DNA of 64,000 nucleotides from an uncultured Collinsella sp. (GTDB lineage: Bacteria > Actinomycetota > Coriobacteriia > Coriobacteriales > Coriobacteriaceae), in NCBI GenBank assembly GCA_900540935.1, contig UQHW01000001.1, positions 43,867 through 107,866 of the forward strand. The letters run 5' to 3'. How positions within the stretch are numbered: the stretch's first letter is position 1; every line of letters starts with the position of its first letter. The notes beneath the pieces were generated by a model. The model was not told the DNA's origin and ran no database searches. It worked only from the letters and a program-made list of their open reading frames with translations. Of the stretch, positions 1 through 64,000 are shown piece after piece. The position numbers and the translations under genes are program-made.

Positions 1-464
1 ACTGGCCAGCAGTCCTCGCCGGCCTGTTTTGCCAGGCCCTCGACTTGCGCCGCATCGAGCTTGATGACGGCGCGCATGCCGCCCGGATGGCGCTCGGCAG
101 CCGCGGCCATCAGCGCCGCGCGCTCGCACACGAGCTCAAAGCCCGCTCGCGTATCGAACGCCCCCGCAAAGGTGAGCGCGGCGACCTCGCCCAGCGAGAA
201 TCCCGCACAGGCGGCAGGTACCACGCCGCGCTCACGCAGGGCGGCAGCCGCTGCCAGGTCGTGCACGAACACGCAAGGCTGCGTGTTCTCGGTCTGCGAG
301 AGCTCCTCCTTGGAGGCGCTCCGGCACTGCTCGCTCGTCCCCGGGCGCACCTCATCGGCAATGGCGAACACCTCGGCAGCCGCCGGCGATGTCTCGATCA
401 AGTCGACGCCCATCGCGGGGTGCTGGGCACCCTGGCCGGCAAACAAAAACGCTACGCCACCCAT
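1..464 (-). CDS. fabD: malonyl CoA-ACP transacylase FabD (partial; C-terminus runs off the window start)
   Basis: Reverse-strand translation gives MGGVAFLFAGQGAQHPAMG...GFSLGEVAALTFAG, i.e. the FabD GQGxQ and GxSxG motifs. The start overlaps the fabK stop by a few nt. Not listed in the ORF track because the stop lies outside the window. Confidence 0.85.
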   Translation of the reverse strand, partial: MGGVAFLFAGQGAQHPAMGVDLIETSPAAAEVFAIADEVRPGTSEQCRSASKEELSQTENTQPCVFVHDLAAAAALRERGVVPAACAGFSLGEVAALTFAGAFDTRAGFELVCERAALMAAAAERHPGGMRAVIKLDAAQVEGLAKQAGEDCWP

Positions 465-1396
465 GCGCACGCACCCTTCAGGACGTGCTCGGCGCCATCG
501 ACCAGGTCGTCAACGATTTCGCGTGCGCTCTGGCGCTCGTTGACCATGCCGGCAATCTGTCCACACAAAAACGAACCCTCTTCGTAGTTGCCGTCCTTGG
601 CGGCCTTACGCAGCGCACCGGTTCCCATAGCACCGAGCTCCTCGGCACTCGCGCCGGAACCCTCGCTCTTGGCATAGGCGTTGGTGAAGGGGCTCTTGAG
701 GGCGCGCACTGGATGTCCCGTCGAGCGACCGGTCGCACTCGTCGAAGTGTCGTTGGCCTTCAGGACCATCTCTTTGTACTGCTCCGAGACGGTGCACTCG
801 TCTGCGACCAGAAAGCGCGTACCCACTTGCACGCCTTCGGCGCCCAGCATAAAGGCGGCCGCCACGCCGCGGCCGTCGGCAATACCGCCGGCGGCCACAA
901 CGGGAATGTCGACCGCATCGACGACCTGCGGCACCAGTGCCATCGTCGAGGTCTCGCCAATATGGCCGCCCGATTCGGTACCCTCGGCAACAACCGCCGT
1001 GGCCCCGCGACGCGCCACGAGACGCGCCAGCGCCACCGAGGCAACGACCGGGATGACCTTGATGCCCGCCTCGTTCCACGCCTTCATGTACTTGGCGGGA
1101 TTGCCGGCGCCCGTCACGACGACCGGCACTCGCTCGTCAATCACGACCTGCGCGACCTCGTCGGCAAACGGGCTCATGAGCATGACGTTGACGCCAAAGG
1201 GCTTATCCGTCTTGGCGCGCAGCTCATGAATCTGGTCGCGAAGCCAGTTGGCGTCGGCGTTCATGGCCGCGATGATGCCTAAGCCACCCGCCTCGGACAC
1301 TGCGGACGCCAGCGAGGCATCGGCAATCCAGGCCATACCGCCCTGGAACACGGGCTTTTCGATGCCGAGCAGATCGCAGAGAGGAGTCTTGAGCAT
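452..1396 (-). CDS. fabK: enoyl-ACP reductase II FabK (nitronate monooxygenase family, FMN-dependent)
   Basis: 314 aa ORF. GLGIIAAM, VVTGAGNP and AAGGIADGRG motifs are typical of FabK/NMO TIM-barrel enzymes. Sits in a fab cluster. Confidence 0.85.
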   Translation of the reverse strand: MLKTPLCDLLGIEKPVFQGGMAWIADASLASAVSEAGGLGIIAAMNADANWLRDQIHELRAKTDKPFGVNVMLMSPFADEVAQVVIDERVPVVVTGAGNPAKYMKAWNEAGIKVIPVVASVALARLVARRGATAVVAEGTESGGHIGETSTMALVPQVVDAVDIPVVAAGGIADGRGVAAAFMLGAEGVQVGTRFLVADECTVSEQYKEMVLKANDTSTSATGRSTGHPVRALKSPFTNAYAKSEGSGASAEELGAMGTGALRKAAKDGNYEEGSFLCGQIAGMVNERQSAREIVDDLVDGAEHVLKGACAWVA

Positions 1397-1398
1397 CT

Positions 1399-1635
1399 CT
1401 ACTTCTCCAATGCCGCCTCGACCGTATCGGCGAACTCGCCGACCGTCTTGGGGTTCTCCTCGGTATCGAGCTGGATGCCAAACTCGTCCTCGACGGCGAC
1501 GAGGATCTCGACGGTGCCCAGGCTGTCGAGACCAATCTCCTCGAGCGTGGACTCGGGCTTCATCTCGACATCGTCAAGACCGGCGGTCTCGCGGATAACG
1601 TCGCAAACGCGCTCGAAGGTCTTCTGATCTGCCAT
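1399..1635 (-). CDS. acpP: acyl carrier protein
   Basis: 78 aa, LGLDSLGTVE phosphopantetheine-attachment motif, between fabH and fabK. Confidence 0.9.
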   Translation of the reverse strand: MADQKTFERVCDVIRETAGLDDVEMKPESTLEEIGLDSLGTVEILVAVEDEFGIQLDTEENPKTVGEFADTVEAALEK

Positions 1636-1684
1636 GGTAGTTCTCCTTTGTTTGTGCCCTAGGGGCGTTTTTTCCTATGTGCAA

Positions 1685-2643
1685 CTACTTCCAACGAAGC
1701 AGATAGCCACCTATATCCAGGCCGGCGCCAAATCCAACGAGGGCGATGGTGTCGCCCGCATTCAGTGCGTCGGTGCGTGCCAGACGGTCAAGCGCAAAGG
1801 GAATGCAGGCGCTCGAAATGTTGCCGGTCTCGCGCAGCGTTCGAACCACGCGCTCATCTGGCACGCCGAGGCGCTTGACCGCCTGACTCAGGATTCGTTC
1901 GTTAGCCTGATGGAATACAAAATGGTCGATGTCTTCGACCGAAATGCCCGCATCGCCCGCAAGCTTATGGACCGTGTCGCAGATGGCGTTGACGCCGAAC
2001 TTGAACACGCGGCGGCCATTCATGGACAGCACGCTCTTGCTATCTGCGGAAGCCTTAAACGGCGAGGTGCCGACCAGACCGGGAACGTGTAACGTCTCGA
2101 CGTCGGGCGCCGTCGAAAGCTCAACGGCAAGGGGGCTGTCTCCCCCAGCCCCAATCACTGCGGCGCCTGCCCCATCGCCAAAGAGCACGCAGGTGGCGCG
2201 GTCGGTCCAGTCGAGCGCGCGCGTCATCTGCTCAGCAGCAACGATAAGCACGCGCTCGGCACGACCGCGCTCGATATAGCCCTCGGCGACATCGAGCGCA
2301 AACACGAAGCCGGCACAGGCCGCCGAGACATCGAAGGCAGGGCACGCCGCTCCTAGTCGCTCAGCAACGGCACACGCCTCAGCGGGAACAAGGTGGTCAC
2401 CCGTCGTCGTCGAGCAGACGATCAGATCCAGCTGGCTCGCGTCGATTCCGGACACCTGGAGTGCCCGCTCGCTCGCCGCTACGGCAAGGTCGTCAAGTGA
2501 CTCGGTGGTACAGACGTGGCGGCTCTTGATACCTGTGCGGGTAAAAATCCACTCATCCGAGGTATCGAGGAACTCAGACAGCTCGTCATTGGAAACACTG
2601 CGCTCAGGAAGCGCCGAGCCTGTTCCAAGAATCGTGAAACCCA
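1685..2643 (-). CDS. fabH: 3-oxoacyl-ACP synthase III FabH
   Basis: KAS III family sequence (MGFTILGTGSALPE..., CAGF active-site Cys region, HQAN, GFGAGL). Start trimmed to the MGFTIL methionine. The track ORF carries an N-terminal extension. Confidence 0.85.
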
Positions 2644-2820
2644 TCACTAGCCTCCTTTGAGTTGTTGACGTGTTTACATCGACCAAGAGAGGATAGCGCA
2701 TTTTAATCGTTGTTGACGTGTTAACATTAAATTGTCCAAATGCGACAAAGGCTTCACATTGTGTCTATCTCTCGACACCATTGCGTCATTCACTTATTCA
2801 ATAAGGAGGTAGCAGCCGCT

Positions 2821-3597
2821 ATGGATGCCCAATTAACGATTGTCGACGTAACCGGATCGACCAACGATGACCTGCTCGAAGCAGGAAAACAGGGGGCGCC
2901 GCACGGCACAGGACTTGCCGCCCGGGCTCAAACAGCAGGACGCGGCCGGCGCGGGCACAAGTGGGACTCAACCGTCGGCAACTTATTGCTTTCGATTGTC
3001 CTGCGCCCATGCGTTAATCCTGCAAAGTTCTCTGGTCTTGCCGCCGTCAGCGGCCTAGCGGTGCTTGAAGCGCTCGAAAAGCTGGGTCTTGCAAACGAGA
3101 TTCGCCTTAAATGGCCCAACGACCTTGTCGCGCGAGGACGCAAGCTCGGCGGCATTCTGGTCGAGGCCGCACGCGATAACGAAGGCAAGCCCTTCGCCGT
3201 CTGCGGCATTGGCGTCAACGTAAACTACACGCCCCAAGAGGTACCCGATGGCGGTCTGGCGGCAATTGGCCTCTCGGACCTTAACGAGAGCGTTCCCACC
3301 GTCAACATGCTCCTCGATGAGGTCTATCACGCAGTTATAGACGCTGTAGATGCGTGGGCAGAGCGTCTTAACGCCATGGAAGAAGACGGCGGACCGCTCG
3401 CGCCCGTCCACGGCGAATATGTCACTCACCTCAATTGGATTGGGGAGCACGTTATCGCCCGTTCCCCTGCCGGCGACGAGCTGGCACGCGGCATCTTTAA
3501 AACCGTCGATGGCTTTGGTCGCGCGTGTATCGAAACGGAAGGCGGTTTGCGATCCTTCCATTTTGAGGAGGCATCGCTGCGTCCCGCGAGCGAATAG
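2821..3597 (+). CDS. birA: biotin--[acetyl-CoA-carboxylase] ligase, group I (no N-terminal HTH)
   Basis: GRGRRGHKW biotin-binding motif and KWPNDL. About 258 aa from MDAQLTIVD. No DNA-binding domain is visible. Confidence 0.8.
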   Translation: MDAQLTIVDVTGSTNDDLLEAGKQGAPHGTGLAARAQTAGRGRRGHKWDSTVGNLLLSIVLRPCVNPAKFSGLAAVSGLAVLEALEKLGLANEIRLKWPNDLVARGRKLGGILVEAARDNEGKPFAVCGIGVNVNYTPQEVPDGGLAAIGLSDLNESVPTVNMLLDEVYHAVIDAVDAWAERLNAMEEDGGPLAPVHGEYVTHLNWIGEHVIARSPAGDELARGIFKTVDGFGRACIETEGGLRSFHFEEASLRPASE

Positions 3598-3656
3598 GGC
3601 GCCACAGCCAGCCGCTCGGCAGCCTTATCCGGCGGTCCAATCCCATCATGCTAAAC

Positions 3657-3695
3657 AAAAGGGCCCCGCTACCGTAACGGCAGCGGGGCCCTTTA
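3657..3695. terminator. bidirectional rho-independent terminator between birA and rpsJ
   Basis: GC-rich hairpin aaaagggccccgctaccgtaacggcagcggggcccttta with A/T runs on both sides. Confidence 0.6.
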
Positions 3696-3713
3696 AGCTA
3701 TGAGCGATATCGC

Positions 3714-4022
3714 TTAGAGCTTGATGTCAATGTCGACGCCAGCGGGGAGGTCGAGACGCATGAGCGAATCAACGGTGCCCGAGGTGGGGTCGAGGATGTC
3801 GATGAGGCGCTTGTGAGTGCGCATCTCGAACTGCTCACGGGAGTCCTTGTTCACGTGCGGCGAGCGGATAACCGTGTACAGGTTGCGCTCGGTGGGCAGG
3901 GGGACAGGACCGGAAACGCGAGCGCCGGTCTTCTGAGCGGTCTCGACGATGAGCTTCGCGGACTGATCGACGACCTCGTGATCATAGCCCTTGAGGCGAA
4001 TGCGGATCTTCTGGGTAGCCAA
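3714..4022 (-). CDS. rpsJ: 30S ribosomal protein S10
   Basis: 102 aa [15 protein letters not shown]...; a canonical S10 sequence. Confidence 0.95.
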
Positions 4023-4082
4023 CTTAAACCTCCAAAGAGTGCGAGAGATGTTCTCGCGGATTACGTAACAGGGAGCTCGAAC

Positions 4083-6182
4083 TTAGGCGTTCTTGCTCAT
4101 GACCTCGTCCACGATGGACTTGGGCGCGGGCTCATAAGAGTCGAACTGCATCGTGTAGGATGCACGGCCCTGGGTCTGGGAGCGAAGGTCGGTAGCGTAA
4201 CCGAACATCTCGCCCAGCGGCACCTTGGCACGGATGAGCTTGCTGTTCTTGCGATCCTCCATGCCCTCGATCTTGCCGCGGCGACCGGAGAGGTTGCCCA
4301 TAACGTCGCCCATGTACTGCTCAGGGGTCTCGACCTCGACAGCCATGATCGGCTCGAGCAGCTGCGGATCGGACTTCTTGAGGGCGTCCTTGATAGCCAT
4401 GGAACCGGCGATCTTGAAGGCGGCCTCGGAGGAGTCGACCTCGTGGTAAGAACCGTCGAACAGGGTGACCTTAACGTCGAGGACCGGGAAGCCGGCGATA
4501 ACACCGGTGTTCAGGGCCTCCTGGATGCCCTTGTCGATGGACGGGATGTACTCCTTGGGCACGACGCCGCCGACGATAGCGTTGACGAACTCGTAGCCGA
4601 AGCCCTCCTCCATCTTCTCGAGCTTGATGACGGCGTGGCCGTACTGACCGCGACCGCCGGACTGACGGACGAACTTGCCCTCAGCCTTCTCGACGTCGTG
4701 ACCAGCGGTCTCGCGGTAGGCAACCTGGGGCTTACCAACGTTAGCGTCAACCTTGAACTCGCGGAGCAGACGGTCGACGATGATCTCGAGGTGCAGCTCG
4801 CCCATGCCGGCGATGATGGTCTGGCCGGTCTCGTGGTTGGTGGACACCTGGAAGGTCGGGTCCTCCTCGGCGAGCTTGGTCAGAGCCAGGGACATCTTGT
4901 CCTGCTCGGCCTTGGTCTTGGGCTCGATGGCAACGTCGATAACGGGCTTAGCGAACTCGATCTTCTCGAGGACGATCTCCTTGCCCTCGGCGCACAGGGT
5001 GTCACCGGTGGTGGAGTTCTTGAAGCCGACGCAAGCAACGATGTCGCCGGCGGCAGCGTCGTCACGGTCGATACGCTCGGCGGCGTTCATCTCGAGGATG
5101 CGGCCGAGGCGCTCGCGCTGACCGTTGGAAGCGTTGACCACGTAGGAGCCGGACTCGGCACGGCCGGAGTAAACGCGGACGTAGGTGAGCTTACCGACGA
5201 ACGGGTCGGTCATGATCTTGAAGACCAGGCCGGAGAAGGGCTCGTCGAAGGAAGGATGACGCTGGATCTCCTCGCCGGTGTCCGGATCGGTACCGGTGAC
5301 AGCCTCAACGTCGAGCGGGCTGGGCAGGTAGTCGACGACAGCGTCGAGCAGCTCCTGAACGCCCTTGTTCTTGTAGGCGGAGCCCACGAAGACGAGGTTG
5401 AGCTCGTTGGCCAGAACGCCCTTACGCAGAGCCGCCTTGAGCTCCTCGACGGTGAAGTCCTCCTCCATGAGGATCTTCTCCATGAGCTCGTCGTCAAAGC
5501 TGGCAGCAGCGTCAAGGAGCTCCTCGCGCTTGGTGGCAGCGATGTCGGCAAACTCAGCCGGGATCTCGTCCATCGGCTCGGGGTAGGTCATACCCTTCTC
5601 GTCGGCCTTGAAGTCCCATGCAGTCATGGTGACCAGGTCGATGACGCCCCAGAAGTTGTCCTCGGCGCCCATCGGGACCTGAGCGGCCACGGCGTTAGCG
5701 TCGAGACGATCCTTCATGGTCTCGATAGCGTTGAAGAAGTCAGCGCCCACGCGGTCATACTTGTTGATGAAGGCGATGCGGGGGACGTTGAAGGTAGAAG
5801 CCTGACGCCAAACGGTCTCAGACTGGGGCTGAACGCCGGCAACGGCGTCGAAGACGGCGACAGCGCCATCGAGGACGCGCAGGCAGCGCTCGACCTCGGC
5901 GGTGAAGTCAACGTGGCCCGGGGTGTCGATGATCTGGATGCGGTAGTCCTTACCGTCCTTGTTCCAGAAGCACGTGGTAGCAGCGGAGGTAATGGTTACG
6001 CCGCGCTCCTGCTCCTGAACCATCCAGTCCATGGTGGCAGCGCCCTCATGGACCTCACCGATCTTGTGGGTCTTACCGGTGTAGTAAAGAATACGCTCGG
6101 TCGTGGTGGTCTTACCGGCATCGATGTGGGCCATGATGCCGATGTTACGGGTATCGGAAAGCTTGTACTTAGGCTTAGCCAT
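4083..6182 (-). CDS. fusA: elongation factor G
   Basis: 699 aa; [13 protein letters not shown]-domain, full EF-G architecture. Confidence 0.97.
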
Positions 6183-6202
6183 GTTAGTTCCTTACCTTAA
6201 AC

Positions 6203-6676
6203 TTACCAACGATAGTGAGAGAACGCGCGGTTGGCCTCGGCCATCTTGAAGACGTCCTCACGCTTCTTGACGGAAGCGCCCAGGCCGTTGGAAGCGTCGA
6301 GGATCTCGTTGGCGAGACGCTCGGCCATGGTCTTCTCCTTGCGAGCGCGGGAGAAGTTGACGATCCAGCGGATACCCAGAGCGGTGGAACGACGGGAGTT
6401 GACCTCCATCGGGACCTGATAGGTAGCGCCACCGACACGCTTGGGCTTAACCTCGAGCGTGGGCTTGACGTTGTCCATAGCCTTCTTGAAGGTAGCGAGA
6501 GCGTCGCCACCCTCGGACTTCTCGGCAACGATCTCGAAAGCGGTGTAAACGATGCGCTCAGCGGTGGCCTTCTTGCCGTCAAGAAGGACCTTGTTGATGA
6601 GCTGAGTCACCAGGCGGTTGTTGTAAACGGCGTCAGGCTGAACCTCACGACGATTAGCTGCTGCACGACGCGGCAT
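6203..6676 (-). CDS. rpsG: 30S ribosomal protein S7
   Basis: 157 aa [15 protein letters not shown]...; a canonical S7 sequence. Confidence 0.95.
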
Positions 6677-6749
6677 GTGAAATCTCCTTAAGTGTCTACC
6701 GTGCGGCCCTTAGGCGGCACACGGCGAAAGTATCAAAACGTTATCTGGC

Positions 6750-7127
6750 TTATTTAGCCTTGGGGCGCTTAGCACCGTACTTGGAACGGGCCTGCATACG
6801 GTTCTGGACCGGAGCAGCGTCGTAGGCGCCACGGATGACGTGATAACGGACACCAGGGAGGTCACGGACACGACCGCCGCGGACGAGCACGATGGAGTGC
6901 TCCTGCAGGTTGTGGCCCTCACCCGGGATGTAAGCAGTAACTTCGATGCCGTTGACGAGGCGAACACGGGCAACCTTACGAAGAGCCGAGTTCGGCTTCT
7001 TGGGGCTCGTGGTGAAGACGCGGGTGCACACGCCGCGCTTCTGGGAGTTGTGCTGCAGAGCAGCGTTCTTGGACTTCTTGGGCACGGAACGACGGCCCTG
7101 GCGAACCAGCTGGTTAATAGTAGGCAA
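6750..7127 (-). CDS. rpsL: 30S ribosomal protein S12
   Basis: 125 aa [12 protein letters not shown]...[10 protein letters not shown]; a canonical S12 sequence. Confidence 0.97.
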
Positions 7128-7332
7128 AGCGTACTCCTTCTCGAATGATTCCAGCTTTCTGTAAAGTGCAACGGCTTGAATCGAGGGGTCAGCATCCCCC
7201 TACGAAACACGCAGTTCGATAGGATACGTGGCGTTAGCTGTGCCGTCAACAGACCACGCCGCCGGGCGTATCCCAAAATAGCCATATTTCCGCAAAGCCT
7301 ACACAAAAGGAATCCCCTCCTGTGCGCGGGGG

Positions 7333-7473
7333 CGGATTCCCGGTCCGGGCGGCCCGCTGTTTAAGTTTGCTGCTCTACAGTCCTGCGCAAGACGGAAAGC
7401 ACATTAAGTGCTTTCCTTTGCGTGCGGAACTCGCGACAAACTTAAACAGCGGGCCGCCCGGACCGGGAATCCG
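7333..7473. repeat. nested-hairpin repeat element, family A copy 1, in the rpsL 5' leader
   Basis: 37 bp perfect inverted arms (cggattcccggtccgggcggcccgctgtttaagtttg / caaacttaaacagcgggccgcccggaccgggaatccg). They flank an inner hairpin ggaaagcacattaagtgctttcc followed by gcgtgcggaa. Confidence 0.7.
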
Positions 7474-7503
7474 ACGTGCTTGTCGGGGCAACGTTCCCTT
7501 CCA

Positions 7504-7548
7504 AATAGGGACAGGTTTATTTTGGTCGGTTTTATCTGGGGAAACGTC
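7504..7548. repeat. short repeat family C copy 1 (gggacaggtttattttg...ggttttaYctg...aaacgtc)
   Basis: About 85% identical to 36066..36111. Confidence 0.55.
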
Positions 7549-7651
7549 GCGCTCCAGCGGTGATCTGCTCTCATCTGTCGCATGGAAATCGGCGGCGTTT
7601 CCATTTAACGCAAAAGAGGCCGCTTCCCCTAGTAGGAAGCGACCCCAAATC

Positions 7652-8728
7652 TTACGAATAGACGATGGTAAAGGGCTCTTTCGTTTCGGTATCCCCTGTT
7701 GATGTATACCTCACAATTTCAAGGGTTACCGAGACAACTTGATCGACATCAATCAACTTCGTTGGCACCCAGATGTTCTCTCCGCTATTGCGCCCATAAG
7801 AAAAATATAAGTTGAACACCCCTGCGTCGTCATCTTCGATAATCTGCTCCGATCCATCCTTGTAGCTGACGGTCAGCTTATTATCAACTGCTTCATAGCC
7901 CAAATCATCGATGTGCGTCTGGATGGAAAACGGGCTAATCTCAAGAGGCGAGTCACCGGAGCGGAGTTCCTTTGTATCGACGTACGCTCCAATATTGAAC
8001 TCGGGTGTCGACGCCTCAAACCGCCTCGCACTCTCACCTTCACCCTCGGTCCAATGGATATTCCAGGTGACAGCATGTTGCAAATCTCGCTCGCGATCCA
8101 TAGCGGCAAAGTACATCGTGCCATTAATGACAGTATCGCTTGATGTGTCCTTATCAATTGTGCTGCGTGTGTCAGGCCATTCCTCGCCGAACTTCATATC
8201 GGGCGTGCCGATGCCCTGCTCTTCTTCACCATAGAGAACAAGTTCGCCAATCTCTGCTGCTGGCTTGTAGTAGTTAACTCCATTTGGATTGGACAACGTA
8301 AACGTCACGGCTCCGCAGCCGTTTTGGTCGATTGCCATCTCATGGATATCAAGCGTATAGCCGTTGCCCTCGACGGACAGATTAACCTCCTGGACTGCGC
8401 CTTCCAGGCTTTGGGGCGCGATGCCATCGCCAAACTCTCTGGTGTAGGTATATTTAGTTCCCGATGAGCCGCCGTTGGTCCAGGTAATGGAATCCCCGTT
8501 GCCGTGGTTTCCCCAGGCAGAGGCAAAATAGCTGGAATTGACGAAGGCGTAGGCGACCCCTCCGGTCGCCAGCACTCCGGCAAGGCATCCGATCACGGCA
8601 ACATACAGAGGCTTCGCGTGACCCTTTCGGCGAAGCGGCTCACCAGCAGCGGCATAAAGAACACGGTCAGCAAGATCGCTATCGGCTTGGACGGACTCGA
8701 AGGCCTGCTTGATTTGATTGGATTTCAC
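7652..8728 (-). CDS. anti-sigma factor (single-pass membrane protein with a large extracytoplasmic domain)
   Basis: 358 aa with a short cytoplasmic N-terminus, one TM helix (PLYVAVIGCLAGVLATGGVAYAFV) and an extracellular domain. It overlaps the upstream ECF sigma gene. The region has low GC. Confidence 0.6.
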   Translation of the reverse strand: MKSNQIKQAFESVQADSDLADRVLYAAAGEPLRRKGHAKPLYVAVIGCLAGVLATGGVAYAFVNSSYFASAWGNHGNGDSITWTNGGSSGTKYTYTREFGDGIAPQSLEGAVQEVNLSVEGNGYTLDIHEMAIDQNGCGAVTFTLSNPNGVNYYKPAAEIGELVLYGEEEQGIGTPDMKFGEEWPDTRSTIDKDTSSDTVINGTMYFAAMDRERDLQHAVTWNIHWTEGEGESARRFEASTPEFNIGAYVDTKELRSGDSPLEISPFSIQTHIDDLGYEAVDNKLTVSYKDGSEQIIEDDDAGVFNLYFSYGRNSGENIWVPTKLIDVDQVVSVTLEIVRYTSTGDTETKEPFTIVYS

Positions 8729-9203
8729 GGTCGCCCTCCTCTAGGATGAACTTGAGCTTCGATCTGCCGCGAGCCAAACGCGTTCGAACAGTCGCGGCTG
8801 GCACATGCAATAACTCGGCAATCTCTGAGGTCGAAAAGCCCAGATAGTAATAGAGCATGATGGGAACACGGAATCGTTCCGGAAGTCGCATAACGTCTGA
8901 CAAGACCGCCTTGGTCTCATCCTGCGCCGCCGAAAGCGAATCGGCCAGGTTCTCAATATCCTCCACACGCCTCCATGGCTTTCGAAAGAGCGATTTGCAT
9001 TCATTGATCGTGACCCGGATAAGCCAGCGACGAAGATGTTCCCAACTTTCAAAGTGTCCATCGCTTTTAAGCAACTTAAGAAAGACATCTTGGGCAATAT
9101 CGTCGGCATCGGCACGATCGCGCAGGTACGTCAATGCGATTCGAAACACGACATCCCGGTGATCTTCGACCGCCTGTCTAAATGCCTGTTCTTCCATAAT
9201 CAC
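8679..9203 (-). CDS. ECF-type RNA polymerase sigma-70 factor
   Basis: 174 aa; sigma-70 region 2 (DIAQDVFLKL...WLIRVTINECK) and region 4 (LGFSTSEIAELLHVPAATVRTRLARGR). Confidence 0.85.
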   Translation of the reverse strand: MIMEEQAFRQAVEDHRDVVFRIALTYLRDRADADDIAQDVFLKLLKSDGHFESWEHLRRWLIRVTINECKSLFRKPWRRVEDIENLADSLSAAQDETKAVLSDVMRLPERFRVPIMLYYYLGFSTSEIAELLHVPAATVRTRLARGRSKLKFILEEGDREIQSNQAGLRVRPSR

Positions 9204-9391
9204 CTCCCGGTGACGTTAATGATTCTTGCTGAGGCCCTCACCATAGATACGCTTTGACCGAACGAAATGTTTCAAATTCAAGCAGGAATAACCTACCAAA
9301 AAACCCTGCCCCTTATTGGCAAGGGATCGACGGAACGCAACAGGTTGAGCATACGCAAGCGAGCGGCCCCCAGAGCGTACAAGGTGGCATG

Positions 9392-9433
9392 AAAAAGGCA
9401 GGGCATTGACCTTTTGGTCATGCCCTGCCTTTT
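9392..9433 (-). terminator. rho-independent terminator downstream of rpoC, enclosed by an outer 14 bp inverted repeat (9363..9376 / 9449..9462)
   Basis: Minus-strand hairpin aaaaggcagggcatgacc...ggtcaatgccctgcctttt followed by a T-run. The outer arms are gcggcccccagagc / gctctgggggccgc. Confidence 0.6.
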
Positions 9434-9506
9434 GAATGACAGATTGTAGCTCTGGGGGCCGCGCAGCGACGGAGATCGCCGCCGTTCGTTAGAACGGCGG
9501 AACTAG

Positions 9507-13988
<4,482 letters not shown>

Positions 13989-16900
13989 CTACTCCTTATC
14001 AGTGGTCGTGGCGGCGACAGCCTCGGGTGCCTCGGCGGTCTCGGCATCCTGGGCCTCGACGTCGGCGTCAACGCCGGCGAGCGCAGCCAGGTCGTCGAGG
14101 GCAGAGGTCTCCTCGGCGGTCACAGGGGCGGAGGCGTCCTCGTCGGCATCGTGCATGGGCTCGATGTCCAGCGCGAGGGAGCGAATCTCCTTGACGAGAA
14201 CCTTGAAGGACTCGGGGATACCCGGGACCGGGACGTTCTCGCCCTTGACGATGGACTCGTAGGTCTTGACGCGGCCCACGGTATCGTCGGACTTGACGGT
14301 CAGGATCTCCTGCAGGACGTTGGAAGCACCGTACGCGTACAGTGCCCAAACTTCCATCTCACCGAAGCGCTGGCCGCCGAACTGGGCCTTGCCGCCCAGA
14401 GGCTGCTGGGTAACCAGGCTGTAAGGGCCGGTCGAACGGGCGTGGATCTTGTCGTCGACCATGTGGCCGAGCTTGAGGATGTAGGACGTACCCACGGTAA
14501 TGGGCTCGCGGAACTCCTCGCCGGTGCGGCCGTCGAACAGGCGGGTCTTGCCGCGCTCGTCAAGCTGGGTGACGAACTCGGGGCGCATGTGATCACCAAA
14601 GGCAGCGGTGGCCTTGTTGAGCATGTTCTTGTTGGCACGACGAATGACCTCGGCGATCTCGTCCTCCTTGGCGCCGTCGAAGACAGGCGTGGCGGTGAAG
14701 AACGGACCGGGGACGTACTTATCGGAGTCGGCCTGCTCAGTATCCCAACCGCAGGCAGCAGCCCAGCCAAGGTGGCACTCGAGCAGCTGGCCGACGTTCA
14801 TACGCGAAGGAACGCCCAGCGGGTTGAGGATAACGTCGATCGGGGTACCGTCAGCCATGTAGGGCATGTCCTCGACCGGCAGAACGTTACAGATAACACC
14901 CTTGTTGCCGTGGCGGCCGGCGATCTTATCGCCCTGCTGGATCTTACGACGCTGAGCGACGTAGACGCGCACCTGCTCGTTGACGCCGGGGGCCAGGTCG
15001 TCGCCGTTCTCGCGGCTAAAGCGGACGACGTCGATGACGCGGCCGTAAGCGCCGTGAGGCATCTTAAGGGAGGTGTCGCGGACGTCGTGGGCCTTGGCAC
15101 CGAAGATGGCGCGCAGCAGGCGCTCCTCGGCGGTCAGAGCGCTCTCGCCCTTAGGCGTGACCTTGCCGACCAGGATGTCGCCAGGGCCGACCTCGGCGCC
15201 GATGCGGATGATGCCGTCCTCGTCGAGGTTGGCAAGCATGTCCTCGGAGAGGTTCGGGATCTCGCGGGTGATCTCCTCGGGGCCGAGCTTGGTGTCGCGG
15301 GCATCGATCTCGTGACGGGTGATGTTGATGGTCGTCAGCAGGTCCTCGGCCACCAGGCGCTCGGACACGACGATACCGTCCTCGTAGTTGAAGCCTTCCC
15401 ACGGCATGTAGGCCACGGTGAGGTTCTGGCCCAGCGCGAGCTCGCCGTGATCGGTCGAAGGACCGTCGGCCAGAGGCTCGCCCTGCTCAACGGTGTCACC
15501 GACACGCACGAGCGGACGGTGGTTGATGCAGGTGGACTGGTTGGAACGCTGGTACTTGGCCAGGTGATACTCGTCCATGCCGCCGGCATGCTTGACGATG
15601 ATCTTGGCGGCGTCGGCAAAGATGACCTCGCCGGCGTTCTTGGCCAGGGTGACCTCGCCGGAGTCCAGGGCGGCGCGACGCTCCATGCCGGTACCGACAT
15701 AGGGAGCGGCGGGGTGAACCAGCGGCACGGCCTGACGCTGCATGTTAGCGCCCATGAGCGTACGCTTAGCGTCGTCGTGCTCGAGGAACGGGATCAGCGT
15801 GGCTGCGACGGAGAGCATCTGACGCGGCGAGACGTCCATGTAGTCGACATCCTCGACGGGCACGTCGGCGGGGGCGCCGAAGGAGCCGTCGAAGTCGCGG
15901 GTACGGGCGATCACGGTGTGCGGACGGACGAGCTTGCCCTCGGCATCGGTCGTGATGAACTCGTTGGTCTTGGGATCGAGCGGCGTGTTGGCCGGCGCGA
16001 TGACGTGCTTCTCTTCCTCGTCAGCGGTCATCCAGTCGATCTGGTCGGTGGCAACGCCGTTCTCGACGCGACGGAACGGGGCCTCGATGAAGCCGTACTC
16101 GTTCACGCGGGCATAGAGGGCGAGCGAGCCGATCAGGCCGATGTTGGGGCCTTCGGGGGTCTCGATCGGGCACATGCGGCTGTAGTGCGAGTTGTGAACG
16201 TCGCGGACGGCCGTCGGCACGTTGGTGCGGCGGCTGGAGCCGGACTTGTGGCCGGCAAGACCGCCAGGGCCGAGTGCGGACAGACGACGCTTGTGGGTCA
16301 GACCGGTCAGGGGGTTCGCCTGGTCCATGAACTGCGAGAGCTGCGAGGAACCGAAGAACTCCTTGATGGAGGCCACGATCGGGCGGATGTTGATGAGCGA
16401 CTGCGGGGTGATCTCGTCGATGTCCTGGGAGCTCATGCGCTCACGGACGACGCGCTCCATACGGCTCATGCCGATACGGAACTGGTTGGCGACGAGCTCG
16501 CCGACGGTGCGGATGCGGCGGTTGCCGAAGTGGTCGATGTCGTCGACCTTGAAGCCCTGCTCGCCGGCAGCGAGGGACAGCAGGTAACGCAGCGTCGCGA
16601 CGATATCCTCGTCGGTGAGCACCGTGACCTCTTCCTCGGTGGTGAGGTTGAGCTTCTTGTTGACCTTGTAACGACCGACGCGGGCCAGATCGTAGCGCTG
16701 CGGGTTAAAGAGCAGGCCCTCGAGCAGGCTGCGGGAAGCGTCCACGGTGGGAGGCTCGCCCGGGCGCAGGCGACGGTAGATCTCGATGAGGGCGTCCTCG
16801 CGAGTGAGGGCGGTGTCGCGCTCCAGGGTGCGCTTGATCACATCGGAGTTGCCGAGCAGCTCGATGATGTCGTCGTTGGTGACGGCGATGCCAAGGGCGC

Positions 16901-17480
16901 GCAGGAACATCGTGGCGCTCTGCTTGCGCTTACGGTCGATGGAGACCATGAGCTGGTCGCGCTTGTCGACCTCGAACTCAAGCCAGGCACCGCGGGACGG
17001 GATGATCTGGGCCTTGTAGATCTGCTTGCCCGAATCCATCTCGGAGCTGTAGTACACACCCGGGGAACGGACGAGCTGCGAGACGACGATACGCTCGGTA
17101 CCGTTGATGATGAAGGTACCCTGATCGGTCATCATGGGGAAGTCGCCCATGAAGACGAGCTGCTCCTTGATCTCGCCGGTCTCCTTGTTGGTGAGACGGA
17201 CGTCGGTCAGAAGCGGAGCCTGATAGGTCATATCCTTCTCGCGGCACTCCTCGACGGTGTGCGCGGGGTCGCCGAACTGATGCTCGCCGAAGGTAACCTC
17301 GAGAACATGGTTCTGGCTCTGGATGGGGCTGGATTCCTTGAACGCCTCACGAAGGCCCTCGTCCTTAAAACGCTCAAAGGATTCCCTTTGAACAGAGATA
17401 AGGTTGGGGAGCTCCATGGCCTCCGGGATTTTCCCGAAGCTGACGCGCTTGCGCTCAGTGGCAGTGTATGCGTAGGTCAC
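13989..17480 (-). CDS. rpoB: DNA-directed RNA polymerase subunit beta
   Basis: 1163 aa; canonical rpoB sequence. Confidence 0.97.
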
Positions 17481-17744
17481 CAGGTTTTTCCTCCTTCACG
17501 GAAATGCTCGGTGGGTTGGCGAGGCATAGCTTCGCCAGTTATCGCAACCTAATAGTTTATCAGGTACCGACCGTTGAGCAAGAAAAGCCTTGACGCGATT
17601 GAGTTTTTGGAGTAGCAAAGTTTTTCGACAGAAAATGCGCAGGTAGATGTGTGCGTATCGAACATTTGTTCATATGATTTCTGTGAACGAAGCCGAGGAT
17701 GCACGCCTTTGACGGCGGAACGGAGGAAAGGCAACAGCACGCAT

Positions 17745-17776
17745 AAAAAACGGGTGCAGACCGAAGCCTGCACCCG
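17745..17776 (-). terminator. rho-independent terminator after galU
   Basis: Minus-strand hairpin cgggtgcaggcttcggtctgcacccg followed by ttttttatg. Confidence 0.6.
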
Positions 17777-17797
17777 TAAATATCGATGCCCGAAGGC

Positions 17798-18706
17798 TTA
17801 CTTGCGCATCAAGCCGCCGCGCTCGTCGATGGCGTCCCAGAAAGCGTCGGCGAAGCGAGGATCGCTTGCGGCCATGAGGGCGTTGGTGGCCATCCAACCA
17901 GAGGGCGTGCCAGTGTCATAGCCCGAAAGCGGGTCGATGACGACGGCGTACATGGCCTCGCGGTCGAGCGAGCGGGCCATGGCGTCGGTGAGCTGGATCT
18001 CGCCGCCCTTGCCGGCCTGCTGATCGGCGAGCAGGTCCATGACCAGCGGGCTCAGCAGATAACGGCCGACGATGTACAGGTTTGAGGGAGCCGCCTCGGG
18101 GGCAGGCTTCTCAACCAGACCGCCGATACGCCAGACAGCGCCCGGCTCGGCATCGGCGACATTCTCGAAGCCCTCGAGCGAGCCCACGCGGTCGCCGGCG
18201 ATAACGCCATAACGGCTGACTTCCTCGGGAGCGCACGCGGCGACGGCGATAACGGAAGCGCCACCGTGCTCCTTAGAGACGGCGAGCATCTTGTCGCAGA
18301 TGTCGCGGTTAGGCACAACGTAGTCGCCCAGAAGAACCAGGAAGTTCTCCCCTGCCACGGCGTCGGCGGCAGAGCGAATGGCGTGGCCGAGGCCCTTGGG
18401 CTCGTACTGGTAGCGGAAGTCGACCGGCATGCCACCCGCATGGGCGACGGCGTCGGCGTAAGCGTTCTTGCCGCGCTCGCGCAGCAGGTTCTCGAGCGAG
18501 CGATCGGGCTGGAAGTAGTTCAGCAGCTCGGGCTTGCCGGGAGAAGTAACGATGATGGCATCGTCGACCTCCTCGGGGTCGAGCGCCTCCTCAACGACAT
18601 ACTGGATGACCGGCTTGTCGAGAACCGGCAGCATCTCTTTGGGGGTGCACTTGGTGCCAGGCAGAAAACGCGTGCCAAGACCGGCGGCGGGGATGATTGC
18701 CTTCAT
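17798..18706 (-). CDS. galU: UTP--glucose-1-phosphate uridylyltransferase
   Basis: MKAIIPAAGLGTRFLPGTK...; a nucleotidyltransferase GalU sequence. Start trimmed to MKAII. Confidence 0.85.
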   Translation of the reverse strand: MKAIIPAAGLGTRFLPGTKCTPKEMLPVLDKPVIQYVVEEALDPEEVDDAIIVTSPGKPELLNYFQPDRSLENLLRERGKNAYADAVAHAGGMPVDFRYQYEPKGLGHAIRSAADAVAGENFLVLLGDYVVPNRDICDKMLAVSKEHGGASVIAVAACAPEEVSRYGVIAGDRVGSLEGFENVADAEPGAVWRIGGLVEKPAPEAAPSNLYIVGRYLLSPLVMDLLADQQAGKGGEIQLTDAMARSLDREAMYAVVIDPLSGYDTGTPSGWMATNALMAASDPRFADAFWDAIDERGGLMRK

Positions 18707-19020
18707 GTTATTCAAGGATCCTTTCGCAGGCGCAAAAGCGCCCCATGCGTGCGGCACACAGCCGCAGACCAAATTGCGATACCCAAGCATCTTACCGCTG
18801 GAACTATATGTCACTACAAGGCAGAGACAATTCTTCAGCAGGTCAACGCAAATTATTGCTCGAATGGTGCAATTTTATTGCCCAACGGCAGGACACCCGA
18901 TACGACGCAAATCACAGAACATGGCAGTTTGAGCAACCGATGTTGAGGGACCGAAAAACAAAAAAGACGGGGCTCGCAATGCGAACCCCGTCTGCAAAGA
19001 AATCTGGCGAGAAAGCCTGA

Positions 19021-19398
19021 TTACTTGAGGGTGACAGCAGCGCCAGCAGCCTCGAGCTTCTCCTTGGCAGCCTCGGCGTCCTCCTTCTTGGCACCCTCGA
19101 GAACAGCCTTGGGAGCGCCCTCGACGACCTCCTTGGCCTCCTTCAGGCCAAGGTTGGTGAGCTCACGGACGGCCTTGATGACCTGGATCTTGTTGTCGCC
19201 GAAGCCCTCGAGCACGACGTCAAACTCGGTCTTCTCCTCGGCCTCAGCAGCGCCAGCAGCGGGAGCGGCGACAACAGCGGCAGGAGCAGCGGCGGAAACG
19301 CCGAAGGTGTCCTCGATAGCCTTGACGAGCTCGGAAGCCTCGAGAAGGGTCATTTCCTTAAGAGCATCGATGATCTCATCGGTGGTAAGCTTAGCCAT
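19021..19398 (-). CDS. rplL: 50S ribosomal protein L7/L12
   Basis: [34 protein letters not shown]..., Ala-rich hinge. Start trimmed from the track ORF. Confidence 0.95.
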
Positions 19399-19500
19399 TT
19401 CTAAGTCCTTTCGGTTTCCGTGCGGATGCACGGAGATCAGTTAAAACACGGCGCGAATGCGCCAGGGGTGCGGCGTTGCCGCCGCGGGTGAAAACAGCGA

Positions 19501-20022
19501 CTAGGCTGCCTTCTGCTCGGAGACCTGCTGGATCGAACGAGCGAGACCAGAGGAAACGCCGTTGACGCAGACAGCGATGTCGCGAGCGAAACCGGAGATG
19601 AGACCGGCGATCTGGCCGAGAAGCTGATCCTTGGTGGGCAGCTCGGCGATAGCCTTAACATCATCAGCGGAAACGGCCTTGCCGTCGGAGATACCGCCCT
19701 TGATCTCAAGGACGCCCTTGGACTTAGCGGAGAAGTCCTTAAGGGCCTTAGCGGCCTCGACCGGCTCGGACTCGTAGAACACATAAGCGACGGGGCCGGC
19801 GAGAATCTCGTCGAGCTCGGGCTGCTCCTGGTTCTTGAGAGCGATCTTGACCAGGTTGTTCTTGTAGACCTTCATCTCGGCGCCGCACTCGCGAAGCTGA
19901 TGACGCAGCTCCTGAGCCTGCTTAACCGTCAGACCGTTGTAGTTGACGACGAACAGACCGGCGTTCTCGGCGATACGGGACTCGATCTCTGCAACCTTGT
20001 CGATTTTGTACTGCTGGGGCAT
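19501..20022 (-). CDS. rplJ: 50S ribosomal protein L10
   Basis: 173 aa L10 sequence immediately upstream of rplL. Confidence 0.95.
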   Translation of the reverse strand: MPQQYKIDKVAEIESRIAENAGLFVVNYNGLTVKQAQELRHQLRECGAEMKVYKNNLVKIALKNQEQPELDEILAGPVAYVFYESEPVEAAKALKDFSAKSKGVLEIKGGISDGKAVSADDVKAIAELPTKDQLLGQIAGLISGFARDIAVCVNGVSSGLARSIQQVSEQKAA

Positions 20023-20306
20023 GAATTACACCTCCTCGAATTCTTTCCGGGCACGGTCCGCCACAAGGACGTGACGGGGGCATGTCCAAAAAGAAAGCCC
20101 CCGCGCTGCATGAGCGACGGGGGCGAGAAGACATATCTACTCGACCACCTCGGCTGGCGGGAAGTCCCATTAAGCTCGCGGGTAAGACCCGTTTGCGCCG
20201 GCTGTCTCTGGCAGCGGATTCGTGCGTGAACCGAAAGTATTATGGCGGGGACCCCGGCGTCGGTCAACGGGCGCGAGGATTCGTACACAAACCCTGCATA
20301 CGCTCC

Positions 20307-20426
20307 GGCCCGAGGGGACGGGTCGAGATTTTCGCTCGGTCAAGTCCTGGGCTCGCACGAAGGCCACATTAAGTGGCCTTCGGCTCGTGCGGAATCTACG
20401 AAAATTTCGACCCGTCCCCTCGGGCC
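20307..20426. repeat. nested-hairpin repeat element, family A copy 2, in the rplJ 5' leader
   Basis: 28 bp inverted arms (ggcccgaggggacgggtcgagattttcg / cgaaaatttcgacccgtcccctcgggcc). They flank the inner hairpin cgaaggccacattaagtggccttcg followed by tcgtgcggaa. The core is homologous to copy 1. Confidence 0.7.
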
Positions 20427-20525
20427 AGAGCTACGGTAACTTTACTGCGAATCTTCGCGCCCGTTGAGCGACGCGCCCCACGCATACCCTTATGTCGGTG
20501 GGCTGATGTGTTGCGTCTCTGAGGA

Positions 20526-21662
20526 CTACAAGGTTGAAACGAAGTTTGACAGGCGGCGGAGACCTTCGTCCAGATTTTTGTCGGAGACGCAGTAGCTTAG
20601 GCGGATGTGGCCTTCGGTTCCGAAGCAGTCTCCCGGGACTAGGGCTACGTTTGCTTCTTTGATGGCTTTGATGCAGAAGTCTTCGCTGGTTAGGCCGAAC
20701 TTTTTGATGCTCGGGAAAGTATAGAAGGCTCCTGCGGGCTCTACTACGTCGAGGCCCATGGCGTTTAAGGCTTCGAGTACGCGCTCGCGGCGGGCTCGGT
20801 AGACTTTGAGCATGGGGGTTGGGTCGACGGTGAGGGCTCGGGCTGCGGCGTCCATTTCGAAGGAGACGGCGCTCGATACTAGGTATTGGTGGGCTTTTGC
20901 GATCTCGGCGATGACGGGTGTTGCTGCCGCGAGCCAGCCCAAACGCCAGCCGGTCATGGCCCAGGGCTTGGAGAAGCTCTCGATGACGACCGTCTGCTCA
21001 CGCAGCTCCGGGTGACGCTGGGCAAAGCGCTCGTAGCCATCCACATAAACCAGGCGGTTATATACGTCGTCGCAGACCACGTAGATGCCCGCCTCCTCCG
21101 CCACGTGCGCCACGGCGTCGAGCGAAGCCGCGTTGAGGATACAGCCCGTAGGATTGTTGGGCGAGCAGATGACGATGGCCTTGGTCGCCGGCGTCACGCA
21201 AGCACGAAGCGCATCCTCGTCAATCTGAAATTGCGCAGGCTCCGTATCCAAAAAGATCGCCTTGGCGTGGTTGGTCACGACGATGCTTTCGTACAGGCCA
21301 AAGGCCGGCGTGGGGATAATGACCTCGTCGCCGGGGTTGAGCATAGCCATGAATGTTGCCGACAGTGCCTCGGTCGCACCGTCGGTCAGGATGACCTCAT
21401 CGGCGGAAAACGCCAGGTCCGCGTCATCCATATATTTGGACAGTGCATCGCGCAGGGCGGGGCGACCGTTGTTGGGCGGATAGTGCGTGTCACCGCGGTC
21501 CAGTGCGGCGGTCACCTCGGCGCTAATCACATCGGGCGTGGGAAAATCGGGTTCGCCGAGCGCGAGCGCGATGCACCCCGGATGCTGGGCGGCGAGCGCG
21601 TTAATCCGGCGGATACCGGAGGGCTTGAGCATGGCAAGCGAGGTATTCATGGGCAGACGCAT
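20526..21662 (-). CDS. pyridoxal phosphate-dependent aminotransferase, class I/II (aspartate aminotransferase-like)
   Basis: 378 aa; fold-type I aminotransferase features (NNPTG-like block, SFSKPWAMTGWRLGW lysine region). Confidence 0.85.
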   Translation of the reverse strand: MRLPMNTSLAMLKPSGIRRINALAAQHPGCIALALGEPDFPTPDVISAEVTAALDRGDTHYPPNNGRPALRDALSKYMDDADLAFSADEVILTDGATEALSATFMAMLNPGDEVIIPTPAFGLYESIVVTNHAKAIFLDTEPAQFQIDEDALRACVTPATKAIVICSPNNPTGCILNAASLDAVAHVAEEAGIYVVCDDVYNRLVYVDGYERFAQRHPELREQTVVIESFSKPWAMTGWRLGWLAAATPVIAEIAKAHQYLVSSAVSFEMDAAARALTVDPTPMLKVYRARRERVLEALNAMGLDVVEPAGAFYTFPSIKKFGLTSEDFCIKAIKEANVALVPGDCFGTEGHIRLSYCVSDKNLDEGLRRLSNFVSTL

Positions 21663-21755
21663 GGCGTTCCTTTCGTAAGGGTTGCACTAGGATAGCGCGG
21701 CGGGGCGCCACCAGACGGTGTAACCTAAACGGAAACGAGCCGGAAAGGAGATGGC

Positions 21756-22418
21756 ATGGAGACGACCGCGCGCGGCGACGTACCAAAAACACTGCACACC
21801 ATTGCGTATATCAGTATTCCCAATAGCGCCGATCTTGATTTTTTGCTCTGGGACCTGCAGGATGCCATCGCCGCCTATGCTCAACTTTCCGGCACCGCAC
21901 TCCCCCGCCCGGTCGACTTGAAGGCAAATGACACCGGCAGCGTTGCCGATGGCATCGTGCTGGCCATTGAAGATGTGGCTGACGATGAGACGTTGACAGC
22001 CATCGAGCAGGCGCTTGAGCGCTTTGGCGGTACGGGAACGCGCGTCTATGCCGCGATTCGAGCCGCACAAGAGGGCACTGAGCAGGCGCGTGGGACCGCC
22101 GTTCGTCTGCACAAGGTATGCGAGCACCATGACCAATTGTGGTGTGGCGGCGTTGCCATCTGCGCCGGCAGCGGCATCGCAGCGCTTCGTCGCTCCCCGC
22201 GCATGGGACTCTTGCGGCGACCATTTTCTGAGGCCATGGACAAGCTCGTGGGCGCCGTTCGTATGGGGTGTTCCGTCGAGCATGCACAGCGACTTGGCGG
22301 CGGCAATGCCGCCAACGTCGACGCCGACGGCATGGTTTGCGCCGAGCCAGCCGTGCCCGCGCCGATCTGGCGAGGCGTTCTGAAACGTCTGGGCGCCCAC
22401 GCTCAAACAAAAATCTAA
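21756..22418 (+). CDS. hypothetical protein
   Basis: 220 aa ORF with a good RBS (aaaggag, 5 nt spacer) and coding-like codon usage. It converges on flanking minus-strand genes. No family recognised. Confidence 0.45.
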   Translation: METTARGDVPKTLHTIAYISIPNSADLDFLLWDLQDAIAAYAQLSGTALPRPVDLKANDTGSVADGIVLAIEDVADDETLTAIEQALERFGGTGTRVYAAIRAAQEGTEQARGTAVRLHKVCEHHDQLWCGGVAICAGSGIAALRRSPRMGLLRRPFSEAMDKLVGAVRMGCSVEHAQRLGGGNAANVDADGMVCAEPAVPAPIWRGVLKRLGAHAQTKI

Positions 22419-22419
22419 A

Positions 22420-22983
22420 TTAAATAACAGCCCAGTCAACGGCTTCCCTCCAACGCTCGACAAGCCGCTCCAGGCGCCAGGCGGCATTGGCGGGACTTGT
22501 CGAGGGCAGGACGATGGCAGGCAGCCCGGTGCGTTCTTGTAGATAGCGCTTGTAGAGCCGGCCAGCTGTACCACCGTTGCATATCACCTGCTCAATGGGA
22601 GCTGCGCCGGTAATGCGCTCGATATGTGCCGGCACAACGTTGCGAATGCTCGCGTCGCTCGAGCCCTTAATGTCGCAGCTCTCAATCACATCCCACAGGG
22701 CCACGCCACCGTTCAACAGCATGGATCGCTTGGCGGCAATCGAGGCGTCGAGCGTCGCGGGCTCACCGCTTGCCAAAGGGTCGCCCTCGTTGGGCGGCAC
22801 GGGCACACTAAGACACGCAGCCATCACGCGCCAAAAGCGGTTCTGAGGATTGCCGTAATAAAAGGCATTGGCGCGCGAAAGCACCGAGGGAAACGACCCC
22901 AGCACCAAAACGCGCGAGTGCTCGTCAAACACGGGTTCAAACCCATGCTCAATATGTTGATAGCCCTCATCCGGCGCTGTCAT
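22420..22983 (-). CDS. uracil-DNA glycosylase superfamily protein (DNA-deoxyinosine glycosylase-like)
   Basis: 187 aa; GSFPS and GNPQNRFW motifs of the UDG fold. Tightly coupled to the upstream GH13 gene. Confidence 0.6.
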   Translation of the reverse strand: MTAPDEGYQHIEHGFEPVFDEHSRVLVLGSFPSVLSRANAFYYGNPQNRFWRVMAACLSVPVPPNEGDPLASGEPATLDASIAAKRSMLLNGGVALWDVIESCDIKGSSDASIRNVVPAHIERITGAAPIEQVICNGGTAGRLYKRYLQERTGLPAIVLPSTSPANAAWRLERLVERWREAVDWAVI

Positions 22984-22986
22984 GAT

Positions 22987-24363
22987 CTAGGCCCTCAACA
23001 GATAGCGCACCTCGTAGGGTGCAAGCTCAAGGGAGCCAGCCAGCTCGACCGTGGGCACGCCGTCGGCAAGCAGGTCGACAAAGGACCCGTTGAGCTCGCC
23101 GGCGCCAAAGGTGTAAGGCTCACCCACGGCATTCACCGCCACGAGTACCGTCGCGCCGTCACAGGCGCGCTCGAACAGCAGCTGCTTGTTCTGGATCACC
23201 ACGTTGCGATAGGCACCGTAGTTGAGAGCACGGGCAGCCGCGTCGTCAGCCGAGCGAAGGTGCGCAAGCTGCGTGATGAACGCCGTCAGCTCGTTGGGCG
23301 CAGGCTCATTGAGCGCAGGTCGCAGCGCCCAGTCGCCATCGGGGCCACCCTTTTCGCCGGCAATTCCCCACTCGCTGCCATAGTAGACGCACGGGATGCC
23401 CGGCATGCCAAAGAGCATGCCGTAGGCGGGACGCAGACACGACTTGTCGGTGAGGATACTTGCCAGGCGCGGCACATCGTGGTTGTCGACAAACGACAGC
23501 AGATGTTTGCCGCGGTAGATGCACCACGGATCGCCGCCAAACTGACGGTGCAGCGAATGGGCGATCTCGAACATGTTGACCGAGTTAAAGCTGGAGTACA
23601 GGCCCTTGTAGCACTCGTAGTTGGTGCAGGAGTCGAGCATCTCGTCGTTGACGATCTGGTTGTAGTCGCCGTGGAGCGTCTCGCCGATCAGGATAAAGTC
23701 GGTCTTGAGCTCACGGGTAAAGGCGTGCAGGCGGCGCATGAAGTCGCGGTCGAGCATATAGGCAACGTCCAAGCGCAGGCCGTCGACGCCAAAGACCTCG
23801 GCCCAGCGACGCACGGACTCAAGCAGGTAATCGACCACGGCGGGGTTTTGCAGGTTGAGCTTCACAAGCTCAAAATGGCCCTCCCAGCCCTCATACCAAA
23901 AGCCGTCGCCGTAGCACGAGTCACCGTCAAAGCTGATGTGGAACCAATCCTTGTACGGCGAATCCCACTTGCGCTCCTGCACATCGCGGAAGGCCCAAAA
24001 ACCGCGGCCGACGTGGTTGAAGACGGCATCGAGCAACACGCGGATGCCATGGGCATGCAGCGTGTCGCATACGGCGGCAAAGTCGGCGTCCCCACCCAGG
24101 CGACGGTCGATATGGCGCAGGCTGCGTGTATCGTAGCCGTGGCTATCAGATTCGAGCGGTGGGTTGATGAGCACGGCGCCAACGCCGAGTTCCTGCATGT
24201 AGTCGGCCCATTGGGCGATCTTCATGATGGGCGCATCGGGGTTTGGCGCGGCGTTGACAGCCTGGGCGAGCTCATCCTCGGCAACGGGCGCGGCGTTTTC
24301 GCGCGGAGCTCCACAGAAGCCCAGCGGATAGATCTGGTAGAACGTCGTCTCGTATGCCCACAT
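22987..24363 (-). CDS. glycoside hydrolase family 13 alpha-glycosidase (alpha-amylase catalytic domain)
   Basis: 458 aa; GH13 conserved regions (DAVFNHVG, GVDGLRLDVA, EHDV-like FVDNHD). Confidence 0.85.
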   Translation of the reverse strand: MWAYETTFYQIYPLGFCGAPRENAAPVAEDELAQAVNAAPNPDAPIMKIAQWADYMQELGVGAVLINPPLESDSHGYDTRSLRHIDRRLGGDADFAAVCDTLHAHGIRVLLDAVFNHVGRGFWAFRDVQERKWDSPYKDWFHISFDGDSCYGDGFWYEGWEGHFELVKLNLQNPAVVDYLLESVRRWAEVFGVDGLRLDVAYMLDRDFMRRLHAFTRELKTDFILIGETLHGDYNQIVNDEMLDSCTNYECYKGLYSSFNSVNMFEIAHSLHRQFGGDPWCIYRGKHLLSFVDNHDVPRLASILTDKSCLRPAYGMLFGMPGIPCVYYGSEWGIAGEKGGPDGDWALRPALNEPAPNELTAFITQLAHLRSADDAAARALNYGAYRNVVIQNKQLLFERACDGATVLVAVNAVGEPYTFGAGELNGSFVDLLADGVPTVELAGSLELAPYEVRYLLRA

Positions 24364-24433
24364 AGCAACCTCCCGGTAAGCTCAACACAACGACATCCAT
24401 TGTATGCCCGGCTTGTATCCTCTTCCCCAAAAT

Positions 24434-24500
24434 AAGTTGCGGTGGAATAGTTCCTGCTTGGGCCTTCAGAGGCCTTAAACAGGAACTATTCCACCGCAAC
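24434..24500. repeat. REP-like palindromic element, family B copy 1
   Basis: aagttgcggtggaatagttcctg...caggaactattccaccgcaac; about 20 bp terminal inverted repeats. Confidence 0.7.
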
Positions 24501-24516
24501 TGATGAGGGGACGTGG

Positions 24517-25713
24517 TTAGGCGACAGGCTTTGCGCGACGAATGGCCGGGAACATCACCGTGATAGCGAGGATGACGCCCACGGCAGCGATCGCACCGCC
24601 CGCGTAGCCGATCAAGGCGATACCGGGACCCGAAACCACGGCTCCGCCGATCGCGGTACCCGTGCCGATACCGAGGTTGAACAGGCCCGAGAAGATCGAC
24701 ATGGCGACGGCCGACGAATCCGCCGGCGTGTACTTGATGAGCTCGGCCTGAAACGCCACGTTAAAGGCCGTGGCGCAGCAACCCCACAGTGCGCAGACGG
24801 CAAGCACTGCCACGAGCGACGATGCGGCCGGACCCATAAGCAGCAGAGCCACCGGCACGCCGGAGAGCGTGATAGCCAAGAACGGGAAGCGATGCCCATC
24901 GAACAGGCGGCCAAACAGCCAGCTTCCGAGCAGACCAGAGCAGCCAAACGCCGTCAGCGTCATGGTGATGGCGCCCGCATCGACATGCGCGACCTGCGCC
25001 AGGAAGGGCTCGATATAGCTGTAGCTTGCGTAATAGCCGGTCGCCATAAAGACCGTGACCGCGTAGAGCGCGATCAGGAACGGGCTCTTGAGCAGCTCGG
25101 GCAGCTGTTTGAGCGTAAAGCGCTCGCCCGCCGGCATGGTTGGAAACACGGTCGCCTGGTAGACGACCGCGACAGCAGACAGCGCTCCGACCACGGCAAA
25201 CGTCATACGCCAGCCCACGGCCAGGCCAATGGCGCGACCGAGGGGCAGGCCAAAGATCTGCGCGATGGACGAGCCCGTAGCGATCATGCTGATGGCGAGC
25301 GCGCCGTGGCGAGTGTCAACCAAGCGCGAGGCCATAATCGAGGCGACCGACCAGAACACGGCATGTGCGCAAGCGACCACCAGGCGCGCGCAGACCAGGA
25401 TGGGATAAGTCGGCGCCACAGCGGACAGAAACTGGCCCAGCGAAAACACGACCAAAACGCCCAGCAGCATCCGCTTGAACTCAAAACGCGAGGCAAACAC
25501 CATGAGCGGCAGTGACAGCAGCATGACACCCCAAGCATAAACCGAGATCATGATGCCCGCCTGGGCCTCGGTGAGCGAGAACGACGCGGCGATATCAGTC
25601 AAAAGGCCGATGGGCATAAACTCCGACGTGTTGAACACGAATGCACAGCAGGTGAGCCCGACGAGCGGGAGCCACTGCCTGAGCGTGATGCCGTCTTGCC
25701 TTGCCTGACTCAT
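24517..25713 (-). CDS. MFS transporter (sugar efflux-like)
   Basis: About 398 aa, 12 predicted TM segments. Start set to MSQARQ, which has a GGAG RBS. Confidence 0.8.
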   Translation of the reverse strand: MSQARQDGITLRQWLPLVGLTCCAFVFNTSEFMPIGLLTDIAASFSLTEAQAGIMISVYAWGVMLLSLPLMVFASRFEFKRMLLGVLVVFSLGQFLSAVAPTYPILVCARLVVACAHAVFWSVASIMASRLVDTRHGALAISMIATGSSIAQIFGLPLGRAIGLAVGWRMTFAVVGALSAVAVVYQATVFPTMPAGERFTLKQLPELLKSPFLIALYAVTVFMATGYYASYSYIEPFLAQVAHVDAGAITMTLTAFGCSGLLGSWLFGRLFDGHRFPFLAITLSGVPVALLLMGPAASSLVAVLAVCALWGCCATAFNVAFQAELIKYTPADSSAVAMSIFSGLFNLGIGTGTAIGGAVVSGPGIALIGYAGGAIAAVGVILAITVMFPAIRRAKPVA

Positions 25714-25834
25714 ATATAACGTCTCCAATCATTTTGAGCGGAGGCGATTATATAGCAACGGCCCCGCATCCGTCAGCAACAGATGCGGGGCCGAAAACAA
25801 TTCGATACACAGAGGCTGCGCCGTCAATAAAAAA

Positions 25835-28196
25835 CTAAGCCAACCCCAGCAATATGCCCGCCGAATGCACGACAAACGCCACGATCCAGGCGACCGTCAC
25901 TTGAAACGCGAACACGGCAACGGCGTAGCGCGCGCCCAACTCGCTCTTGACGGCGCCGATTGCCGCCACACAAGGCGGGTACAGCAACGTAAAGACCAAG
26001 AACACGTAGGCGGTGAACGGCGAAAACATGGTCGACAGTGCCGCGGGCGACGTAGCACCCAAAAGCACGGTGAGGGTCGAGATGACGCTCTCTTTGGCAA
26101 TAAGTCCGGTGACGAGCGCCGTGGATGCACGCCAGTCGCCAAACCCAAGCGGCGTCAGCGCCGGCGCGATGATGCTGCCGAGGCCCGCAAGCAGACTCTG
26201 CGACTGATCGGCGACCACATTAAAGCGGATGTCGAACGTCTGAAGGAACCAGATGACCACGGTAGCGGCAAAGATAATGGTAAAGGCCTTGGTAATAAAG
26301 TCTTTGGCCTTATCCCATGCCAGCATCACCGTCGTCTTGACGCTCGGCAGGCGGTAATTGGGAAGCTCCATGATAAACGGCACCGGGTCGCCCTTAAATG
26401 CCGTGCGGTTGAGCACCAAAGCCGCGATGCAGCCGACCACGATACCGATCAGATAGAGCGAGACCATGGCGGGAACCGTCGCCTGCGGGAAAAACGCCCC
26501 GCACAGCAAGCCGTAAACCGGCAACTTGGCTGAGCAGCTCATGAACGGCGTGAGCATGACCGTCATCTTGCGGTCGTGCTCGGATGGAAGCGTACGGGTC
26601 GACATGATAGCCGGCACGGTGCAGCCAAAACCGACGAGCATGGGCACGAAGCTGCGGCCCGACAAGCCAAAGCGACGCAACACCTTATCCATGACAAAGG
26701 CCACGCGCGCCATGTAGCCGGAGTCTTCCAAGATGGAGAGGAACAAGAAAAGCACGACGATAATCGGCAGGAAGGTCAGCACGCTGCCCACACCCGTAAG
26801 CACGCCGTCGACAGCCAGCGAGCGCACCACGTCGTTAGTACCGAACGCCTTGAGGCCCGCATCGGCCGAGGCGATGATGGCAGCGATACCGTCCTCCATG
26901 AGTCCCTGCAACGCCGCGCCGATCACGCCAAACGTCAGCCAAAAGACGAGGCCCATGATCACCAGAAACGCCGGAATGGCTGTGTAACGACCTGTCAGGA
27001 TGCGGTCAATCTTGACGGAGCGCACGTGCTCGCGGCTCTCGTGCGGCTTGACGACGCAACGCCCGCACACGTCGCCGATAAAGCTAAAACGCATATCGGC
27101 CAGCGCAGATAGGCGGTCGGTGCCGGCCTCGCCCTCCATCTGGGTAATGATGTGCTCGATAGCGTCGAGCTCGTTGCGATCCAGGTGAAGCGCCTCGGTT
27201 ACCAGCTCATCGCCCTCGACCAGCTTGGTCGCCGCAAAGCGCACTGGGATGTGCGCCGTCACGGCATGGTCCTCGATCAGGTTAGCAATGCCGTGGATGC
27301 AGCGATGCAGCGCGCCGCCGTCTGGACCATCGGGCGAGCAGAAGTCCAGGCGACCGGGGCGCTCGCGGAACCGCGCCACGTGCAGGGCGTGGTCCACCAG
27401 CTCGCCGATGCCCTCGTTGCGGGCAGCGCTAATGGGGACAACAGGCACGCCCAACAGGCTCTCGAGCAGGTTGACGTCCACGGCGCCGCCGTTGGCGGTC
27501 ACCTCGTCCATCATGTTGAGCGCGATGACCATGGGGCGGTCGAGCTCCATGAGCTGCAGTGTCAAGTACAGGTTACGCTCGATGTTGGTGGCGTCGATGA
27601 TGTCGATGATGGCGTCGGGGTTTTCGTCCAAGATGAATTGGCGGCTGACGATCTCTTCGCCCGTGTACGGAGACAGCGAATAGATACCGGGCAGGTCGGT
27701 AACGCTCGCCTCGGGATGGTTACGGATGGTGCCATCTTTGCGGTCGACCGTCACGCCGGGAAAGTTACCGACGTGCTGGTTGGAGCCCGTAAGCTGGTTG
27801 AATAACGTGGTCTTGCCGCAGTTTTGGTTGCCGGCGAGGGCAAAGTGCAGCGGCGCGCCCTCGGGCACGGCCGTCTTTGCCGCACGGGGCGAATACGTCC
27901 CCTCGCCCAGAGCCGGATGCTCCGTCGTGCCGATTGCGGCGTTAGCGCGCGGACCCGTATCGGTATCGTGAATACCCACGAGCTCGATGCGAGCGGCATC
28001 GTCCTTGCGCAGCGTCAACTCGTAGCCACGCAGGCGAATCTCGAGCGGATCGCCCATGGGGGCGTACTTCATCATGGTGACTTCGGTGCCCGGCGTTAGA
28101 CCCATGTCCAAAATATGCTGTCGGAGTGCCTGATCGTCCGATGCCACCGATGCGACAACGGCGTCCTTTCCAATCTCGAGTGTATCGAGCTTCACG
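25835..28196 (-). CDS. feoB: ferrous iron transport protein, FeoA-FeoB fusion
   Basis: N-terminal FeoA SH3-like domain (VKLDTLEIGKDAVVASV...), then the FeoB G-domain (GNQNCGKTTLFN) and a polytopic membrane domain. GTG start at 28196 with a GGAGG RBS. Confidence 0.85.
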
Positions 28197-28237
28197 TCCG
28201 TGTTCCTCCCCCGGCGCCCACAGGGCGTTGTATTTAT

Positions 28238-28271
28238 GTTAGCCATGGCTAACCGTTTGCCATGGCTAACC
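28238..28271. promoter_or_regulatory. palindromic operator pair upstream of feoAB (candidate metal-regulator box)
   Basis: gttagccatggctaacc is a perfect 17 bp palindrome, followed 4 bp later by gccatggctaacc. It lies 40-75 bp upstream of the feoAB start. Confidence 0.5.
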
Positions 28272-28339
28272 AATTTTATCCATGCATGATAGCGCGAACA
28301 TGCAACGATGTTCAATCGACAGATCGGTGCAAGGGGGAC

Positions 28340-28566
28340 AGGTGGGAGAGTTCAGGGACACAGTTTCCCAATGAGGCCTCTCGGGGAAACTGCGTCCCTG
28401 AACTCTGGCTCGAAACGGGATATGGTTTCCCAAGCAGGCCTCTTACGGAAAATGCATCCCGGAATCCCCACTCGAAACGGGACGCACTTTCTCAGTCGAG
28501 GCCCTATGGGAAACCGTGTCCCACCTTGAAGGGGGAACTGGGATGCAGTTTCCGGACGGGACATCA
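28340..28566. repeat. tandem array of ~3.5 imperfect ~60 bp hairpin units
   Basis: Units such as gggacacagtttccc...gggaaactgcgtccc. Units 2 and 3 are each preceded by ctcgaaacggga. Confidence 0.65.
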
Positions 28567-28571
28567 AAAAC

Positions 28572-28638
28572 AAAGTTGCGGTGGAATAGTTCCTGGATGG
28601 GCTGGTTGATGCCCCAGATAGGAACTATTTCACCGCAA
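28572..28638. repeat. REP-like palindromic element, family B copy 2
   Basis: aagttgcggtggaatagttcctg...aggaactatttcaccgcaag. Confidence 0.7.
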
Positions 28639-28667
28639 GTTATTGAAGAGCTTGGATGCCGGGACTC

Positions 28668-29564
28668 TTACAGATGGCGCTCGAGGAAGCGGAAGGCCAG
28701 GCGGATCCAGGGACGGACGGAAACCTGCTTGTCCTCGTTGTCGACCGCGGTGTTGGCGTTGCCGAGCGAAAGGCCGTGACCACCCTGGTCGAAGACGTGC
28801 ATCTCGCATGCAACGCCCTCCTCGGCCATGCGCTGCGCAAACGGGTAGACCTGCGCGATCGGCGCCGTCTTGTCGTCGGACACGCCCCACACAAAAGTCG
28901 GTGGCATCTGACGCGAAACATGCGTGGTGGGGCAGATGTCGGCCAGATGCTCGTCAGTTGCCTCGCCGCCCGTCACCATCGACAGGTAGTCGTTGAGCAA
29001 ATCGCGCCCCGTCTTGCCGCCCGTCTTGGGCACGCGCAAGTCAATGCGCGGATCGCGCGTCTGCATGTCGCGCACATAGGCAAAGTCGAGCAATGGATAG
29101 CCCAGCACCACGGCATCGGGACGAATGTCGTCCGCGCGCGCCCCTGCCAGGCCCGCGAAGGGACCAGTCTTCCATTGCGTTGCCAACGAAGCGCAGATCA
29201 TGCCGCCCGCCGAGAATCCCACGACGCACACGCGCTTAGGATCGACATGCCACTCGTCGGCGTTGGCGCGCACCGTGGCGACCATCTTGGCAAGATCTGC
29301 CTGGGGGTGCGGAAAGCTCACGTCACCCGTAGAACTCGTCACATAGTTGAGCACAAAGGCCTGGTAGCCGCGGTCCAAAAACGCAAACGCCACCGGGTCC
29401 TGCTCGTGCGGAGCGATATGCGTAAACCCGCCTCCGCCGCAGATGATCACCGCGGGGCGGCGGCCATTCGGTTTATCGGGCAGCGGCTCGGCACCCAAAT
29501 ACGTAAACGTCGCCGGATAATCCTCGGTCGGCTCCTCGCCCCACAGCGCATGGTTCTCGACAAT
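28668..29564 (-). CDS. alpha/beta hydrolase (acetyl esterase / lipase family)
   Basis: GFSAGG nucleophile elbow and HGGGF-like oxyanion motif (ICGGGGF). Start trimmed to MIVENH with an AAGGGAG RBS. Confidence 0.75.
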   Translation of the reverse strand: MVENHALWGEEPTEDYPATFTYLGAEPLPDKPNGRRPAVIICGGGGFTHIAPHEQDPVAFAFLDRGYQAFVLNYVTSSTGDVSFPHPQADLAKMVATVRANADEWHVDPKRVCVVGFSAGGMICASLATQWKTGPFAGLAGARADDIRPDAVVLGYPLLDFAYVRDMQTRDPRIDLRVPKTGGKTGRDLLNDYLSMVTGGEATDEHLADICPTTHVSRQMPPTFVWGVSDDKTAPIAQVYPFAQRMAEEGVACEMHVFDQGGHGLSLGNANTAVDNEDKQVSVRPWIRLAFRFLERHL

Positions 29565-29810
29565 CATATGTGCTCCCTTCGCGCAAATTATGCGCCCTTG
29601 TTTTTCGCCTTCAAGCGTACCCCACTTGAACCCGTGGCGCAGAAACACTCCGGCAATAAGTTTCCCTTCAACTGATATATCACATAATCCCAGTTCAGAG
29701 GTATCGTTGAGCAGCGTAGAATAGGGGCGTTGACCAAGCCGCGAAACACATGTGAAACGTTTCCGGCAAACCAAACGCGCGATATGCGCCTATTTAAGTT
29801 GGAGGCAACT

Positions 29811-30374
29811 ATGGGTCTGCTCGATTCGCTTAAGTCCACCTTCACCTCGACCGGCGAGGCGTCCGTTCCGCCCGCAGCAAGCTTCGCCACCCGCGAAGGC
29901 GTCATCTATGCCCCCGTCAACGGCGTGCTCGTCAACCTGGACGAGGTTCCCGACGAGACGATCGCCTCGGGCATGCTTGGCCAGGGCTATGGCATCGAGC
30001 CCATTACCGGCACCATCTATGCGCCCGCCAACGGCCGCATCGGCGCCACCACTGTCACCAACCACTCCATTGGCATGATCACCGAGGACGGTCTTCGCGT
30101 GTTCATCCATGTTGGCCTGGGCACCGTGGAAATGAACGGCAAGGGTTTTGCCCGCTTTGTCGAGATGGGCGATGTGGTCAAGGCAGGCCAGCCGCTCATC
30201 AGCTTCGACCGCGAGGCCATTAAGGCCGCTGGTCACGAGGACATCGTGACCGTCATCGTCTCCGAGCTCGATCGTCTTAAGAGCATCGACCATGTCGGCG
30301 AATCTGGAACGCTTATCGGCGGCAACCCGCTCGTCAAGCTGGGCGACCCGCTGCTGGTAGCCAAGACCAAGTAG
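29811..30374 (+). CDS. PTS glucose-family EIIA component
   Basis: EIIA-Glc domain ([26 protein letters not shown]). MGLLDSL start with a GGAGG RBS. Confidence 0.8.
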
Positions 30375-30411
30375 CCAGGCCCCGCGCCATACAGCCAAAA
30401 GGCACCTCGTC

Positions 30412-30450
30412 AAGCGCCCGCGACCATTTGGCCGCGGGCGCTTTTCGTTT
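30412..30450 (+). terminator. rho-independent terminator
   Basis: gcgcccgcg...cgcgggcgc hairpin followed by ttttcgttt. Confidence 0.6.
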
Positions 30451-30555
30451 GAAAAACCATCCCGCCAATGCCTTATCTGTATAGCCCAAATGAGCCGAGC
30501 TGCTAGAATATCGAACTGTATGGATAACTATCATTCAACCGTTATGGGAGGATAC

Positions 30556-31959
30556 GTGAACCGCACCAAAATCGCGCAGCTCTATGCCGATGCCGAGTCG
30601 CTCGGCGGCCAGACCGTCACCGTCGCCGGCTGGGTCAAGTCCGTCCGCGACATGAAGAACTTTGGCTTTGTTACGCTCAACGACGGCAGCTGCTTCCGCG
30701 ACCTGCAGGTCGTCATGAACCGCGAGGCACTCGACAACTACGACGAGATCGCACATCAAAACGTCTCGGCCGCACTCATTTGCACCGGCACCGTCAAACT
30801 GACCCCCGATGCACCCCAGCCTTTCGAGCTTTCTGCCACTTCCATCGAGGTCGAGGGCACGAGCGCCCCGGATTACCCGCTGCAGAAGAAGCGCGCAACC
30901 GTCGAGTTCCTGCGCACCCAGCAGCACCTGCGCCCGCGCACCAACCTGTTCCGCGCCGTGTTCCGCATCCGCTCTGTCGCGGCCGCCGCCATCCACCGCT
31001 TCTTCCAGGAGCAGGGTTTTGTCTACGTCAACACCCCCATCATCACCACGAGCGACTGCGAAGGCGCCGGCGAGATGTTCCGCGTGACCACGCTCGACCC
31101 CAAAAATCCGCCCCTCACCGAGTCCGGCGAGGTCGACTGGAGCCAGGACTTCTTTGGCAAGCATGCAAGCCTCACCGTGTCCGGCCAGCTCAATGCCGAG
31201 AACTTTGCCATGGCCTTTGGCGACGTGTACACCTTTGGCCCCACCTTCCGCGCCGAAAACTCCAACACCACGCGCCACGCCGCCGAGTTTTGGATGATCG
31301 AGCCCGAGATGGCCTTCGCCGACCTCAACGACTACATGGACAACGCCGAGGCCATGCTCAAGTACGTCCTCAAGGACGTTATGGCCACCTGCCCCGACGA
31401 GCTCAATATGCTCAACAAGTTTGTGGACAAGGGTCTGCTCGAGCGCCTGGACCATGTCGCCAACTCCGACTTTGCCCGCGTTACCTACACCGAGGCCGTC
31501 GAAATCCTGGAGCAGGCCGTCGCCGCTGGTCACAAGTTTGACTATCCCGTGAGCTGGGGCATCGACCTGCAAACCGAGCACGAGCGTTTCCTGACCGAGG
31601 AACACTTTAAGCGCCCGACCTTCGTGACCGACTACCCGGCCGAGATCAAGGCGTTCTACATGCGCATGAACGAGGACGGCAAGACCGTCGCCGCCGCCGA
31701 CTGCCTGGTGCCGGGCATCGGCGAGATCATCGGTGGCTCCCAGCGCGAGGAGCGCCTGGATCTGCTCGAGGCCCGCATCAAGGACCTGGGTATGAATCCC
31801 GAGCAGTACAAGTACTACCTTGACCTGCGCCGCTACGGTTCCTGCAAGCACGCCGGCTATGGTCTGGGCTTCGAGCGCTTGGTCATGTATCTGACCGGCG
31901 TGGGCAACATCCGCGACGTCCTGCCGCACCCGCGCACCGTGGGCAACGCCGACTTCTAA
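30556..31959 (+). CDS. asnS: asparaginyl-tRNA synthetase
   Basis: Class IIb aaRS with an OB-fold anticodon-binding domain, motifs 1-3 ([23 protein letters not shown]). GTG start VNRTKI with a GGGAGG RBS. Confidence 0.9.
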
Positions 31960-32005
31960 TCGTCGGACGCTAGCTCGCGTCGCCACACGCCAACGCTCAT
32001 CGCAC

Positions 32006-32042
32006 AAGCGCCTCTCGACATCGGTCGAGAGGCGCTTTTTTC
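32006..32042 (+). terminator. rho-independent terminator after asnS
   Basis: agcgcctctcgac...gtcgagaggcgct followed by ttttttc. Confidence 0.65.
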
Positions 32043-32217
32043 AACAGCATCCGTCAAGCTTTTGGCAAGTTTTTGGTCAGTTGAGCAGGGCTGTTGAAAA
32101 CTCGACCCGCCGTTTGCCGACGACTACCGACCGCCCAGAGCGCCCTGCGCCCCTGGGAAAGCCCCACGTCCTAGGCTCCATACCGTCGCCACCCAAAACG
32201 GAAAGGACGTGGGCACG

Positions 32218-33003
32218 ATGACCGAAGCCGCTGTTGAAACCTACGACACCACGACTAGAGGCGCCGCCTCGATGGCGGCCTATCGCGCCGTTCGCATCCT
32301 GCAACTATTAAGCGAAAACACCGGCGAAGACAAGGCCATGCTTTCCGATGAGCTGATCCGGCGCCTCGCCCATCCCGACGACCCCGCCCGCATGCCCATC
32401 TCGGCGGCGCGGCGCAGCATCTACACCGCCATCTCCGCGCTTCGCCATGCCGGATACGAAATTGAGTACAAACGCGGCGTGGGCTACAAACTTCTTACCC
32501 GCCCGCTCACCGATGAAGAGATCATCCGGCTCCACGGTATGGTCATGCGCAACCGCTCCACGCCTATCGCTATCCGCAAGAGCATGGCGCAGCACTTAGT
32601 TGCCATGGCGAGTGCCGACGTTCGCGGCTACCTCGATACACCCGAACCCGTTCCGAGCGCAGGCAGCAAGGCTACCAAGGCAACACGCACGCCCATCAAG
32701 CGCATCGACACGTGCGAGCTCGTCGAGCAGGCCATCGACCACGGAACCACGGTGAGTTTTGATATTTCGAGCGTTACGACGCGTGGCGAAACCGAAGCAG
32801 CACGGATGACGCTGCGTCCCTTTGCCATCAGGCAGCGCGATGGCATCTCGTATCTGCTGGGAACGGTCTACGACGCCCGAGGCGCCGATGACACGTTGCG
32901 TACCGTAGAGATTGGCCGAATGAGAAACGTCACCACACGTCTCCTCGACGGCAAGAAGCTCTTCGCCGCCCTAGACGAGGACGACGCCTCCTCCGCCGCA
33001 TAA
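32218..33003 (+). CDS. WYL-domain transcriptional regulator (HTH + WYL)
   Basis: N-terminal wHTH-like region (AAYRAVRILQLLSE). C-terminal block with RQRDGISYLLGTVYD resembles WYL. Confidence 0.5.
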   Translation: MTEAAVETYDTTTRGAASMAAYRAVRILQLLSENTGEDKAMLSDELIRRLAHPDDPARMPISAARRSIYTAISALRHAGYEIEYKRGVGYKLLTRPLTDEEIIRLHGMVMRNRSTPIAIRKSMAQHLVAMASADVRGYLDTPEPVPSAGSKATKATRTPIKRIDTCELVEQAIDHGTTVSFDISSVTTRGETEAARMTLRPFAIRQRDGISYLLGTVYDARGADDTLRTVEIGRMRNVTTRLLDGKKLFAALDEDDASSAA

Positions 33004-33163
33004 GACCCTCCGCCGCCCATTCGACTACCCGCACCGCCCATCCGATTCTGTATTAAAAAACCCGCCAGGCTGTTGTAAAAATGGACATCAGCGCTACTAT
33101 AGTTCCACTTGCACTTTGTCCCAGTGCAGTGTTTCCAGCCATTTTTATACTGGGGGTAATGAT

Positions 33164-34144
33164 ATGAAGGACATCACCATCAGCCGCAGGAGCCTTCTGG
33201 TCTCCGCCGGCCTGCTCGCGCTCGCCCCGCTCGCCGGGTGCGGCGGCAACTCTGGTTCCGGCTCTGCTGCCGCCGGTTCCGACTACACCATCGGCGTTCT
33301 GCAGCTCACCGAGCACTCCGCACTCGATGCCGCCAACGACGGCTTTGTCAAGGCCATCAAGGAGAGCGGCCTTAAGGTCAAAATCGACCAGAAGAACGCC
33401 CAGAACGACCAGTCCACGTGTAAGTCCATTGCCGACAAGTTTGTGGGCGACAACGTCAACCTGATTTATGCCATCGCCACGCCCGCCGCGCAGGCTGCCG
33501 CCGGCGCCACGGCCGATATCCCCATCGTGGGCTGCGCCATCACCGACTACGCCGCCTCCGGCCTGGTCCAGGACAACGACAAGCCCGGCACCAACGTCAC
33601 GGGCGCTTCCGACCTCACCCCGGTCGCCGAGCAGCTCGAGATGATGCAGAAGGTCCTGCCCGACGTTAAAAAGGTCGGCCTGCTCTACTGCACCGCCGAG
33701 TCCAACTCCGACGTCCAGATCAAGGCCGCCAAGAAGGAGCTCGACAAGCTGGGCCTCGAGTACACCGATTTCACCGTCTCGAGCTCCAACGAGATTCAGT
33801 CCGTCGTCGAGTCTGCCGTGGGCAAGGTCGACGCGCTGTACTCCCCCACCGACAACACCATCGCCGCGGGCGCCTCGCAGGTGGGCCAGATCTGCAAGGA
33901 GAACAAGCTTCCCTTCGTGACTGGCGAGGAGGGCATGTGCATGGCCGGCGGCCTGTTCACCCTCTCCATCAATTACGAGGATCTGGGCTACGCCGCGGGC
34001 GAGATGGCCGTCAAGATTCTGAAGGGCGAGGCCAAGCCCGAGGATATGCCGATCAAGCACCTCTCGAGCAAGGACCTGGTCGTCGTCAAGAACGACGAAA
34101 TGGCCGAGGCCCTGGGCATCGACCTTTCCGCTCTGGACGCGTAA
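33164..34144 (+). CDS. ABC transporter substrate-binding lipoprotein (ABC_sub_bind/PF04392-like)
   Basis: Signal peptide with a lipobox (LAGCGG), periplasmic binding fold. The next two genes are a permease and an ATPase. Confidence 0.75.
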   Translation: MKDITISRRSLLVSAGLLALAPLAGCGGNSGSGSAAAGSDYTIGVLQLTEHSALDAANDGFVKAIKESGLKVKIDQKNAQNDQSTCKSIADKFVGDNVNLIYAIATPAAQAAAGATADIPIVGCAITDYAASGLVQDNDKPGTNVTGASDLTPVAEQLEMMQKVLPDVKKVGLLYCTAESNSDVQIKAAKKELDKLGLEYTDFTVSSSNEIQSVVESAVGKVDALYSPTDNTIAAGASQVGQICKENKLPFVTGEEGMCMAGGLFTLSINYEDLGYAAGEMAVKILKGEAKPEDMPIKHLSSKDLVVVKNDEMAEALGIDLSALDA

Positions 34145-34347
34145 TGCTATACGCGGCATGCGTCTAGAGCCCGTGCTCGCGCTTTAGCTGCGTTATTCAA
34201 TATCTGAGCCACAGGGGCGGGCGCTGTAGACCGGCGTCCGCCCTGCTTGTTTCAGGTAAAACAAAACGTCTGTCCGCAGCTCTTCTATGCATTGTTACCG
34301 CTATTATGGTGAATCACGTGTCCACCCTATCCTAGGAGGTATGAAGC

Positions 34348-35271
34348 ATGCTCATTGCATTGCAGGGCGCCGTTTCGCAGGGCGTCCTCTGGGGCATTAT
34401 GGTGCTTGGCGTGTTTATCACGTTCCGCCTGCTCGACATTCCCGATATGACCTGCGACGGCAGCTTTGCCCTCGGCGGCTGCGTCTGCGCTGTGCTCATC
34501 GTCAATAACAACGTCGACCCGCTGCTCGCCGTGCTGGCCGGTATGTGCGCCGGCGCCATCGCGGGTGCCGTCACGGGCATTTTGACCACCGTCTTCGAGA
34601 TTCCCGCGATCCTCGCCGGAATCCTCACCCAGATCAGCCTGTGGTCCATCAACCTGCGCATCATGGGCAAGTCCAATACGCCAATTCTTGCCAAGGGCAC
34701 CGTGTTCTCGGCCGTCAGCAATATGACCGGTCTGCCGCAGTCCACCGTTGCCATCATCTTGGGCATCCTGCTCGCCGTGGCTATCGTTGCCATCCTGTAT
34801 TGGTTCTTTGGCACCGAGATCGGCTCGGCGCTGCGCGCCACCGGCAACAACGAGTACATGATCCGCGCTCTGGGCGTCAACACCAACTCCACCAAGATGA
34901 TCGCCCTCGTGCTCTCCAACGCCCTCATCGGCCTTTCGGGCGCGCTCATCTGCCAGAGCCAAAAGTATGCCGACATTGGCATGGGCACCGGTGCCATCGT
35001 TATCGGTCTTGCCGCCATTGTTATCGGTGAGGTGCTCGGCCGTCTGCTGCCCGGCGGCCTCACGCAGTTTAGCGTCCGTCTTGCCTCCGCCGTCTTTGGC
35101 TCCGTGGTGTACTTCCTTATCCGCGCCATCGTGCTGCAGTTGGGCATGGACGCCAACGACATGAAGCTGCTCTCCGCCGTAATTGTCGCTGTGGCCCTGT
35201 GCGTGCCCGTGGTTTGGGAGCGCTATAAGCTCCGCAGCTCCTACACGAAGGGGGATGAGGCAGATGCTTAA
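34348..35271 (+). CDS. ABC transporter permease
   Basis: 307 aa polytopic membrane protein. It overlaps the start of the downstream ATPase. Confidence 0.8.
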   Translation: MLIALQGAVSQGVLWGIMVLGVFITFRLLDIPDMTCDGSFALGGCVCAVLIVNNNVDPLLAVLAGMCAGAIAGAVTGILTTVFEIPAILAGILTQISLWSINLRIMGKSNTPILAKGTVFSAVSNMTGLPQSTVAIILGILLAVAIVAILYWFFGTEIGSALRATGNNEYMIRALGVNTNSTKMIALVLSNALIGLSGALICQSQKYADIGMGTGAIVIGLAAIVIGEVLGRLLPGGLTQFSVRLASAVFGSVVYFLIRAIVLQLGMDANDMKLLSAVIVAVALCVPVVWERYKLRSSYTKGDEADA

Positions 35272-36058
35272 GCTCTCGCACGTCAAGAAGACCTTTAACA
35301 AGGGCACCGTCACCGAGAAGCGCGCGCTCACCGGCGTCGACCTCACCCTGAATGACGGCGACTTTGTAACCGTGATCGGCGGCAACGGCGCCGGCAAGTC
35401 CACTCTGCTCAACATGATCGCCGGCGTGTACCCGCTCGATTCGGGCGTTATTGAGCTCGACGGCACCGACATCTCGCGCCTGAGCGAGTCGCAGCGCGCC
35501 AAGTACCTGGGCCGCGTGTTTCAGGACCCCATGCGCGGTACCGCTGCCGACATGCAGATCGCCGAGAACCTGGCCCTCGCCAAGCGTCGCGGCCAGCGTC
35601 GCGGCCTTTCGTGGGGCGTCACCAAGGCCGAGAAAGATGAGTACGTTGAGCTGCTCAAGCGCCTGGACCTTGGTCTGGACACGCGTCTCAACGCCAAGGT
35701 CGGCCTGCTCTCGGGCGGCCAGCGCCAGGCACTCACCCTGCTGATGGCCACGCTCACCAGGCCGCGCCTGCTGCTGCTCGACGAGCACACTGCGGCCCTC
35801 GACCCCAAGACGGCATCGAAGGTGCTCAATCTGACCGAAGAGATCGTCGACGAGCACCACCTGACCACGCTCATGGTCACGCATAACATGAATGACGCCA
35901 TCCGTCTGGGCAATCGCCTGATCATGATGCACGAGGGCCACGTAATCTACGACGTGGCGGGCGATGAGAAGAAGTCGCTCACCGTCGCCGACCTGCTGCA
36001 GAAGTTCGAGGAGGTCTCGGGCGGCGAGCTCGCCAACGACCGCATGCTGCTGAGCTAA
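35264..36058 (+). CDS. ABC transporter ATP-binding protein
   Basis: Walker A GGNGAGKST, signature LSGGQRQ, Walker B LLLLDE. Confidence 0.9.
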   Translation: MLKLSHVKKTFNKGTVTEKRALTGVDLTLNDGDFVTVIGGNGAGKSTLLNMIAGVYPLDSGVIELDGTDISRLSESQRAKYLGRVFQDPMRGTAADMQIAENLALAKRRGQRRGLSWGVTKAEKDEYVELLKRLDLGLDTRLNAKVGLLSGGQRQALTLLMATLTRPRLLLLDEHTAALDPKTASKVLNLTEEIVDEHHLTTLMVTHNMNDAIRLGNRLIMMHEGHVIYDVAGDEKKSLTVADLLQKFEEVSGGELANDRMLLS

Positions 36059-36065
36059 ACCTACC

Positions 36066-36111
36066 AAAAAGGGACAGGTTTATTTTGACAGGTTTTACCT
36101 GCGCAAACGTC
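36066..36111. repeat. short repeat family C copy 2
   Basis: aaaaagggacaggtttattttgacaggttttacctgcgcaaacgtc, similar to 7504..7548. Confidence 0.55.
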
Positions 36112-36151
36112 AAAACCGCCGCAAAGGGACAGACGCCCTTGCGGCGGTTTT
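36112..36151 (+). terminator. rho-independent terminator after the ABC operon
   Basis: ccgccgcaaaggg...cccttgcggcgg followed by ttttcgc. Confidence 0.7.
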
Positions 36152-36215
36152 CGCATATTATGTCGATAATCCGATATTCAACCAGACATTCTGGCTAAGG
36201 ACTAAGGAAACTGCC

Positions 36216-38240
36216 TTGAAAAGACTCCCCCGCCTTGCGTTAGCCGCCGCGTTGTTTGCCGGCTCGCTCGCAGGCATCCCAAGCCTCGCTTTCGCGGGGA
36301 ACCTGCCCGCCGCTATTGACGGCTCCGTGGCCGTCATGCACACCAACGACATCCACGGCAGCTACAAGTACAGCTACAACGAAAGCAAGGGCACCGGCAC
36401 GGTGGGCTTTGATGGACTGGCGGTTCTCTATAGCGCCCAAAGCAGCGCCCCCGATCTTTTGCTCGATGCGGGCGACACCTTCCACGGACAGTCCTTCGCC
36501 ACCATGAGCGAGGGCAAGAGCATCGCCGAGCTCATGGACACCTTCTACGCCGACGGCTACGATGCGACCACGCCAGGCAACCACGACTGGAGCTACGGTG
36601 CGGACAAACTCCGCACCATGACCGGCTACAGCACCACTGGCACGCCCTTCGCCATGCTCTGCGCGAACGCGAAGTCTACGAGCGGCGTATGGAGTTCGAG
36701 CATCACCAAGACACTCGATCGCACCTGGGAGGATAGCGAAAATCACTCCACATTCGACTACAAAATCAAGGTCGGCGTCGTGGGTGCCATGGATGAGTCG
36801 CTGGGATCCTCGCTGCGCGCGGACCTGGTCGCGGGCACGTCGTTCTCGAGTGCCGCGAACGCCATCAATACCGAGGCAGAACAGCTGCGCAGGGAGGGCT
36901 GCGATGTTGTTGTGTGTATCGCGCATACGCTCAACGCCAAGACCTTTGCCACACGGCTCCGTGGCGTCGATGCCCTTATCGCAGGCCACGAGCACATCAA
37001 CCTTAACGAGAAGGTGACGGGAGCCGACGGCAAGACGATCCACGTTGTCGAGGCAGGCAGCGCCTTTGCCGAGGTGGGGCTGCTTTCCATTCCGTACAAG
37101 TACGACACCAATGGCACCGAGACGACCGACGATGACACGGTCACGGTCCCTGCAGACGGCAGCGACGAGAAGCTCTACACCGCCAAGAACGTCAACGACC
37201 TTTTGGCAGACCCCGACAAGGGCTCCGACTACCAAAGCTGCCTTGAAGCCGTCCGCAACAAGATCAAGCCGCTCGACGAGGCCCTTGAAAACGAATCGAA
37301 CAAGGTGCTCGGCGCATCCACCACCAACTATTTCTACGGCGAGGACGCCGCAGGCACGCATGGTTGGGAAATGGTGCGCACCACCGATTTCCGCCCCAGC
37401 AAGGAGGGCGATACCACCAAGGCCCAGACCATCGGCCACGTGATTTGCGGCTCCTATCTTGCCCTGACGGGCGCAGACCTTGCCATCGAGAACGCGGGTG
37501 GCATCCGCGGCGGCATCGCTGCGGGCGATGTGACTGCCGGCAACGTCATCGCTATCTCGCCCTACGGCAACACCGTGGAGACCTGGACCATGACCGGCGC
37601 GGACTTCCTGACAGCGCTCGAGCACTCACTGCAGATCAGCGACGAGTGCAACGACAGCTACGAGCTTCAGCAGGCTTATGTGGCGGCCGGTCACACCGAG
37701 CAGGAGGCGCAAGACAAGTACAAGTGGCGCGATGACTCTGGCAGCGTTCTCTCCTTTGGCGGCATCAACGTGACGATTGATTGGACACAGCCCGAGGGCA
37801 AGCGCATTGTGAGTGCCACACTCACCAAAGACGGCAGCACGCTCGACCCCGCCAAGACCTATACCGTCGCCACCAACAACTACATCATCACCAACACGAC
37901 CGACTTTCCCACCTTTGCACACGCCACCAAGTACACCGAGTGGGGCACGTGCGAGGCGGCGCTGAGGGCGCTGATCGGGCAGAACGGCTGGGAGAGCAAG
38001 ATGGCCGGGCTCGCCGGCACCATCAGCTTTGGCTCCGCTGCCGTGGACCCCACGCCCACACCGGCCCCGACGCCTAAGCCCTCGCCTAAGACGGACACGA
38101 CGACCACGAAGGTCATCACCAAGAAGACGACCGGTAAGCTCGCCGCAACGGGAGACCACACGCTGGCAGTAGTTGGCGCGTGCCTTATCGGCGGCATCAT
38201 CGTCATCATCCTCGGCATTATCTGGAAGCGTCGACGCTAA
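36216..38240 (+). CDS. cell-wall-anchored bifunctional metallophosphatase/5'-nucleotidase (LAXTG sortase substrate)
   Basis: Signal peptide, calcineurin-like phosphoesterase motifs (GNHDW, GHEH) and a 5'-nucleotidase C-terminal domain. The C-terminus is LAATGD + hydrophobic helix + KRRR, i.e. a class E sortase LAXTG signal. TTG start. Confidence 0.8.
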   Translation: MKRLPRLALAAALFAGSLAGIPSLAFAGNLPAAIDGSVAVMHTNDIHGSYKYSYNESKGTGTVGFDGLAVLYSAQSSAPDLLLDAGDTFHGQSFATMSEGKSIAELMDTFYADGYDATTPGNHDWSYGADKLRTMTGYSTTGTPFAMLCANAKSTSGVWSSSITKTLDRTWEDSENHSTFDYKIKVGVVGAMDESLGSSLRADLVAGTSFSSAANAINTEAEQLRREGCDVVVCIAHTLNAKTFATRLRGVDALIAGHEHINLNEKVTGADGKTIHVVEAGSAFAEVGLLSIPYKYDTNGTETTDDDTVTVPADGSDEKLYTAKNVNDLLADPDKGSDYQSCLEAVRNKIKPLDEALENESNKVLGASTTNYFYGEDAAGTHGWEMVRTTDFRPSKEGDTTKAQTIGHVICGSYLALTGADLAIENAGGIRGGIAAGDVTAGNVIAISPYGNTVETWTMTGADFLTALEHSLQISDECNDSYELQQAYVAAGHTEQEAQDKYKWRDDSGSVLSFGGINVTIDWTQPEGKRIVSATLTKDGSTLDPAKTYTVATNNYIITNTTDFPTFAHATKYTEWGTCEAALRALIGQNGWESKMAGLAGTISFGSAAVDPTPTPAPTPKPSPKTDTTTTKVITKKTTGKLAATGDHTLAVVGACLIGGIIVIILGIIWKRRR

Positions 38241-38292
38241 GCTACACCGCCGGGCCTTGCAGCCCCGCCGCGTAAACCTTATATCGAGCACA

Positions 38293-38330
38293 GAAGCCCG
38301 TCCGATGTGATCGGACGGGCTTCTTGGTGG
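38293..38330 (+). terminator. rho-independent terminator
   Basis: agcccgtccgat...atcggacgggct followed by tcttggtgg. Confidence 0.55.
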
Positions 38331-38368
38331 GTATCATGGTTGGACGATCATTAGGAGGTTTTCCCTAC

Positions 38369-39136
38369 ATGGAATTGTTTGAGCCGATTCTTCATTTCTT
38401 TGAGCAACGGTGGGTCCACAACATCATCTGGGCCGTCATCTTGGCGATAGGCACCGCCGTCGCCGCCAAGGTCGTATCCAAGACCCTGAACCATCTGCTT
38501 AACCGAGACGATAACCCGCTACCGGCATCGAGTATCTTCATCAACATCGCGCGCGCCGTCATCTGGATGATCGGCGGCAGCTTTATCCTCGACAACTGTT
38601 TTGGCATTAATGCAAACGCCCTCGTCGCCGCTCTTGGCGTCGGCGGCATCGCCATCTCCCTGGGTTTCCAGGACACGCTCTCAAACCTTATCGGCGGCAT
38701 GCAAGTGACCTTTATGGGCATCATCAAGCCCGGCGACAATATCGAGGTCGGCGGTGTGTCGGGCGTGGTCCAAGACATCACTTGGCGCCATACAACGATT
38801 GAGGATGCCTGTGGACAGACCATCATTGTGCCCAACTCCAACATCTCCAAGAACACGCTCGTGCATTTGATGCCCTTTGGACGCGTGGCCGTGCCCGTTG
38901 CCGTAAAGGACACGTCTAAGTGGGCTTCCCTTGACGCGCTGGCAGACGAGCTCACGAGCGCAACCAAAACGGCCGTCTCGCCCATCTCGGGCTTTGACAA
39001 AGAGCCCTACGTGCTCTTTAGCGAAATCGGCGACTTTGGCATCAAAGGAAAGATCATCTTTATCGTCAGCGACGACAGCACCACTTTCACCGCTGCCGAC
39101 GCCTGCATCCGCGCCATCGCCCCCATCATCGCCTAA
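38369..39136 (+). CDS. small-conductance mechanosensitive channel (MscS family)
   Basis: TM helices, then the MscS beta domain (GDNIEVGGVSGVVQDITWRHTTIEDACGQTIIVPNS). Confidence 0.8.
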   Translation: MELFEPILHFFEQRWVHNIIWAVILAIGTAVAAKVVSKTLNHLLNRDDNPLPASSIFINIARAVIWMIGGSFILDNCFGINANALVAALGVGGIAISLGFQDTLSNLIGGMQVTFMGIIKPGDNIEVGGVSGVVQDITWRHTTIEDACGQTIIVPNSNISKNTLVHLMPFGRVAVPVAVKDTSKWASLDALADELTSATKTAVSPISGFDKEPYVLFSEIGDFGIKGKIIFIVSDDSTTFTAADACIRAIAPIIA

Positions 39137-39228
39137 ACCACCGCAAAGGGGTCAGGCATCTTTGTAGTGGTTTTCATTCGTGGTACCATGGTTCATATAG
39201 TTGTTTAAACGACTAAGGGAGCAACATT

Positions 39229-41145
39229 ATGGAAGAGGCCTATCGTCAAGCACGCAAGCGCGGCGAGCAAGGACGTCGACGCGCCATTAGCCAAAGCGAG
39301 CATCCATACCTTACGGACCTCGATAGCTTGGTTGCTCAGCTCCCCTTAGGTCAGCGAGAGAATGTCGGCCTGCGGGATATTCCGCTCGAAATGGTCGTCG
39401 GCACGGTCACCAAGGGCCGTCAGTCCGCCTTTTCGTGTAACTTTATGCCCCTGCTTCCGTTTAGCACCGAGTTCGCCCGCAAGTGGTCCAACCTCTACGA
39501 CATCCAGGTGACCGAGGGCTATCGCGACCCCGTCATCGTCACCGAGTTCATGCATCGGTTCTATGTCCAAGAAGGCAACAAACGCGTCAGTGTCCTCAAA
39601 TTCCTAGACGCCCCGATGGTTTCGGCCAAGGTCACCCGTCTCTACCCCGGCACATGGGATTCCGTCGAAAGCCGCCTGTACGGCGAGTTCTGCGCGTTTT
39701 GGCGCGTCTGCCCCCTATACGAGATCGAGTTCTCGCGTGAGGGAAGCTACGAAACGCTCGCGAAGATGCTCGGTCAGAACCTTATCGAAAAATGGCCGCA
39801 GAAAAAGGTCGACTACCTACGCCACACCTTCCTGCTCTTTAAGCGCGCCTACCTTCGCGCAGGCGGCGACCACCTGGACATTACGCCTGCCGACGCCATG
39901 CTCGTCTACCTCAATGTGTACAACCAGGACCGCCTGCTGGATACGCCGACGGATATCGTCGTAAACCGCCTGTGCAAGATCTGGCGCGAGCTGGTCATTG
40001 CCGGCAAAAATGACGAGGACAAGGTCGATCTTGTCGAAGCACCGAGCGTCGACGAGGAGGAGACGCCCGCCAAGTCCACCTCTGGCGTGCTCAACTTCTT
40101 TATGGGCAAGACCGTCTACTCGACGTCCAACCCCCTGCGCATCGCCTTTATCCATGAGTTCCCCTGTGCGACGTCGAGCTGGGACAGCCTGCACGACCAA
40201 GGGCGTCAGTATCTCGATGAGCACTTTGGCGGTATCGTGCGCACCGAGGCGTTCGAGGACTGTCACGATCCGGATGTGTTCTACGCCGCCGTGGAAACGG
40301 CTGTCAAACATGGAGCAAACGTCATCTTCTCGACCTCGCACCGCCTGATGGAATACACACTCAGAGCTGCCGTTGAGTATCCCCAGGTTCGGTTCCTTAA
40401 CTGCTCTATCGGCCTTCCCCACCAAAGCGTCCGTTCGTACTTTGGCAAGATGTACGAGGCCAAGTTCCTCCTGGGCGCCCTTGCCGCCAGCATGGCGGAC
40501 AACCATCGCATCGGCTACCACGCGTCGGTCTTCGCATCCGGCGCGCTCAGCGAGATCAATGCCTTTGCCATCGGCGCCTCGCTGCTCGACCCCCGCGCGC
40601 AAATTATCCTCACCTGGGGCGATGTGCCCGCCGGCGGTCTTGCCGAGGCCATGTGCCGCGAAGGCGTGAGCGTCATGACCGGCGCTGACATGTCAAAGTC
40701 GCTCGAAGACCCTACGGCCTACGGACTCCACCGCCTGGTCGATGGCAAGGTTTCCGGCATCGCCATGCCGGTATGGAACTGGGGCCGTTACTACGAGCTC
40801 ATCGTTCGCAGCCTTCTGCACGGCACGTGGGACGAGACCAGCGATGACAACCAAGTGCGCGCCGTCAACTACTGGTACGGCATGAGCTCCGGCGTTATCG
40901 ACATCCGTTACGCTCCGGGCCTACCCTACCAGACGCGCAAACTCGTGCAGTTGCTCCGCAACGGCATTGTCGAGGGATCCATCAACCCCTTTGGCGGCGA
41001 GCTCCACAGTCAGAACGGCGTGGTACAGATCGAAGGCTTCCCTCCGCTGCCGAGCACGCAGATTGTCGAGATGAATTGGCTGGCGGATAACGTGGTAGGC
41101 ACCATTCCGCAGCTCGACGATGAGCCGAAAGTCCCTGCCCTATGA
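39229..41145 (+). CDS. cytoplasmic two-domain protein: ParB/Srx-like N-terminus fused to a BMP/PnrA-like (type I periplasmic-binding fold) C-terminus
   Basis: 638 aa, no signal peptide. The N-terminal FYVQEGNKRVSVLK block resembles the ParB GERRxRA arginine finger. The C-terminal half (VIFSTSHRL..., KFLLGALAASMADNHRIGYHASV) resembles the BMP family nucleoside-binding fold. Its stop overlaps the next gene's start (ATGA). Confidence 0.5.
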   Translation: MEEAYRQARKRGEQGRRRAISQSEHPYLTDLDSLVAQLPLGQRENVGLRDIPLEMVVGTVTKGRQSAFSCNFMPLLPFSTEFARKWSNLYDIQVTEGYRDPVIVTEFMHRFYVQEGNKRVSVLKFLDAPMVSAKVTRLYPGTWDSVESRLYGEFCAFWRVCPLYEIEFSREGSYETLAKMLGQNLIEKWPQKKVDYLRHTFLLFKRAYLRAGGDHLDITPADAMLVYLNVYNQDRLLDTPTDIVVNRLCKIWRELVIAGKNDEDKVDLVEAPSVDEEETPAKSTSGVLNFFMGKTVYSTSNPLRIAFIHEFPCATSSWDSLHDQGRQYLDEHFGGIVRTEAFEDCHDPDVFYAAVETAVKHGANVIFSTSHRLMEYTLRAAVEYPQVRFLNCSIGLPHQSVRSYFGKMYEAKFLLGALAASMADNHRIGYHASVFASGALSEINAFAIGASLLDPRAQIILTWGDVPAGGLAEAMCREGVSVMTGADMSKSLEDPTAYGLHRLVDGKVSGIAMPVWNWGRYYELIVRSLLHGTWDETSDDNQVRAVNYWYGMSSGVIDIRYAPGLPYQTRKLVQLLRNGIVEGSINPFGGELHSQNGVVQIEGFPPLPSTQIVEMNWLADNVVGTIPQLDDEPKVPAL

Positions 41146-41852
41146 AAATCCTTGCCATAGCCGATACCGAAGAACGATGCCTTTGGGAGTGCTTTCGCAA
41201 GGAACGCTTTGAGGGAGTCGACCTGATTTTGTCCGCCGGCGATCTGGACCCGGACTATCTTGAGTTTTTGGTTACGGTCATCAACAAACCGCTCATCTAC
41301 GTGCGCGGCAATCACGATGACCGCTACGCACGTCATGCACCGGGTGGATGTATCTGCGTAGAGGACAGCGTGTACACGTACCGAGGGATTCGCATTGCGG
41401 GCCTTGGCGGGTCCATGCGTTATCGCGACGGCGCCAACATGTACACCGAATGCGAGATGTCCAAGCGCATGCGTAAGCTGTCGCGTAAGGTTAGGATGGT
41501 CGGCGGGTGCGACATTCTGCTTACCCATGCACCCGCCGCCGGTATGGGTGATCTGGACGATCTGCCGCATCGAGGATTCGAGTGCTTTAACACAGCACTC
41601 GAATCCTGGAATCCCGACTACATGGTGCACGGGCATGTGCACCAAAGCTACGGTTGTGATTTTCAGCGCGAGCGTCAGCATGTGTGTGGAACGACGATCA
41701 TCAACGCCTGCGGCTATACGCAGTTTGAGCTCGACCAGACGCACTACCCCATCCGCGGCTGGCAAGCAGCGTGGCTCAACTCACAAACCATGCGCCGCGA
41801 GCTCAAACGCCACGAAGCCATCGAGTCTTCAACAGCCAGAACACCCTGGTAA
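41142..41852 (+). CDS. metallophosphoesterase (calcineurin-like)
   Basis: Motifs D-x-H...GDL..., GNHD, GHVH. Translationally coupled to the upstream gene. Confidence 0.8.
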   Translation: MKILAIADTEERCLWECFRKERFEGVDLILSAGDLDPDYLEFLVTVINKPLIYVRGNHDDRYARHAPGGCICVEDSVYTYRGIRIAGLGGSMRYRDGANMYTECEMSKRMRKLSRKVRMVGGCDILLTHAPAAGMGDLDDLPHRGFECFNTALESWNPDYMVHGHVHQSYGCDFQRERQHVCGTTIINACGYTQFELDQTHYPIRGWQAAWLNSQTMRRELKRHEAIESSTARTPW

Positions 41853-41977
41853 CCACCATAAAGGGGACACTGTCCCCTTTATGGTGCTTTTGACGCGATA
41901 GCAAGAAACCCGGTCCTGCACAAGGCGGAACCGGGTTTCTTTAGCAATGCTTGCTGTACTCAGGCAGTAACTAGCAG

Positions 41978-42691
41978 TTACTCAGCCAGGAAGTCACGCT
42001 GGACAGCGGGATCGACCTTGACGCCAGGGCCCATGGTGGAAGACACGGAGATGGACTTAACGTACTTGCCCTTAGCGGAAGAGGGCTTGACGCGCAGGAT
42101 CTCGGTGTACAGGGCAGCGTAGTTCTCGACGAGCTGCTGCTCAGAGAAGGACTTCTTGCCCAGAGGCACGTGGCAGATGCCGTAGCGGTCGGCGCGATAC
42201 TCAACGCGGCCGGCCTTGAGCTCGGAGACCATCTTGGCGACGTCCATGGTAACGGTGCCGAGCTTGGGGTTCGGCATGAGGCCACGGGGACCAAGGATCT
42301 TACCGATGCGGCCAACCTTGGCCATCATGTTCGGCGTAGCGATAGCGGCGTCGAAGTTGATCTCGCCCTTCTGGATCTGGGCGACGAGCTCGTCGGAACC
42401 GATGATGTCGGCGCCGGCAGCCTCGGCCTCGCGAGCCTTCTCGCCCTCGGCGAAGACGGCAACACGAACGGTCTTGCCGGTGCCGTGGGGCAGAGAGATG
42501 GAACCACGGATGTTCTGGTCAGCCTTACGAGTATCGATGCCCAGACGGAAGTGGGCCTCGACGGTCTCGTCGAACTTGGCGGTGTCGAGCTCCTTGATGA
42601 GCTTGGCAGCCTGAAGGGGGGTGTAGAGCGTGGCGCGGTCGATCTTCTCGGCAGCGGCGTTATAGCTCTTACCATGCTTAGCCATGTGCAT
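41978..42691 (-). CDS. rplA: 50S ribosomal protein L1
   Basis: 237 aa; canonical L1 sequence. Confidence 0.95.
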
Positions 42692-42802
42692 TACCTCCTG
42701 TGGTTAAACGGGCGTGAGCCCTCCCACATCGTATCGTGTGCCCTATTGCACACATATAACGGGCGCCCCGGTCGGAGCACCCGTCATTACCTAAAGAAAT
42801 CG

Positions 42803-43237
42803 CTACTCAGCGATGGTGACGCCCATGGAGCGGGCGGTACCGGCGATGATCTTCTTGGCGGCGTCAATGTCGTTGGCATTGAGGTCCGGCATCTTGATCT
42901 CGGCGATCTTGGTGAGCTGCTCCTGGGAGAGCTGACCAACCTTGTCGGCCTGGGGCTTAGCGGAACCAGACTTGAGGTTCAGCTCCTTCTTGATGAGGTG
43001 AGCCGCCGGCGGGGTCTTGGTGATGAAGGAGAAGGACTTGTCCTCGTAGACAGAGATCTCAACAGGGATGATGTCCCCCTTCTTGTCCTGCGTCTCGGCG
43101 TTAAAGGCCTGGCAGAACTGCATGATATTCACGCCAGCAGCGCCCAGGGCGGGGCCGACGGGAGGAGCGGGGTTAGCGGCACCAGCAGGAATCTGGAGCT
43201 TAATGACGTTGGCAACCTTCTTCTCAGCCATGGTCAT
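42803..43237 (-). CDS. rplK: 50S ribosomal protein L11
   Basis: 144 aa, PPVGPALG motif. Confidence 0.95.
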
Positions 43238-43351
43238 TCCTTTCGAATCACGAGTGTGAAGTACTTGCTATATCGTAAGCACGCACGTGTTAGAAGCACT
43301 CCTGAGATGAGCAGTCACAGAAGAAGCACGCTCGCGCGAACGGACGAAAAC

Positions 43352-43888
43352 TTAAGCGATGACAGCGACCTGGTTAAAGTCGAGCTCAACCGGCGTCTCG
43401 CGGCCAAAGATCATCAGCGTGACCTTGAGCTTGCCAGCCTCGGTGTTAACCTCGGAGACCTTGCCATCAAAGTCGGTAAGCGGGCCATCGGTGACGCGGA
43501 CGGACGTGCCGACCTGAATATCAACCGAGGTGCGCTTGGGCGAATCGCCCTTACCGGGACGACGAGTCATCTTGTTGTACTCGTCGCGGGAAAGCGGAGC
43601 GGGCTTGCCGTTTCCGCCCAGGAAACCGGTGACGCCAGGCGTGTTACGAACACACGTCCAAGCATCGTCATCCATCTCCATGCGGACCAGGACATAACCC
43701 GGGAAGATCTTGGAATCCTTGGTCTCGCGCTTGCCACCCTCTTTAATCTCGGTGACGCGCTCCATAGGAATCTCGATATCAAAGATACGGTCCTGCATGC
43801 CCATAGTCTCGATGCGATGCTCGAGATCGGACTTAACGCGGTTCTCGTATCCAGAATAAGTGTGAACGACGTACCAACGCTTAGACAT
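43352..43888 (-). CDS. nusG: transcription termination/antitermination factor NusG
   Basis: NGN + KOW domains (WYVVHTYSGYENRV...). Confidence 0.95.
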   Translation of the reverse strand: MSKRWYVVHTYSGYENRVKSDLEHRIETMGMQDRIFDIEIPMERVTEIKEGGKRETKDSKIFPGYVLVRMEMDDDAWTCVRNTPGVTGFLGGNGKPAPLSRDEYNKMTRRPGKGDSPKRTSVDIQVGTSVRVTDGPLTDFDGKVSEVNTEAGKLKVTLMIFGRETPVELDFNQVAVIA

Positions 43889-43891
43889 GGT

Positions 43892-44230
43892 TTAGCCCCT
43901 CAATCCAGAGAACAGAGCAAGAGCCTCGCCAAAGCCAGCATCGAGCAGAGCGATGACGACGCCGACGACGATCAGAGAAGCGCAAACGACGACCGAGTAG
44001 TTCACGAGCTCCTTCTTATCGGGCCACGTGACACGCTTCATCTCGGACTTCACCGAGGCGAAATACTTCTTGGTGCGGGCGAAGAAACCAGGCTTCTCGT
44101 TCTTCTTGGACTTCGCAGCCTTCTCGTTCTTCTTGGCAACGGCCTTCTTGGCCTCAACCTTGGAGTTGGCGGCAGCGTTGTTGGCAGGCGCCTGCTGCTG
44201 AGCCTTCTTCTTGTTCTTCTTGTTGGCCAT
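43892..44230 (-). CDS. secE: preprotein translocase subunit SecE
   Basis: Lys-rich N-terminus, FFARTKKYFASVKSEMKRVTWP, then a single TM. Canonical position upstream of nusG. Confidence 0.85.
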   Translation of the reverse strand: MANKKNKKKAQQQAPANNAAANSKVEAKKAVAKKNEKAAKSKKNEKPGFFARTKKYFASVKSEMKRVTWPDKKELVNYSVVVCASLIVVGVVIALLDAGFGEALALFSGLRG

Positions 44231-44306
44231 TTGGGTTACCTCCGCGCAATGCGCTTATACATGAGTAAACCGTAAGCCCCCAATTGGGAGCTTACGGAAT
44301 AATGAC

Positions 44307-44382
44307 TGGCACGCCAGGAAGGACTCGAACCCTCAACACTCGGTTTTGGAGACCGATGCTCTACCAATTGAACTACTGGCGT
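44307..44382 (-). tRNA. tRNA-Trp (CCA)
   Basis: 76 nt cloverleaf; anticodon loop CTCCAAA gives anticodon CCA. Canonical position upstream of secE. Confidence 0.85.
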
Positions 44383-44395
44383 ATGTGACTAGAGA

Positions 44396-44545
44396 CTAGC
44401 GAGTCTCTTTGTGCAGCGTGTGGTGACGGCACCAGGGGCAATACTTCTTGATCTCCATACGATCAGGCATGGTCGACTTGTTCTTGGTGGTCGTATAGTT
44501 GCGGCGCTTGCACTCAGTGCACGCAAGAGTAACTAGAGTACGCAT
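44396..44545 (-). CDS. rpmG: 50S ribosomal protein L33
   Basis: 49 aa [49 protein letters not shown], found by manual translation. Below the ORF-track size cutoff. Confidence 0.85.
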
Positions 44546-44590
44546 GTATCCTGAACCTTTCATTTCCGCCCCGTACGGGCACGAGTTGAT

Positions 44591-44620
44591 ACTTTATCAG
44601 CTCTACGTAAGTGCTGTCAA
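44591..44620 (-). promoter_or_regulatory. sigma-70-like promoter for the rpmG-secE-nusG-rplKA unit
   Basis: Minus strand: TTGACA, 18 nt spacer, TAAAGT. It shares the 17-mer gctgtcaacgaaaacct with the tRNA-Tyr promoter. Confidence 0.45.
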
Positions 44621-44760
44621 CGAAAACCTTGAATCAATTGGTTCTCGGTGAACCCATTCATATTTGGAACACATCAATGGAGCCAACGAGATCTAATCGA
44701 CGGTGCACCCAGGACCATTATCGATCCTCTCGACACCAGCAACGGCTCAATATCCATTGC

Positions 44761-44798
44761 AGAAAAGAACCCGGCACCCATATAAGTGCCGGGTTCTC
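44761..44798 (-). terminator. rho-independent terminator after tuf
   Basis: gaacccggcac...gtgccgggttc hairpin followed by ttttct on the minus strand. Confidence 0.6.
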
Positions 44799-44824
44799 TA
44801 AGTCAGCTATATCAAAGAGCTAAT

Positions 44825-46015
44825 TTACTCAATGATCGTGGAGACGATGCCCGAACCGACGGTGTGGCCGCCCTCGCGGATAGCGAAGCGCAGGCCCTCC
44901 TCCATGGCGATCGGGTGGATGAGGTCGCCCTCGATGGTGATGTGGTCACCAGGCATAGCCATCTCGGTGCCCTCGGGGAGCTTGACCGTACCGGTAACGT
45001 CGGTGGTACGGAAGTAGAACTGAGGACGATAACCATCGAAGAACGGGGTGTGACGGCCGCCCTCCTCCTTGGTCAGAACGTAGATCTCGCCGGTGAACTT
45101 GGTGTGCGGGGTAACCGAACCGGGCTTGCAGAGAACCTGACCGCGCTCGATGTCCTCGCGCTTGATGCCGCGGAGCAGCAGACCGACGTTGTCGCCAGCC
45201 TCGCAGAAGTCCATGGACTTACGGAACATCTCGATACCGGTAACGACGGTGTTCTGGGTATCCTTGATGCCGACGATCTCGACGGGCTCGTTGAGCTTGA
45301 GCTCACCGCGCTCGACACGGCCGGTAGCAACGGTACCACGGCCGGAGATGGTCATAACGTCCTCAACGGCCATCAGGAAGGGGAGGTCGTTGTTACGAGC
45401 AGGCGTCGGGATGTACTCGTCGACAGCCTTCATGAGCTCGCGGATGGCGTCCATCCACTTGGCGTCGCCCTCGAGAGCGCCCAGAGCGGAACCACGGATG
45501 ACGGGGATGTCGTCGCCGGGGAAATCGTACTCGGAGAGGAGCTCACGGGTCTCCATCTCGACGAGGTCGATGAGCTCGTCATCGTCGACCATGTCGCACT
45601 TGTTCAGGAAGACGACGATGTAGGGAACGCCGACCTGACGGGCGAGCAGGATGTGCTCGCGGGTCTGAGCCATGGGGCCGTCGGTAGCGGCGATGACCAG
45701 GATAGCGCCGTCCATCTGAGCAGCACCGGAGATCATGTTCTTGACGTAGTCAGCGTGGCCCGGGCAGTCAACGTGAGCGTAGTGACGGGCAGCAGTCTCG
45801 TACTCGACGTGGGAGACGGAGATCGTAATGCCGCGCTCGCGCTCCTCGGGAGCCTTGTCGATGTTCTCGAACGCAGTGAAGTCAGCCTTGCAGCCCTCGG
45901 TCTCGGAGAGAACCTTGGTGATGGCAGCGGTCAGCGTGGTCTTGCCGTGGTCGACGTGACCAATGGTGCCGATGTTAACATGCGGCTTAGTGCGCTCAAA
46001 CTTCTCTTTGGCCAT
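44825..46015 (-). CDS. tuf: elongation factor Tu
   Basis: 396 aa; [13 protein letters not shown] and a full EF-Tu sequence. Confidence 0.98.
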
Positions 46016-46111
46016 AAAGCCCTCCTCTTAACAGGTCGTCCCCGGACGGGACTTTGCCTTTATACCATAGTGGCCTCTCAACATACTATTGAGAAGCCAC
46101 CGTGTTACCTA

Positions 46112-46188
46112 TGGTAGCGGTGACTGGATTCGAACCAGTGACGCCACGGGTATGAACCGTGTGCTCTAACCAACTGAGCTACACCGCC
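46112..46188 (-). tRNA. tRNA-Met (CAT)
   Basis: 77 nt cloverleaf, anticodon loop TTCATAC, terminal CCA encoded. Confidence 0.8.
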
Positions 46189-46191
46189 GGA

Positions 46192-46267
46192 TGGAGCCTG
46201 CAACCAGACTTGAACTGGTGACCTCTTCGTTACCAACGAAGTGCTCTACCGACTGAGCTATACAGGC
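46192..46267 (-). tRNA. tRNA-Thr (GGT)
   Basis: 76 nt, anticodon stem CTTCG/CGAAG with loop TTGGTAA. Confidence 0.8.
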
Positions 46268-46274
46268 ACTTGAC

Positions 46275-46359
46275 GGGTGGGAGCTATAGGATTCGAACCT
46301 ATGTAGGCAGAGCCAACGGGTTTACAGCCCGTCCCCATTAACCACTCGGGCAAACTCCC
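46275..46359 (-). tRNA. tRNA-Tyr (GTA)
   Basis: About 85 nt with a long variable arm. Anticodon loop CTGTAAA. Confidence 0.8.
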
Positions 46360-46421
46360 AATCGTTCAAGTATCCGCAGGTCCTTTGGTCTTTTGGACCG
46401 CCGCCCCCGCGAACGAAGAAG

Positions 46422-46452
46422 ATAATACGATGCCACCTTGGGAGCTGTCAAC
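46422..46452 (-). promoter_or_regulatory. strong sigma-70-like promoter for the tRNA-Tyr/Thr/Met (and possibly tuf) unit
   Basis: Minus strand: TTGACA, 18 nt spacer, TATTAT, about 55 nt upstream of the tRNA-Tyr 5' end. Confidence 0.5.
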
Positions 46453-46663
46453 GAAAACCTCTAGATACACGGCTCCGGGCGTATCTATATAGCTTTGACC
46501 TGCCGTTTTGCTGAGTTTGGATGTGAAGGACGGTGGATTTTGCTGCACTGGTGACATTTCCCAAGGGAACACTTTGGCATAGTGGAGTAAGCCTGCGGAT
46601 TCTTACTTCGATAACGACTCATTTGCACCTATATATAGGTCGAGATCGGGCCTCCGCGGCAAA

Positions 46664-46810
46664 TTCGAGCGTGGATTTTCTCCCGTTTGAAATCGAGCGT
46701 GGATAATCTCCCACTTTTGGCATGGCCCCAAGGCCAAAGTGGCAGATTATCCACGCTCATTCTCCAGGCGGGAGCTTTTCCACTCTCGTGTGTCCGAATA
46801 TCCACGCTCG
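46664..46810. promoter_or_regulatory. cluster of five DnaA-box-like 9-mers (TTATCCACG / CGTGGATAA and variants)
   Basis: gagcgtggatttt, gagcgtggataat, gattatccacgctc, ttttccact, aatatccacgctc. Two direct and three inverted copies within 150 bp. Confidence 0.4.
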
Positions 46811-46834
46811 ATGACGATGACCAACCTCGTCCCA

Positions 46835-46990
46835 GCTTCAGTCTCGATCTGTAACAGTAAGAGGGTTATTCCTCCCCTATCTGTTACAGATTGAGATATT
46901 ACGCAGAGACCCCAGCTCACGTCTCATTCTGTAACAGTAAGAACGGTTTTTCGCCCCTTCGTGTTACAGATCGAGACAAACCTGAAGCTA
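46835..46990. repeat. nested palindrome: two tandem hairpins with 11 bp stems (atctgtaacag / ctgttacagat) inside an outer ~25 bp inverted repeat
   Basis: The loops share taaga..ggtt.tt..c.cccct. The outer arms are cagcttcagtctcgatctgtaacag / ctgttacagatcgagac..ctgaagctag. Confidence 0.6.
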
Positions 46991-47019
46991 GGTTGCGCCA
47001 AACCCGCTGACTTATCGAC

Positions 47020-47060
47020 AAAAAAGAAACGGGCCCTGTCCCACAAGGGGACAGAGCCCA
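47020..47060 (-). terminator. rho-independent terminator after tRNA-Thr(TGT)
   Basis: gggctctgtcccc...ggggacagggccc hairpin followed by a T-run on the minus strand. Confidence 0.6.
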
Positions 47061-47069
47061 AAACTCTCA

Positions 47070-47144
47070 TGGAGCCAGTGACAGGAATCGAACCTGCAAC
47101 CCACTGATTACAAATCAGTTGCGCTACCGTTGCGCCACACTGGC
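47070..47144 (-). tRNA. tRNA-Thr (TGT)
   Basis: 75 nt, anticodon loop TTTGTAA. The overlapping 99 aa track ORF is a tRNA-derived artefact. Confidence 0.8.
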
Positions 47145-47368
47145 ACACTTGGCGCTTTCGCGCGAAGCCAGTTAAGAATAAAGGAATTGCGGACGGGGTG
47201 CAACAGACCCTTTGACCGACCACATCTCAAAACCCTTCGTCAGAACGAATAGTTTTATCCGTTCGCCAAAACCAAAAACTATTCGTTTTGACGATGCCAA
47301 GCCGCAACCCATTGATTACAAACTAGTTGGTTGGTCAATCGAGAAAGCAGCTCCCCATAGAAGGTTTC

Positions 47369-48046
47369 CTACCGTCCGCGCAGGGCCTTGAGCTTGGCCA
47401 AGGCCTCGGGGCTCAAGCGGCTGCCCAGGGTCATCTTGATCTGCGGGGCCTCCTCGGCCTCGTGAACGTCGTTATCGATCTGTTTGATCTCGTCCACCAG
47501 CATACGGCTCGAGATGCGCGTAACGCCCTTCCCCATGACAACGGCCTGGATCGTGCCGTCACTCGATACCACGGAGCACGCGCGGCCTTCCTCGCGTGCC
47601 TCGATGCAGAGCTTCTGCACCACGGTATCGGCAGAGACGCCCGTCGGCGAAAACTCGATGCGCACACCGCGGGCCGGCAGGTTGGGGCGCTCGCTGGAGA
47701 TATTGCCCGCGCCGTCAAATACGATCACAGCCTCGTAGCGGCCCTGGGCAAACGCAGCTACGTCATTAATGAGCGCCGTGCGCGCCATATCGTGAACGTC
47801 GCTGGAATACGGATCGTCAGAATGGTCGTACACGAGCTTTTCGTAGCGCGGCGTACAGTGGATCACGTTGTAGCCGTCGACCACCAGCAGCTCGGGCTTG
47901 TTGGAGTGCACCGTCGAGACCGGATCGGCGATGGCCTGCGCAAACGCATTGCCGCCCACGCCATAGGTCGCGGCCGAAACAATCGGCTTGGCCGAGCCCT
48001 CGCCAAAGCGCTTGGCCTTGGACTTGGCGCGGTTCTTTTTGGACAT
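47369..48046 (-). CDS. NYN-domain ribonuclease (YacP/Rae1-like)
   Basis: LLVVDGYNVIH...VIVFDGAG PIN-like NYN core. Canonical position next to rlmB and cysS. Confidence 0.75.
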   Translation of the reverse strand: MSKKNRAKSKAKRFGEGSAKPIVSAATYGVGGNAFAQAIADPVSTVHSNKPELLVVDGYNVIHCTPRYEKLVYDHSDDPYSSDVHDMARTALINDVAAFAQGRYEAVIVFDGAGNISSERPNLPARGVRIEFSPTGVSADTVVQKLCIEAREEGRACSVVSSDGTIQAVVMGKGVTRISSRMLVDEIKQIDNDVHEAEEAPQIKMTLGSRLSPEALAKLKALRGR

Positions 48047-48049
48047 GCG

Positions 48050-49000
48050 CTACTCCTCCCCCATGAGCTCGCCGGCGTTGCGGCGCAGCCACTCAAAGCA
48101 CAGCGCCGTGGTCGCCTGGGCAACATTGAGGCTCTCGGTCATGCCGCGCTGGGGAAGCTTGGTCAAAAAGTCGCATTTCTCGAGCACCAGGCGCGAGATG
48201 CCGTCGCCCTCGGAGCCCATAACGAGCGCCACGCGGCCCTCGAAGGGAGCATCCCAGCAACTGCCTTCGGCGTGCTCGGAGGCACCGCCCACCCAAAAGC
48301 CAGCGGCCTTAAGATCGTCGAGCGCACGGGCGATGTTGGGCACCTGCGCGATAGGCAGATGCATGACGGCGCCGGCTGAAGTCTTGTAGCTGCCCACGGT
48401 CACGCCGGCGGCGCGCTTGTTGGCAATGATGACGCCCGCGGCGCCCACGACCTCGGCGGAACGCACAATGGCGCCAAAGTTACCGTCGTCGGTCACATGG
48501 TCGAGCACGATGACGAGCGCCGGACCGTCGCCCGCGCGGTCGAGAATATCGGCGACATCGGCATAGGGGAAGTTGCCAACCTCGAGCGCAATGCCCTGGT
48601 GAGCGCCATGGCTCGACAGCGCATCGAGCTGCGCGCGTGGAACGAACTTAATGCGGACGCCCGCGGCGTTGAGGTCATCGACCAGGCGCGACAAGGCGGC
48701 ATCGCGCTCCCCGCCCTCGGCAATGAGCGCGCACTTGATGGGAAAACCAGTGCGTAGCGCCTCGGCGGCAGCACGACGACCTTCGATAAACTCGCCCTTG
48801 GGAGCCTGGACAGCGTCGCGGTTGCGATCGCGCTGCGGACGTGCGGCCTGGGTGCGATCGCGCTGCGGACGTGCAGCCTGAGCTTGGGAGCGCTCGCGCT
48901 GGCCCTTGGGAGCGGCAGTGCGGTCGTTGCGGCGACCCGGACGCGAGCCAGAAGCAGCCTGTTTGCCGCCACGAGGCGCACGCTTGCGATTGTCGGCCAT
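48050..49000 (-). CDS. rlmB: 23S rRNA (guanosine-2'-O)-methyltransferase RlmB (SpoU/TrmH family)
   Basis: SPOUT motifs (LVIVLDHVTDDGNFGAIVRSAE, LVMGSEGDGIS) with a basic, repetitive N-terminal extension. Confidence 0.85.
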   Translation of the reverse strand: MADNRKRAPRGGKQAASGSRPGRRNDRTAAPKGQRERSQAQAARPQRDRTQAARPQRDRNRDAVQAPKGEFIEGRRAAAEALRTGFPIKCALIAEGGERDAALSRLVDDLNAAGVRIKFVPRAQLDALSSHGAHQGIALEVGNFPYADVADILDRAGDGPALVIVLDHVTDDGNFGAIVRSAEVVGAAGVIIANKRAAGVTVGSYKTSAGAVMHLPIAQVPNIARALDDLKAAGFWVGGASEHAEGSCWDAPFEGRVALVMGSEGDGISRLVLEKCDFLTKLPQRGMTESLNVAQATTALCFEWLRRNAGELMGEE

Positions 49001-49186
49001 AAAGCGGCCTCCTTAAAACATTTTTCAAACAAGACAAAAGAAGCGACCGCTTAAGACGAATAGCCCAAGCGGTCGGTACGGGTTTTCCAAGTGCCCGAGA
49101 TTGCCGTGAAAGAGGAGCGACGCGTACTTGAGTACGCGAGCGACGGTTTGAACGGCAAGGTCGGGTGCTTGGGAAACCCGCGGGGA

Positions 49187-50653
49187 TTAGAGAGACTTAA
49201 TACGGGTGCCGGCGGCAGTATCCTCAATGGTGAGGCCCAGGTCCTTGAGCTGATCGCGGATGGCGTCTGCCAGGTCCCAGTTCTTGGCGGCACGGGCCTC
49301 GGCGCGGGCCTCGAGAATCTTGGCAGCGGCCTCGTCCACGTCGTCGCCCGTGTAGGCAACCAAACCGGCGGCAACGCCCAGCAGGCCCAGCGGCAGCTCC
49401 ACCTTGGGCTCGGGAAGCTCGACGCCAAACGTATCGAGCAACTCGACCAGCGTATCGGCGGCAGCCAGGGCTGCGGCCTTGTCGGCAGCATCGCCCGCCT
49501 GCTCCAGGTACTGGTTGCACTCGGTGACAAAGCCAAAGACAGCACCCATGGCACCGGCGGTGTTAAAGTCGTCGTCCATGCACTCCTTAAAGGTGGCGCG
49601 GGTCTCGGCGGCCTTGGCGGCAAACGCCTCGGCGGCAGCCGCATCGGCATCGGCCGTCGCGTGGTTCGCAGCCCAGCGCAGGTTCTCGACCGTACCGGCG
49701 ATACGCGTGAGCGAGTTCTCGGCACCCTCCAGGCGCTCCCAAGAAAAGTCGAGCGGCGAGCGATAGCTCGTCTGCAGCATCAGAAGGCGCAGAGCGGCAG
49801 CGGAGTGCTGCTCGAGGACCTCGGCCAGCGTAAAGAAGTTGCCGAGCGACTTGGACATCTTCTCGCCGTCAACCAGCAGCATGCCCGTGTGCATCCAGGT
49901 GTTGGAGAAACCCTGGTGCCAGGCGCAGGTGGCCTGGGCGCACTCGTTCTCATGATGCGGGAAGGCAAGGTCGGAGCCGCCGCCGTGGATGTCGATCGGA
50001 GTGCCCAGGTAGCGATGCACCATGGCGGCGCACTCGGTGTGCCAACCAGGACGGCCCTCGCCCCAGGGGCTCGGCCAGCTGGGCTCGCCGGGCTTGGCGG
50101 CCTTCCACAGGGCAAAGTCGAGCGGGTCGTTCTTGTCCTCGTTCTCCTCGATGCGCGCACCCACCATGAGGTCATCGATGTTGCGGCCCGAGACTTGGCC
50201 GTAGTTGGGATCGCTGCGCACGGCAAAGTACACATCGCCGTTATCGGCTGCGTAAGCGTGGCCCTGCTCGATAAGCGTCTTGATCATGGCGATCATGGGG
50301 CCGATCTCCTTGGTGGCGCGGGGGCGCACATCGGGATCGAGCACGTTGGCGGCGCGCATGACGCCGATGAACTTGTCCGAGAACTCCGTCGCGACCTCGG
50401 CGGCAGTGCGGCCCTGCTCGTTGGCGCGCTTGATGATCTTGTCATCGACATCGGTGAGGTTCTGGGCGAACGTGACCTCGTAGCCGCTCGCGATGAGCCA
50501 GCGACGAATCACGTCAAAGCTGATGAACGTGCGGGCATTGCCGATGTGGATGTTGTCGTAGACCGTGGGGCCGCACACGTACATGCGGACCTTGCCGGAC
50601 TCGATGGGCTGGAACTCTTCCTTTTTATGGGTAGCGCTGTTGTAGATACGCAT
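49187..50653 (-). CDS. cysS: cysteinyl-tRNA synthetase
   Basis: HIGN and KMSKS motifs (HIGNARTF, KMSKSLGN). Confidence 0.95.
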   Translation of the reverse strand: MRIYNSATHKKEEFQPIESGKVRMYVCGPTVYDNIHIGNARTFISFDVIRRWLIASGYEVTFAQNLTDVDDKIIKRANEQGRTAAEVATEFSDKFIGVMRAANVLDPDVRPRATKEIGPMIAMIKTLIEQGHAYAADNGDVYFAVRSDPNYGQVSGRNIDDLMVGARIEENEDKNDPLDFALWKAAKPGEPSWPSPWGEGRPGWHTECAAMVHRYLGTPIDIHGGGSDLAFPHHENECAQATCAWHQGFSNTWMHTGMLLVDGEKMSKSLGNFFTLAEVLEQHSAAALRLLMLQTSYRSPLDFSWERLEGAENSLTRIAGTVENLRWAANHATADADAAAAEAFAAKAAETRATFKECMDDDFNTAGAMGAVFGFVTECNQYLEQAGDAADKAAALAAADTLVELLDTFGVELPEPKVELPLGLLGVAAGLVAYTGDDVDEAAAKILEARAEARAAKNWDLADAIRDQLKDLGLTIEDTAAGTRIKSL

Positions 50654-50656
50654 TCG

Positions 50657-51151
50657 TTACTCCTTAACGGTTTTCTGTAGCAGGCAGACGGCCCAGGCGC
50701 CGATTCCCTCGCCCTGGCCTTCCCAACCGAGCTTTTCGGTCGTAGTGGCGGCGACGCCCACGTTTTCGACGTCAACGCCCAGGGCATGGGCAAGGTTGGC
50801 ACGCATGGCATCGCGGTGCGGGGTGATCTTAGGCTGCTGGCAGGCAATGGTGCAATCGGCATCGACAAACTCGAAGCCCAGCTCGCGCGCGTAGTCCATC
50901 ACGCGAGCGAGCAGCACCATCGAATCGGCACCCTCATAGGCGGGGTCGGTATCGGGGAATAGCTTGCCAATGTCTCCCCCACGGCAGGCGCCCAGAATGG
51001 CGTCGGCCAAGGCGTGCGCGAGCACATCGGCATCCGAGTGGCCCAGCAGGCCGCGCTCGTAGGGAATGTCGACACCGCCGATGATACATCGACGCCCCTC
51101 CACCAGACGGTGAACGTCGTAGCCATGGCCAATGCGCAGGTTACTGAACAT
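50657..51151 (-). CDS. ispF: 2-C-methyl-D-erythritol 2,4-cyclodiphosphate synthase
   Basis: IGHGYDVHRL...HSDADVLAHA IspF signature. Start trimmed to MFSNL. Confidence 0.9.
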   Translation of the reverse strand: MFSNLRIGHGYDVHRLVEGRRCIIGGVDIPYERGLLGHSDADVLAHALADAILGACRGGDIGKLFPDTDPAYEGADSMVLLARVMDYARELGFEFVDADCTIACQQPKITPHRDAMRANLAHALGVDVENVGVAATTTEKLGWEGQGEGIGAWAVCLLQKTVKE

Positions 51152-51869
51152 GGGGAAGGTCCTCTCCCTCGGCCATACGGCCAAGCAGAATCGCGGTTAC
51201 GGGACGCAAGTCCTCGGGCACCGTCACCTTAAGGTTATCGCGCGGGCTCTGGACGCAGCGGACGCGCCCACCCATGCGCTCGACCAGCGACGAATCATCG
51301 GTGCCGATAAAGCCCTCGGCAATGGCTGCAGCGTGGGCGCGCTTCATAGCATCGACGCTAAAGATCTGCGGCGTCTGCGCAGCCCAATAAAGCTCACGCG
51401 GCGGCGTCTCGACGATGTTATCGCCGTCGACGATCTTGAGTGTGTCGATCGCGGGCTGACCGCACACGACACCGTCGAGGGCGCGGTCGCCCACAAGCAC
51501 GTCGATCGCGTGGTCGATGGCCTCGGTCGTAATGAGCGGACGAGCACCATCGTGAATGGCGACGTATTCAAAGCCCGCCGGAACCGCATGCACGCCGGCA
51601 CGGGTGGAATCCTGGCGGGTATCGCCGGCATCGGCAAAGCTGATGGGCGTGTCATAGTCAAACGGGTCGATGGCCAGGCGGCGCATCTCGGCACGACGCT
51701 CGGCAGGGCAAACCACGACGATGTGGCCGACCTTATCGCTCCGATCGAACGCGCGGATGGACCAGCTCATAAGCGGACGGCCCGCCACGTTAACGAGTTG
51801 CTTGCCACCGGGGTTACCAAAGCGCTGGCCGCTGCCACCGGCAACGACCACGGCGCATACGGGCGCCAT
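51141..51869 (-). CDS. ispD: 2-C-methyl-D-erythritol 4-phosphate cytidylyltransferase
   Basis: VVAGGSGQRFG motif; overlaps the ispF start. Confidence 0.9.
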   Translation of the reverse strand: MAPVCAVVVAGGSGQRFGNPGGKQLVNVAGRPLMSWSIRAFDRSDKVGHIVVVCPAERRAEMRRLAIDPFDYDTPISFADAGDTRQDSTRAGVHAVPAGFEYVAIHDGARPLITTEAIDHAIDVLVGDRALDGVVCGQPAIDTLKIVDGDNIVETPPRELYWAAQTPQIFSVDAMKRAHAAAIAEGFIGTDDSSLVERMGGRVRCVQSPRDNLKVTVPEDLRPVTAILLGRMAEGEDLPHVQ

Positions 51870-52936
51870 TATGCGTTCCCCTGTTTGGTGCCCTTCATGC
51901 GGTACAGCGAGTCCGCAAGAATGGCAGGGTTGTTAACGCCAAAGTCGCCCAGGCGCTCCGGATCCTCGCTGATGTCATCCATGAGCTCCTGCAGCGAGCC
52001 GTACTCGTCGACGATCTTCTCGGCCACGCCGTCGCGCACGACGGACACGCGCGAAAGCGTGCGCAGGCCCAGCGGCGTCATGACGGAGTCCTCGTCCAGG
52101 TCGTCATAGCCCAGAACCGCCGCCACATGCTGCGGGTCGGACAGGTCCTTAGGCGTCATGCGGCTCAGCTCGGCGCGAATCTTCTCGGCGTTTGCCTCGG
52201 AGGAATCGCTTGCGTAGTCGCGGATCATCAAGTCGTATTCGGTATCCATGCTGGAGCCCGCGAGCTGCTCGAGCTGCATCTGCACGAGCTTGCCCTGGTT
52301 ACCCAGCTTGACGATGCAATCCTTAAGCTCGGTCTTTGCCTGTTGCATGATCTCGAAACTCGAGAAGATGCCGGTGATGTCGGCGAGCGTGACGTAGTCG
52401 TCGAGCTCAAGGGCCGTCAGGCGCAGCAAGGAGCGATCGAGCGACTGACGGGTAGTCTGGAGCGTGGCGACGAGCTGGTTGACCGAGCTCATGATGGTGG
52501 TGACGGGCTGGATCTCGTAGCTCTTGCCGTGAACGTACACGTTGACGACGGCACGACGAGCCGAAACCGAGATCACGATGGCGTCAGTGAGCACCGACAT
52601 GCGAGCGGCAGTACGGTGACGCATGCCCGTCTCACTCGTGGCGAGCGAGGGATCGGGATTGAGGTGGAAGTTGGCACGCAGGATCTGGGTGAGGTCGCCA
52701 TCGATAACGATGGCACCGTCCATCTTGGAGAGCTCGAACAGGCGGTTCGAGGTAAACGAAATGTTGAGCGGGAAGCCGTCGTTACCGGCGGCGAGCACGT
52801 TTTCGGTGTCGCCGACGCAGATAAGGGCGCCCAGGTGACCGGCAATGATCATGTCGAGGGCGGTGCGGATCGGCTGACCGGGGGCAGTCAGGCGGATGGC
52901 CTGTTCCATACGCTTTTGCAGCTCGTTCTTATCCAA
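51869..52936 (-). CDS. disA: DNA integrity scanning protein DisA (diadenylate cyclase)
   Basis: DAC domain motifs (GALICVGD, DGAIVIDGD, RHRTAAR), then linker and HhH domains. Confidence 0.85.
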   Translation of the reverse strand: MDKNELQKRMEQAIRLTAPGQPIRTALDMIIAGHLGALICVGDTENVLAAGNDGFPLNISFTSNRLFELSKMDGAIVIDGDLTQILRANFHLNPDPSLATSETGMRHRTAARMSVLTDAIVISVSARRAVVNVYVHGKSYEIQPVTTIMSSVNQLVATLQTTRQSLDRSLLRLTALELDDYVTLADITGIFSSFEIMQQAKTELKDCIVKLGNQGKLVQMQLEQLAGSSMDTEYDLMIRDYASDSSEANAEKIRAELSRMTPKDLSDPQHVAAVLGYDDLDEDSVMTPLGLRTLSRVSVVRDGVAEKIVDEYGSLQELMDDISEDPERLGDFGVNNPAILADSLYRMKGTKQGNA

Positions 52937-53089
52937 GGCATCGCTCCCATCGTATACGCTCCATAAACGTCAATAAGTTTCTCACGGTTTGCCCCTGTGA
53001 CGCCCGCAAAATCCGATGCTTACAGAATGAGCGAACACAGCTGAGAGCCCCAATCCAAATGAGCTGCTTATGTGGTAGCATCGGGATTC

Positions 53090-53230
53090 GCATAAATGAG
53101 GGAGTAGTCGCGTGATCGGGTTCGCCTCCGGTGGCGCGGCAAGTCAACACACTGGCCGATGCGGCCTGGCTTGCCTTAATGAACGAGACTCGTGGCTGTG
53201 CGCGCAACGCGTACGCCACGAGTCTTTTTT
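53090..53230 (+). ncRNA. candidate yybP-ykoY (Mn2+) riboswitch with an intrinsic terminator, in the mntP 5' leader
   Basis: Conserved-looking GAGGGAGUAG block, CUUGCC block, terminator hairpin gactcgtgg...ccacgagtc + UUUUUU, then a complementary uuacuccccc. It sits directly upstream of mntP. Confidence 0.45.
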
Positions 53231-53283
53231 GTTACTCCCCCAAGAGGTACACGCGGGCCCGCCCGCAGAGAGGGAGCCAGACT

Positions 53284-53862
53284 ATGGGACTCGCAGAGCT
53301 CGTGTTGCTCGCCGTTGGCCTTTCGATGGACGCCTTTGCCGTATCCATCTGCAAGGGCCTTGGCATGAAGAAGATCAACCTTAAGGTCGCCGTAGTGCTC
53401 GGCCTGTTCTTTGGCGGCTTCCAGGCAGGCATGCCCGTGATCGGATGGGCGCTTGGCAGTCAATTCATGAGCATCATCGGCCCCATCGACCACTGGATCG
53501 CCTTTATCCTTTTGGCCTTCATCGGCAGCAAAATGCTGTGGGAAGCCTTTACCGAAGACGAGGATGAAGACGACGGCAAGGATGCCGAGAAGATTGAACT
53601 GGGCGAGTACCTGATCCTCGCCATCGCCACCTCAATCGACGCCCTGGCCGTGGGCATCTCGTTTGCCGCGCTCTCGGTTGACATCGTGCCCGCTGTATCG
53701 CTTATCGGCGTCACAACGTTTATCTTCTCCGTCGCCGGCGTAGCGATCGGCCACACCTTTGGCGCGCGCTACGAAAAACCCGCCACCATCGTGGGTGGCG
53801 TCGTGCTCATCCTTATCGGCCTCAAGATCCTGCTGGAACACTTGGGTTTTTTGGTGCTGTAA
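53284..53862 (+). CDS. mntP: manganese efflux pump MntP
   Basis: Two DUF204 repeats with LSMDAFAVS / IDALAVGIS motifs. Start at MGLAEL with a GAGGGAG RBS. Confidence 0.85.
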   Translation: MGLAELVLLAVGLSMDAFAVSICKGLGMKKINLKVAVVLGLFFGGFQAGMPVIGWALGSQFMSIIGPIDHWIAFILLAFIGSKMLWEAFTEDEDEDDGKDAEKIELGEYLILAIATSIDALAVGISFAALSVDIVPAVSLIGVTTFIFSVAGVAIGHTFGARYEKPATIVGGVVLILIGLKILLEHLGFLVL

Positions 53863-53897
53863 AACACCCTTCAAAACTAAACGTCCGTATGAGGTCT

Positions 53898-53968
53898 CAT
53901 GCAGAGTTTTGCATGGGCCTTTTCATGCAGACTTTTGCATGTCATACTAGGATGCAAAAGTCTGCATG
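53898..53968. promoter_or_regulatory. three 18 bp palindromic operators in the hipBA promoter
   Basis: catgcagagttttgcatg, catgcagacttttgcatg and gatgcaaaagtctgcatg at ~26 bp spacing. The last one overlaps the hipB start region. Confidence 0.55.
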
Positions 53969-53980
53969 TTGGAGATCGCC

Positions 53981-54451
53981 ATGGATACCCTTCCCATCAC
54001 CACGCCGCGCCAAGCTGGCATCTATGTGCGTCAGGCACGCGAGTCGCAGGGAATCACCCGTGCGACCCTCGCTAAAAAAGCCGGTGTTTCGGAGCGTCTG
54101 CTCGCATCGCTCGAGCTAGGAGACGCCACCGGCATTCGACTCGACAAGCTGCTGACGATTTTCAATGCTCTTGGACTGGCACTCGCCGCTCAAGGGGATA
54201 TCGGCGAAGCGAAAAACGAGCGACCAGTCGACGCCCCGCATGCCAATCCGCTGCCTCGCAGCATCCCCAGGCGCCATCACACTCAACGTCCTCATCATCG
54301 CAACCGTCGTAGTACCCCCATTCCGGCTCTTGCAGATGCCCCCTTTACATCCGCACTCTACGACGAGGTCTTCGCCGATTTCGCCATGTCCAATCTCGGA
54401 GTCTCGATTGCCGCAAACGTATCTAACCAAACCAAGCCCGAAGGGAAATAG
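53981..54451 (+). CDS. hipB: XRE-family HTH antitoxin HipB-like
   Basis: HTH (ARESQGITRATLAKKAGVSERLLASLE) followed by a disordered His/Arg/Pro-rich tail. Its stop is 4 nt before hipA. Confidence 0.7.
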   Translation: MDTLPITTPRQAGIYVRQARESQGITRATLAKKAGVSERLLASLELGDATGIRLDKLLTIFNALGLALAAQGDIGEAKNERPVDAPHANPLPRSIPRRHHTQRPHHRNRRSTPIPALADAPFTSALYDEVFADFAMSNLGVSIAANVSNQTKPEGK

Positions 54452-54454
54452 CCA

Positions 54455-55759
54455 ATGGCCAGAACATCACTTCGGACCATTATTTGCGACGTACCTGCGG
54501 GAACGCTCACGCAAGATGAGAACGGTCTTATCAGCTTTACCTACGATCATGACTATGACGGGCCAGCCCTATCGACCAACGTACCCGTATCGAATCGCAC
54601 ATACGGACAACAGGTCATGAATCCGTACCTGTTTGGCCTTCTACCCGACAGCGAGGACCAGCGAAAAGCGATTGCCGCCGAATTCGACGTTAGGCCCAAC
54701 AATCCCGTTGCGTTGCTCAGCCATATCGGACTCGACTGTCCGGGCGGAGTGCAGTTTTGTGCCGAAGAAGATGCCGATGCCGTCCTGCATCGCGCTGGCG
54801 AATACCGCCCTATAGACGACCACGAAATTGCTCTCCGTCTCAAGTCGATCAGAGATGACCGCGATGCATCGTGGATGGGTCTAGATGAAAGTTGGTCGCT
54901 TGGAGGCAACCAGGGCAAATTCGCGCTCGCGTTCACAAACGGCCGCTGGTGCGAATGCATGGGCTCCTCGCCCACGACGCATATTTTCAAAAATGGCGTT
55001 ATCGGATTTAAACTCGAGGCTCTCAATGAGTTTGTCTGCATGAAAAGCGCCCAGCGCGCCGGTATCGCAACGGCAAACGTCGAATATCGTATGTTTGAGG
55101 ACGAACCTGCCCTCATTGTTGAGCGCTATGACCGCGTGAAAGTCGAAGACGGAACGATCAGGCGCCTACATCAAGAAGACCTCTGTCAGGCACTTGGGGT
55201 GATGCCCTCCCAAAAGTACACGGCAGACGGCGGCCCGACCACCCGCGACATTCAAGAGCTCCTCGTAAATACGAGCCACCATCAACTTAACCTATATCTG
55301 TTTACGCAGATACTGTTCTTCAACGCCATTATCGGCGCACCGGATGCGCATGCGAAAAACTATTCCCTGCTCCTTGGAAACGACGGCGCAGCCATGATGG
55401 CTCGAATGTACGATGTCGCTTCGGGCTTGGCGTACGAGCGCATGCGCCGCCGGGCGCGCCTTGCCATGAGCGTTGGCGGCGAAAATCGTGTGGGGCGCAT
55501 CGGTCCAGGCGCCATCCGCCGATACCACGGTATGGGCGACCCCGCGCTGGAGGCGGCGCTCACCGATGCCGGGCTATCCGAGAAGTTTTGCTTTGCGACC
55601 ATGATGGACCTCGCCTACGAGGTGCCCATTTGCATGGAAGAGGTCATGGACGAATACGCCGACCTGCCCGGCATGGCGGACCTGCGCGAGCACATGCTCG
55701 GCCCCGTCCGCGAAAACTGCCAGCGCACCCTCGACCTCATCAAGGCGGATATAGGCTAG
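54455..55759 (+). CDS. hipA: type II toxin HipA-family serine/threonine kinase
   Basis: HipA N-terminal domain plus the kinase core (SLGGNQGKFALAF P-loop-like motif, DAHAKNYSLL catalytic motif). Confidence 0.8.
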   Translation: MARTSLRTIICDVPAGTLTQDENGLISFTYDHDYDGPALSTNVPVSNRTYGQQVMNPYLFGLLPDSEDQRKAIAAEFDVRPNNPVALLSHIGLDCPGGVQFCAEEDADAVLHRAGEYRPIDDHEIALRLKSIRDDRDASWMGLDESWSLGGNQGKFALAFTNGRWCECMGSSPTTHIFKNGVIGFKLEALNEFVCMKSAQRAGIATANVEYRMFEDEPALIVERYDRVKVEDGTIRRLHQEDLCQALGVMPSQKYTADGGPTTRDIQELLVNTSHHQLNLYLFTQILFFNAIIGAPDAHAKNYSLLLGNDGAAMMARMYDVASGLAYERMRRRARLAMSVGGENRVGRIGPGAIRRYHGMGDPALEAALTDAGLSEKFCFATMMDLAYEVPICMEEVMDEYADLPGMADLREHMLGPVRENCQRTLDLIKADIG

Positions 55760-55885
55760 GTGTCCGTAATTTGCCATTTCCCAAAAGAAGAGAGGGGGCA
55801 CCTGTCGCAAAAGACCGGGTGTCCCCTCTCGTAATGTCATTTGCAATCCGCTAGCACGTGACTCGGACTGCTGCTAGCGCAATCT

Positions 55886-57343
55886 TTACGCAGCGAGGCG
55901 CTTGAGAACGTCGATGAGCAGCTCATAGAAGCGCTCGGCAGAAGCGAGCTCCATGCTCTCGTCCGGGGTGTGGACATCGGAGAGCGTCGGGCCCACGGCG
56001 ATGGCGTCCAGGCCGTGCAGGGCCTCGGCAAACAGGCCGCACTCAAGGCCGGCGTGAATGGACTCGATGCGCAGCTCGGAGCCAAAGAGCTCGCGATAGC
56101 TCTCGACAAAGATGTCGCGGACCGGCGAATGCTCGGCATAGCTCCAGCCGGGATACTCGAACTCAAACTTGGCGTCGAAGCCCAAGACATCGGCCAGCGT
56201 CTGCAGGCGGTCCTTGAACTCGTTCTGCAGCGAAGTGATCGAGGAGCGCGGGGACAGCATGATCTTGACCTGGTCGTCAGAGGTGGCAACCACACCGATG
56301 TTGGAGGAAACCTCGACGGAGCCGTCGGTGGCGACGTTGCGGCGAATCACGCCGTTAGGGGCAAGACGCAGGGCACGGATGAGGGCAAGCGCGGACTTCT
56401 GGTCCATGGCCTCGACCTCGGCGTCGTCGGCAATCTCGACGGTGCAGGTAAAGCCGGGGTCGAAGACCTCGAGCTCGGCAGTGACGTCGGCGATGATGCC
56501 CTTTGCGATCTCGGCCGCTGCCTCGGCGGCAGCGTGGTCGGCGTAAACCAGCTCGGCCTTGCACTCACGGTTGATGGCGTTGTCCTTAGTGCCGCCGTTA
56601 AAGCTGACGACGGCGGGCTCGCCGGCTACCATCAAGCGGTCGATGATGCGGGCCATGATGAGGTTGCCGTTGCCGCGCTCCAGGTTGATGTCGGAGCCGG
56701 AGTGACCGCCCAGCAGGCCGGAGATGTCGAGCGTAAGGGTGCTGCCGGTCTTGTGCTCGCGCACGATCGGGCAGGTGTAGGTAACGACGACGCCGCCGGC
56801 GCAGCTGACGGTGGCCACGCCCTCCTCCTCGGAATCGAGGTTGATCATGGTGCGGGCGCTGATCTGGGACTTGTCGAGCGTCTCAGCGCCAACCAGACCA
56901 GTCTCCTCGTCGGTGGTGAACACGCACTCGAGGGCCGGATGAGCAATCGAATCGTCGTTGAGCACGGTAAGCATCAGAGCGACAGCAATGCCGTTGTCGG
57001 CGCCCAGGGTAGTGCCGTTAGCGGTGAGGACGCCGTCCTTGACGACCAGGTCGATACCATCGGTCGTAAAGTCGTGCTCAACAGAGCCCAACTTGTCGCA
57101 CACCATATCGATGTGGCCCTGCAGCATCACGGTCGGGGCATTCTCGGCACCGGCAGATGCGGGCTTGCGAATGATGACGTTGTAGACCTCGTCCTGATAC
57201 ACGTCGAGGCCGCGCTCCTTGGCAAACGCAACCAGGAAATCGCTGATGCCCTTCTCGTTGCCAGACCCACGGGGGATCGCGCTGACCTCCTCAAAGAAAT
57301 GGAACAGCTGGGCGGGCTCGTAGCCGGTAATCTTGTAGTCCAT
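55886..57343 (-). CDS. pepD: aminoacyl-histidine dipeptidase PepD (M20 family)
   Basis: HIDMV, DNG and TTDEETG metal-binding motifs. Start trimmed to MDYKIT with an AAGGAGG RBS. Confidence 0.85.
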   Translation of the reverse strand: MDYKITGYEPAQLFHFFEEVSAIPRGSGNEKGISDFLVAFAKERGLDVYQDEVYNVIIRKPASAGAENAPTVMLQGHIDMVCDKLGSVEHDFTTDGIDLVVKDGVLTANGTTLGADNGIAVALMLTVLNDDSIAHPALECVFTTDEETGLVGAETLDKSQISARTMINLDSEEEGVATVSCAGGVVVTYTCPIVREHKTGSTLTLDISGLLGGHSGSDINLERGNGNLIMARIIDRLMVAGEPAVVSFNGGTKDNAINRECKAELVYADHAAAEAAAEIAKGIIADVTAELEVFDPGFTCTVEIADDAEVEAMDQKSALALIRALRLAPNGVIRRNVATDGSVEVSSNIGVVATSDDQVKIMLSPRSSITSLQNEFKDRLQTLADVLGFDAKFEFEYPGWSYAEHSPVRDIFVESYRELFGSELRIESIHAGLECGLFAEALHGLDAIAVGPTLSDVHTPDESMELASAERFYELLIDVLKRLAA

Positions 57344-57557
57344 GGTGCCTCCTTGGCGCAACTGGTTAGACAATAAGACATGCGACTTGTATATTCCCAG
57401 ACTTTACGTGCATAAACCAGTCGAAAACGCCGAGCGCCCTCGCATCATCGGCTAACGGTGGACCGTATAGCGTAACGGTCACAACTTCCGCAGCTCTACA
57501 AATCGAGGCGCCCTTTCCGGAGCACCTCGATTGCGCGTATCAAATTGTCGCCACGCC

Positions 57558-60200
57558 CTACAGCGCGCCGGAACCGGCTTGCATCATGCCGCCGGGGCCC
57601 GAGGTCACGCCGCCGCTCACGGGCGCGGCGTTGCCGGTGTGCGGTACCGCCGGGGCGGTATCGCCACCAAGCGTGCCCGCCGGACGCGGTGCCGGGATCT
57701 CGCCCGTGCCGCGGCTAAAGACAAACTTGCCATCGGCCACGTCGCACAGGACGGTATCGCCCTCGCCCCACTCGCCAGCCAGCAGTTCCTCGGACAGCGG
57801 ATCCTCGATGAGCTTTTGGATGGCACGACGCAGCGGACGCGCGCCGTTGGTGAGGTCGGTACCCTCCGCCACAATCTTGTCGTAGGCCGCATCGGTAAGC
57901 TTGATGTTCATGCCGTTTGCGATCAGGCGCTGGCGCAGATCGTCCACCAGCAGGTGCGCAATCTTGGTCAGGTTCTCGCCCGAGAGCTTCTGGAACACCA
58001 CGATGTCGTCGATACGGTTGAGCAGCTCGGGGCGGAACAGGCGCTTGAGCTCGCCCATCGCGCGGCCGCGGATCTCACTCGAGGTGAGGCCCTGCTCGCC
58101 GGTGGTGCCAAAGCCAACGCTCGCATCCTGCGCGATCTCGCGGGCGCCCACGTTTGACGTCATGATGATCACCGTATTGCGGAAGTCGACCGTCTTGCCC
58201 TGGCTATCGGTCAGACGGCCCTCCTCCAACACCTGCAGCAGGATATTGAAGATGTCGGGGTGCGCCTTCTCGATCTCGTCGAACAGCACGACCGAGTACG
58301 GGTGACGGCGAACAGCCTTGGTGAGCTGGCCGCCCTCGTCGTGGCCCACATAGCCCGGGGGGCTACCGATGAGCTTGGAGACCTCGAACTCACTGCCAAA
58401 CTCCGACATATCGAAGCTGATGAGCGCGTCCTTGCTGCCAAAGAGATACTCGGCGAGCGTCTTGGCGAGCTCGGTCTTGCCTGTGCCGGTGGGACCAAGG
58501 AAGATAAAGCTGCCACCGGGACGACGCGGGTCCTTGAGCGGCGAGCGGCTGCGGCGCACGGCCTTGGCGACGGCCTCGACGGCCTCGTCCTGGCCGATAA
58601 TGCGGGTCTTGAGCACGCTTTCGGTCTGCAGCAGGCGACGGCTCTCGCTCTCGGTGAGCGAGGAAACCGGCACGCCAGAGGTCACGGACACGATGTCGGC
58701 AATCTGACTCACGTCGATGGTGAGCGGGCTGGCGTCGAGCTCGGCGGTCCAGGCGGCCTTGGCCTCGGCGAGCTCAATCTCGGCGGCCTTCTGCTGCTCG
58801 GTGATCTCGGCGGCCTTGTTCATGTCGTCGCTCTCGGTGGCCTCCTGCGCGGCGGCCTTGAGCTCCTCTATGCGATGCTCGGCCTCGCGCACCGGCTCGG
58901 GCGCACGATTCGCGGCGATGCGAGCGCGGGCACCGGCCTCGTCGATGAGGTCGATGGCCTTATCGGGCAGGAAGCGATCCTGGATGTAGCGGTTGGAAAG
59001 GTTCGCGGCAGCCTCGATAGCGCCCTGCGTGTAGCGCACATGGTGGTGCTCCTCGTAGCGCGGCTTGAGCGCGGTCAGGATCTTGACCGTGTCCTCGACG
59101 CTCGGCTCCTCGACATCGATGGTCTGGAAGCGACGCTCGAAGGCTGGGTCCTTGGTGAGGTACTTGCGGAATTCCTCGGCCGTGGTGGCACCGATGATCT
59201 GGAAAGCACCGCGCGCGAGCACGGGCTTGAGCATAGAGCTCGCGTCGATAGAACCCTCGGCAGAACCGGCACCGATGATGGTGTGCATCTCGTCAATAAA
59301 CAGGATGACGTCGTCAGCTTCGGTAGCCTCCTGGATCACGTTCTTGAGGCGCTCCTCGAACTCACCGCGATACTTGGCGCCCGCAACGAGGCCCGGCAGG
59401 TCGAGCGTCCAGATATTCTGGTTCATGAGGTTCTCGGGCACGTTGCCGGCTGCAATCTGCTGAGCCAGGCCCTCGACGATGGCCGTCTTGCCCACGCCGG
59501 GGTCACCCAGGATAAGCGGGTTGTTCTTGGTGCGGCGCGAAAGGATCTCCATCATGCGCTGGACTTCCTTTTCGCGGCCAATCACGGGATCGAGCTCGCC
59601 GTCGCGCGCCTTTTGAGTGAGGTTGGTGGCGAACTGCTTGAGCGTATCGGTGCCGCTCCCCTTTTGCTGAGAGGCATCCGAGCCGCTAAAGAACGGCAGG
59701 CCCGCACCGGGACGCCCGGCACCGGCACCGGCGAGCGGACGCTTCTTGTCCTGGTCCTTGGCGGTGAGTTTCTCGATAGCCTTTTTGATGGAGGCGGACG
59801 ACACGCCCAGGCGCATGAGGATGTCCATGGCCATGCCGTTGCCCTCTTCGACGATGCCGATCAGCAAGTGCTCGGTCGAAACGTAGGTCTGGTTGTTCTC
59901 GCGTGCCACGCGGAAGGAGCGCTCCATCACGCTGATGACGAGCGGCGTAAAGGCGAGCTTGGCAGCCTCGGTCTCCTCGCTGGGCTCGGGAACCGTGGTC
60001 TGGACCTCTTTGAGGGTATCCATGATGTCATCGTAGGAGATATCGAGCGAGCGCAGCGCCTCGGCAGCGATGCCCTCGTCCTCCTTGGCAAGTGCGAGCA
60101 GCAGGTGCTCGGTACCCACCTTATTTGAGTGAAGATCGAGCGCTTCTTGCTTGGCCATGGACATGACCTTGCGCGCGCGATCGGTAAAACGGTCTAACAT
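57558..60200 (-). CDS. clpC: ATP-dependent Clp protease ATP-binding subunit ClpC
   Basis: Double Clp-N repeat, two AAA+ modules ([30 protein letters not shown]), and a low-complexity Gly/Pro-rich C-terminal tail. Confidence 0.9.
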
Positions 60201-60386
60201 GCTAGTTCCTCTTAGACGAGCTAGTTTTTTCAAACGCAAAGCGCCACTCGTGGCGGCGCTTTGGTCTCTTTACCCATATGGAGTATATGTTAACCGCTGG
60301 GGCCTTTTCCGCATGCAGCCATACGACAACGTCTACAAAAAAGGAATCGCCGGGTGCGGCGGGCGCTCTAGGTTAGAGGCTGTTGC

Positions 60387-60989
60387 CTAGCAGGCAGGCT
60401 CGGCGTCCATGCTCTCGGCAACGTCATTGACGGCATCGGCAACGGAAGCGCCAGGCATGCGCACGAGCTCCATATGCCGCTCTTCAAAGACGGTTCCCAT
60501 GGGGAAGGCGCGGCGGAAGACAAAGCGAGCAACCGGACCAGCCACTAGCAGGTTCCAAGGCAGGGCCATGATAAAGTTGCGCGGAATGTTGACGAGCCAC
60601 ATCATCGGCAGCGCCTGCAAATTGGCAAGCGGGCCGCCGGGCATATGGAACAGGCCTTCGCACGCGCCGTAGAGCGACATGATGATAACCATGGGAACAA
60701 CCATGCAGGAGCTGACGGCGAGCGTCATGGCAAGCGGCGAGCTCTTGCCCGGCGTGACCAGGAATTTAAAGGCGAAGCCCTTAGCAAGGGGGCTGGCAAC
60801 AAACCAGTCGCAGCACATGGCAAAAACGTAGGCAACGGGGAAGCCGAGCCACGCGGCGGCAACAACCTCGCCGTTGATGGCCCCATGCTGCAGGGCAACG
60901 TTGTAGATGCTCATCCAGAGCACCATGCAAAAGCACATGATAAAGGTGAACAGCAGGCTCTCTCGTTTGTTGATAGGCATAAAGGGCAT
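60387..60989 (-). CDS. DUF2798-like membrane protein (two repeats)
   Basis: About 200 aa hydrophobic protein. NVALQHG and NFIMALPWNLLVAGPVARFVFRR repeats. Confidence 0.5.
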   Translation of the reverse strand: MPFMPINKRESLLFTFIMCFCMVLWMSIYNVALQHGAINGEVVAAAWLGFPVAYVFAMCCDWFVASPLAKGFAFKFLVTPGKSSPLAMTLAVSSCMVVPMVIIMSLYGACEGLFHMPGGPLANLQALPMMWLVNIPRNFIMALPWNLLVAGPVARFVFRRAFPMGTVFEERHMELVRMPGASVADAVNDVAESMDAEPAC

Positions 60990-61189
60990 GGTCCTTTCTG
61001 TGTTACGCCGCGGCACCACGCAACAAAAACGGGCGGGCGAGATGGAGCTGTTGGGACTTCATCTCGCCCGCCCGCGATACGTGCGTCTGCGACTACTTAT
61101 GTGGTGGAACTACCCTAACACGAACGGCGCGCGCTTCGTAAGCGTTGAGTTTATGAAGATGCAGGGCACCAATAATCCCCCGACCCCAT

Positions 61190-61256
61190 AAGTTGCGGTG
61201 GAATACGGACTGTTTTGACCCTTTAAGCAGCAATTCAGTCTCTATTTCACCGCAAC
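61190..61256. repeat. REP-like palindromic element, family B copy 3
   Basis: aagttgcggtggaatacggac...ctatttcaccgcaac. Confidence 0.65.
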
Positions 61257-61293
61257 TCATTTGGTGCAAAGTGACCTGTCCTCCTTGCACCAA

Positions 61294-62862
61294 TTAGCTG
61301 GTGTGGCGCCAGCGAGGGTCGGTGAGTGTACGTGCCACACCCAGACCAACGGGCAAAAACGCCACGATGAGCACTGCACGCACAAACCAACCGAGCATAT
61401 TGACCGTATCGAAGGTGCACATGTAGTACATCGAGCGATACAGATACAGGCCCGGCACCATAATGACAATTGATGGCACCGTGAGGGCGATACGTGGGTA
61501 GGTGAGCTTGACTTCGGCCAAGCTTGCCAGCAGCCCCGATACCAGCGCGCCGATAAACGCTGCCGCCTCGGGAGGCATTCCCGCGCTGAGGCCCAGGAAG
61601 GGAAGCATCGTCGGCGCATCGACGAGCGTAAGGCGCAAGGTATTGGACACGGCGCCGATCAGCCCAGCTGCCGCGGCCATCTTTACCGGGCTGTTGAACA
61701 TCACCGAGAAGCCGAATACGCCAACGAAGCTCATCACCACGCGCAGGAGCGTAAGAGCAAGCGGCGAAAGGCCGAGCGGGGCAAAATCATCCGGTGCCAG
61801 CCCCACACATTCGGCAACCATCCAACCTACGAGGGTCGCCATCACAATAATCGACACAGCATACGAAAGACGTTCAATGCCGCTTCGCATATCGAGCTTA
61901 GCGATGTCGAGGCCTGCCGTAATGAGGGGAAAGCCGGGAATCACAAAGAGCATGGCGCCGATATAGCCTTCTTGGTGCGACATTGCCCCCGGTATGACCT
62001 GGCCAAGGCCGAGCAATGCCAGCAGATACGAAACGCAAGCGAGCGCAACACCAGTCGTCAGCGCGCTAAACTGGCCAAGACCCTGCTTGAGAATATGGGA
62101 GCGAGCAAAGTTACCGACACCAGCGCCCACGAATGCGCAGGCCATCTCGATAGGGCCGCCGCCGAGCAAGAAGACGAAGGCGCCGCAAGCACAGGCTGCC
62201 GCAAGGCCCTGTTGCCAGGAAGCGTAATCGGGCTTCGAGCTCTCAACGGTCTTGAGCATCTCGTGGTATTCGTGCACGGTAAACCGGCGCCCATACGTCT
62301 CGATTTCCTTTAAGAAGCTCTCCATCATCCAAATGCGATGGGTATTGACTCCCGTTGTGGGCAGGCTGACAACCTCGTTAAAGCAGTGGCCATCTTCGAT
62401 GCAGGTGCACTCAAACGACAGAAGACTCAGGTCGACGTGAATCGTGACGCCGAGCACAGCGGCAACACGATTCATGGTATCGCGCACGCGCCAGGCACCC
62501 GTTCCGCTTGCCAGCATAAGCATGCCGGTGCGGCAGATGATGGATGACTTATCGGTGAGCGGCGCATCGACGGCAAGCTCATCGCCTGCCGTCACGATCT
62601 GGCGCCAGTCAGTTTTCATATGGAGTGCACCGGCACGAGCGCCGTGGTGCATAGGGACTCTCGAAAGCAGCGAGTCCAGGCGCGAAGACTGTGGGGGCTC
62701 CGTTGATTCGCCCTCGTCCTCGTTGGGCTCTTCATCGACCAGATCAAAGGAATCAAGCGGCGCTGGCTCGCGACGATCGATTAGCTCCTCATCCTCATCA
62801 TCAAAGTAGTTGAACTGATCGAGCATGTCCTCTTCGATTGCACGCTCGCTCGCGTCGTCCAT
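61294..62862 (-). CDS. threonine/serine exporter family protein (ThrE; DUF1212 + DUF3815)
   Basis: Acidic cytoplasmic N-terminus, then two polytopic membrane modules typical of ThrE. Confidence 0.75.
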   Translation of the reverse strand: MDDASERAIEEDMLDQFNYFDDEDEELIDRREPAPLDSFDLVDEEPNEDEGESTEPPQSSRLDSLLSRVPMHHGARAGALHMKTDWRQIVTAGDELAVDAPLTDKSSIICRTGMLMLASGTGAWRVRDTMNRVAAVLGVTIHVDLSLLSFECTCIEDGHCFNEVVSLPTTGVNTHRIWMMESFLKEIETYGRRFTVHEYHEMLKTVESSKPDYASWQQGLAAACACGAFVFLLGGGPIEMACAFVGAGVGNFARSHILKQGLGQFSALTTGVALACVSYLLALLGLGQVIPGAMSHQEGYIGAMLFVIPGFPLITAGLDIAKLDMRSGIERLSYAVSIIVMATLVGWMVAECVGLAPDDFAPLGLSPLALTLLRVVMSFVGVFGFSVMFNSPVKMAAAAGLIGAVSNTLRLTLVDAPTMLPFLGLSAGMPPEAAAFIGALVSGLLASLAEVKLTYPRIALTVPSIVIMVPGLYLYRSMYYMCTFDTVNMLGWFVRAVLIVAFLPVGLGVARTLTDPRWRHTS

Positions 62863-62951
62863 ACAGGGGCTCCTTTCCTACCGACTAACCCCCATCCTAG
62901 GCAGCAACGGCTAAAGGAAACATAAAAGAGACGACTATCAAAACAAGGACT

Positions 62952-63943
62952 GTCCCCAACTGCCGGCAGAGACGATATGAGCAGGACATAAAAACATTGA
63001 GAGCCCCTGCTGCATGAAAGACCGCGGATTAGGCCGACAATGGTGAGTGTCTAATCCAACCGTGGCGGCCACGCCGCATTCATGGAAGGGGCTCCCATGC
63101 TCGATACTACCACCTTCGTCGGCCTCGACGTCCACGCCCGCTCGATAAAGGCAGTCTCCCTCGACGTCATGACCGGGGAGGTGCGCTGCGCGACCTTCGG
63201 CTACGACGCCGGGGCAGTCGCGGAGTGGGTGCGGTCCGTGGACCCAAAGGCCAGGTGCGTGTACGAATCCGGGGTCACGGGGTTCGACCTGCAGAAGAGG
63301 CTCTCCGGCCTCGGGGTCGACTGCGTGGTCGGCGCCGTCTCGAAGATGATCAAGCCCAGCGCGGACAGGCGCAGGAAGAACGACCGCAACGACGCCGAGT
63401 TCCTCGCCCGCATGCTGTCGGTCGGCAACGTGGTCGAGGTGTGGGTCCCCGACGACGAGTGCGAGGCCGCCCGCGACCTGACCAGGGCGCTCGAGGACGC
63501 GAGGGACGACCTCTCGCGCTCGAAGCAGCGGCTCTCCAAGTTCCTGCTCAGGCACGGGCTCGTCTTCGACGAGAGGACGCCCATGGCCGAGGAGGCGTAG
63601 GGGGCCGGTCCCCCGCGCATAAGCCGATCACCCCGGAAGCGGTTCGATCCGAAGCCGTTGAGGCGAACCTCAGGTCCCTTTTCTGCGAGCGCCCAGGGCG
63701 CCACACGCGTGCACAGACTGTCGGTTCGACGAAGAAGCCTCAGCCGTAGCAACGGATTGCCCAGCGAGAGATCGCCACGGGCGGATATTAAACTGCAAAG
63801 ACGAGCGTCGGGAAGACACGCCGAGGTCGCCGCGGACGGGCTGATATAGGGAGAGGGCCTGACCCCATATCGTTGGGGCCAGGCCCGATTTTGCCTCTTG
63901 ACAATGTCCTGCTCATATTAAAAGGAACGTCCCCAACTGCCGG
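62952..63943. mobile_element. about 1 kb IS110-family remnant inserted in a palindromic sequence
   Basis: 15 bp direct repeats gtccccaactgccgg at 62952..62966 and 63929..63943. 15 bp inverted repeats atatgagcaggacat (62975..62989) / atgtcctgctcatat (63904..63918). The interior encodes a truncated transposase. Confidence 0.6.
63082..63600 (+). pseudogene. IS110-family transposase, N-terminal DEDD (RuvC-like) domain only (truncated)
   Basis: MLDTTTFVGLDVHARSIKAV...RNDRNDAEFLA matches the IS110 N-terminal domain. The C-terminal Transposase_20 domain is absent and no continuation is found in any frame. Confidence 0.7.
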
Positions 63944-63944
63944 A

Positions 63945-64000
63945 TTAGGCGAGGCTCTCCAGCACGCGACGGAGCTCCTGTTGGACGGCGTGGTCGCGGT
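63945..64000 (-). CDS. C-terminal end of an unidentified minus-strand gene (partial)
   Basis: Reverse frame reads ...RDHAVQQELRRVLESLA then a stop at 63945..63947. The rest lies outside the window. Confidence 0.4.
   Translation of the reverse strand, partial: RDHAVQQELRRVLESLA

Follow-up and report, generated by a model that had tools for sequence, protein, structure and literature searches.

A dispersed Collinsella repeat with a constant asymmetric apex and locus-specific palindromic arms lies at gene boundaries

Upstream of rpsL, in a 64,000-nt stretch of DNA from an uncultured Collinsella (hereafter the window), lies a palindrome of 141 nt at positions 7333–7473. Is it a chance structure, a leader RNA of the ribosomal operon, an insertion, or something else? 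The initial annotation of this locus gave the palindrome perfect inverted arms of 37 bp, and this is what we find: 7333–7369 (the 3' arm on the core strand) and 7437–7473 (the 5' arm) are 37 nt each, 100% complementary, and separated by 67 nt. The core strand is the minus strand of the window, on which the whole palindrome scores 110.3 bits with a covariance model of the family (see below). The 67 nt enclosed by the arms (7370–7436, minus strand) form a conserved and asymmetric apical module, recognised in 67 sequences by its invariant columns and by an apical stem that covaries; its minus-strand sequence is TCGCGAG-TTCCGCACG-...-CAC TTAAT GTG-...-CAGGAC-TGTAGAGCAG. Its apical hairpin pairs 7394–7402 with 7408–7416 around the loop 7403–7407 (minus strand), and covaries in the same 67 sequences. 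Folded as the minus strand, copy 1 reaches –113.3 kcal/mol (z = –12.8). It corresponds to positions 537720–537860 of the Collinsella aerofaciens record NZ_OY725717.1, with which the element in the window is 99.4% identical.

Filled and empty strain alleles place the palindrome within an approximate 195-nt unit (7303–7497, minus strand), which also comprises a small hairpin at 7471–7486 and a terminator-like hairpin at 7309–7340 (inverted repeat 7309–7320/7329–7340) followed by TTTTG. Adjoining copy 1, at 7495–7525 on the plus strand, is a separate dispersed sequence repeat, the terminator-like module “M” (..GGGACAGGTTTATTTTGG), which has 2 copies in the window and 13 in the 0.9-Mb record.

A second copy with the same core, homologous to the first, had been reported upstream of rplJ, and the core does recur at 20343–20394 within different arms. 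These had also been described as perfectly inverted; instead they are 94% complementary over 33 nt (20302–20334/20399–20431), with two mismatches, one of which lies within 20307–20426, the interval first assigned to this copy. As we delimit it, copy 2 spans 20302–20431 on the minus strand, upstream of the rplJ promoter; it scores 94.2 bits and its minus strand folds at –157.3 kcal/mol (z = –12.6). Around it is nested a third layer of inverted repeat, absent from the initial annotation: 27 nt at 20257–20283 on the left, 93% complementary to 20448–20474 on the right. The –35 hexamer of the rplJ promoter falls inside the left repeat, and this outer repeat is kept as a structure in other species (locus L038). 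The two copies share the core layout AGTCCTG..CACATTAAGTG..TGCGGAA. CACATTAAGTG is found exactly twice in the window, at 7400 and 20365; the pattern AGTCCTG-N(20–50)-TGCGGAA also occurs exactly twice, at 7379–7429 and 20343–20394, for 0.02 occurrences expected from shuffled sequences. On the window the covariance model finds only copies 1 and 2, at 110 and 94 bits, the next matches being their own reverse strands.

Searching genomes for the core, which had been proposed as a check that the similarity of the two cores is not fortuitous, gave many more copies. The exact core pattern is present in at least 120 genome stretches, all but one of which, among the matches listed, belong to Collinsella or Coriobacteriaceae; the pattern scan and the strain loci give at least 146 element matches in at least 28 locus groups, whose neighbour genes are unrelated (thrC-thrB, pnp/rnj for RNase J/PNPase, groES, a uvrD-like gene, manA, tsaD, nrdD, valS, leuS, polA, gatB, def and sdaA, among others). 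The covariance model, built from 67 family members, gives at least 57 bits to true copies and at most 46 bits to reverse-strand shadows. On the 899,693-bp C. aerofaciens record NZ_OY725717.1 it detects exactly 13 copies, at 93–115 bits over a background of at most 46 bits; blastn on the same record also returns 13. All 13 are intergenic, which makes about 14 copies per Mb. Part of the conservation of the core reflects ascertainment, as the search pattern was exact; nonetheless no tail of decayed copies appeared in the search with the model. Family copies occupy orthologous positions across Collinsella species. Besides, many metagenomic contigs terminate within the element, so that the family breaks assemblies.

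The record NZ_OY725717.1 is labelled as a plasmid and is really a 0.9-Mb piece of chromosome. An origin from a phage or a plasmid was considered and rejected, since phage collections contain no match to the core and the sole “plasmid” match is this mislabelled record; three IMG/VR contigs carry the core. The searchable literature on Collinsella in connection with MITE, REP, REPIN or RAYT holds no description of the family, so that these nested palindromes are apparently undescribed. It is very secure that the 141-bp element is one copy of a dispersed Collinsella repeat and not a product of chance.

How are the copies built? Each one measures 112–149 nt or more, a range given by the ten copies of the 0.9-Mb record that match a relaxed core pattern, the other three being located by the model only. 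A conserved, asymmetric apical module of about 65–90 nt sits inside arms of 18–53 bp. On the core strand the order is: outer arm, linker TCGCGAG, TTCCGCACG, a short helix which differs among subfamilies, the apical hairpin (consensus RRRRNCAC/TTAAT/GTGNYYYY), CAGGAC, a right linker which is either TGTAGAGCAG or TGYCCGAGCAG, and the complementary arm. The arms have only weak consensus ends, GGnCCCCGG outside and TaAGtTTG inside, with a free middle and a positional information of at most 1 bit. Two apparent regularities were dropped on the way: 15-nt “tags” outside the arms, which seemed conserved by eye and carry at most 0.4 bits of positional information, and a Tn3-like GGGG..TAAG inverted repeat, rejected as the arm length up to TAAG varies from 26 to 45 nt.

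Different copies in one genome have unrelated arms, and we found no similarity of the outer arms between locus groups. The absence of relationship within one genome gives no sign of the recent bursts that are typical of MITEs and REPINs. At orthologous positions the identity is 80% for the arms and 90% for the core, for 84% and 91% in the two flanks. Between species the arms thus diverge faster than the flanks and nevertheless remain paired: they are 97.7% Watson-Crick complementary (76 mismatches among 3252 pairs), and Watson-Crick double changes occur at 319 of 387 variable arm positions (82%). In the covariation analysis across relatives, also proposed initially, compensatory double changes are seen at 22 of the 29 consensus pairs. 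The mismatches divide into 24 of the G·T type, 18 of the A·C type and 34 others, with neither an excess of wobble nor a strand asymmetry; pairing therefore appears to be kept at the level of DNA. That the arms would be maintained as DNA, and not by selection on the RNA fold of one strand, is well supported by these substitution patterns.

The apical module may exchange sequence between copies. A few apical hairpins are chimeric, their halves coming from different alleles (loci L043, L080, L100, L099, L079 and L115), and at the rpsL locus the inner-hairpin allele varies among strains and can match that of the rplJ copy. Both observations suggest conversion between copies, or else an artefact of MAG assembly.

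The position of the copies with respect to genes is strikingly regular. According to the annotation of the 0.9-Mb record, the CAGGAC side faces a gene in 13 of 13 copies. Six of them follow a gene whose transcription runs towards them, starting 7–46 nt past its stop codon (pnp, manA, a uvrD-like gene, two hypothetical genes and tsaD); the seven others precede a co-directional gene (rnj, rplC, rpsL, rplJ, groES, thrB and cstA). The back-to-back pairs pnp/rnj and tsaD/cstA comprise one copy of each class apiece, and proximity to a stop codon is also seen in about ten locus groups of other species. The 13 copies divide into 6 on the plus strand and 7 on the minus strand along a single replichore with a monotonic GC skew, so that the polarity follows the genes and not replication. 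The bias towards one replication strand that is expected for single-stranded DNA transposition at the fork is thus absent. A strict gene-facing polarity together with a constant apex suggests a specific function or a specific enzyme, a point that weighs against the reading favoured below.

Could this function be exerted by an RNA? The family might be a structured RNA acting as such, e.g. long double-stranded hairpins cut by RNase III, sRNAs present in multiple copies, or stabilisers of 3' ends whose apical loop binds a protein, selection on the RNA fold then keeping the stems paired. Covariation is indeed strong in the outer stem as in the apical hairpin, the fold is extremely stable, the sequences of the apical loop and bulge are conserved, and copies are found 7–46 nt past stop codons or inside the thrC-thrB operon, so that many are certainly transcribed. 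However, RNA stems normally tolerate wobble pairs, and here G·U is as rare as A·C (24 vs 18 among 3252 pairs) whatever the strand. Moreover, as the apex is asymmetric, a transcript contains one of its strands in the after-stop context and the other in the upstream context, so that no one RNA surface could be recognised in both; and for several copies, placed between a terminator and a promoter, one expects little transcription. We consider this explanation unlikely.

The initial annotation had been more specific on this point: it placed both copies in the 5' leaders of ribosomal-protein operons, and proposed a structured RNA motif shared by these operons as one of two interpretations. A leader RNA would be a hairpin in the 5'UTR of rpsL and rplJ, bound by a ribosomal protein for autoregulation. 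In its favour, both window copies are upstream of ribosomal-protein genes and, as had been stated, on the same strand as rpsL and rplJ; a third copy of the family precedes rplC. The genes around them, all on the minus strand, are fusA (4083–6182), rpsG (6203–6676), rpsL (6750–7127), a DUF4179 anti-sigma-like gene (7652–8728), an ECF sigma factor gene (8679–9203), rpoC (9507–13988), rpoB (13989–17480), rplL (18052–18441), rplJ (19501–20022) and an aminotransferase gene (20526–21662). The predicted sigma-70 promoter of rpsL (TTGACG-17-TATCCT, a consensus match) is found downstream of copy 1, at 7221–7249 on the minus strand; that of rplJ (TTGACC-17-CATAAT, 10 of 12 consensus matches) is at 20239–20267 on the same strand, copy 2 being located about 35 nt upstream of its –35 hexamer. 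By consensus prediction these are the only sigma-70-like promoters for rpsL and rplJ, and as both fall between element and gene the leader reading is not supported. The predicted rpsL promoter is conserved in 10 of 10 strain loci, even in the locus without the element. In addition an intrinsic terminator (7616–7646, minus strand; a 13-bp stem then TTTT) closes the upstream DUF4179 gene, so that the rpsL copy stands between this terminator and the rpsL promoter. It remains that the promoter calls are consensus matches only, and that transcription from the aminotransferase gene may read through into the rplJ copy.

The distribution of the family speaks in the same direction as the promoters. In one genome 10 of the 13 copies, like most of the at least 28 locus groups, have no relation with ribosomal proteins, and 6 of the 13 are reversed and follow stop codons; the strain locus L009 has no rpsL copy, yet its RpsL is identical and its promoter intact. 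A gathering-threshold Rfam scan of the window returns tRNAs only and no ribosomal leader, the L10 leader included, while an E-value scan adds only a spurious long-hairpin match to SRP RNA (22.7 bits for a threshold of 60). Identity with Collinsella-1 and other published microbiome RNA motifs was also considered and rejected, these motifs being unrelated; HMP2_254 is the one found upstream of rplL. From the predicted signals we hold it as very secure that the rpsL and rplJ elements would be upstream neighbours of the promoter and not part of the leader, and a ribosomal-protein leader RNA becomes very improbable. As to the wider idea of an RNA motif shared by ribosomal operons, it does not withstand the many unrelated loci, nor the fact that half of the copies follow stop codons in the opposite orientation, nor stems devoid of a G·U signature. 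A residue of truth subsists nevertheless: among the 7 upstream-type copies in 0.9 Mb, the three found before rpsL, rplJ and rplC do precede ribosomal-protein operons.

The other interpretation offered initially was a MITE-like insertion, on which a comparison of ten strain loci encoding identical RpsL gives some insight. The rpsL copy is present in 8 of them, partly deleted in one (L004) and absent in another (L009), which lacks about 270 nt at this locus and retains the promoter. As strains without it exist, at least the rpsL copy is dispensable. A near-identical 195-nt unit (corresponding to about 7303–7497) is found downstream of rpoC in 3 of 8 comparable strain loci (L001, L003 and L010) and is absent from the five others (L002, L004, L005, L006 and L008). 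This filled/empty pair displays at most a possible TTGCC repeat at ambiguous junctions, and no clean target-site duplication; among the collected loci no further filled/empty pair was found. In L001 the arms of the rpoC-downstream unit look, from their sequence, recombined with the rpsL copy. The rplJ copy, for its part, is fixed in 10 of 10 strains, and is present in other species with arms that are different yet compensated. The MITE-like interpretation thus holds insofar as the repeat is dispersed and polymorphic in presence and absence; it falls short in that the copies share no more than a weak consensus at the ends of their arms and that no parent IS was found.

We note beside this that only one new insertion was seen, 2 kb from its likely donor, and that it could correspond to a local recombination and not to transposition.

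A short segment flanked by long inverted repeats, just upstream of genes in a gut bacterium, also evokes an inverton, in which a recombinase acting on the long inverted repeats would flip a promoter carried by the 67-nt core. The few chimeric apical hairpins (L043, L080, L100 and others) could even hint at an exchange at the TTAAT centre. But the orientation of the core with respect to the flanks is the same in 579 orthologous matches (238 left-left and 341 right-right), the 6 inverted flank matches all coming from one MAG contig with mismatched arms; with an orientation so constant the element is therefore not an inverton. Besides, the arms are not conserved between loci, so that they cannot be a common recombinase site, and no promoter-like site was found inside copies 1 and 2. 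This is the least credible of the explanations that we weighed.

More in agreement with the data, and still doubtful, is a domesticated DNA element, extruded as a cruciform or hairpin, whose constant apex would serve as the binding site of a dedicated host protein in order to mark or insulate the boundaries of transcription units in an orientation-dependent manner. This would account for the signature of maintenance at the DNA level, for an apex that is invariant over loci and species without decayed copies, for a gene-ward polarity (13 of 13) independent of the replication strand, for the persistence of copies at orthologous loci across species and for the enrichment of upstream-type copies before the strong promoters of rpsL, rplJ, rplC and groES. 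On the other hand no candidate protein was found, strains without the rpsL copy exist, and the polarity could equally result from insertion specificity.

Around the arms, about one third of the locus groups carry an additional, imperfect inverted repeat, placed near-symmetrically and typically 14–17 nt outside them (16/18 nt at rplJ, 14/14 at nrdD and 16/14 at groES). At three loci, among them nrdD and an SDR gene, the right outer repeat is the 3' coding end of the neighbour gene. Such outer repeats would be expected if the element occupied the centre of an older hairpin, e.g. a terminator overlapping the stop codon; they would be equally expected if palindromes grew outwards by copying. Hairpins without the core, with arms of 18–31 nt, are common in the window. 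At the nrdD locus, a metagenome search for an empty allele with the pre-existing hairpin gave only unrelated low-GC DNA. It is conceivable, though we put it forward tentatively, that the element is a hairpin-seeking mobile or recombinogenic module, whose constant apical “head” enters or builds long perfect palindromes at gene boundaries, in a fixed orientation with respect to the gene and through a putative enzyme, the arms being then continuously re-copied from each other. Perfect locus-specific arms, symmetric outer repeats and a 13/13 gene-facing polarity without replication-strand bias would fit such a module.

Altogether, we favour, with a probability of roughly 70%, a palindromic DNA repeat of the REP/BIME/MITE kind, dispersed, intergenic and vertically persistent at gene boundaries, with a construction of its own. 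In this repeat the two arms would be kept identical by hairpin-templated correction or by arm-to-arm conversion of the palindrome, and the constancy of the apical module would come from conversion between copies, from its recognition by a protein, or from the two together. When co-transcribed, a copy could act at the gene boundary through its very stable hairpin (about –113 kcal/mol), as its position and stability suggest: at the 3' end of an mRNA it may serve as a barrier or a terminator; ahead of a downstream promoter or RBS it may be an insulator or an RNase III-type processing site. Adjoining the copies we found neither a transposase or RAYT gene nor any other partner gene.

With which known systems can this repeat be compared? 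Several classes of structured sites were considered and rejected. Integron attC sites have conserved R''/R' boxes at their ends, a variable centre and an arrangement in cassette arrays, whereas here the centre is conserved and the ends variable, and the copies are solitary or back-to-back with no adjacent integrase. For a retron msr-msd, the downstream neighbours are rpsL, rplJ and other housekeeping genes and not a reverse transcriptase. Domain V of group II introns, hammerhead, K-turn and a small ORF starting at the loop ATG were likewise considered from the sequence and rejected.

The leaders of ribosomal-protein genes (L10 leader, Rfam RF00557) resemble the element by a coding-strand position upstream of rplJ or rpsL and a stable stem-loop. 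The element differs from them since it has no Rfam match, precedes the predicted promoters, recurs in both orientations at many loci unrelated to ribosomal proteins, and is dispensable in a natural strain. Intrinsic terminators, including bidirectional ones, are also G+C-rich hairpins a few nt past stop codons, often between convergent genes, and 6 of the 13 copies have this terminator-like placement (7–46 nt past the stop codon). In contrast to terminators, the Collinsella stems are 3–5 times longer, a conserved apex of 65–90 nt replaces the short loop, and copies are found upstream of promoters as well; no U-tract or T-run was found after either arm.

IS1397 and ISKpn1, which target BIME loops, and group IIC introns, which target terminator hairpins, provide another parallel, as about a third of the loci show the element centred in a larger and perhaps older inverted repeat, which is what entry into the middle of an existing hairpin, always in one orientation, would give. 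These systems encode their own enzyme; the Collinsella element, unlike them, encodes nothing.

MITEs such as Correia in Neisseria, ERIC/IRU in enterobacteria and RUP/BOX in pneumococci are closer. They too are non-coding intergenic inserts of 100–200 bp with terminal inverted repeats, and Correia, ERIC, RUP and BOX share with the element presence/absence polymorphism, co-transcription with neighbours, RNase III-type stems and a possible adjacency to promoters. However, the terminal repeats of MITEs are common to all copies and to the parent IS, whereas the Collinsella arms are unique apart from the weak consensus at their ends (at most 1 bit), and no parent IS was found for the element; MITE insertions leave target-site duplications, and no clear duplication is seen at the Collinsella element.

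The REP, BIME and REPIN sequences of Enterobacteria and Pseudomonas, mobilised by the Y1 transposase RAYT, are likewise extragenic, palindromic and multi-copy. They often lie just past stop codons or within operons, between genes, are transmitted vertically and persist at orthologous sites, may form inverted doublets, and are thought to act as barriers at mRNA 3' ends, as terminators or as protein-binding sites. The logic of their conservation is nevertheless the opposite: in REP/REPIN the arms (25–35-mers) are conserved and the spacer is free, whereas the Collinsella element conserves its centre and has arms proper to each locus. The copy number of the Collinsella element is also lower, at about 14 per Mb, and a GTAG or CGTC tag does not appear to be consistent: some subfamilies have GTAG in their right linker (TGTAGAGCAG, GCAGTAGC) and others lack it (TGTCCGAGCAG, CTGACCGAGCG). 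A tblastn search with Y1 transposase over 1.07 Mb of element-bearing loci returned only an unrelated IS200, and the Y1 (tnpA) genes of the 0.9-Mb record are ordinary IS200/IS605 copies which are not flanked by elements.

Collinsella is among the most prevalent genera of the human gut, and the index of the assembly collection lists the RpsL protein identical to that of this locus in more than 52,000 blocks. Standing before the promoters of rpsL, rplJ, rplC and groES and behind many stop codons, the element may thus shape the expression of core genes and the stability of their mRNAs. It is also a caution for motif hunters, as the strong covariation observed here does not designate an RNA regulator, and a tractable system for understanding how bacteria keep long perfect palindromes. 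Its constant asymmetric apex, its fast-evolving compensated arms and its gene-facing polarity are not explained by the classical REP or MITE models: what is known in this element is its genomic behaviour, which resembles that of a REP, a BIME or a MITE; what is new is its construction.

A second module, which we call M, consists of a hairpin of terminator-like type together with GGGACAGGTTTATTTTGG. It occurs twice in the window (7495-7525 and 36071-36088) and is dispersed as well, with 13 copies in the 0.9 Mb of NZ_OY725717.1. At rpsL, rnj and rpoC it directly adjoins the Family A copy, and both orientations occur. Record NZ_OY725717.1 (899,693 bp) is listed as a plasmid in PLSDB; its genes include rpoBC, most operons for ribosomal proteins, tuf, groESL, recA, rho and dnaE, and it is a piece of chromosome under a wrong plasmid label. 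Its S10 operon is split: genes for fatty-acid synthesis lie between rpsJ (534 kb) and rplC (519 kb).

Family A sequences were also found in contigs of unexpected classification. A 5 kb contig binned as Methanobrevibacter smithii (CAVHBE010000088.1) has a copy at its end, and is probably a mis-binned Collinsella contig. The exact core is present in three IMG/VR contigs classified as viral, which may be prophage-host junctions or misclassified host DNA.

Other hairpins of the window lack the core: long ones, with arms of 18-30 nt, lie at 3658-3694, 24432-24504, 28347-28406, 41851-41889 and 61030-61074, that at 24432 overlapping the stop codon of the ORF 22624-24435. The normal terminators of this genome may have unusually long stems. 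Between tRNA genes, two hairpin units of ~70 nt (..ctgtaaca..cttactgttacaga..) stand in tandem at 46841-46977; they constitute a repeat family other than Family A. DnaA-box-like 9-mers are clustered at 46680-46810, adjoining the tRNA cluster Thr/Tyr/Thr/Met: TTATCCACG occurs at 46698 (minus strand) and 46747 (plus strand), ATATCCACG at 46798 (plus strand), and a palindrome of 31 nt (46695-46758) contains two of them. This cluster could be a DnaA-titration site or a regulatory site.

In one strain, an IS200/IS605 element is inserted between rplL and the NTP-transferase gene (positions 3560-4300 of the retrieved locus). It encodes a Y1 transposase of 152 aa, has subterminal hairpins of its own and is unrelated to Family A.

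The comparison of strains also reveals variation around rpoC and rpsL. Downstream of rpoC the window contains another nested hairpin (9357-9464), with outer arms GGCCCCCAGAGC.. and an inner hairpin made of an A-tract, a stem and a T-tract. What occupies the spacer between rpoC and the sigma factor gene differs from strain to strain, with no fewer than three alternatives: this hairpin, the unit of Family A, or neither of the two. Two strain loci (L005 and L007) harbor, upstream of their rpsL copy, an additional nested-hairpin insert at about 2400-2560 of the locus, CGGAAGTATGCGGCAAAAT ... ATTTTGCCGCATACTTCCG, which is unrelated and found in some strains only; a third locus (L004) looks like the product of a deletion running from within this insert to the right arm of the Family A copy. 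The rpoC and rpsL operons are adjacent as a rule; in the window two paired genes (7652-9203), one for a sigma factor of the ECF type and one for an anti-sigma-like DUF4179 protein, are inserted between them.

Follow-up and report, generated by a model that had tools for sequence, protein, structure and literature searches.

The spacer that separates tRNA-Thr(TGT) from tRNA-Tyr in this Collinsella contig raises the question of what a cluster of motifs resembling DnaA boxes, lying next to a compound palindrome, is doing upstream of the tuf operon. The original prediction offered three candidate roles: a DnaA-titration or DnaA-regulated site, a degenerate integrase att/arm-site region at a tRNA locus, or a structured non-coding RNA. 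We propose that the spacer is probably a mosaic in an insertion hotspot, built from two families of small, non-coding, MITE/REP-like palindromic repeats. Throughout, the window denotes the whole 64-kb stretch of DNA that was analysed.

The spacer and its genetic surroundings

The tRNA genes lie where they had been placed, all on the minus strand, but the spacer is longer than the roughly 650 bp first given and measures 709 bp (46361-47069). Read along the minus strand, it is preceded in the window by cysS, rlmB, an NYN/YacP gene (47369-48046) and tRNA-Thr(TGT). It is followed by tRNA-Tyr and, beyond this, by tRNA-Thr(GGT), tRNA-Met, tuf, rpmG, tRNA-Trp, secE, nusG, rplK and rplA. Open reading frames within the spacer are short and overlapping. 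The following features delimit it and make up its promoter-proximal part:

47070-47144, minus strand: tRNA-Thr(TGT), the upstream spacer boundary (ARAGORN and Rfam tRNA, 71.5 bits)
47020-47060, minus strand: intrinsic terminator of tRNA-Thr(TGT), a 13-bp G+C-rich stem followed by TTTCTTTTTT (terminator scan)
46500-46661, no strand: filler between the motif cluster and the promoter region, poorly conserved (pi 0.154, 47 unique spacers)
46629-46640, no strand: palindrome CCTATATATAGG, inside the filler
46463-46486, no strand: palindrome AGATACACGGCTCCGGGCGTATCT, adjoining the -35 box on its upstream side, conserved
46422-46451, minus strand: sigma-70-type promoter TTGACA-18-TATTAT of the tRNA-Tyr/Thr/Met-tuf operon, 11/12 consensus matches
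46275-46360, minus strand: tRNA-Tyr(GTA), the downstream spacer boundary (ARAGORN and Rfam)

The promoter is located about 60 nt upstream of tRNA-Tyr, and its GTTGACA and TA.TAT elements are invariant across genera (Collinsella and Parolsenella). In the same two genera the GATACGCCCGG part of the adjoining palindrome is nearly invariant. At the other end of the spacer the tRNA-Thr terminator is kept among strains, with a pi of 0.094. The AT-rich ctatatatag palindromes that had been pointed out were recovered at 46631-46640 and 46484-46493. Palindrome CCTATATATAGG alone resembles an NrdR-box core, and it is not conserved. Readings of the motifs as promoter, LexA, parS, dif or NrdR-box elements were dropped.

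The EF-Tu protein of the window is 99% identical to P0001, the most abundant cluster, and its nearest named relatives are Collinsella proteins (91-93%). Aligned with a 900-kb C. aerofaciens record, which is a piece of the chromosome, the spacer matches over its full length at 80% identity, and the window is assigned to C. aerofaciens. This locus is not a replication origin, since the flanking genes from cysS to rplA are co-directional on the minus strand, the cumulative GC skew of the window peaks near 28 kb and does not turn at 46-47 kb, and a tblastn search with E. coli DnaA of the 900-kb record, which includes the locus, did not reveal a dnaA gene.

The motif cluster and its dispersed relatives

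Five copies of a 14-20-nt motif with the consensus tCGAGCGTGGATAATCTCCC, here called M, are present within 46665-46811, two on the plus and three on the minus strand, and this part of the original prediction holds as it was made. The five best motif matches of the 64-kb window all fall inside these 150 bp of spacer, while about five matches with at most three mismatches are expected by chance in the whole window. The copies and the palindrome that two of them form are as follows:

46665-46684, plus strand: M1, TCGAGCGTGGATTTTCTCCC, right-arm-like (outer core), missing from many relatives
46693-46712, plus strand: M2, TCGAGCGTGGATAATCTCCC, right arm of the core palindrome, pi 0.024
46695-46758, no strand: M core palindrome with 31-nt arms and a variable centre, a member of the dispersed GTGGATAATCTCCCACTTTGAG-N14-CAAAAACGGGAGATTATCCAC family
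46741-46760, minus strand: M3, ATGAGCGTGGATAATCTGCC, left arm of the 56-nt core palindrome, pi 0.037, the PTS-island site in relatives
46770-46789, minus strand: M4, ACGAGAGTGGAAAAGCTCCC, left-arm-like, probably part of a second, outer M core
46792-46811, minus strand: M5, TCGAGCGTGGATATTCGGAC, equivalent in the dispersed M family to the "outer direct copy" (GAGCGTGGATTTTCGGACAC)

The five copies had been described as close matches to the DnaA box, which overstates their likeness. Scored against the consensus TTATCCACA / TTWTNCACA (at most one mismatch), which served as the reference in place of the host oriC boxes, they match TTATCCACA at 8/9, 8/9, 7/9, 7/9 and 6/9 positions, and none is perfect. 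Matches of at least 8/9 to TTATCCACG are not enriched across the window (12 found versus 9.2 expected). Furthermore, the conserved motif extends past both ends of the DnaA box, into GAGC at one and TCTCCC at the other.

A metagenome collection was scanned for the M3-M2 palindrome with the pattern GTGGATAATCT-N20-50-AGATNATCCAC. At least 120 human-gut contigs with 51-62% G+C carry it, in at least 87 distinct copies. Among the 122 sites listed, at least 81 are clearly at other loci and six lie beside the tRNA-Tyr promoter; the remaining 35 are so near a contig end that the locus could not be placed. Single contigs can hold two or three copies (L317 and L334), and the first of these is from Collinsella, as it encodes a protein with 96% identity to one from a Collinsella MAG. 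M is not a private motif of this spacer, and its copies are intergenic, occur in every gene-orientation context and show no orientation bias.

The 82 unique copies listed give the consensus GAGCGTGGATTTTCGGACAC, N9-10, aCGAG[A/C]GTGGATAATCTCCCACTTTGAG, a variable N14, CAAAAACGGGAGATTATCCAC[T/G]CTCaT, and conservation drops off sharply at either end of it. The canonical unit consists of an outer direct copy followed by the 56-nt palindrome, with arms of about 20 nt (GAG[A/C]GTGGATAATCTCCC) around a variable centre. The outer copy was present in 54 of the 91 copies listed, always 33 nt upstream of the core. Within the arms all positions but one are invariant, and this one covaries (A-U 34, C-G 13, G-C 2). 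Judged by this unit, the cluster in the window is one canonical M unit, made up of the outer copy M5 and the M3-M2 core, plus the extra copies M4 and M1. The tails of the latter two (CTCCCGCCTGGAG and CCCGTTTGAAA) match the left and the right arm type of an M core, and M4 and M1 may therefore be the arms of a second M unit that encloses the first.

We did not find an autonomous element or a transposase with ends matching those of the M family (GAGNGTGGATAATCTCCC), in searches that were far from exhaustive. Likewise, no M arm pairs 0.4-4 kb apart occurred in 917 kb of metagenome contigs. The ends of the resident IS21 and IS30 elements in the C. aerofaciens record differ from the motif, and both were rejected as its source. 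Scans of viral contigs for the motif gave chance single matches, coding repeats or nothing, and a BLAST search of the spacer against phage genomes returned no match. No target-site duplication is evident in the flanks of the family. In the window the M cluster is bordered by TCGA, and one TCGA remains at the empty site of M-less alleles; this TCGA is possibly part of the palindrome. No second M copy was present in the approximately 330 kb of C. aerofaciens DNA that were read, and this strain may therefore have just one M element, which would have lost its mobility.

Hairpin arrays, islands and strain polymorphism

The compound palindrome likewise resolves into repeats. The two near-identical hairpins described for it are real: they form 57-nt units that are 77% identical, and their four 16-nt arms stand against a chance expectation of 0.23. 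Locally, these units and the five motif copies are both well in excess of what chance would give.

46921-46977, no strand: hairpin unit A, arms at 46922-46937 and 46961-46976, loop of 23 nt
46841-46897, no strand: hairpin unit B, arms at 46842-46857 and 46881-46896, loop of 23 nt

Over 271 units the 16-nt arm reads TCTCGATCTGTAACAG, its orientation alternating about every 40 nt. The loop is exactly 23 nt long in 268 of these 271 units, and its sequence varies. BLAST places the hairpin family at 15-23 sites in the 900-kb C. aerofaciens record, including one further array between the DeoR and RluA genes, which are convergent. No additional hairpin or M copies were seen in the first 200 kb of this record. 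Arrays were also found in 13 metagenome contigs outside the spacer. In three IMG/VR contigs (63-64% G+C), three-unit arrays lie beside the tyrosine-recombinase-like gene of a prophage that contains KilA-N. The compound palindrome is thus a two-unit array of a second dispersed repeat family.

Comparison with relatives revealed how variable the spacer is. All ten strains with an identical NYN protein (10/10) have it, in differing forms with 2-3 hairpin units and 2-5 motif copies. Sister Collinsella species (tuf 91-93% identical) and Parolsenella keep the order NYN / tRNA-Thr / tRNA-Tyr / tuf with a spacer of 187-325 bp. Neither M motif nor hairpins were found in these sister spacers, where only the promoter and the GATACGCCCGG-containing palindrome are conserved. 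As the sister spacers are short and free of the motif, about 500 bp of the spacer are specific to the C. aerofaciens complex. Using the promoter and its upstream palindrome as an anchor, with one genome per species, we retrieved at least 120 Collinsella loci. Their order of tRNA-Thr, hairpin array, M cluster and promoter is constant and each part varies: the loci listed have 2-8 hairpin units and 0-5 M copies, with at least seven lacking M altogether. In the M-less alleles exactly the segment between two TCGA is gone and a single TCGA is left.

Many of these loci contain additional DNA. A 4.05-kb PTS island is inserted exactly at M3 in 30 of the 80 scorable loci among those listed and splits the M cluster. 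Such a 4-kb island, seen for example in L007 and L009, encodes PTS EIIBC, a family-1 glycosidase and an RpiR regulator. It is flanked by an imperfect direct repeat of 23-30 bp that ends at GGATAAT, the two copies of which differ at about 6/30 positions. Other islands (GmrSD/DUF262 and unknowns) are located between the terminator and the hairpins or within the hairpin arrays; locus L005 has a 2.5-kb GmrSD island in the spacer, and L001 a 3.5-kb island with a duplicated hairpin arm on its flanks. At 24 of 80 loci the nearest neighbour, compared over flanks that are 98-99% identical, has a different island state. In one genome the segment between M3 and M2 is inverted, and in L004 arms are fused at GGAT|TATCC. 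A neighbouring HTH_17 gene was rejected as an integrase candidate, as it encodes an HTH plus a HipA_C-like kinase and is absent from the window. M sites as operators of the island RpiR regulator were also discarded, being located 3' of the island genes and conserved in island-free genomes too.

These observations bear on the suggested att/arm-site region. An insertion/deletion hotspot with repeat-flanked islands does exist downstream of tRNA-Thr, but neither an integrase nor a tRNA-derived att repeat nor an arm-site architecture was found there. One could still imagine that the M motifs and hairpin arms are sites of a recombinase encoded elsewhere, which would move islands in and out of the tRNA-adjacent hotspot. 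The repeat ending at GGATAAT around the PTS island, the island lodged between duplicated hairpin arms, the arm fusion, the inverted M3-M2 segment, the tyrosine-recombinase-like neighbour of the prophage arrays and the differing island state of nearest neighbours would all fit. However, the window spacer and all islands examined are without an integrase, and the islands are not bounded by a repeat of a tRNA 3' end, the sole tRNA-like repeat being weak and involving a tRNA 5' end. The divergence of the two PTS-island flanks points to an old event, and plain homologous recombination between repeats gives the same patterns. We therefore regard dedicated recombinase sites as unlikely.

The hairpins and the 150-nt nested palindrome could alternatively act as terminators or insulators, at the RNA or DNA level, that shield the tRNA-tuf promoter from read-through, or they could encode a small RNA. 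The minus strand folds at -300 kcal/mol (z = -13.7), hairpin arrays occur 3' of genes, the M3-M2 palindrome lies about 40 nt past the rpiR stop codon in island-bearing genomes, and one arm pair of M covaries as given above. Palindromes, however, fold well on both strands whatever their function. There is no T-run after the M palindrome or the hairpins, M copies are not oriented relative to genes, and changes in the TTAT of M2 are not compensated in M3. Rfam 15, searched at gathering and at permissive thresholds, returned tRNAs only, besides sub-threshold matches of the spacer to microRNA-type hairpins. With no Rfam family matching, no gene-orientation bias and one covarying base pair only, the structured RNA of the original prediction did not find support, and we consider any of these RNA or insulator roles distinctly unlikely.

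Our preferred reading, the repeat mosaic, would account for the polymorphism as follows. Repeats would have accumulated in the non-essential stretch between the tRNA-Thr(TGT) terminator and the conserved promoter of the tRNA-Tyr/Thr/Met-tuf operon. The apparent DnaA-box cluster is a dispersed MITE/REP-like element in a copy that has expanded locally, with the TTATCCAC string forming part of the M inverted-repeat arm. The site would behave as an insertion/deletion hotspot in which different islands of relatives were inserted at or between repeat copies. The form seen in the window is most simply taken as the "empty" state with respect to the 4-kb PTS/6-phospho-beta-glucosidase/RpiR island; the ends of this island are direct copies of M3. 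A trans-acting recombinase, transposase or host protein would recognise the conserved arms, recombination between copies would yield the island-free form, and the repeats would have no dedicated role in replication control.

Constrained arms and known systems

Nucleotide diversity (pi) was computed over 47 distinct island-free spacers, with the following values:

Promoter: 0.020
M2 core: 0.024
M3 core: 0.037
Hairpin arms: 0.036-0.083
Hairpin loops: 0.14-0.20
Linkers: 0.2-0.36
Filler 46500-46661: 0.154

In hairpin unit A alone, the arms reach 0.045-0.061 versus 0.141 for the loop. Since diversity is low in the M cores and hairpin arms and high in loops, linkers and filler, cores and arms are under sequence constraint whereas the surrounding DNA is not. 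The invariant block of M3 is GTGGATAATCT (69 variants) and that of M2 is TCCACGCTCGA; the TTAT segment of M2 varies freely. Conservation of the M2 and M3 cores at the level of a promoter would imply a present-day, sequence-specific function, which "repeat clutter" does not explain.

Could this function be DnaA binding? The five TTATCCAC-containing motifs would then bind DnaA, either for titration or modulation, in the manner of datA, DARS and the Bacillus and Streptomyces clusters, or for regulation of the tRNA-tuf promoter. Indeed, two M copies are TTATCCACG (8/9), the cores are constrained, M2 retains xxxTCCACG, and the part AGATTATCCAC, which is invariant in M3 over 69 variants, equals the first eight bases of the DnaA box. 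A perfect box, however, occurs in 0/5 copies of the window and in 0/106 M-family arms among the copies listed, and the conserved GAGC and TCTCCC fall outside the box. Schaper and Messer reportedly found in 1995 that a change at box position 9 weakens binding by E. coli DnaA. Moreover, the cluster is absent in sister species, counts 0-5 copies in close relatives, is split by an island in 30 of 80 scored loci, and its motif is the arm of a dispersed repeat. We judge a DnaA-binding role very unlikely on these grounds.

The cluster does share features with datA, DARS and the DnaA-box clusters of E. coli, Bacillus subtilis and Streptomyces, namely several box-like sequences in mixed orientation that are packed into about 150 bp of non-coding sequence outside oriC. 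Known DnaA-box clusters are specific to their locus, consist of consensus boxes and keep their position from one relative to the next. The M cluster, unlike these, is neither locus-specific nor conserved in position, and it is a copy of a dispersed repeat with imperfect boxes that relatives can dispense with. A dedicated DnaA-titration or regulatory locus would conflict with its absence from sisters, with relatives that lack the cluster, with its splitting by islands and with its identity as a dispersed repeat. Absence or lack of conservation of the spacer in close relatives had been set beforehand as one of two outcomes that together would speak against a DnaA site, the other being oriC boxes of a different sequence. 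The first is what the comparison shows, and the DnaA-titration or DnaA-regulated site is not supported. What looked temptingly like a second locus of DnaA control is thereby removed as a false lead, and the case illustrates that a motif common to repeat copies can mimic a cluster of binding sites.

Weak binding of DnaA to M arms may nevertheless occur, because the ends of Tn5 set a precedent. The outside and mosaic ends of Tn5 contain one DnaA site each, and DnaA is a host factor of transposition (PMC3347997). As in the Tn5/IS50 ends, the DnaA-box-like string of M lies within a terminal repeat. In Tn5, binding and effect of DnaA were demonstrated experimentally; the putative box of the M arms is imperfect in every copy. 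A bolder scheme would make both families the cis sites of an undescribed, trans-encoded Collinsella recombination system that shuttles integrase-less accessory and defence islands into the arrays, with TTATCCAC recruiting DnaA as at Tn5 ends. Integron attC sites would be a loose analogue. If this were true, the fixed 23-nt spacing of the hairpin arms and the promoter-like conservation of the arms would reflect recognition by a protein. We hold this scheme to be highly improbable.

Within the repeat mosaic, the M element comes nearest to MITEs or mobile insertion cassettes, and the hairpins come nearest to REP/BIME arrays. MITEs and mobile insertion cassettes are non-autonomous IS derivatives (Correia/NEMIS, RUP, MIC231), and the M element shares with them its small size, the lack of coding capacity, terminal inverted repeats of about 20 nt and a variable centre. 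It also has many dispersed intergenic copies and presence/absence polymorphism, with empty and filled alleles at the locus, and it looks nested in the window. In relatives its copies flank a cargo island without a transposase, as mobile cassettes do. Unlike MITEs, M lacks a cognate IS with the same ends and a clear target-site duplication across the family in the material searched, has an extra subterminal direct copy on one side only, and is apparently of very low copy number in this strain.

The hairpin family consists of short extragenic palindromes in many copies and in alternating arrays of variable copy number. In this it resembles the REP/BIME elements of Enterobacteria and Pseudomonas, which are associated with RAYT transposases, and like these it occurs at gene 3' ends and at sites where other DNA is inserted. 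REPs are known targets of IS elements (Tobes and Pareja 2006, as cited in PMC7771070). The hairpins differ from REP/BIME in having an unrelated sequence, a 16-nt arm that does not form a stem-loop by itself, and a strictly fixed distance of 23 nt between arms, filled by variable sequence; they also lack the GTAG-type 5' signature.

In the literature that we searched we found no account of these repeat elements in Collinsella. As far as this search goes, Collinsella has at least two families of dispersed palindromic repeats that are undescribed, and so are the hypervariable insertion hotspot separating tRNA-Thr from the tuf operon and the exchange of sugar-utilisation and defence islands at this site. 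Collinsella are among the commonest actinobacteria of the human gut. The repeats should be practical markers for strain typing, and they are a likely cause of assembly breaks and rearrangements in Collinsella genomes.

A third palindromic repeat family in Collinsella was noted in passing.

Gene content around the tRNA-Thr(TGT) locus

The spacer that separates tRNA-Thr(TGT) from tRNA-Tyr (709 bp in the window) contains additional coding sequences in some relatives. Five of the loci compared (L005, L197, L210, L230 and L240) carry a 2.3-2.5-kb island that separates the tRNA-Thr terminator from the hairpins. This island encodes a 621-aa protein, in which GmrSD_N and GmrSD_C domains were found at L005. 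At a further locus, L207, the spacer encodes another, unrelated protein of 632 aa beside one of 391 aa. Together, these insertions suggest that the spacer may also be a hotspot for defence islands.

The other side of tRNA-Thr revealed a difference between the window and other strains. All ten strains that encode an NYN/YacP protein identical to that of the window have a gene of 446-460 aa on the opposite strand between NYN and tRNA-Thr, the product of which has both an HTH_17 domain and a weak HipA_C-like kinase match. In the window this gene, 1.34 kb long, is missing (window 47222-47368 versus 10679-12130 of L002). All that the window retains is an inverted repeat, cgaatagtttt...aaaactattcg (47240-47285); where the gene is present, this repeat is found upstream of it.

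Short sites in the spacer

Sites by window position
46463-46486: palindrome AGATACACGGCTCCGGGCGTATCT, directly upstream of the -35 element in the tRNA-Tyr/tuf promoter
46626-46641: CACCTATATATAGGTG, NrdR-box-core-like site

One half of the promoter-proximal palindrome, GATACGCCCGG, hardly varies between Collinsella and Parolsenella, and the palindrome may serve this very highly expressed operon as a regulator or UP-like site. The second site resembles the core of the NrdR box, and nrdR is present in C. aerofaciens. Since it is a single site, distant from any nrd gene, and has the form CCTATGTAATAG in many relatives, it is probably not functional.

Repeat modules in Collinsella intergenic DNA

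Dispersed element outside the spacer (window positions)
9334-9506: palindromic element of about 150-170 nt, directly downstream of rpoC

In this element an outer pair, GGCCCCCAGAGC...GCTCTGGGGGCC, encloses a terminator-like hairpin. Among the 120 Collinsella-like metagenome contigs listed, 33 contain matches to it, 43 in all at 75-83% identity, frequently no more than 100 nt away from an M-type palindrome, the dispersed repeat whose copy in the window has M3 and M2 as left and right arms. The rpoC-downstream element is a third dispersed repeat family. A recurrent hairpin, GTAGTCGTTGGGGACGTTCTTAAACGACTAC (variant ACTCATTGGGGACGTACTTAAATGAGT), also frequently adjoins M-type elements, for instance at the metagenome loci L314, L332 and L347, and Collinsella intergenic regions thus seem to be built of several co-occurring repeat modules.

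In one genome (variant ...CTCCCACTTTTGGCGTGCCACTGGGCCCAAAGTGGGAG...), the 28-nt stretch separating M3 from M2 is inverted compared to all other genomes, indicating that the short inverted arms can mediate inversion.

Finally, NZ_OY725717.1, listed in PLSDB as 'plasmid 6' (899,693 bp), is a C. aerofaciens chromosome fragment wrongly labelled as a plasmid; its gene content includes ribosomal-protein operons, tuf, recA, ftsK and aminoacyl-tRNA synthetases.
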